Shown here piece by piece: positions 1 through 32,000 of a stretch of 32,000 nt of DNA (position 1 is the first letter of the stretch; each line of letters begins with the position of its first letter). The stretch comes from Zygophlyctis sp. KS116 (lineage: Eukaryota; Fungi; Chytridiomycota): the NCBI GenBank assembly GCA_054661495.1, contig BAAFSQ010000044.1, positions 1-32,000 of the forward strand, given 5' to 3'. Both the position numbers and the translations under genes were made by a program. The notes under the pieces were generated by a model. It was not told where the DNA came from. It saw only the letters and a list, made by a program, of their open reading frames with translations, and searched no databases.

Positions 1-1
1 T

Positions 2-121
2 TTCAAGCATGAATTAGAGGCAGTTACATCATTAACAAAGACTCTCAAACCTGTTAAAACAGTAAAACTCTCAGACACTCTTTTATTACAAGACAAAATT
101 AAAGAATTAGAGACGAGGTAA
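2..121 (+). CDS. possible 3' end of a gene entering from the left edge (coiled-coil-like tail)
   Basis: Open frame 2..121 reads FKHELEAVTSLTKTLKPVKTVKLSDTLLLQDKIKELETR*. It would overlap the NDUFAF6 3' end by 15 nt. No homology recognised. Confidence 0.35.
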   Translation, partial: FKHELEAVTSLTKTLKPVKTVKLSDTLLLQDKIKELETR

Positions 122-979
122 TGATTTTTTTCGAGCATAATATAACAGTTTAAATGGTAATTTCCAACTTTTATAAAAGAGCCTTTGATGAAATAAATTG
201 AAATTGTACTCTTGTAATTTCTGTAAAAAATCGAATGCAGGAACATAATTCAGCAAGACTGGAAAACTTTCTCTCGGCCATTCTTTTTCAAACTTTAGAC
301 TAGTAATTAAATGATCATTTGCTCTTGTCCCAAGTTCAAATACCAATTCTTCCAATTTTGAATTTCTCTGATTATAAAATCTGTATAATTCTTGTGTTGA
401 GAGTTGATATTTAGCAAAAAGATCAAGAGGAAGATTACATTTACAATCTTTTAATAGAATCGGAGTAGCTCTCAAGGCAGTAATTATCCCCATTGTTTTT
501 CCTAAATGACTTACGGCGTGATCTACTTGAAGAGACTGAATTCCAAGACTAGATAGAATTAGATAGAACAATGTTGAATTTGTAGATTCAGCATAAGATT
601 CCAAATCTTCTAAATTAGAAAAATTCCAAGTTAATTGTTTTTCTCTAGCAGTGATTAGTCGTTTTAAGAATAACTGTGATATCGGTCTCTTTGAATTTGC
701 CAATGCAAGAGCTTGTGCAACCGGGTGTTTGATGGGTTTATTTTCCAATATACCAGGCAATGCATCAATCCAAAACTGATGTTTTAATTTTGCAATTTTC
801 AAATCTCTTGAATTTATCAATGATAGCTCTGCATTAAAAGCTCCTAAAGCCCAAACTGTGGATCTAAATTCTTTAGGAATAAAGAGAGAAGATAGATAAA
901 AGTTGTGATCATGCATTCTTAGTAAATTAGAGCAATAATCTTGCATTTTAGAATTTTTTACTGATTCAATCCTTCCCAT
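107..979 (-). CDS. NDUFAF6: complex I assembly factor 6 (squalene/phytoene synthase-like fold)
   Basis: Intronless 290 aa ORF with YCSNLLRMHD, ALGAFNAEL, FWIDAL, HPVAQAL, LESYAESTNSTL and HAVSHLGK motifs typical of NDUFAF6. Confidence 0.88.
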   Translation of the reverse strand: MGRIESVKNSKMQDYCSNLLRMHDHNFYLSSLFIPKEFRSTVWALGAFNAELSLINSRDLKIAKLKHQFWIDALPGILENKPIKHPVAQALALANSKRPISQLFLKRLITAREKQLTWNFSNLEDLESYAESTNSTLFYLILSSLGIQSLQVDHAVSHLGKTMGIITALRATPILLKDCKCNLPLDLFAKYQLSTQELYRFYNQRNSKLEELVFELGTRANDHLITSLKFEKEWPRESFPVLLNYVPAFDFLQKLQEYNFNLFHQRLFYKSWKLPFKLLYYARKKSLPRL

Positions 980-1101
980 TGTTTTAATTACAAATGATTA
1001 GTATGATTACAAGCGATTACAAACAATCATGAGTATGAGAAAGCGATGACTCTATCTTGCCAATTCATCATTTACAATCACCGATGCGCCCACCACGGAT
1101 T

Positions 1102-1111
1102 CTAAATATAG
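1102..1111. promoter_or_regulatory. MEF2/Rlm1-type box CTA(W)4TAG
   Basis: CTAAATATAG ends 37 nt upstream of the ATG of a putative GPI-anchored Ser/Thr-rich protein. Confidence 0.35.
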
Positions 1112-1147
1112 CCATGCCACATCTCATTTACTAAAAACTACAACAAA

Positions 1148-1612
1148 ATGATAAAGATCTCTATTGCTTTTGCCTTGTTAACTCTTTTACCAAACTATGA
1201 ATCAATAGTTATACCATCTGAACCAACCGCCAATCTTGAAAGTACTCTAATCACAGAACCAACAAAAACCATCGAATTGATATCAGAAAATACAATTGCT
1301 ATAACCTCTACTCAAGATCAAGAAAAGCAAACAGCAATTTCTACCATCCAAAAAGTGATTTTACCGCTCTCTGCGACTCAAACTCATACTGTACATCATG
1401 TTACTGATCCTGTAAATACCATTACTACTATCATTGTCGATTCTAACATCAATACTGCAGTTTATTCTCCTAACCAGGCAGTTGTCTATGTATTTCTAAA
1501 GAAAATCCCAAAACAAGACTTTGTAGTTTATGAAACAGCTACCCAATCAGGAGTCTCTAGTATATCCTTTTCCTCAATATTTATTGGACTTTTCACATAC
1601 TTGATATTCTAA
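1148..1612 (+). CDS. secreted Thr/Ser-rich protein, probably GPI-anchored cell-surface protein
   Basis: N-terminal signal peptide (MIKISIAFALLTLL), Thr-rich body, and small residues SGVSS followed by a hydrophobic tail (ISFSSIFIGLFTYLIF). Confidence 0.65.
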   Translation: MIKISIAFALLTLLPNYESIVIPSEPTANLESTLITEPTKTIELISENTIAITSTQDQEKQTAISTIQKVILPLSATQTHTVHHVTDPVNTITTIIVDSNINTAVYSPNQAVVYVFLKKIPKQDFVVYETATQSGVSSISFSSIFIGLFTYLIF

Positions 1613-1629
1613 GAATAATAGCAAGAAAT

Positions 1630-2223
1630 CTATTTTTCTAAAACTTGTAAAACCATTTCCACTTGTTCTTGATCAATAGAAACTTTAAAGGGAATTGTTC
1701 CACATTCCTTTATCCTTTCCATATCTCCTGATATAGTAATCTGATTTGAATTCAATTGAATATCTTTGAATTTCTGTTGAATTTCTTCAATTATTTCTTC
1801 TTTTCCCACTGATCCAAACAGTTTATTAGTTCCTGGAATTGTTTTTGAGAATATTTTAATAATTGAATCACTTTCAAGTCTAGAAATTATTAATTTTGAT
1901 TCTTGACTTGATCCTTGAGATAAGAATTGAGAAACTTGATCTTCATTTAGATTAGAGAATGCAGGAATAATATTTTCCAACTGAATAGATCTAGAATCCA
2001 CCGCCGGCTCCCAATTTTCAGGAAGCAATGGTTTTCCTCGGACTCTAGGAACATAATAAGCTAATTGAAGTGGTAAAAGTAATTTCCTTGCTGTTTCTTG
2101 CGATGTTTGAATTATTTCTCCCTTTTTTCCTAATTTACAGTCTTGTAAAAGAAAGCAGAATGTATCTGCCTTTTGGAATTTAAATCTTTTAAATGAGAAT
2201 AGACTTGTTTTTGGAAATTTCAT
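1630..2223 (-). CDS. MRPL9: mitochondrial ribosomal protein bL9m
   Basis: Basic presequence-like N-terminus, L9 N-domain (LLQDCKLGKKGEII...ARKLLLP) and C-domain KLFGSV...IKECG. ATG at 2223; the ORF track starts at a TTG. Confidence 0.75.
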   Translation of the reverse strand: MKFPKTSLFSFKRFKFQKADTFCFLLQDCKLGKKGEIIQTSQETARKLLLPLQLAYYVPRVRGKPLLPENWEPAVDSRSIQLENIIPAFSNLNEDQVSQFLSQGSSQESKLIISRLESDSIIKIFSKTIPGTNKLFGSVGKEEIIEEIQQKFKDIQLNSNQITISGDMERIKECGTIPFKVSIDQEQVEMVLQVLEK

Positions 2224-2243
2224 CAAAAAAGTTTTTTTTTTTT

Positions 2244-2951
2244 TTAATCTTTACCAACTGCCCCTCCTGTTGCTGTATATTTCTATATTTTTAAAATTCT
2301 AATTTTTTACCTTTTTACCAAGATCTAATGGTATATACTAGAATAAATCTATTTAAAAATTACCTTGTATCTAATCATATGAGCAATTTGTCTTCTCATT
2401 GTAAGTCCAAACAACATCAAAAAGTACATTCTATAATCTTTAGAAATTTAGTAAAAATTACAGTAAAATAGGCCAAAAGACTGGAATATCTAGAGCCTTT
2501 ATAAATGTACAAAAAAGTGCAATAATAAAAGCTCTGGTTGAATAATACCTAGAATTATTAAAAATCTAAAATTACCAAAATTTAAATTCAGGTAGTCTTC
2601 GAATAAAAGGTTTAAATTCTTCATCTGCTTTAGTAGGTAGAGATGGACCTTCTTCATCCATTAAATCATCTTCCAAGGCAGGATCAAATTTAGGAGATAA
2701 AAAGGCCAAAAACAAATTTAAAAGATATATACCAAGGGCATACTAGGAATAATAATAATAATGAAATTTACAGTCACAATATACCATCCCTGTACTAAAA
2801 ATACTCTTATAAAGTAAATTACAAAAATTAAAGCTGTTGCAGTCCATCGGTACGCAGTGTAAGGAGTAGTAGTATCTATTAGAGCTTGGTATCTCTGAGA
2901 ATAGATTTTAAATGATGAGGGAGCTTTAGGAGCTTCAATTGGAGATTGCAT
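2244..2951 (-). CDS. RER1: ER retrieval receptor Rer1, 6 exons
   Basis: Spliced product GWYIVT|[21 protein letters not shown]...[15 protein letters not shown]...VFWPILL...[13 protein letters not shown]|YIPLDLGKK. Introns 2743-2771, 2549-2575, 2431-2461, 2338-2363 and 2283-2310 (26-31 nt). Confidence 0.95.
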
Positions 2952-2982
2952 TTTCAACTTTTTCCTAAACCGTTGGGCTGTC

Positions 2983-2988
2983 CGACCG
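2983..2988 (-). promoter_or_regulatory. recurrent CGGTCG promoter-proximal motif, within a CCGTTGG(G)CTGT direct repeat at 2970-2996
   Basis: The same hexamer recurs upstream of starts at 18286/18290, 24558 and 29781. Confidence 0.35.
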
Positions 2989-3060
2989 TTGGCTGTTGAC
3001 TATTGAATCAAGATTTAAATATTTGAAGAATTTCACTGTTGGGGATCATTTGGTTTTGAG

Positions 3061-3092
3061 AAATCTAAATATAAATCTAAATCTAAATCTAA
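3061..3092. repeat. (AAATCT)n imperfect microsatellite in a divergent intergenic region
   Basis: aaatct aaatat aaatct aaatct aaatct aa. Confidence 0.7.
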
Positions 3093-3123
3093 TCCAGTGT
3101 CAAACTCTTGTCCGAATCATGTC

Positions 3124-4489
3124 ATGGCCATGGGGAGTAGGTTGGACAAGATGCAAACAAAAACAATTGTTTCGGTTTTAGTCGTTTGTGGGATCACCGC
3201 TCTGGTTTCATTCAGAATTAAAAAGAAAAGAAAGACCCAATTGATTCAAGAGATTAACGAGGGAATTAGGAATAGCGGCCAATTAGTGACTCAAGATGAT
3301 TTAGTAAAAGAACAATTATCAAGGAATATTTCATTTTTAGGGGAAAAACAGACTCTAGTTCAGAATGGATTTATAATAGTTGTGGGATTGGGAGGAGTCG
3401 GATCGCATGCGGCTCATATGTTGTTAAGATCGGGTGTTGGGAAAATAAGATTAATTGATTTTGATCAAGTTACATTATCATCTTTAAATAGGCATGCAGT
3501 GGCTAATAGAGATGATGTTGGTATTTCTAAAGTAGAATGTATGAAAAAACATTTATTAGAGATTTTACCAAGTGCTCAAATTGATGCAATTTCAGAAATG
3601 TTTTCAAAAGATTCTGCTCAAAGATTACTAGATGGAAATCCAGATTTTGTACTGGATTGTATTGATAATATTCATACAAAAATAGATTTACTGGAATATT
3701 GTTATAAAGCAAATATTAAAGTTGTGTCTTCAATGGGTTCAGGTGCAAAATCTGATCCAACAAGAATTCATATAGCCGATATTTCAGAAACTTTTGGTAA
3801 GTTTTGGGTTTTTTTCTAAAAAATTAGAGGATCCTTTAGCTAGAGCTACAAGAAAAGGACTTCGAATTCGTGGGATTAACTCTGGGATACAAGTAATCTA
3901 TTCATCAGAAAAGCCAGGAAATGTAAAGCTTTTGCCATTACAAGAGGAACAAGTTTCAGATGCAAGTCAATTAGCAGCATTGCCAAAATTTAGGGCTAGA
4001 ATATTACCTGTTTTAGGGACTATTCCTGCTCTATTTGGAATGACCATGGCATCTTTTGTATTAACAGAACTGGCACAATGGAATATTGAACCTTTGGCAT
4101 TCAAGGAGAGAGATGGGATTTATCAGAGATTACATGCTCAATTGTGTCAGAATGAATTAAAGAAATATTCTGTGAAAATTGTACCTCTAAGTGTACAAGA
4201 TATAGGATATATATTTGAAGAGGTATAAAGTAAAAAATTTAAAAAATAGATTTGGAGAGGAAGAAGTGCTCTCTCTGGTGGATTGGAAAAATTGCATTTA
4301 ATAAGATGGAATCCTTCAAAACCTGCTTCTTTTGGGAACGTGATTTGTTTAACTAGAAAAGAAGCAGAAAAACATGAAAGCATGAGTCCAAAGGATTGGG
4401 AATCCTATTACAGTAGAAAATTTCTGGATTTTGTTAATCTTCGATTCGAAAAAGAAAAGTTTGAAAATGAATGGAAGTATTACCCTTAA
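3124..4489 (+). CDS. TCD2: tRNA threonylcarbamoyladenosine dehydratase (ThiF/E1-like, TCD1/TCD2 family), 3 exons
   Basis: N-terminal TM segment, VVGLGGVGSHAA, LIDFDQVTLSSLNRH, DCIDN, SMGSGAKSDPT and ILPVLGTIPALFG. Introns 3797-3827 and 4223-4249. Start is ATG 3124, 3130 or 3151. Confidence 0.9.
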
Positions 4490-4533
4490 TATGATTACCA
4501 ATAAATAGATTTGATATTATTAATAAAGTTTGA

Positions 4534-6064
4534 TTATGCGCCTTCCATTGACTCACGGCTGTCATAGGAATGGAATCCCCTACAGTCAATGAGGATGTTA
4601 ATTATGGTCCCTCCAACGCCACAATTCAAAAGATCTAAAGTAAATTCACGTGAATAGATTACCATTCAAAGTTATCTTTTCTGGATCAGCTGGATTTGCC
4701 ATATCAAAAAGTTCATTCAAAACATCTTCAACTGGAAGAGGTTCAGATACAAACAAATGCATTTTCTTTGAGAGGTCCTAATATAATTAAACATTAAAGA
4801 TACCTTTAAAAAATGTCTTAGAGTCATCTCATCCAAATATTTTTGAGATTTGAAATCAAGTAATTTAAAGCAAAACGCTATACTCTGATCGGTATAAATA
4901 TTTTCCATTGCTAGAACAAAATCGATAAACGATTTAAAATCCTATAAACTTGTGAAATTAACCTCAAGTACCATTTCTCCACCATAGGTTAGGCATTCTA
5001 GACATTATAATACTAAAATTACCTTGGAACAGCCGATCTAGAAAGAAATTAGACAATACACCTTTATTATAATTTCCAAGCTCCTTCCTGCTGAGCATAC
5101 CATTATGATCCGTATCCAAAGCTAAAAACTGACCATAAACTCGCATACTAGCATCATAAATCATTAAAATGTTATACCACGAATGACCCGAAAACCAATT
5201 AGCTACTTCTACATCACCAGGAAGATTAGGATCCCTCAATTCAAACATTTCTGTCAAAATAGGTGATAACAGGATTGATTGAATAGCTACTTTTCCTATA
5301 TTTCTTAATTTGATACGATATACCTCTTTTTAAAGGATCCAAAAAGAACATAAACTTGCGTACTGCACAACAAATATAAAACTTGTTAAATGAAGGATTG
5401 AAATCCTGTAAATTTAGAGTTGTCATAGACTCTAATATATAGTTTTGCAAGTCCTTGAAATAAGTTATCATTATATCCTACTTCTTCTTTCAAAAATCCT
5501 TCATTGTCCATATCAACATAAGATAAATCTAAACGTGCCTGCATGAGACTGACTAGAATAAATCCATCTAATCTTAATACCTTTTCGTAGTAAATAGTTA
5601 AAGTAATTCCCTGTTATCAAAAAATCCCAAAATTACCTATTGAAACAAGCCCATCCTTATCTTTGAGAAATTTAGAGTAAGTACAAGTTTTTAAAAAGGG
5701 CTCTAATCTTGAACAATTTTCAATTAATCTTTTTCTCGAGACTTTAAAAGAGCTGTAAGAGATAACCTACGTTTAGTATGGCAGAGATTACCTTTTCACC
5801 GTCTTCATTTGTTCTAGCGTTGGAGCTTAACTCATCCCATACCATATCCAATTCATCATTCGATAAAATCTCATCTGTCTTTATACTTTTAATTCTTTCA
5901 ATAACTGCTTCCTTTGCTGCGTGTCCGACCTTTGAAAGTGTTTTGGTTTGGTAAAATAGAGGTATCGCTGGAACTTGTTTTTCCTGTTTAAAGAATTTAG
6001 AAATATTCTGGGGATTTGCATGATTCAGTATGTCCGATAATCTTGCTGCTGTAGATGTCTGCAT
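4534..6064 (-). CDS. PPP2R3C: PP2A regulatory subunit B'' gamma (EF-hand), 10 exons
   Basis: FYICCAVRKFMFFLDPLKRG, NWFS, YGQFLALDTDHNGMLS and DFVLAMEN motifs; C-terminus IDCRGFHSYDSRE. Nine 25-30 nt introns, e.g. 5767-5791, 5454-5481 and 5296-5323. Confidence 0.88.
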
Positions 6065-6123
6065 GGGCGCTTGAACGCTAAAAATTTTTGTTTGTGAGTC
6101 GAGGGTTACTGTCAAAAACCCTA

Positions 6124-7162
6124 ATGAAAGTCGCAGTTCTCGGAGCAGCAGGTGGTATTGGTCAGCCTCTATCATTGTTATTGAAGATAAACTCGTTAGT
6201 TTCGGAGCTCTCGTTATTTGATATCGTCAACACTCCTGGGGTCGCTGCTGATCTATCCCATATAAATTCAAACGCAGTTGTGAAGGGTTACAAAGGAGAT
6301 GATCAATTGGAAGAGGCACTTACCGGGGCGAAGATCGTTGTTATTCCAGCAGGTGTACCGAGAAAACCAGGGATGACACGAGATGATCTATTCAATATTG
6401 TAAGTTTTATTAATTTGACACTAGAATGCTGGGATCGTTAAAAAGTTGGCAGTGGGTTGTGCTAAATTTTGTCCGACTGCGTTTATTGCAGTGATCTCGA
6501 ATCCAGTCAATTCTACTGTTCCTATTGTGGCAGAGACTATGAAGCAATTTGGGGTCTTTGATCCTGCAAGAGTTTTTGGTGTGACTACTCTGGTAATTAA
6601 AATTATTTACGTTCATAGGATATTACTCGTGCAAATACTTTTGTAAGTCAGGCTAAAAATATTGATGTTTCTAAATTAAATGTCCAAGTTATTGGAGGAC
6701 ATTCAGGGGCTACTATTATCCCTATTTTATCTGCGACAAAGTTAAATTTTACTGATTCTGAACTTGAAGCTTTAACTCAAAGAATTCAATTTGGAGGTGA
6801 TGAAGTTGTTAAAGCTAAAGAAGGTGCTGGATCTGCGACTCTTTCAATGGCTTTTGCTGGTGCTCGTTTTGTGAATTCTCTTTTGGAAGCTGCAGTTTTA
6901 GGTAAAAAGGACGTGACTGAATGCACTTTTGTAAAGTCGAATTCAGCAGCTGATCATGGATTGGATTACTTTTCAACTGTTGTAGAGCTTGGTGTAAGTT
7001 GAAATTAAAGATTTATAATAGGTGTCTGGAGTTTCTAAAATACACCCAATTCCTGCTCTTTCTGCTCATGAAGAGAAATTACTTGCTGCTGCGATTCCTG
7101 AACTCAAAGCAAGTATCCAAAAAGGAGTTGATTTTGTCAATAAGCAATCTGCGGCTTTATAA
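6124..7162 (+). CDS. MDH: NAD malate dehydrogenase (mitochondrial/E. coli-type family), 4 exons
   Basis: [47 protein letters not shown] and GSATLSMA. Introns 6400-6424, 6593-6618 and 6994-7021. Ends ...VNKQSAAL*. Confidence 0.96.
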
Positions 7163-7179
7163 GAAAAAAGAATTATTTT

Positions 7180-8253
7180 CTACTTTTTTCCAACTGTATT
7201 CCACCATACTCCCTTTATTATAGGTTTTTCAGTCGCAGATGTTCTTATAATGTGATCTTGATCTGAGACTCCCTTATACATTTTAGAAAATTCCCTTGTA
7301 GCAGTAGAATCTCTTTTTCCTTCTCCAGCATATGAAGGAACCTTGTTTATACTAAATCTAGTATTTGATGCAGCTCTTTCTATACCAGAATCGATTGGAA
7401 TATCAGCTTTTTGAAATTTGTTTGTCAGCCTTCTGTTTTTAGAGAATAAATTCTATAAAATAAAATCCTTAAACTTACAGAAGCAGATTCCCGAAATTCC
7501 AATTTATCTTTTGCAATCATGTCTCTAAAATCTTCTATTAATTCAAACATTGAATCAGTATCACATCCTAATTCCTTTGCAACTGTTTTTGGTGTTTTAC
7601 CACTCCAATCAGATATATTTGGTTCTGCTTTAGCATCTAATAATAGCTTTACTAGACTATAATCATCAGGATGGATAGCATAAAATAATGCAGTCCAACC
7701 ATTGGATTTACTTTGATAATTACAATCTGATCCACTTAATATAAGATTTCTAACTGCATTATGATTCTTGACTCTACAAGCAATCATTAATGCAGTCATT
7801 CCAAGTCCTTGAGTACCACCATGATTTACATCAATATTTTGCTCCAGTAAAAGGTCCAGTACATCATCATGAAATCCATATATACAACATTTTAGAGAAT
7901 TTAGCCCAAACGAATTATTTTTTTGAGGATTGACTGATTTTAGAGATATCAGGAATCGCACTACAGCAACACGTCCGTAAAAGGAAGCCAGCATGAGAGG
8001 CGTCCAGCCATATTCATTTTCCTTATCAGCATCAGATCCTAATTTGACGAGTAACTTGACAATATCTTCAGATCCATGTGAGGAGGCTTCAAGTTTAAAA
8101 TATCAAATTACCAACATGAATTGGTTCGTTGCCATTTGCATCTCGACAAAACAGCAGGCTTGATTTCCTGTTAGCATTAGCAAACAATCTTGCTATTTTT
8201 GAAAGATCATCAGCAATAATTGCTTTAACAAGAATACAAGTTAAATCGGTCAT
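7180..8253 (-). CDS. ankyrin-repeat protein, 3 exons
   Basis: Repeats GNEPIHVASSHG, GWTPLMLASFYG, GMTALMIAC, GWTALFYA and GKTPKTVA. Introns 8087-8111 and a 26 nt intron near 7453-7478. Confidence 0.8.
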
Positions 8254-8335
8254 TAACGCCACTGCTCGGAAGTCATTTGAGTGACAGCTACATTTGACAC
8301 ATTTGAGATTAAAGTTCCAACCGTCCCTTAATAAG

Positions 8336-8661
8336 ATGGTTTTTCCAAAAAATTTAATTCTTCTCTTATCTTAAATCTATTAAATGTGAATGCAAGAATG
8401 TCATACTGTGGATGTCTTACGTTTCGTTACAGCGATGCGTTGAATAAATCAAAGCCTGCAAAGTGGAGGGATCTGCAAAAGAAAATGCATGAAAAAGTTT
8501 GGTCAACAATGCAAGAATGACAAAATCCGGACAAATGCGCTCAGAATAAATGTCCTGACCAAACCAAAGCGTTCGAAGATTGTATGGATGTGTTTCTAAA
8601 AAATCAAATATTCTCAAGGACTATTTTTTCAAAGAGTATTTATTATATTTCTATAGATTAA
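8336..8661 (+). pseudogene. possible frameshifted remnant of a small secreted Cys-rich protein
   Basis: Fragments in shifting frames: MVFPKNLILLL / LNLLNVNARMSYCGCLTFR / GGICKRKCMKKFGQQCKND / QNPDKCAQNKCPDQTKAFEDCMDVFLK. I found no introns that restore the frame. Confidence 0.3.
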
Positions 8662-11600
8662 GCGATATGAAATGATCCTTTATCTTTTTTAAGAGTCCGA
8701 TATATTCTGTCCGATTTTCTGTTCCATCAGAGAATTTCAAGTCAAGTAATCGTTTCAATTCTTCAAAAGTAAATCTTCCAGGATGGCTTTCAATCGATTT
8801 TATCATTGTCTAAAAGATTATAAATAAATTCTTACAGGGCCACTGGCCATTAGAAGTTCATAATAAGATATTGCAGTATCTAATTCCTCACGGTCGTTTA
8901 CAGATCCCAGATTGGTTAAACTTTGCTGAAGAGATTTGACATTTCTGATCAGCTTTTGGATTCCAGTTTCATTTAGTCGCTTGATACGTCCAATGTGTAA
9001 ACGAAGCAAATACGACATTATTGTAGCCAATCCTTCAAATACAAACCTATCAATAAGAATAAACGCATTTACTTTGAACGACGAGGGGATAAGGATATAG
9101 TAACTATTTCTTCAATCATAATCAAATCTTGATTCAGCAATCCTATATAGGGATCTGGATCGGTATTCCCATCTTCTAAAAAGTAATTTCCCTGGGATTA
9201 AATTCTATATTTACCTCTATTATAGCGAGATCTAAATAGTACATGACATGGGCCCTGATTTCTAGTCTTAATACAAAAAAGGCATTTTCCTCGAGTTTTT
9301 TATATTTTTTGAGAGAATCATTGAATCTCCTTTAAAATTAATTAGAAATACATACAAAACAATTTGAGAGTCTAAATCTAAGCCTAAAAATTGATTTTCA
9401 CTTAATAGTAGATCAGACAAGGAATCCATAGAGATCTCATCACGTTTTAGCTAAAGATTAAAATATTGAAGTACCGAAAGTTCAGTCTGATGTATCACGG
9501 CTGTTTTCTGACCAGCGAATGAATCATCGCCTTCCTTCTTCACGTTGATCATTTGAGCGATTTGAGTTCTAAGCCATTGCTATTTCATGAGAATAAATAA
9601 ATGATACCAAGCTATGTATCATGTTAGAAATGGATTGGATTTTCTTCAAATCCATAATGATCTCGCTTCGATGCAGGGATCGATCTTTTTTCAAATTCAT
9701 TTCTATTTGGATTTCCTAGAATGTATCAGGTATAAATTAAGCATACTTTCTTCATCAACTGCTTTTGTGTTTCAGGTGGAACATCCTATATATTTTACAA
9801 TTTTTCTAGAGTACCATCCACGTAACAAAGAATTGATTCTGAAACAGGCAGGTGCTAATTTCAATATCCTCAGCCCATACGGAGCTGATCATTTTACCGC
9901 CTTCAGTATCCTCCTGATCTTGACAATAAAATGCTATAATTACTTATTCTTTGAATTACTTTTTATCTTGGAATGGCAGCTTTCATAGTATGTCGAAATT
10001 ACATTTTCAATCATTTTGATAAACTCTTCACGATGTGCAGGAATCGCTTCCACAGAGGATGCCATCCCTTTAATCAAAATCAAAAGAGCCACGACACTCT
10101 TATAGTTAGTGATTATTTAAAACAATCTACCTTCATCAGGGGGTAACGAGAAAGCATAGAAAAAGTTTCATCCTGAAAAGCATCAATCCCTAAAATTTGA
10201 AGAAATATTATTACCATGAATATACATCTGTAGATATTCATCCAATCTGCTACTGATTTGAGGCAGTAAAACTGACACCAAAAAATCATCAAGAAAATCA
10301 TCAAATTTTCTACCTTTTTAAAATAAATGTAATTGTACCCAGCCTTGTGACATTCAATCTTTAGCAGAAAGCTTTTAGTGGGTTCATAAGCGATCAAGAT
10401 ATTATGGGCATTCGGCTGAATCAAGAGCCGATGACCTACTGATTCAGCTGAAGAATGATCTCCATCTGTTCCTGAAATTGCATTTGTACCATTGATAAAT
10501 GTAAGTGCCATATTTGGATCTACAGAAGTATAATCTCGGATCATTGTAGAATTTTTCTCGGTATTGATACGAAAAAGTCGCTATTGGTCATTGGTCTTGA
10601 GAATTACCTTTTTGATGGTTTCTGTAATACTAGCTTTTTGCTTTTTGTCAGTTATAACATCTTTTATCGACAAAAAAGGTGCATTTAAAGACGAATTCAT
10701 TTCATTATCAGTCAGATATTCGAATAATAGTGTTTTAATTTCGTTCTGGACAAAAAACAGAACATCTTCCATGAAATAATCTAATATTTAGCTCAATTAA
10801 TCAATTACGATTTCTTATATCAGCGTCTCCTGTTTTCTAAACTTGTCAATATTTTTCATAACTTACCAGAGAAATGCTATCTATGACATTTATAGCGTAT
10901 TGATGCCTTTGTGTTATCTTTTCAAATCTTGAATATATCTCGACCAATAAATCTTTAAGAATCACCATATCTGCGGCTTTTGAAAGAGATCCAAATATAG
11001 CAGACTGATATGCGAATGAAATAGGAATTTCCTCAACTTTCGCTGAATTTTTATACCTAATTATAAGAATATTTGGTAGTATTACCTTGCATCAGTTTCC
11101 TGGATCACGTAGTCAACTACATTAAATAATTCCAGAGCTATTCTTTCTCGAACAATCTTATGGTTAAGCTTTAAAAATTACATCTAATGCTTCTTTGAGT
11201 TTTCCTAGAAGATGTAAACTTTCTATAATTGATCTTATATAAATAAAAGAATTGCTGGTTGGTGGTATGTCCGGATCTTCCACTAGCTTCAAATTAACAG
11301 CAGTCGATTACCTCGGTGTTGAGATCTGGGATTTCATCAGCTGTATCTTCAGACACACTAGTTTTTAAATATAATTGACTATTGAGTTCGTCCAAAAGTT
11401 TTTCAAAAAGTGACTAAGTATAAATTCACCATTAAATACATTTTTGATTGTATATAATTGCTGTTTAACAGATTCCAATGCTCCTATTTGCGAACATTCT
11501 CCTTCTATTTGAGCTAAAGACGATAAAAGTGTCTGAACACAAGCTAAAAAGTATTTTCCATGAATTAAATTTGATAATTTTTCTGGAGTTCTTTCAAGAT

Positions 11601-12253
11601 TATAACTTTAGTTAAAAGCTTTAATTAATTACACTTGCTCTATTACACGAGCCATTTCTTTATACTGTAATGATTTTATCCAAAGATGCAATAGTTCATA
11701 TCTCTTACACGCTAACCAATCCTTTGAATTTTCTAAACTTGATTTCATTTCAAGTACTTGAGCTTTAGATTCTAATAATATTATTAGAACAACTTACGAG
11801 AAATAATTTCCACTACTGAACTAAAAGTATGAATCGCACCATTTAAAGACTGATGATAATCTAGCATTAAACTTGATCAACTCTACCATTAACAATAACA
11901 TCCATTGCTATTTCTAATTCATCAAATATCTGACAAAATGACTGATAGTCCAAACCCAAAGCCGAACGTTCTTCAAAGAGTCCGAGCGCATGAGGAATTG
12001 GATTAAACTAACATTAACCTCTTCATTGAAATTACTTCTGACGCCATCATGAAATCCCATTTAAACTTAATTTTTGTCATTACATTGGTTACAGTTACAG
12101 GCACTACACGATTATAATCGCCAACTTACATCCAACAGACGTGTATTCTTCATCTTTAATCGATGCAGCTGTTCTCGGTATATTTTTACCTGTTGAAGAA
12201 TTAGATATTTCAGTAGGAGATTCATTTAATTTCTTCTTTCGGACTTCAAACAT
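8651..12253 (-). CDS. SEC8: exocyst subunit Sec8/EXOC4, about 25 exons
   Basis: Spliced motifs KWDFM...FNPIPHAL, LLDELNSQLYLK, SFIYIRSIIESLHLLGKL, GHRLLIQPNAHNI, LRLEIRAHVMYYL, PDPYIGLLNQDL and LIRNVKSLQQSLTN. 24 introns of 23-32 nt reconstructed, e.g. 9192-9214 and 9451-9474; 28 nt exon at 10809-10836. Confidence 0.9.
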
Positions 12254-12413
12254 CTAGTCTTCTTTCGGGAATTATGAATGATATCATGATCTCCTATTGA
12301 TCCGCTCTACGATTGATTATCCTGAAATTTAAGTATGAATCATGACTTAAGAATCTAAAATATCGGACATGAATCAACAATGCATCGTCCGTAGGTGTTT
12401 AGATAGGTTGTCA

Positions 12414-13720
12414 ATGTCACTATCGTCAAAATTGGGATTAGCTTCTCTTGATGTATCGGGAAAGAGAGTATTAATTAGAGTGGATTTTAATGTTCCTTTC
12501 AACGCTGATGGAACTATTTCAAATAACCAGAGAATGGTTGCAGCGCTTCCAACTATTAAATATGCACTGGAAAATGGGGCGAAATCAGTTGTTTTAATGT
12601 CTCATTTGGGACGTCCGGATGGTCAGATCAATAAGAAATACTCTTTAGCTCCGGTTGCAAAAGAGTTGGAAAAACTTTTGGAAAAACCGGTTACGTTTTT
12701 GAATGATTGTGTCGGGACGCAAGTGGAATCTACTTGTCAAACAGCTAAAGATGGACAAGTTATCCTATTGGAAAACTTGTATTTTTTTAATTTATAAATT
12801 AGTTAGGAGATTTCATATGGAAGAAGAAGGATCAGTCAAGGGGAAAGACGGATCTAAAACTAAGGCAAGTAAGGAAGATTTGGAAAAATTTAGAAGTTCT
12901 TTATCTAAATTGGGAGATATTTACGTAAATGATGCGTTTGGTACTGCTCATCGTGCTCATTCTTCAATGGTTGGGATAGATTTACAGACTAAAGCGGCTG
13001 GATTTTTAATGAAGAAAGAACTGGATTTCTTTTCTAAAGCTTTAGAATCACCAGAAAGACCATTTTTAGCTATTCTGGGAGGTGCAAAAGTTTCAGACAA
13101 GATTCAATTGATTGAAAATTTACTTGACAAAGTCGACAAGGCTATTATTTGTGGTGGAATGGCTTTTACATTTTTGAAAGCCATTGAAGGAGTGTCAATT
13201 GGAAATTCTTTATTCGATGAAGAAGGTGCAAAGATTGCTCAACAGTTGATTGATAAGGCAAAAGCTAAAGGTGTTCAATTTTATCTTCCAAATGATTTTA
13301 TTACTGGTAATTTTCTAGATTTAAAGTTTAGCTGATAAATTTGATGCAAATGCTAATACTGGATATGCAACAAAAGAAGACGGAATTCCAAATGGATGGA
13401 TGGGTCTAGATTGTGGTAAAAAATCTAATGAAATGTTTAAAGACGCTGTTCTCTCTTCAAAGACTATTTTATGGAATGGTCCTGCTGGTGTTTTTGAATT
13501 TGAAAAGTTTTCTTCAGGTACAACATCTCTTTTGGAAGCTTGTGCTGAAGCATCTAAAAATGGTGCTATTACAATTGTCGGTGGTGGTGATACTGCCACT
13601 GCTGTTGCACAAGCAGGTAGAGAAGCAGATTTTTCTCATGTATCTACTGGTGGTGGAGCTAGTTTAGAGCTTCTCGAAGGAAAAGAATTACCAGGCGTGA
13701 CTGCATTGTCTAGTAAATAG
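12414..13720 (+). CDS. PGK1: phosphoglycerate kinase, 3 exons
   Basis: MSLSSKL...[18 protein letters not shown]|[34 protein letters not shown] and [14 protein letters not shown]. Introns 12779-12806 and 13307-13331. An in-frame upstream ATG lies at 12369. Confidence 0.98.
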
Positions 13721-13800
13721 GAATAAATCAAGGATTGATTTGGAACGAATCTATACTTAGCGTTACAAAAGAGTGAGGTTGAGGTTATCGAGTATTTAAA

Positions 13801-14608
<808 letters not shown>

Positions 14609-14615
14609 TAGATTT

Positions 14616-16914
14616 TTAAATCTTTTTAAGTAGATTTTCCTGTGATACGGTTAAAGTAGTCTCTCTGCGATTAGATAAAATATTTTCAGCATGAGTTTTT
14701 TCATGAATCAAGAGCTTTCTTGCTGATCTTTGCCATTCATCAAAGAATACTCTATTTTTAAGTTTAATGCAATCTTACTGAATGCTAGCTTTCATTTCCA
14801 AGTCAATCGCATCTATTTCAGCTGAGTCCCTGAGCAAGATCTTATTAAACGAACTCACCTATGCGTAAATTTCTATTTAATTACCTCATGGTTAAGAATT
14901 TGGAATTCGTGATCAATGTTTTCATTCATATGTGCTTCTGGTTGGCCACTTATTACTAGTAAATTAACCATCCAACTTATAACAGAATTATGTATTTTTT
15001 GATTTTCTAAAAAGATTAAATGTAGGATAATTACCTTCATTTCTAATGTCTGTTTCTGTATTTATTTGGTCTGTTAAATTTGAGAGCCAATTTTCAACAT
15101 GAAGAGGAATCTTTTGCTGTTCCTTCTCCGTGGTGTTGGACAATATATCTATAATTTAGATTGATTTTATTACTTGATAGAGAAGTGATTTGATCGGTCC
15201 ATGCTCCTAAACAATCTCGAAGTTGTGCTCTTTCAGAGGCTGGTAACGGCCTGTCTTTTTCCCGTATACTATATGATGAATACCTGTCTTCGACTTGATT
15301 TTGTAATCCAATGATTTGACTTGCGACACCATCATCCCCAGAAATACGCTTTTCAATTTTCAGTAACCACTCCTCAATTTCCATTGATATTTTTCCTAGC
15401 ATTGCAGCCATTGGTGAATAATCTTTTCCATTCACATTTTTCTGATTTCTTTTGATATTAGAAAATGCCACATCTATCCAATTATCCGTCAGATTTCTTA
15501 TTTGAGTAATCGTATCTTGAATCATTACATCTTTATCCGAAGTAAATCTAGCAGATATCATTGAAAAATCATCAGCCCAGCGACCGATCAGCTCAGTTAT
15601 ACTTTTTACATCATGAATATGAAAGGCAATTAATAGTGGATGATTAGCTTCTACAGCATCCACAGGCTCGTTTACGGAAATATTCTTATTTAGCATTTTC
15701 ATTTCCCGTTGAATCTTTGCCAAGATCTCCATATTAATATGATCTTCTTCTACAACTGATTGAGAAAGATTAATCATGCGGCTTCTCCAAAGCTCAATTT
15801 TTTTTTCTACATTGTCAATGTCTGCATTGTTCGTATCATTTATCAGCACAATCATTCTATTTAGTTGTGCAACTCTGTTATTTTCTTGCTTTTGAATATC
15901 TATGATTTCCTTTACATCCTGCTCTTTCCCAATTCTAAAAGCCAGACTAATAGACGCATCAATCCAAATCCTCTTTTCCTGCTCTGAAACTCTCAAAGCC
16001 TCTTCCAATCGATCTCTTTGCATTCTGTATAATTTATGATATTCTTCTAAAATTTCATCTGTATTGTCCGATTGAGTCAAGACCGCAACAAGTTTTTCGT
16101 GCGCCTCTTGAGCCTTTTGAGTTATGTCAGCATCATGTTTTTTAACAAAATTCAGCTCATTCAGTAATATACGAACTGCCTCCTTTGCCCTTACTAATTC
16201 TTCAGAGAGCCTCTTATTCAACTTTCTTTGCGCCACTAATTCTGTATGCAAATGTTTGACATGTCTTGGAATTTTCAAAAACATTGCTGAATATCTTTTT
16301 CTAATTTCAGACAAGAGATCGCCTCTTTCAGTCATATTAATAGTAACTTGGCGAATGATCTCTTCAAACACTGAGTCGTAAACTTTTTGTTCCTCTTCAA
16401 TCAGTGCTAAAAACGAATGCATTTCTGAAGGATATGGTGTATTAGTATCTGCACCTATTTCCTGTAAGAGTTTAATCGCTGCAGACTTCAACATTGTCAC
16501 TTCTCTTCTGGTAATTTTCGAATTTGGAATATCTGAATCCTAACTATTAAAAAATCAATGATTGAAGATAAAAATATCTAGATCATTTACCTTTTTTACA
16601 GTCACCATTCTTAAAGTATTGGCATCAAAATCGGGTGGACCTTCTTCTATAAACTTTGCCGGATCAACAGGTTGCCTTTCTGAATTCTGCTCTTCCTTTT
16701 CTAAAGCTGGTAATGGTGGTTCATACAAGAATGTTAATGATTCAGATTTTGCCGGAGTCTTTGAAAGGTCATTTTCACTAGATTCACCAACTCTTATCAG
16801 TTGATTTCCTCTACTGAATCCCGATGACATTGATTTCCTATTTATCGCTGATGTTCTCCTATGAGACAACTTGGACACATCTTTTAATAATGATTTTGGG
16901 ACAAATGAATCCAT
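14616..16914 (-). CDS. AXDND1: axonemal dynein light chain domain-containing coiled-coil protein, 6 exons
   Basis: TRREVTML...EEQKVYDSVFEEIIRQVTINMTERGDLLSEIR (Ax_dynein_light-like) and EYHKLYRMQRDRLE. Introns include 16540-16590 (51 nt), 15007-15034 and 14752-14778. Confidence 0.78.
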
Positions 16915-17152
16915 TTTATTACTTAAACTGGGACAGTACTACTACGCTCAATTATGATGACGTTTCGTTATCCTGATATACAGCAACGTCCAATGAGACT
17001 TTAGATGCTTCTAGCATTTTAATCCATCCTATAATTAATCTTGATGCGAAATCAATAAATTCAATGTCTACTTTACTTACGACTCACAAGAAATTGTAAA
17101 CTTCCAGCAGAATCAAACTCTGATTTATTTTCTTCATTCCTTAAAGACTTTA

Positions 17153-18119
17153 TCATTTAGATTTCTTTAGATCTGAATAGTTTTCAAGCCTCTTTATAAA
17201 AGCCATGTCCTTGATCCTTTTTTGTAACTCTCTAGCCTTTGAAGGACTGTTAAATGGTTCATAGATCCATGTATACCATTTCTGATTCTCCACAGAAATT
17301 GCAGTATTTAAATGATAGAGTTCAGCCATTGATGATGAAATTGGTTTTTGTTTTACATTCCAAATTGAAGTTATAGAAGAGACTGCCATTAGTCCTGATA
17401 ATCCCATACTCCTCAACATCATAATTCTTTCTCCAGTTGTTAAAAAAGGATAGAAAAATCCATTCAAAGGATCTCCATTAGACACTAATAGCCACAATTC
17501 CATTCCAATTTGAAAGAGTAAAATAAAATATCTCCAATATTTCTGATCATTTGAATGAAAGAAATCCATAAAAAAAATCATAACACATGAGACTCCATGA
17601 TAAGCAACAAAATTCAAAAGACCATGTCTCATAAAATCCTGTTTTGTTTTGCAATTATTACAATCCAAAATCCCATCAGAGAGTTTTTCTAATTTTTAAT
17701 ACTTGTAAAATACCATAAGCGAAATTTGTATTCTTATTTGAAAGAACTTCATATGCTTTCCTGATTGAAATATACTTTTCATGATATAAATCTTTTTGGA
17801 TTTCAGACAAGTGTCCATTCTTATCAGGATGATATTTTAAAGATAGAGATCGATAATTTACCTTTAAATCTCTAGACTTGAAATCTATCGGTACATTTAA
17901 AACCGAATAGAAATTTGGTCCGATTGAATTCTGGGCTTGAATTACAGTGAATGCAAAGTAACTAAAGATCATACATGAAAAGATGACGGCTTGATGCATC
18001 CTCTGTTTTGCAGGGATTGGAGATCCAGTGATTTTGTAAAGCATCATCTGAAATACCGAAGTCAATGCTCCTGGTATAAAAGACCATAATATAGTAGTAA
18101 TGATCATATCAATCTTCAT
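17153..18119 (-). CDS. membrane-associated DnaJ-domain protein, 2 exons
   Basis: Two N-terminal TM segments, J-domain NFYSVLNV...YRSLSLKYHPDK...AYEVL, CNNC and further TM segments. Intron 17689-17713. Confidence 0.85.
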
Positions 18120-18330
18120 TTTTTAAATTTGAATCGCCACCTGCCGTTTAAATTTTAGAGGTAAGTAGTAGTTTTCGTTTTGGATGATATTTATTATAAG
18201 CTGATTCTAGATGACAACTATGGCAGTTATGACAAGTGCATCACTACTGTATCAATGCAGCGGAATACATCAATCGCAAGTCGCTCGGTCGGTCGTCGGT
18301 ATGCCCGCGCTCTTCTAAGTAAATTCCGCA

Positions 18331-19610
18331 ATGGACAAACCATTCAAGAATATTATTATCCACCAAAACTCTAAAATAGCATTCTCTAAAAATTGTAAAA
18401 ACTTCATCTTAATATTAGATTCTGGTAATGCACTTGATGCCAACACTATGGCTGTATTTACTGCAATGCTCCAAGGATTTGGTTCTTCTCTAGGACAGGA
18501 ATTGACTTTTGTAAATATTGGACATGACAAGATAAGTTTTAAGAAACTGAGAGAATACTCTATTCTTTTACATTATGATGCTCGCGTCGGTGAAACTGCA
18601 GCCGTTGGAATTGTAAAGGAAATCAGCAATTTATTAGAGGTAATTCCATAATTTTAGATTGATTACATTCTCAAACAAAATGCCTAATCAATAGTTTGTA
18701 TTTGGGCCTTTTGAATTTTGGAATTCAAATACTTTTGACTTGAAGGGACTCTCAGATTTATTCAATAATTTCTTAAAAGTACAGATTGATCCTTCAAATC
18801 TTGTAGGAGGAATGTCAAAGGTAATTTCAGGATTTTTAAAAGATCTAATTCTAGATTTTGATTCCATCAGCAATTTCTGAACAAGTAGAGTCTTTACTAA
18901 AGACTTTGGAGAGTTCAGAGACAATTCTTTCAAATTCAACAATTCTTCTCCTTGGAAATTCTATACTTTATTCTAGATACAGAAATCATGACTCTAGAAT
19001 GATTTTACATTTTGTAAAAGCTAAACCACTTTTAAATACAAATGTGCGATATATTCCAGTCTATCATGGAGGAGCGTGGAGAAATTTATATATTATAAAA
19101 TTAGGAAATTATACTCTAGGACTTTCAACATTGGTAGAGAAACCTTTTGCAGAGATTGTAAAACAAGTGGAAGATTTTAGATTATCATTTACAATGGCGA
19201 GACTAGAAATTCCAACAGAGGTAAAAATTACGAGTTAATTTGTAGGAACCTCCAGTTTTACTTCGACTCTTTGCAAATAGAGATACTTTGGCTTTATTCT
19301 ATCAAAATATTAAAACTGGACAGACTCTATTTCCAAGTTTAAGACCAGGCCCTGAAATTCAACAAAAGGAGATTATCGAGGCTTTCTATACATTTTTTTG
19401 CGGACATTTATCTCTTCCTGGAACCTCAAGTTATACTGTAACAAGAGATGGATATCGCTATTATGGACTGTAAATTCTAAAAATAACTAAAAATTAAGGT
19501 CAAGTGGAGTAGATCGACTTTATGTATTATACGCAGAAAATCTTCCTATTGAATCTTTAGAGCAAAAGTCTCTAGAAATACTAAAAGGAATCAAGAATCT
19601 TTTATTCTAA
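18331..19610 (+). CDS. FUZ/MON1/HPS1-family tri-longin protein (Fuzzy-like)
   Basis: First-longin-like TAMLQGFGSSLGQELTFV...KISFK...LLE|FVFGP and C-terminal GYRYYGL...RLYVLY...LEQKSLEIL. Introns 18640-18694, 18821-18854, 19221-19245, 19470-19498 and probably 18395-18418. Family call is by remembered similarity only. Confidence 0.55.
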
Positions 19611-19939
19611 AAGATCTAGACTCTGTCCCAGTCTCTTTCGATGTCTTATCACTAATTCATCTTTATATTTTTCTGAATGTTCCATGAGTACCATTCTTCC
19701 ATGATCAATGAGTAAAGAGCCTCCAAAACCAAGTACAGCATATAATGCAATCATGTGTGGTTGATGAAATCTACTCCATCCACTCATTCTCTATGCATAA
19801 ATGTTAAATTTTTTACATTCTGAAATCCTCTAGCACAAGCTCCGACTGTCGCTCCTACCGCACCGGACAAGAGTGGATCTAGTGGGGAGGCTGTAGCAGT
19901 ATGGGTTTTCTTTGATGGAATTAGAATCTCAAGTCCCAT
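19602..19939 (-). CDS. small two-TM protein, probable complex I accessory subunit (NDUFC2/B14.5b-like)
   Basis: Spliced (intron 19791-19816) about 103 aa: ...SGAVGATVGACARGFQN|RMSGWSRFHQPHMIALYAVLGFGG..., with a charged C-terminal helix. Confidence 0.55.
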
Positions 19940-20040
19940 AAGTTTTCGTGATTTTTAAAACAATTTTTCCGAGTTTTTTCACACTATTCTTGGTAAAAAA
20001 CAGGTTTGTCAAATTGATTCCTCAAAAACACTTTATATAC

Positions 20041-20382
20041 TTAAATGAATAAAAGAGAAATAAGGCCAAATGATCCTAAAGAAAGGAGAGATCTTGCACT
20101 GGAAACTACTAAATTATTTCCATATGCATCTTTCTTGGTCTGAGAAGTAGAGTTATAGCTAGAGTTTGCTGTGCCAGAAGGTACAGACGGATAGCCTGTA
20201 TGATTGCCATGATGATGAGATCTAGAGCCAGAATGTCCAGACTTATCATCGGGCATAGAATCATGAGAAGATCCATGTTTACTTCTGGCGACAAGATTTG
20301 GTTGGTTGGCCAAAGGATCTGACTTTGCGAGGGCGACAGTAAGTAAGGCAAGAGTAGTAAATAACTTGAGAATTGATGGCAT
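20041..20382 (-). CDS. small secreted His/Ser-rich, probably GPI-anchored protein, copy 1
   Basis: Signal peptide MPSILKLFTTLALLTVALA, His/Ser/Gly-rich core, N-glycosylation sequons (NHT, NSS, NST), SSA followed by a hydrophobic tail. Intronless. Confidence 0.75.
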   Translation of the reverse strand: MPSILKLFTTLALLTVALAKSDPLANQPNLVARSKHGSSHDSMPDDKSGHSGSRSHHHGNHTGYPSVPSGTANSSYNSTSQTKKDAYGNNLVVSSARSLLSLGSFGLISLLFI

Positions 20383-20423
20383 ATTTGAAATTCTTTAAAG
20401 GTCAGATACGGCAGGTACTATGT

Positions 20424-20460
20424 CTATTTTTAGAAATTGGTCCGGATTTTCTATTTTTAG
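20424..20460. promoter_or_regulatory. two MEF2/Rlm1-type boxes CTATTTTTAG (20424-20433, 20451-20460)
   Basis: Exact CTA(W)4TAG twice, 42-78 nt upstream of the ATG. Both boxes are unchanged in the duplicate despite nearby substitutions. Confidence 0.45.
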
Positions 20461-20717
20461 AATATAGTTGAAGTGGTGATAGCAAATCGTAGTAAGAGCT
20501 CTAGTGGCAATCTGATCCATTTGTATAAATGTATTCAAGATCCAGCAAAGTTACGATCAGTTTTTAATACGTTCCACCAGAATGAGTTTTCCACGAATTA
20601 TCATAATCTCAAGATAGTCGTTTCCTTGCATTGTACAAAAAGCAATATTGTATGTCAATAGATTTAATTCTCAATATTGTAGAAATCTCAAAAAACTTTA
20701 TAATTTAAATAAACTTA

Positions 20718-21321
20718 ATGGCTAAATGGGAAATCGGGCCAAAGGAACATAAAGAAAGCGAGTTTTTACAGATCGCACCATACTCGTTAATTCCAGATAC
20801 TTTTCTTCAGCTAGCATTGATATAAAGAGTCAAGATGTGGGCAGCGATAGTAATATGATCAGATATCCCCAATGCAAGACATTTTAGCAGCAATAAATCA
20901 CGATCTTCAAGTGTACCCTGGCTCTCAAGACAATACCAGGACAAGCGAAATGACTACCCCGGCTTCCGGCTTCCAATTTTCCTTTTAAAAAAGAAGCTAA
21001 TCCATTAAAATGAAACCAGTGAAAAACTATTCTGAACTGCTTAATGCTTACAAATGGGTTTATAAAGATCCTTTGGAGGATCTCAATCAGTGGCACACTG
21101 CTCTACACAGATTACAAATCACAGAGGAATATGCGGGACAAGTTTTGAAAATTATGCCCAATATTGTATCAAGGTTAAATATTGGCCTTCCGCCACCTCA
21201 ACATCCAGATTACAAGGATTTAGTTTCCAAACTTGCTAAAGATTTGACTGAATGGATGATATCAGACCGACCAGATGTTTACTGTGGTTTATTAAAGATT
21301 ATTGCTGATGCTGGACTGTGA
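20718..21321 (+). pseudogene. degenerate intronless coding segment between the two repeat copies; intact 103 aa 3' ORF at 21010-21321
   Basis: The MAKWEIGPKEHKES... fragment is broken by stops and frameshifts upstream of MKPVKNYSELLNAYKW...IADAGL*. No family recognised. Confidence 0.35.
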
Positions 21322-21455
21322 TTCTTTGGTGGCGATAAGTGTCTATTGAATAAAATCTGAATTTCTGAAAATCCCAGTTTTCGTAATGTTTTTTCAAACT
21401 TTTCTTGGTAAAAAACAGGTTTGTCAAATTGAATTCTCAAAAACACTTTATATAC

Positions 21456-21797
21456 TTAAATGAATAAAAGAGAAATAAGGCCAAAGGATCCTAAAGAAAG
21501 GAGAGATCTTGCACTGGAAACTACTAAATTATTTCCATATGCATCTTTCTTGGTCTGAGAAGTAGAGTTATAGCTAGAGTTTGCTGTGCCAGAAGGTACA
21601 GACGGATAGCCTGTATGATTGCCATGATGATGAGATCTAGAGCCAGAATGTCCAGACTTATCATCGGGCATAGAATCATGAGAAGATCCATGTTTACTTC
21701 TGGCGACAAGATTTGGTTGGTTGGCCAAAGGATCTGACTTTGCGAGGGCGACAGTAAGTAAGGCAAGAGTAGTAAATAACTTGAGAATTGATGGCAT
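21456..21797 (-). CDS. small secreted His/Ser-rich, probably GPI-anchored protein, copy 2
   Basis: Protein identical to 20041-20382; one synonymous difference seen (Ser TCA vs TCC). Confidence 0.75.
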   Translation of the reverse strand: MPSILKLFTTLALLTVALAKSDPLANQPNLVARSKHGSSHDSMPDDKSGHSGSRSHHHGNHTGYPSVPSGTANSSYNSTSQTKKDAYGNNLVVSSARSLLSLGSFGLISLLFI

Positions 21798-21839
21798 ATT
21801 TGAAATTCTTTACAAGGTCAGATACGGCAGGTACTATTT

Positions 21840-21876
21840 CTATTTTTAGAAATTGGTCCGGATTTTCTATTTTTAG
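21840..21876. promoter_or_regulatory. two MEF2/Rlm1-type boxes CTATTTTTAG (21840-21849, 21867-21876)
   Basis: Same pair as in copy 1. Confidence 0.45.
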
Positions 21877-22076
21877 AATATAGTTGAAGTTGTGATCGCA
21901 AAACGTAGTAAGAGCTCTAGTTGCAATTCGATCCATTTGTATAAATGTATTCAAGATCCAGCAAAGTTACGATCAGTTTTTAATATGATAATTCTCAAAA
22001 ATAAATTAGTGATTAACGATTGAAGACAATCAATTCATTCAGAATCAATTCATGCATGCGCTAAGTATCCGTGGTT

Positions 22077-22643
22077 TCACTTGAGCCCTTTAAATACTGG
22101 CATAACCTTCTTCTCTGCAAATTCAGTTTTTGATTTTTTACAATTTAGAGGCTTCTTGTGATGATTGCCATGTCCGGATTTTTTAGGATTCTTGCCTTTT
22201 TTATGACTCTTGACTTTCTTATGATGTTTGCCTTTTTTATGATTCTTGACTTTTTTATGATTCTTGCCTTTCTTATGCTGTTTGAGTTTTTTGTGGTGTT
22301 TGCCTTTCTTATGATGTTTGACTTTTTTGTGTTGTCCGGATTTCCGATGATGCTCAACATTCTGATCACCCTGTCTATTTCCTGAATATCCAGGTTTCTT
22401 GATGTCAGCATGTTTATCATAATGATCAGGATCAGATTCTGGTTTCTCCTTTTTAGAATCGTAATCTGTCGCTGCATTCTGTCCAGGAATGAATTCAGCT
22501 TTAAATGATTGTAGAGTTGGTAGATTATTATCCAAATTGTAATTTGGCTCCGCTAGTTTTAAGCCATCCATTAAAGGTTCTGACTTTGAATGGGCAAAGA
22601 CCAAAAGTGCGAATATAGTAGCAATCTTGAAGATATATGACAT
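22077..22643 (-). CDS. secreted polycationic His/Lys-repeat protein, distant paralogue of the duplicated gene
   Basis: Signal peptide MSYIFKIATIFALLVFAHS-KSEPL (compare ...VALA-KSDPL), an acidic spacer, then HKKxKx repeats. Likely ATG 22643. Intronless. Confidence 0.75.
   Translation of the reverse strand: MSYIFKIATIFALLVFAHSKSEPLMDGLKLAEPNYNLDNNLPTLQSFKAEFIPGQNAATDYDSKKEKPESDPDHYDKHADIKKPGYSGNRQGDQNVEHHRKSGQHKKVKHHKKGKHHKKLKQHKKGKNHKKVKNHKKGKHHKKVKSHKKGKNPKKSGHGNHHKKPLNCKKSKTEFAEKKVMPVFKGLK
22179..22331 (-). repeat. coding 18 nt tandem repeat (about 8.5 units) with a 36 nt higher-order period
   Basis: HKKVKH HKKGKH HKKLKQ HKKGKN HKKVKN HKKGKH HKKVKS HKKGKN PKK. Confidence 0.9.
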
Positions 22644-22908
22644 ATGCAGATATTTTAATAGACAGTTGCGGCATGCATATTCAATATTCATGCGGTAAGT
22701 CGATTTCAGTTGCGGGTGTCCAAATGTTATGTCCGAATCACTAGTTTAGTACAACAGTCAAAAACCTATATGAGCATGATAATAACTGTGAATGTAGTCT
22801 CCGCTCTCTACGAAAGATGCATCATTATTTTAACAGTCTTTGATCTAATCGTTTATACTTGATCATGGTCCGGACAAGTAGAACGCACAGGGTTGAACAC
22901 TTGGAGAA

Positions 22909-23580
22909 ATGGCTGAATTTGACTGGCATCTTCCACCGTCTGACAAATTCTCTTTTGAAACTATGTTTACTAGATTATCCAACGGAAATGATGAAATTAC
23001 TTGTAAATAACTATTGTTAATATTAGTGAATCAGATGCAGCAAACGATTGAAAATTCTAGGCTTCGAGACGATGAAATTCTATATATTTGGAATCTGATT
23101 AATATTTACAATAGCAGTAGTGTAAACAAGATTCAATTTGTGTATTTCATGCACATTGTAAATTGTAAGAGAAGAGGAAGAGCCTTACCGGACGGACTAC
23201 CGTTGAAAATTAAAGAGGAATTTCTATCAACTGAAAAGGCTGAAAAGGCATTTGTAAGACCGATAGATCATTCTCGATCTTTGGGAGAATCGCTGACTCT
23301 AGAGGAATTGGAAAAGGAATTACAGAGACTTAATAGTGAAATTTCTAGTTTTTCAGGCTCTAAAATCAAGGATAAAAGTTTGGATTTACAGGAATTAAAT
23401 CTACTTTTACAGTATAAAAAAGATCAAATCTCTAAATTAAATCAAGAATTGGAAAATGTAAAAAAAGAATTTGAAAAGATTCAAGATAATAATAATGATG
23501 ACTTAATGGGATTAATTGGGAAATTGCAGGCTGAAAAGGATGATTTAGATAAATATTTAGAGAAAATTAAAGACTCTTAA
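22909..23580 (+). CDS. EH-domain plus coiled-coil endocytic protein (End3-like), 2 exons
   Basis: MAEFDWHLPPSDKFSFETMF...SRLRDDEILYIWNL...QFVYFMHIV...LPDGLP followed by a heptad coiled coil. Intron 23003-23026 (24 nt). Confidence 0.7.
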
Positions 23581-23637
23581 ATAAATCAACGTAAATGTAG
23601 GAAGTTGTTTGGTTAAGTTTCTCTAATAGATGGTAAT

Positions 23638-24516
23638 TCAATCAATAACAGAATCGCCTGGATCAATTGGTGATCTCTTTACTCTAAGATTTTCATCATA
23701 CATTTTCCCGATAAAAGATTGTGAATAATGATAAATAGTATAAGAAGATATCAGGATGAATGCAGACATTATAGAAAAAACATAAATACATCCAAAACTC
23801 TGATTACTGAAAAATTTAGAAAGTGCTGCCATTAGATAATGCAGACACAAAGTTGAAGAGACTATCATGATTTTAGATTTGGAATTTTGACGATGTCCAT
23901 GAAAACAAAGGATTGTTAATATAGTGTAAACAAGACTTAATAGCATGATTGTGATTCCTAAATCTTTAAAAAAAGATGTATTACCTGTAGTAAAATATAA
24001 ATCTATCGGACACGTAGAAGATAATATTATTCCCGCTCCTGCAGATTCAGCCAACTGCGTGGAATAATAGAGTAATGCATAAGTAAATCCGAGACCGACT
24101 CCATTTGCTAAAATTAATTTAAAAAGTATACCCAATGCATGATTAATTTGTTGTAAAAAGTCTGGTTCATCTAGTCCGATTTTGATTTCAGAAAGGCTTT
24201 AGAATTACATGGCGAATATTACCTGGTCGTTTTAAATGATAAATACCAACTTGCTTGCTGAATTACAGTGAATATTAAAAGAGAAGAATAATATGATGCA
24301 TCAATATCTAAATTTTGAAACGCATAATACGATATTATAGCTGAAAGTAGTGTGCAGACCAACCAAATGAAGCTACTGATAATTATATTTCTTCGTAAAA
24401 TACCTTGATAAGAACAAGAATACTAAAAAGGGATAATGTGAGATGTGGAATATAAAGATGGCCAGAATAGGCCCAAATGCGACTGTAGCACAACCAATAA
24501 AACTGATGGCTGTCAT
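23638..24516 (-). CDS. APH1: gamma-secretase subunit APH-1, 5 exons
   Basis: N-terminus MTAISFIGCATVAFGP, then SSFIWLV, the GVGLG TM4 motif, AESAGAG...C and LCLHY. Introns 24376-24403, 24197-24222, 24108-24131 and 23958-23984. Confidence 0.85.
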
Positions 24517-24573
24517 CGCTGATTAAACAACACGTTCGGCTTTTGACTTGTCACGCTCGACCGACTGATCAAA

Positions 24574-25541
24574 ATGTGGAAATTGATGATTTCGCTGATT
24601 GCAAGCTTTTTGTCGGTTGACGCTTTTCAACAAAAGCTATCATTTGAATTATCTCGTGAAATCAGATCAGCTCTCGATCCAATCATTATTGATCCATCCT
24701 TTGATCAACAGTCTGTAAAACCTCTAAAAATTATACAATTTTGCGGTAGAATTTTGGCTGAATGTATTCTGAATTCGCAATGTAGAAATACTCTACGTTG
24801 TATTAAAAAATGTCCAGTAGATCAAGTTGATTGCACAAATAATTGCTTTTTTCAATATTCTAATCCTATCTTTAATCATCTGGCAGAATGTATGATTAAA
24901 AATGAATGCTTGCCTCTAATCAGTTTCTCCAAGCACTCTTGCCCTTTTGGAGGTAATATTTCTTCCCGTAAGAACGGACTTATTGATCAAATATTTCTAA
25001 ATAAGGATAATATTGGGAGATATTATGTGGCTAGAGGTTGGAATAGAGGCTACGATTGTGTAAGTTTTATTAAATTCTAAAAATAAAGGCGGATTGTCAA
25101 AAATTAGAGTATGTTGGGGTAATAAGATCTCATGATGTATCTGATGATTACAAGAGATTGGATACATATTGGTCTTCACAAGATAATAATGGAGTAGTTA
25201 AAACTGTTAATAATACGTTGGTTCAAGATGGTCCGAGTACAATGACAACTAAATACAAGCTTTTTGGAATGGATGTAGAAGAACATTATTACTTATTAGA
25301 TTGGACAAATGATGGATCATGGGTCATGTTTTACTATTGCGGATATGGATTTGGTTCAGAATATCAGGGGGGTTTATTGCTTACGAGAAATATAGATTTT
25401 GAAGAGATTCCATCAGATATAGAGATAGATTTTGATACATCAATACGAGATGCAAGACTCTCTGATTATCTAGGACCAATTTCAGAATGGTGTCAGCCTA
25501 ATTTTACACAAGATTGTAAAGGATTTTGGATTAAAGACTAA
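24574..25541 (+). CDS. secreted violaxanthin de-epoxidase-family (VDE/VDL/VDR-like) protein: Cys-rich domain plus lipocalin
   Basis: Signal peptide; C-x6-C-x5-C-x5-C-x3-C-x6-C-x3-C...C-x5-C domain; YYVARGWNRGYDC|ADCQ; EEHYYLL; MFYYCG; YQGGLLLTR. Intron 25060-25088. Confidence 0.8.
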
Positions 25542-25588
25542 TATTACTCAATATAATACCAGTTTATTACATTTTCAATTTGTTTGTT

Positions 25589-26757
25589 TTAAAAATACTT
25601 GTAATTCTTTGGACTATGAAAGATTGATTTAGATTTATCTTCAAATTCATCTTCGAATTTCTTGGAGAATCCAGCTCTAAATGGTCTTTTTTTAGGAGGT
25701 AATGGATCAAGATTTTCAGTTTCCATTTTATGAGAATCAAGATTTTCAGTTTCCATTTTATGAGAATCAAGTTCCTCCTTAAACTCTTTTTCAACATCCA
25801 ATCCTTGAATACAATAGAACTTCCCGCTACTTCCATCTTTATATCCTTCAAGATATAACTCAAACGGTGGTTTTTTAGTCACATCCTTTAATGCCGTAAA
25901 TGCATTTCCTTCTCCAGACTCTAAAGACACATTAAATCTCGCATACTGTTTTGTAAATACTGGAGTTTCATTAATCACAACATGATACTGATCGACTGTA
26001 CCATGATTATTAGTAATCCCAATTTTAGGATCAAGAAGTAGCGCAGAAATTCTAGGTACAAGAGATTTAACTACAGTCTTCATAGAAAATGACACAATAG
26101 GAGGAAGCAAGTGATGAAACATCTTGAGGAAAATATTTGCAAAAGGATGTTTATCCATTACAGCCTAATTTTTAAAAATTACAAAGGAATTACATCAATA
26201 GAAGTGAATTTAATATCAAAAGTCTTCAAAACTGGAGTAGCTTGTTTGGTATCACTTAAATAAGCAAGTCCTAATTGTGCAAAAGGATTAACACCAGTGA
26301 TCGTGATATTTGCATTCCCATTCTTCAAAAATCTACTCATCAGATTTGCAATGCATTACCTAAGATTTGTACTAAAGTTTACAGCGCACTTTAAATCCAT
26401 TGTAAACGTTAAACCCACCAAATCAGTATCGAAAAAAACTCCAGTAGTTTCCAATGTTTTGTAAATTCGGACTCCATGACATCTTGTATCATTGAATACA
26501 ACCTTGATTGCTCCCAATGAACCGATTGGGATTTGAGAAGGAGGCAACGGCAATTCCACTTGCGTCAAAACTAATTCTATTATGCCAAATATCAATGGAT
26601 TCATCTCCTGCACTAGACTGCTATTAATGACAGTTTCAACTCCATAGAGAATGTCATCCATCTCTTCAGTCTCTTTGGCCGCCTTGGACCAAAAACTCCA
26701 TGCATCGGTGGAACTTATCAGGGCAAAATAGCTTAACAAGAGGAAAATCACTTTCAT
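25589..26757 (-). CDS. secreted protein, possibly TULIP (LBP/BPI-like) lipid-binding fold, 3 exons
   Basis: Signal peptide MKVIFLLLSYFALISSTDA, long amphipathic beta-strands followed by a long helix, charged tail. Two introns (27 and 29 nt) join ORFs 26356-26787 and 25589-26158. The fold call is a guess. Confidence 0.6.
25706..25771 (-). repeat. perfect 30 nt coding tandem duplication (LDSHKMETEN x2)
   Basis: atcaagattttcagtttccattttatgaga twice, followed by atcaag. Confidence 0.92.
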
Positions 26758-26821
26758 TACACTCAATTTGCTTAAACGGAGAGTCACACGCAGTCGGAAG
26801 CGAAAGCCTCGGCTCCGTAAA

Positions 26822-29777
26822 CTACTCCTTGGTGGTCTTTTGAGCAGCAGAAGCCCTCCAAGCAGTGATTTTCGCCTTGAGATCCACGTTTGGAATCACA
26901 TCTTCAATCTTTAGAGGTTGTCGATTAAACGGATCATGATTGTCAGAGAGTAGATGAGACTTGATTGTTGCCAAATCTACAGTTACTTGACTCGAGGGTA
27001 AAATGACTGGCTCTTCCATTAAAGTAAATAAAAGTGGATCTAAATTTGGTTAAACAGATAATAAATACCTAAAAATTCTTCTGGTACTTCACCCAATTCT
27101 TCTTCTTGAGAAACCTCGCTCTTAATCCTTTCTTCGACATGATCGACAAACTTGTACAAAACTTGGAGTTCAGCCTAGAAATTTAGAAAATATAATTTAC
27201 ATCCTTTTTCAGGGCATGTTTGAATAGTATTGATCCAGCTTTATAAAAAAGTTGTTTTGAATATGATCTTCCATCTCTAATAATTAAAATTATTCATCAT
27301 ACTTTGCAACAGCAGAAATGAATTCGACCCTTTGGCTTAAATTCATATAAATTTGAACAATATTATTCAAGAGTTCTTTTGGATTAAATCTATATTTTTC
27401 TGGCTCTCGAACCTTTAATTCTGAGCATCGCGGGCCACATAAAGCTACAAGATTAAAATTGAGCATGGCAGCTAAGCGATCAACAACTTCTGGAGCCATA
27501 AATGGATCAATCATTTCAGAGCAACTAGTAAGATATTCGAACATATTGACAGTCTCTCTACCCAGAGACATGGTAGAGAGAGCCTGTTTTTCATACTGTG
27601 CAAGTGATTCAATTTTTTGGTTTCTTGCTTCCTGATCTTCTTGACTCGCATTCACAAGAGGTAATTCTAACTCGTTTTGAATTGTTTGAATTTCTTTTAA
27701 TTTTGATAAACTTTCATCAAGTAAGTAAGTAGTATCATTCATCAAAAGAGCAGCAAAACGTACAAATTGCTCCTTGTTCTTACTCTCCCTTATAAACATT
27801 TTTCTGTGTTGACTATCTTCCCATACGCTTTTAAAAATTTGAGATATATGATATCTAATGCTAAACTTTTCATAAAATTGACTATGCATTCCAGACTGTT
27901 CAACATCAATGTAGAATTTTGTTAAACAGTGAATCAAATTCTCTTGAGCAAAATCATGAGTCCGGAATATATCATTCAAGCTTCCAAATTTTCTTCCAGA
28001 AGTATCTTGGTATAATGCGTGTGTAAAATGATACAAAATTTCTACAAGCTTGCTCTTTAAGTACGGATTCCTTAAATATGAACTATTGCACAGAAATACG
28101 AGAGCAAATGTTACGATTTCATTCCGAGAGATTGTCTCAAAATAATTTGTTTTGACCCTTAGTACATGGAGATAGAATTCACATATATCATCAAAAATCC
28201 ATTCAGGAACCATGCAAAATAATTTCGGTGGCTGAGGCTTGAGAGACATGAGAGATTTATTCTTGCAGCCTCCCCCAATAACGTCTGGTAAATCCATTCT
28301 ATTAAAATCATTTATAGGTACTGTTTCAGAGGCAGCGCATCGAATCAACCACAGAATAGCTAAATTGTAAAACTTAAGAGTAAGAGTAACATTATGTTTA
28401 TCAAGCAAAACACCATCAATCGCCAACTTTTCCCCAATCAGTTTGTCAAATTGATTTTGAAAGTTTTTAAATTGATTAGAGTACATTGCCTGCATTGGTC
28501 CATTCCAAGCACCACTAAGTTCATCTTGTCTTAATTTTTCTACTTGTTCCTTCATTTTATCCAACTGTTTCCCTAAATTTCCAGAATAACGTATTATACT
28601 CAGTATACCATAGTGATGATATGATAAAGTGAGAAAGAATATTTCAGATACAAAGTTGGCAGATTGATTTTCTGAATCTTTCAACTCTTTATGAAAATCG
28701 TCTGCTTGTGTTTGATCTGCGTGAATTCTTGTATCCTGCTGTACATCCAGCCATTCTGTTAAAAAAAGACAAGAATCCCTTATTAAATGAAACTTTGTAA
28801 AGTAATGATCCAAAAGTGGATCACAAAGAGCTAAGCAAATTCTAGATATATTATACATGAAACCATTTGTAGCAACCTGTCTTAGATCCATCTTCCATTA
28901 CAATTCTATAAATTACCTGTAATTTTCCACGATCTTTATTAAGTTTTAAAACTGTAGAAAAGAATTCCAACATCCTTGCTTTTCCTTCACTCCCAGACTT
29001 TATAATAGTAAAAATTGTGGAACTTGCAATTTTCGAAACAAAATCAGCCAAATAAACTAAATTCTTTTGAGCAGACTCTACATCACTAAAATTCCTATTT
29101 CCAATCATTACACCATTGACAGTCAAACATTCTCCATTTACACCATAAGAAGAAAACCAATTTGTAAGTAATTTGGGATCTCCATCTGGAAAAACACTAG
29201 AATTACTTAAAAAAGGCCCAAAAAGTGATAAATCCTGTATAGTTTTAGCTGTAGCCTGACTAGGTATAAATTCTAAATCTTGAACCAAAACTGTAACCAC
29301 TTCTGAAAACTCCATTAATTTAGAAAAACAAGTCAAAAAAGCCTTCAAATCTGTGTCTGTAATCCATTTTTGCCGCATTCGACTATTCAAATATTTGATC
29401 AAATCCAGTATTTGATTAGAGTAAGATTTAAAAAAATGCTGTAGAAAATCATCCTCTGGATTTTGATTTTCCAACAACTTATCAATAATTAGTCTAAATC
29501 CAATTTTAGAAGAAAATCCAAACAAATCACTGGTCTCATTATCTAGCACAAGCCCAACATAATTCATTACAAGTTGTTTTTCCGATGATGTCCGATAAAC
29601 ATGAAGCAAATAATTAAATGCGCAAACGTCGGTTTCAAAAGTCCCACATTTAAAATAAAGAATTCTTTCAATTAATGAGTCATCAAACTCTTTAATATTC
29701 TCGGCTTCGCATTCCCTAGCAAATTCCAGACTATAATATTGAGATTTGGGGTCAATAGAGATCAAGAAACTTTCCAT
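26822..29777 (-). CDS. UFD2: ubiquitin conjugation factor E4 (U-box), 5 exons
   Basis: NFVSEIFFL, RNPYLKSKLVEIL, QFYEKFSIRY, LMNDTTYLLDESL, RLAAMLNFNL, LCGPRCSELKV and U-box VPEEFL|DPL...DPFNRQPL. Four 25-29 nt introns, e.g. 28892-28916. Confidence 0.96.
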
Positions 29778-29848
29778 TTTCGACCGTCGGTTGAACCTTG
29801 AACACAACCCTCCAGAAAACCAACTGATTAAAACTCAAAGAACTTTTA

Positions 29849-30535
29849 ATGGCAAGAAAGGGATGGAAAAGAAATGATTTAGATCCTATATTCAGTATAA
29901 TATCAGACTGGAGAGAATCTAATATTGCTCCTGTAGATACAATGGGCTGTGATGCACTTGCTGATAAGAAGGATTTAAAAAAGTTTAGGTTTCAAACATT
30001 GATTGCATTGATTTTATCTTCTCAGACTAAAGATCAGACAGTGGCAGAGGCTGTTAGAAAGCTGCAAGAATATGATTTATCCGTCGATGGAGTTTTAAAA
30101 ATGGATAAAAATACTCTGCATGAATGCATTTCAAAAGTCGGATTTCATAACAGAAAGTTGGAATATATACTAAAAACGAGTCAAATTCTTAATGAAAAGT
30201 ATGATGGAGATGTTCCTAAAGATGCTCAGGAATTAATGCGATTGCCGGGAGTTGGTCCGAAAATGGCATATTTAACGGTTCAAGTGGCATGGGGAGAAAT
30301 ACAGGGAATTGGAGTAGATACTCATGTTCATAGAATTTCAAATCGTATAGGATGGGTAAAAACTAAAACTCCAGAAGAATCAAGATTAGAATTACAAGAT
30401 TGGTTACCAAAGTCACATTGGGCAAAGATCAATCATTTATTAGTAGGATTTGGACAATTGCATTGTAAGCCGGTTAAACCAAGCTGTGGCGATTGTCCAG
30501 TACAGGAGTATTGTCAAAAGAATCTTAAAAAGTGA
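29849..30535 (+). CDS. NTH1: endonuclease III-like DNA glycosylase/AP lyase
   Basis: APVDTMGC, LSSQTKD, HhH LPGVGPKMA, VDTHVHRI and 4Fe-4S motif C-x6-C-x2-C-x5-C. Intronless. Confidence 0.96.
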   Translation: MARKGWKRNDLDPIFSIISDWRESNIAPVDTMGCDALADKKDLKKFRFQTLIALILSSQTKDQTVAEAVRKLQEYDLSVDGVLKMDKNTLHECISKVGFHNRKLEYILKTSQILNEKYDGDVPKDAQELMRLPGVGPKMAYLTVQVAWGEIQGIGVDTHVHRISNRIGWVKTKTPEESRLELQDWLPKSHWAKINHLLVGFGQLHCKPVKPSCGDCPVQEYCQKNLKK

Positions 30536-30587
30536 CTTATTATTATAGATTCTTGAGTTTGTCAGTCATACCCTAACTGCCTAAGGA

Positions 30588-31775
30588 ATGACGCTAGATT
30601 GGAATAATCTAAAGTTTGAATACTTGCAAACAAGATCGTTTATAAAATATGTCTGGAATGGGAGTTGGGATAGTGGATCTTTGATTAGCGATCCATTCAT
30701 CAATTTACATATTGATGCCACTGCCTTGCATTATGGACAAACATGTTTTGAAGGATTAAAGGCATTCCATATGGCTGATGGTAAAATTAGAATTTTTAGA
30801 CCATTGCTTAATGCTAAACGGTTGCAATCGTCTTGTAATGCCGTATCTTTGGAGCCACCTCCATTTGATTTGTTTTTGGACGCTTTAAAAAGAGTTGTTA
30901 TCGATAATTCTGATTTTGTGCCTCCATATGGATCAGGAGGATCTCTTTATATTAGACCATTTGTTATTGGTTCGGGAGTAAAAATCGGATTGTCTCCTTC
31001 GCCTGAAACTACATTTATGATCTTTGTTAATCCTGTTGGAAATTACTATCCGGGAGGAATTGGATCTCCTGTAAAAGCACTAATTATGCATGGGTTTGAT
31101 CGTGCAGCACCAAGAGGGACAGGTAATGTGAAAGTTGGAGGTAAATCATTTTATTAATTTTAGGAAATTACGCTCCTTGTTTGGGACCATCACTGGCTGC
31201 CAGGAAGAAAGGTTATACGATAACATTGTTTTTGGATGCAAAAACACAAGATGTAATTAATTATATGCTAAATTAAGAACGTTGAAGAGTTCTCTTCTTC
31301 TAATTTTGCTGCCTTGACTCATCCAGACTCTTTGGGTCAAAGATCTTATGTTACACCCAAATCAGCGTCTATTCTTCCGTCAGTCACCAATAGATCCTTA
31401 ATGGAAATAGCAAGGCGATTATTTGGATGGAAATCTGAAAGACGAGATATACCGTGGAAGTCTGTTATGGCTGGTGAATTTTCAGAAATTGTAGCTTGTG
31501 GTACTGCAGCGATTCTTACGCCGATTGGTGAAATTCATCGAGAAGTTCCAACTTGCAAAAAATCAAAGAATAAGCTATATAAAACTGAAGAGGAAAAGAT
31601 TTGGGATGATTCTGATTCTGAATATGAGATAGACGTGCAGAAAATTAAGATTTGTGATTCAATAGACGGATTTAAAAAACTATATGATGCTTATAGAGCA
31701 TTGCAGGTAGGGGATCTAGAAAATTGGCAAGAATTTAATTGGATGTGGCCCTCTGATGGATTTGAGAGAAATTAG
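30588..31775 (+). CDS. ilvE: branched-chain amino acid aminotransferase (PLP fold IV), 3 exons
   Basis: LHYGQTCFEGLKA, LYIRP, catalytic Lys in KVGG|NYA, EEFSSSN, ILPSVT and GTAA. Introns 31141-31163 (23 nt) and 31253-31277. Confidence 0.93.
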
Positions 31776-32000
31776 CAGCCAAGACTCATTGTTCGTGTAT
31801 TTGTTGATATTGAACAATGGGGTATCAAATATTGGATCAATCTTAGTATTTGATATTAGAAATGGTTAATAAAAAAGAAAGAGTTATTGATGTTGTGAAA
31901 GAAAATGCAGTTTGGTAAACGGACTATTTGATAATTCTTAGGATTAATGCAATCGCAAAAGAGAAGATTACTGCTGAATCATGGGAGAAAAATTGGGGAT

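Follow-up and report, generated by a model that had tools for sequence, protein, structure and literature searches.

The described proteins closest to the one reported here are violaxanthin de-epoxidase (VDE), represented by Arabidopsis NPQ1 (3CQN/3CQR), VDL1 and VDL2 of chromalveolate algae, and VDR of plants, green algae and diatoms. Up to 2026, reviews have described VDE, VDL and VDR as occurring in photosynthetic eukaryotes. The Arabidopsis enzyme (AtVDE, whose numbering is used below for active-site positions) uses D177 to donate the proton and Y198 together with D114/Q119 for ascorbate; W179 provides stacking to the carotenoid violaxanthin, the pair H121/Y214 acts as a pH switch and single Cys mutations cripple the protein (PMC13181403). 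Glu at position 177 is the state in VDL (PMC13181403; PMC7056318) and in VDR, and VDL1 is a proven violaxanthin-neoxanthin tautomerase (PMC7056318). An oyster EST belonging to the family was dismissed as contamination in a study whose sequence set also held an Acanthamoeba sequence (Coesel et al. 2008, PMC2483416), and a literature search on VDE-family proteins in fungi, aphelids and animals found none beyond this 2008 remark. Database records of such proteins exist, as hypothetical or mislabelled entries only.

Gene structure and genomic setting

A VDE-family lipocalin had been predicted in the window, the whole stretch of 32,000 nucleotides of DNA that was analysed. Inspection of open reading frames and sequence gave a two-exon gene at window positions 24574-25541 on the + strand, with a product of about 312 aa and the following structure.

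24574-25059, + strand: exon 1, 162 aa; from signal peptide and linker through the Cys-rich domain to lipocalin barrel strand 1
25060-25088, + strand: intron of 29 nt, spliceosomal, GTAAGT...AAG, phase 0, between the C162 and A163 codons
25089-25541, + strand: exon 2, 150 aa plus TAA; rest of the lipocalin barrel and a C-terminal helix with two Cys

This splice model is supported by sequence comparison with a paralogue and two orthologues. The intronless paralogue on contig C60 aligned without a break across the window splice junction, the orthologue P0003 was likewise continuous at this point with the intron absent, and in the orthologous locus L008 a GT..AG intron of 25 nt, unrelated in sequence to the window intron, fell between the very same codons. 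The 29-nt host-type intron of the original prediction was borne out by these comparisons. Exon 1 was 59% identical to orthologue P0006 and exon 2 was 56-57% identical to the C60 paralogue, and comparison of exon 1 with L008 gave a dN of 0.29 and a dS of 1.13 (dN/dS about 0.26). A 261-nt lake metatranscriptome contig identical to the window covered positions 25234-25494 inside exon 2, and a search among reads and contigs placed on the gene for RNA contigs crossing the 29-nt intron found none. The gene is native, expressed-looking and selectively constrained, transcription being supported by this one 261-nt contig lying within exon 2.

The genes neighbouring this locus encode APH-1, EH-domain and UFD2 proteins. 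The start codons of the VDE-like and APH-1 genes are 57 nt apart and the two genes are divergent, as had been predicted, with APH-1 identified from two minus-strand features.

24373-24516, - strand: APH-1 first exon, 31.3 bits on PF06105, matching profile positions 1-39; divergent neighbour
23638-24135, minus-strand ORF: APH-1 further exon, 28 bits on PF06105

The contig carrying P0003 had the same gene order as the window (EH-domain gene, VDE-like gene, minus-strand gene, U-box/UFD2) and the GC content of the VDE-like gene was the same as that of the remainder of the window. Two further freshwater runs (X2 and X3) also contained the stretch, at 97-98% of the words sampled, an X2 contig spanning positions 24300-25735 with one difference from the window. 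Contaminant DNA, an assembly chimera or a decaying pseudogene might be suspected in a fragmented assembly derived from freshwater metagenome-type samples. Against these readings stand the GC match, a tiny fungal-style intron common to an orthologue, neighbour order kept in relatives, an intact reading frame, a dN/dS of 0.26 and recurrence of the stretch in X2 and X3, so that they are vanishingly improbable; both contamination and pseudogene readings were rejected because of synteny, the shared intron, constraint and recurrence in other runs. The earlier view that the gene is integrated in its host genome was thereby upheld by synteny, shared intron position, GC content and dN/dS. Another run, X1, is a possible source sample of the stretch, and many more freshwater runs contain it in part.

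The genome to which the window belongs comprises 12.7 Mb in 1175 contigs at about 33% GC, and a six-frame scan detected three VDE-family loci, consisting of the window gene, the close intronless paralogue on contig C60 (L001:1390-2265; 95.1 bits on PF07137) and a more distant paralogue on contig C61, interrupted twice by tiny introns (26 and 24 nt). At least six loci matched chitin synthase, and the named matches of the best of these were from Fungi only, at 53-64% identity (Mucor, Linderina, Basidiobolus, Entophlyctis, Batrachochytrium and Blastocladiella), with further relatives at up to 90%. An axonemal dynein light chain gene is present in the window, and no LHC (chlorophyll a/b-binding protein) gene was found in the host genome scan. 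These gene contents fit a flagellated, non-photosynthetic early-diverging fungus, recorded from freshwater samples only, and agree with the apparently non-photosynthetic fungal host originally proposed.

Family membership, fold and active site

When the two exons were searched separately, residues 53-162 of exon 1 matched the Pfam VDE family (PF07137) with an E value of 1.2e-12 and 48.3 bits against a cut-off of 25.7, placing the match above the gathering threshold. Exon 2 alone had no match in Pfam, and a search of NCBIfam returned no match. An HMM built from members of the VDE, VDL and VDR clades only gave exon 2 a score of 40.3 bits, compared with 4.8 bits for the best of 200 shuffles of the same exon. 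The fold was computed on the intronless C60 paralogue as a proxy for the window protein. The AlphaFold2 model, generated from a 50-row alignment (pLDDT 86.7, pTM 0.81), consisted of five Cys-bearing helices followed by eight strands and a C-terminal helix. The top PDB matches obtained for this model with Foldseek were 3CQR and 3CQN, the lipocalin domain of Arabidopsis VDE, and re-alignment to 3CQN_B gave a Z score of 18.5 with an rmsd of 1.9 Å over 151 residues, compared with a Z score of 16.5 at 3.1 Å for the next lipocalin. Further structural matches were ApoD, bilin-binding protein, sandercyanin and siderocalin. The two-domain shape of the model also aligned with VDE clusters of the ESM Atlas from Chlorophyta and Streptophyta (TM 0.74, 256 residues). 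By way of the C60 model, the window protein is assigned a VDE-type Cys-rich helical domain joined to an eight-stranded lipocalin barrel. Both the profile scores and the structural comparison with Arabidopsis VDE confirm the VDE-family lipocalin of the original prediction, and membership of the family, in a new subfamily, is close to certain.

Three features of the sequence relate to the secretory pathway and to the N-terminal domain.

24574-24624, + strand: signal peptide predicted at residues 1-17, with the cut between V-D-A and F18
24727-24942, + strand: N-terminal Cys-rich domain, residues 52-123, with nine of the ten hallmark cysteines
25209-25217, + strand: N-x-T glycosylation sequon, exon 2 residues 41-43

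The N-terminus has a hydrophobic core at residues 4-15, with a 10-aa Kyte-Doolittle maximum of 2.53 and small residues at -3 and -1 relative to F18; the same signal-like design is seen in P0006 and in many family members. It is predicted to be an ordinary signal peptide, in line with the earlier proposal. A resemblance of the VDA|F cleavage site to the stramenopile ASAF motif had also been suggested, and a targeting motif of this type was rejected, the N-terminus showing a generic signal-peptide cleavage site. P0001, P0002, P0003 and the C60 paralogue have a sequon in the alignment columns where the window gene has its own, which from sequence would agree with passage through the secretory pathway. 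On the basis of the hydrophobic N-terminus, 15 Cys and the conserved sequon, the window protein is very probably a secretory-pathway protein. The Cys-rich domain, helical in the AlphaFold2 model of C60, has the VDE-like spacing noted previously; however, the first of the ten hallmark N-domain cysteines, which are invariant in alignment A3, is Lys52 in the window protein, a point missed by the original prediction. Lys is also present in P0006, and only two further rows among 104 full-length family rows have a residue other than Cys in this column. A Glu-rich C-terminal domain is absent, the protein stopping a few residues past the last family Cys, after the C-terminal helix.

AtVDE positions were mapped onto the window protein through a HMMER alignment to PDB 3CQN and an alignment of 108 rows, these being taken from the best 150 of 340 representatives.

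25054-25056, + strand: Asp161, equivalent to AtVDE D114; ascorbate-site residue, invariant in 106 of 106 family rows
25098-25100, + strand: Gln, equivalent to AtVDE Q119; ascorbate-site residue, Q in 95 rows
25281-25289, + strand: Glu-His-Tyr, equivalent to AtVDE D177-D178-W179; Glu stands in place of the proton donor Asp and Tyr in place of the substrate-stacking Trp
25335-25337, + strand: Tyr, equivalent to AtVDE Y198; catalytic Tyr, conserved

The window protein keeps D114, D117, C118, Q119 and Y198 of AtVDE. It has Glu for D177, His for D178, Tyr for W179, Leu for H121, Tyr for F123, Asn for Q153, Leu for F155, Tyr for H168 and Leu for Y214, and D206 is without a counterpart. Across the 108 rows D114 is invariant, and Q119, an acid at 177, an aromatic residue at 179 and Y198 are near-invariant. 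Retention of the catalytic Tyr and replacement of Asp by Glu had been recognized previously from sequence, and the change of W179 to Tyr had been missed. Subfamilies were distinguished by the signatures H121/Q153/F155/H168/D177 for VDE, N121/E153/G168/E177/W179 for VDL and Q121/Y153/V155/V168/E177/W179 for VDR, and the clade containing the window protein had a residue signature of its own, with Tyr at 179 nearly confined to it.

Distribution and phylogeny

HMMER was run exhaustively against 1.84 billion representatives with a profile made from the window exons and close relatives; 340 proteins reached E ≤ 1e-3 and 96 reached E ≤ 1e-10. Many of the proteins identified were 260-330 aa long with signal-like N-termini. 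A word-index search with the paralogue returned only two 70%-identical relatives, to which a 50-row profile added only a Quaeritorhiza protein; as word-index searching is unsuited to so divergent a family, the distribution given here rests on the HMMER search. A sample for which names were recovered included proteins from Amoeboaphelidium protococcarum (KAI3653994), an aphelid parasitoid of green algae, from two species of the green alga Micractinium (KAL4438955 and KAL4443961, on contigs of 0.45 and 5.6 Mb) and from the Haematococcus parasite Quaeritorhiza haematococci, the last labelled by NCBI 'VDE, chloroplastic, partial'. It further comprised Blyttiomyces sp. (KAJ3323542), Chromera velia, Euglena mutabilis, a Lobosphaera VDE and a plant VDR-type protein. 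In the ESM Atlas, the paralogue lay closest to clusters of 'VDE lipocalin domain-containing' proteins of 282 and 291 aa, for which the commonest phyla by label were Mollusca and Porifera, an attribution to be taken as a lead only. This lead recalls the oyster EST and the Acanthamoeba sequence of 2008 (PMC2483416). Many other short secreted members are present in other chytrids and, if judged by ESM Atlas labels, in molluscs and sponges. The description of VDE, VDL and VDR as plastid proteins of plants and algae in the original prediction holds for the literature but not for the sequence databases, in which fungal and aphelid homologues are found.

In phylogenies generated with FastTree and with IQ-TREE (LG+C20), the C60 paralogue and the window exons, entered as separate rows, grouped with P0001 and P0002 in a clade that was sister to an aphelid group, and both together were sister to a Micractinium group. 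The phylogenetic comparison with VDE, VDL and VDR called for earlier placed the window gene in a separate clade of 11 rows with an SH-aLRT value of 100, the VDE, VDL and VDR clades having IQ-TREE values of 98, 100 and 100, respectively. The C61 paralogue lay elsewhere in the tree, beside the Chromera protein, and Blyttiomyces and Quaeritorhiza were each placed elsewhere again. An AU test (LG+G4, 44 rows) rejected a single holomycotan clade with a ΔlnL of 133 and p about 1e-26, for a group that was named after the tree was seen. This rejection and the scattered placements indicate that fungi hold several old lineages of the VDE family, for which ancient paralogy with loss and several transfers are, from these sequences, both possible. 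The nearest non-holomycotan relatives are green-algal (Micractinium), which would fit an origin by horizontal gene transfer, and the (alga, (aphelid, window fungus)) topology is compatible with transfer between alga and parasite while giving no direction.

The window protein shares with Arabidopsis VDE the PF07137 match, the Cys-rich helical domain followed by an eight-stranded lipocalin, and D114, Q119 and Y198. It differs in belonging to a separate clade, in having Glu and Tyr instead of D177 and W179, in changes to the H121/Y214 pH switch, H168, Q153, F155 and D206, in bearing a signal peptide where VDE has bipartite thylakoid targeting, and in lacking the Glu-rich C-terminal domain and one of the ten N-domain Cys, its host being without a plastid. 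That the gene encodes a true xanthophyll-cycle VDE, either newly transferred from an alga or left as a relic of a lost plastid, might be read from the name of the Pfam family and from the chloroplastic NCBI label on the Quaeritorhiza homologue. Such a reading is highly improbable, given that the protein falls outside the VDE clade, that D177, W179, H121, Y214, H168, Q153 and F155 are all changed, that both the Glu-rich C-terminal domain and a transit peptide are lacking, and that no LHC was found in the genome; recent transfer is further opposed by host-type introns, three paralogues and synteny kept in relatives. The residues, the clade placement and the missing tail together led to the rejection of a plastid relic or true VDE, and the window protein is not a thylakoid xanthophyll-cycle enzyme.

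VDL1 and VDL2 resemble the window protein in having Glu at the D177 position, Tyr at the Y198 position and a Glu-rich tail that is reduced or absent; they are plastid-targeted, whereas the window protein has a signal peptide, lies outside the VDL clade and has only E177 of the VDL signature. VDR likewise has Glu at 177 and Tyr at 198, and its Tyr153 is found in the C60 paralogue though not in the window protein, but it forms a separate clade and has a long N-terminal extension (its domain spans roughly residues 230-515 in a protein of about 530) that is lacking in the window protein, which matches the VDR signature at E177 only. Short VDE-domain proteins from Amoeboaphelidium, Micractinium, Quaeritorhiza, Blyttiomyces and the clusters labelled Mollusca and Porifera are more alike, being 260-330 aa long with a signal-like N-terminus and no Glu-rich tail. 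Those of Amoeboaphelidium and Micractinium fall in the same 11-row clade as the window protein and share its Tyr at 179, whereas those of Quaeritorhiza and Blyttiomyces belong to other branches, and loss of the first N-domain Cys sets the window protein and its orthologue apart from all of these short relatives. By these sequence comparisons the window protein is not VDE, VDL or VDR and represents a fourth branch of the VDE family.

Candidate functions and implications

The mechanism proposed for the window protein is that of a secreted, non-plastid enzyme acting on an epoxy-isoprenoid, a scheme to which, taken as a whole, we give about even odds. Entry into the ER and disulfide formation would allow the protein to work in an oxidising non-plastid compartment, which may be extracellular or else endolysosomal/digestive. 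A long hydrophobic isoprenoid would insert one of its ends into the lipocalin barrel, Glu227 (the D177 position) would protonate the epoxide oxygen, and Tyr245 (Y198), Asp161 (D114) and the Gln at Q119 would complete the active site. The outcome could be a VDL-like epoxide-opening isomerization or a VDE-like reductive de-epoxidation, with chemistry presumably nearer to that of the Glu-type VDL isomerases than to that of VDE, and VDL is by analogy a plausible model for the window protein as an ascorbate-independent epoxide-opening isomerase. The substrate would come from outside, most plausibly as epoxy-xanthophylls of algal cells; the original prediction had suggested algal or pollen substrates, which would likewise be candidates.

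Catalysis is favoured by retention of a core consisting of an acid at 177, an aromatic residue at 179, D114, Q119 and Y198. Against it are the Tyr in place of W179, the differences at Q153, F155 and F123, and the absence of the H121/Y214 switch and of D206; conservation of the polar cavity residues could also be structural. Since the first Cys is lost and single Cys mutations cripple AtVDE, the window copy could be less active or non-catalytic. Catalysis by this protein on an epoxy-isoprenoid is accordingly put forward as a tentative proposal, somewhat short of an even prospect, and, given the missing Cys and the change of Trp to Tyr, a role in binding only or with an altered substrate has to be taken seriously as a rival for the window copy.

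The host genome scan bears on the identity of a ligand or substrate. Across the 1175 contigs no crtI-type desaturase scored above the cut-off, and neither a lycopene cyclase domain nor an RPE65-type oxygenase was found; because the assembly is fragmented, these absences are weak evidence. Four rhodopsin-like loci were detected, and the window contains an SQS_PSY ORF that is weakly phytoene-synthase-like. As no carotenoid synthesis genes were found, a carotenoid substrate would come from outside, which fits the presence of algal parasites among the named relatives.

Most lipocalins are binders. A non-catalytic secreted or luminal carrier of a hydrophobic ligand (carotenoid, retinoid, sterol or fatty acid), which possibly scavenges carotenoid or retinal for the rhodopsins of the organism, would accord with ApoD and the other proteins that follow VDE among the structural matches, with four rhodopsin-like loci in a genome where carotenoid synthesis and cleavage genes were not detected, and with a window copy that has neither W179 nor one of the hallmark Cys. 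The acid at 177, Y198, D114 and Q119 are nevertheless all kept under purifying selection, and a pure carrier would not usually have charged residues buried in its hydrophobic barrel, leaving this role possible but doubtful.

An enzyme acting on an endogenous non-carotenoid epoxide or lipid, such as an oxylipin or an epoxide derived from a sterol or from squalene, would have no connection with algae. Such a role is suggested by substrate-lining residues that differ from those of VDE, VDL and VDR, and by the many short secreted members in varied eukaryotes, the names looked up in other branches being Blyttiomyces, Quaeritorhiza, Euglena and Chromera. It appears unlikely, however, given that all characterised family members act on xanthophyll epoxides (PMC13181403, PMC7056318) and that the nearest named relatives are from algae or algal parasites. 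The more specific suggestion that an algal xanthophyll is the substrate is doubtful.

That the window locus is a VDE-family gene native to a plastid-less fungus is unambiguous, as evidenced by its paralogues, orthologues, introns and purifying selection, and from the large-database search it is part of a sizeable unstudied set of short, signal-peptide-bearing VDE-family members. The account by which xanthophyll-cycle enzymes have a plastid-linked origin needs re-examination in consequence. The gene is also a concrete candidate for the handling of xanthophyll epoxides by algal parasites and grazers. The fourth, non-plastid branch might open or remove xanthophyll epoxides of host or dietary origin in the secretory or digestive compartments of organisms that eat or parasitize algae, a generalization that we regard as speculative and rather unlikely. 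It would take in zoosporic fungi and aphelids, and also molluscs and sponges should the ESM Atlas labels be correct. If true, proteins of this branch would be missing enzymes of carotenoid-epoxide metabolism in heterotrophs, and in this fungus they might feed the supply of rhodopsin chromophore.

Immediate neighbours and strain variation of the VDE-like gene

The two genes flanking the VDE-like gene are both encoded on the opposite strand.

23638-24516 (-): APH-1 (gamma-secretase subunit) gene with several short exons
25589-26158 (-): convergent downstream gene, 189 aa, no Pfam match

APH-1 is not known from most Dikarya. The stop codons of the VDE-like gene and its downstream convergent neighbour are separated by only 47 nt, and relatives' contigs carry a gene of 219 aa at the same place as this neighbour. 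A perfect direct duplication of approximately 30 nt at approximately 25700-25765 results in repetition of an acidic peptide in the 189 aa protein.

A strain with 95-99% identity over positions 24550-25289 was observed in freshwater metagenome run X4, with numerous substitutions across the VDE-like gene. One X4 contig, at a depth of 4, also contains a one-base deletion at position 24861; this is probably an artefact of assembly and not a true frameshift in the strain.

SQS_PSY-family and rhodopsin-like genes

At the start of the window a further ORF was identified.

107-979 (-): SQS_PSY-family ORF, 290 aa, 137 bits

Against the HpnD and phytoene synthase models this ORF reaches only 41 and 22 bits, respectively; with matches this weak, its product may be NDUFAF6-like and not an enzyme of carotenoid metabolism. 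On one relative's contig a SQS_PSY gene lies just 2 kb or so upstream of the VDE-like gene.

Four bacteriorhodopsin-family (PF01036) loci are present in the KS116 assembly, two of them in tandem.

Contig C71, 25549-26196 and 27504-28121 (-): tandem PF01036 loci
Contig C38, 13424-13888: PF01036 locus
Contig C43, 47777-48328: PF01036 locus

No phytoene desaturase above cut-off, lycopene cyclase domain or RPE65 carotenoid oxygenase was found in this assembly, so no source of a retinal chromophore is evident from it.

VDE-family homologues

A chytrid gene model from Blyttiomyces sp. JEL0837 (KAJ3323542, 1393 aa) carries its VDE-family domain at the extreme C-terminus (residues ~1099-1393) and may be either a real multidomain protein or a fused gene model.

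The third VDE-family paralogue of KS116 is located on contig C61.

Contig C61, 34608-35398 (-): VDE-family paralogue (L004:1459-2372, minus strand)

Its N-terminus is signal-like, Trp is retained at position 179 (Arabidopsis VDE numbering) and the coding region is interrupted by two very short introns, one of 26 nt (phase 2) and one of 24 nt (in-frame, within the Y-C-G motif). The paralogue is closest to Chromera velia Cvel_6806, with 58-61% identity over ~135 residues, a strikingly high value for a fungus-alveolate pair.
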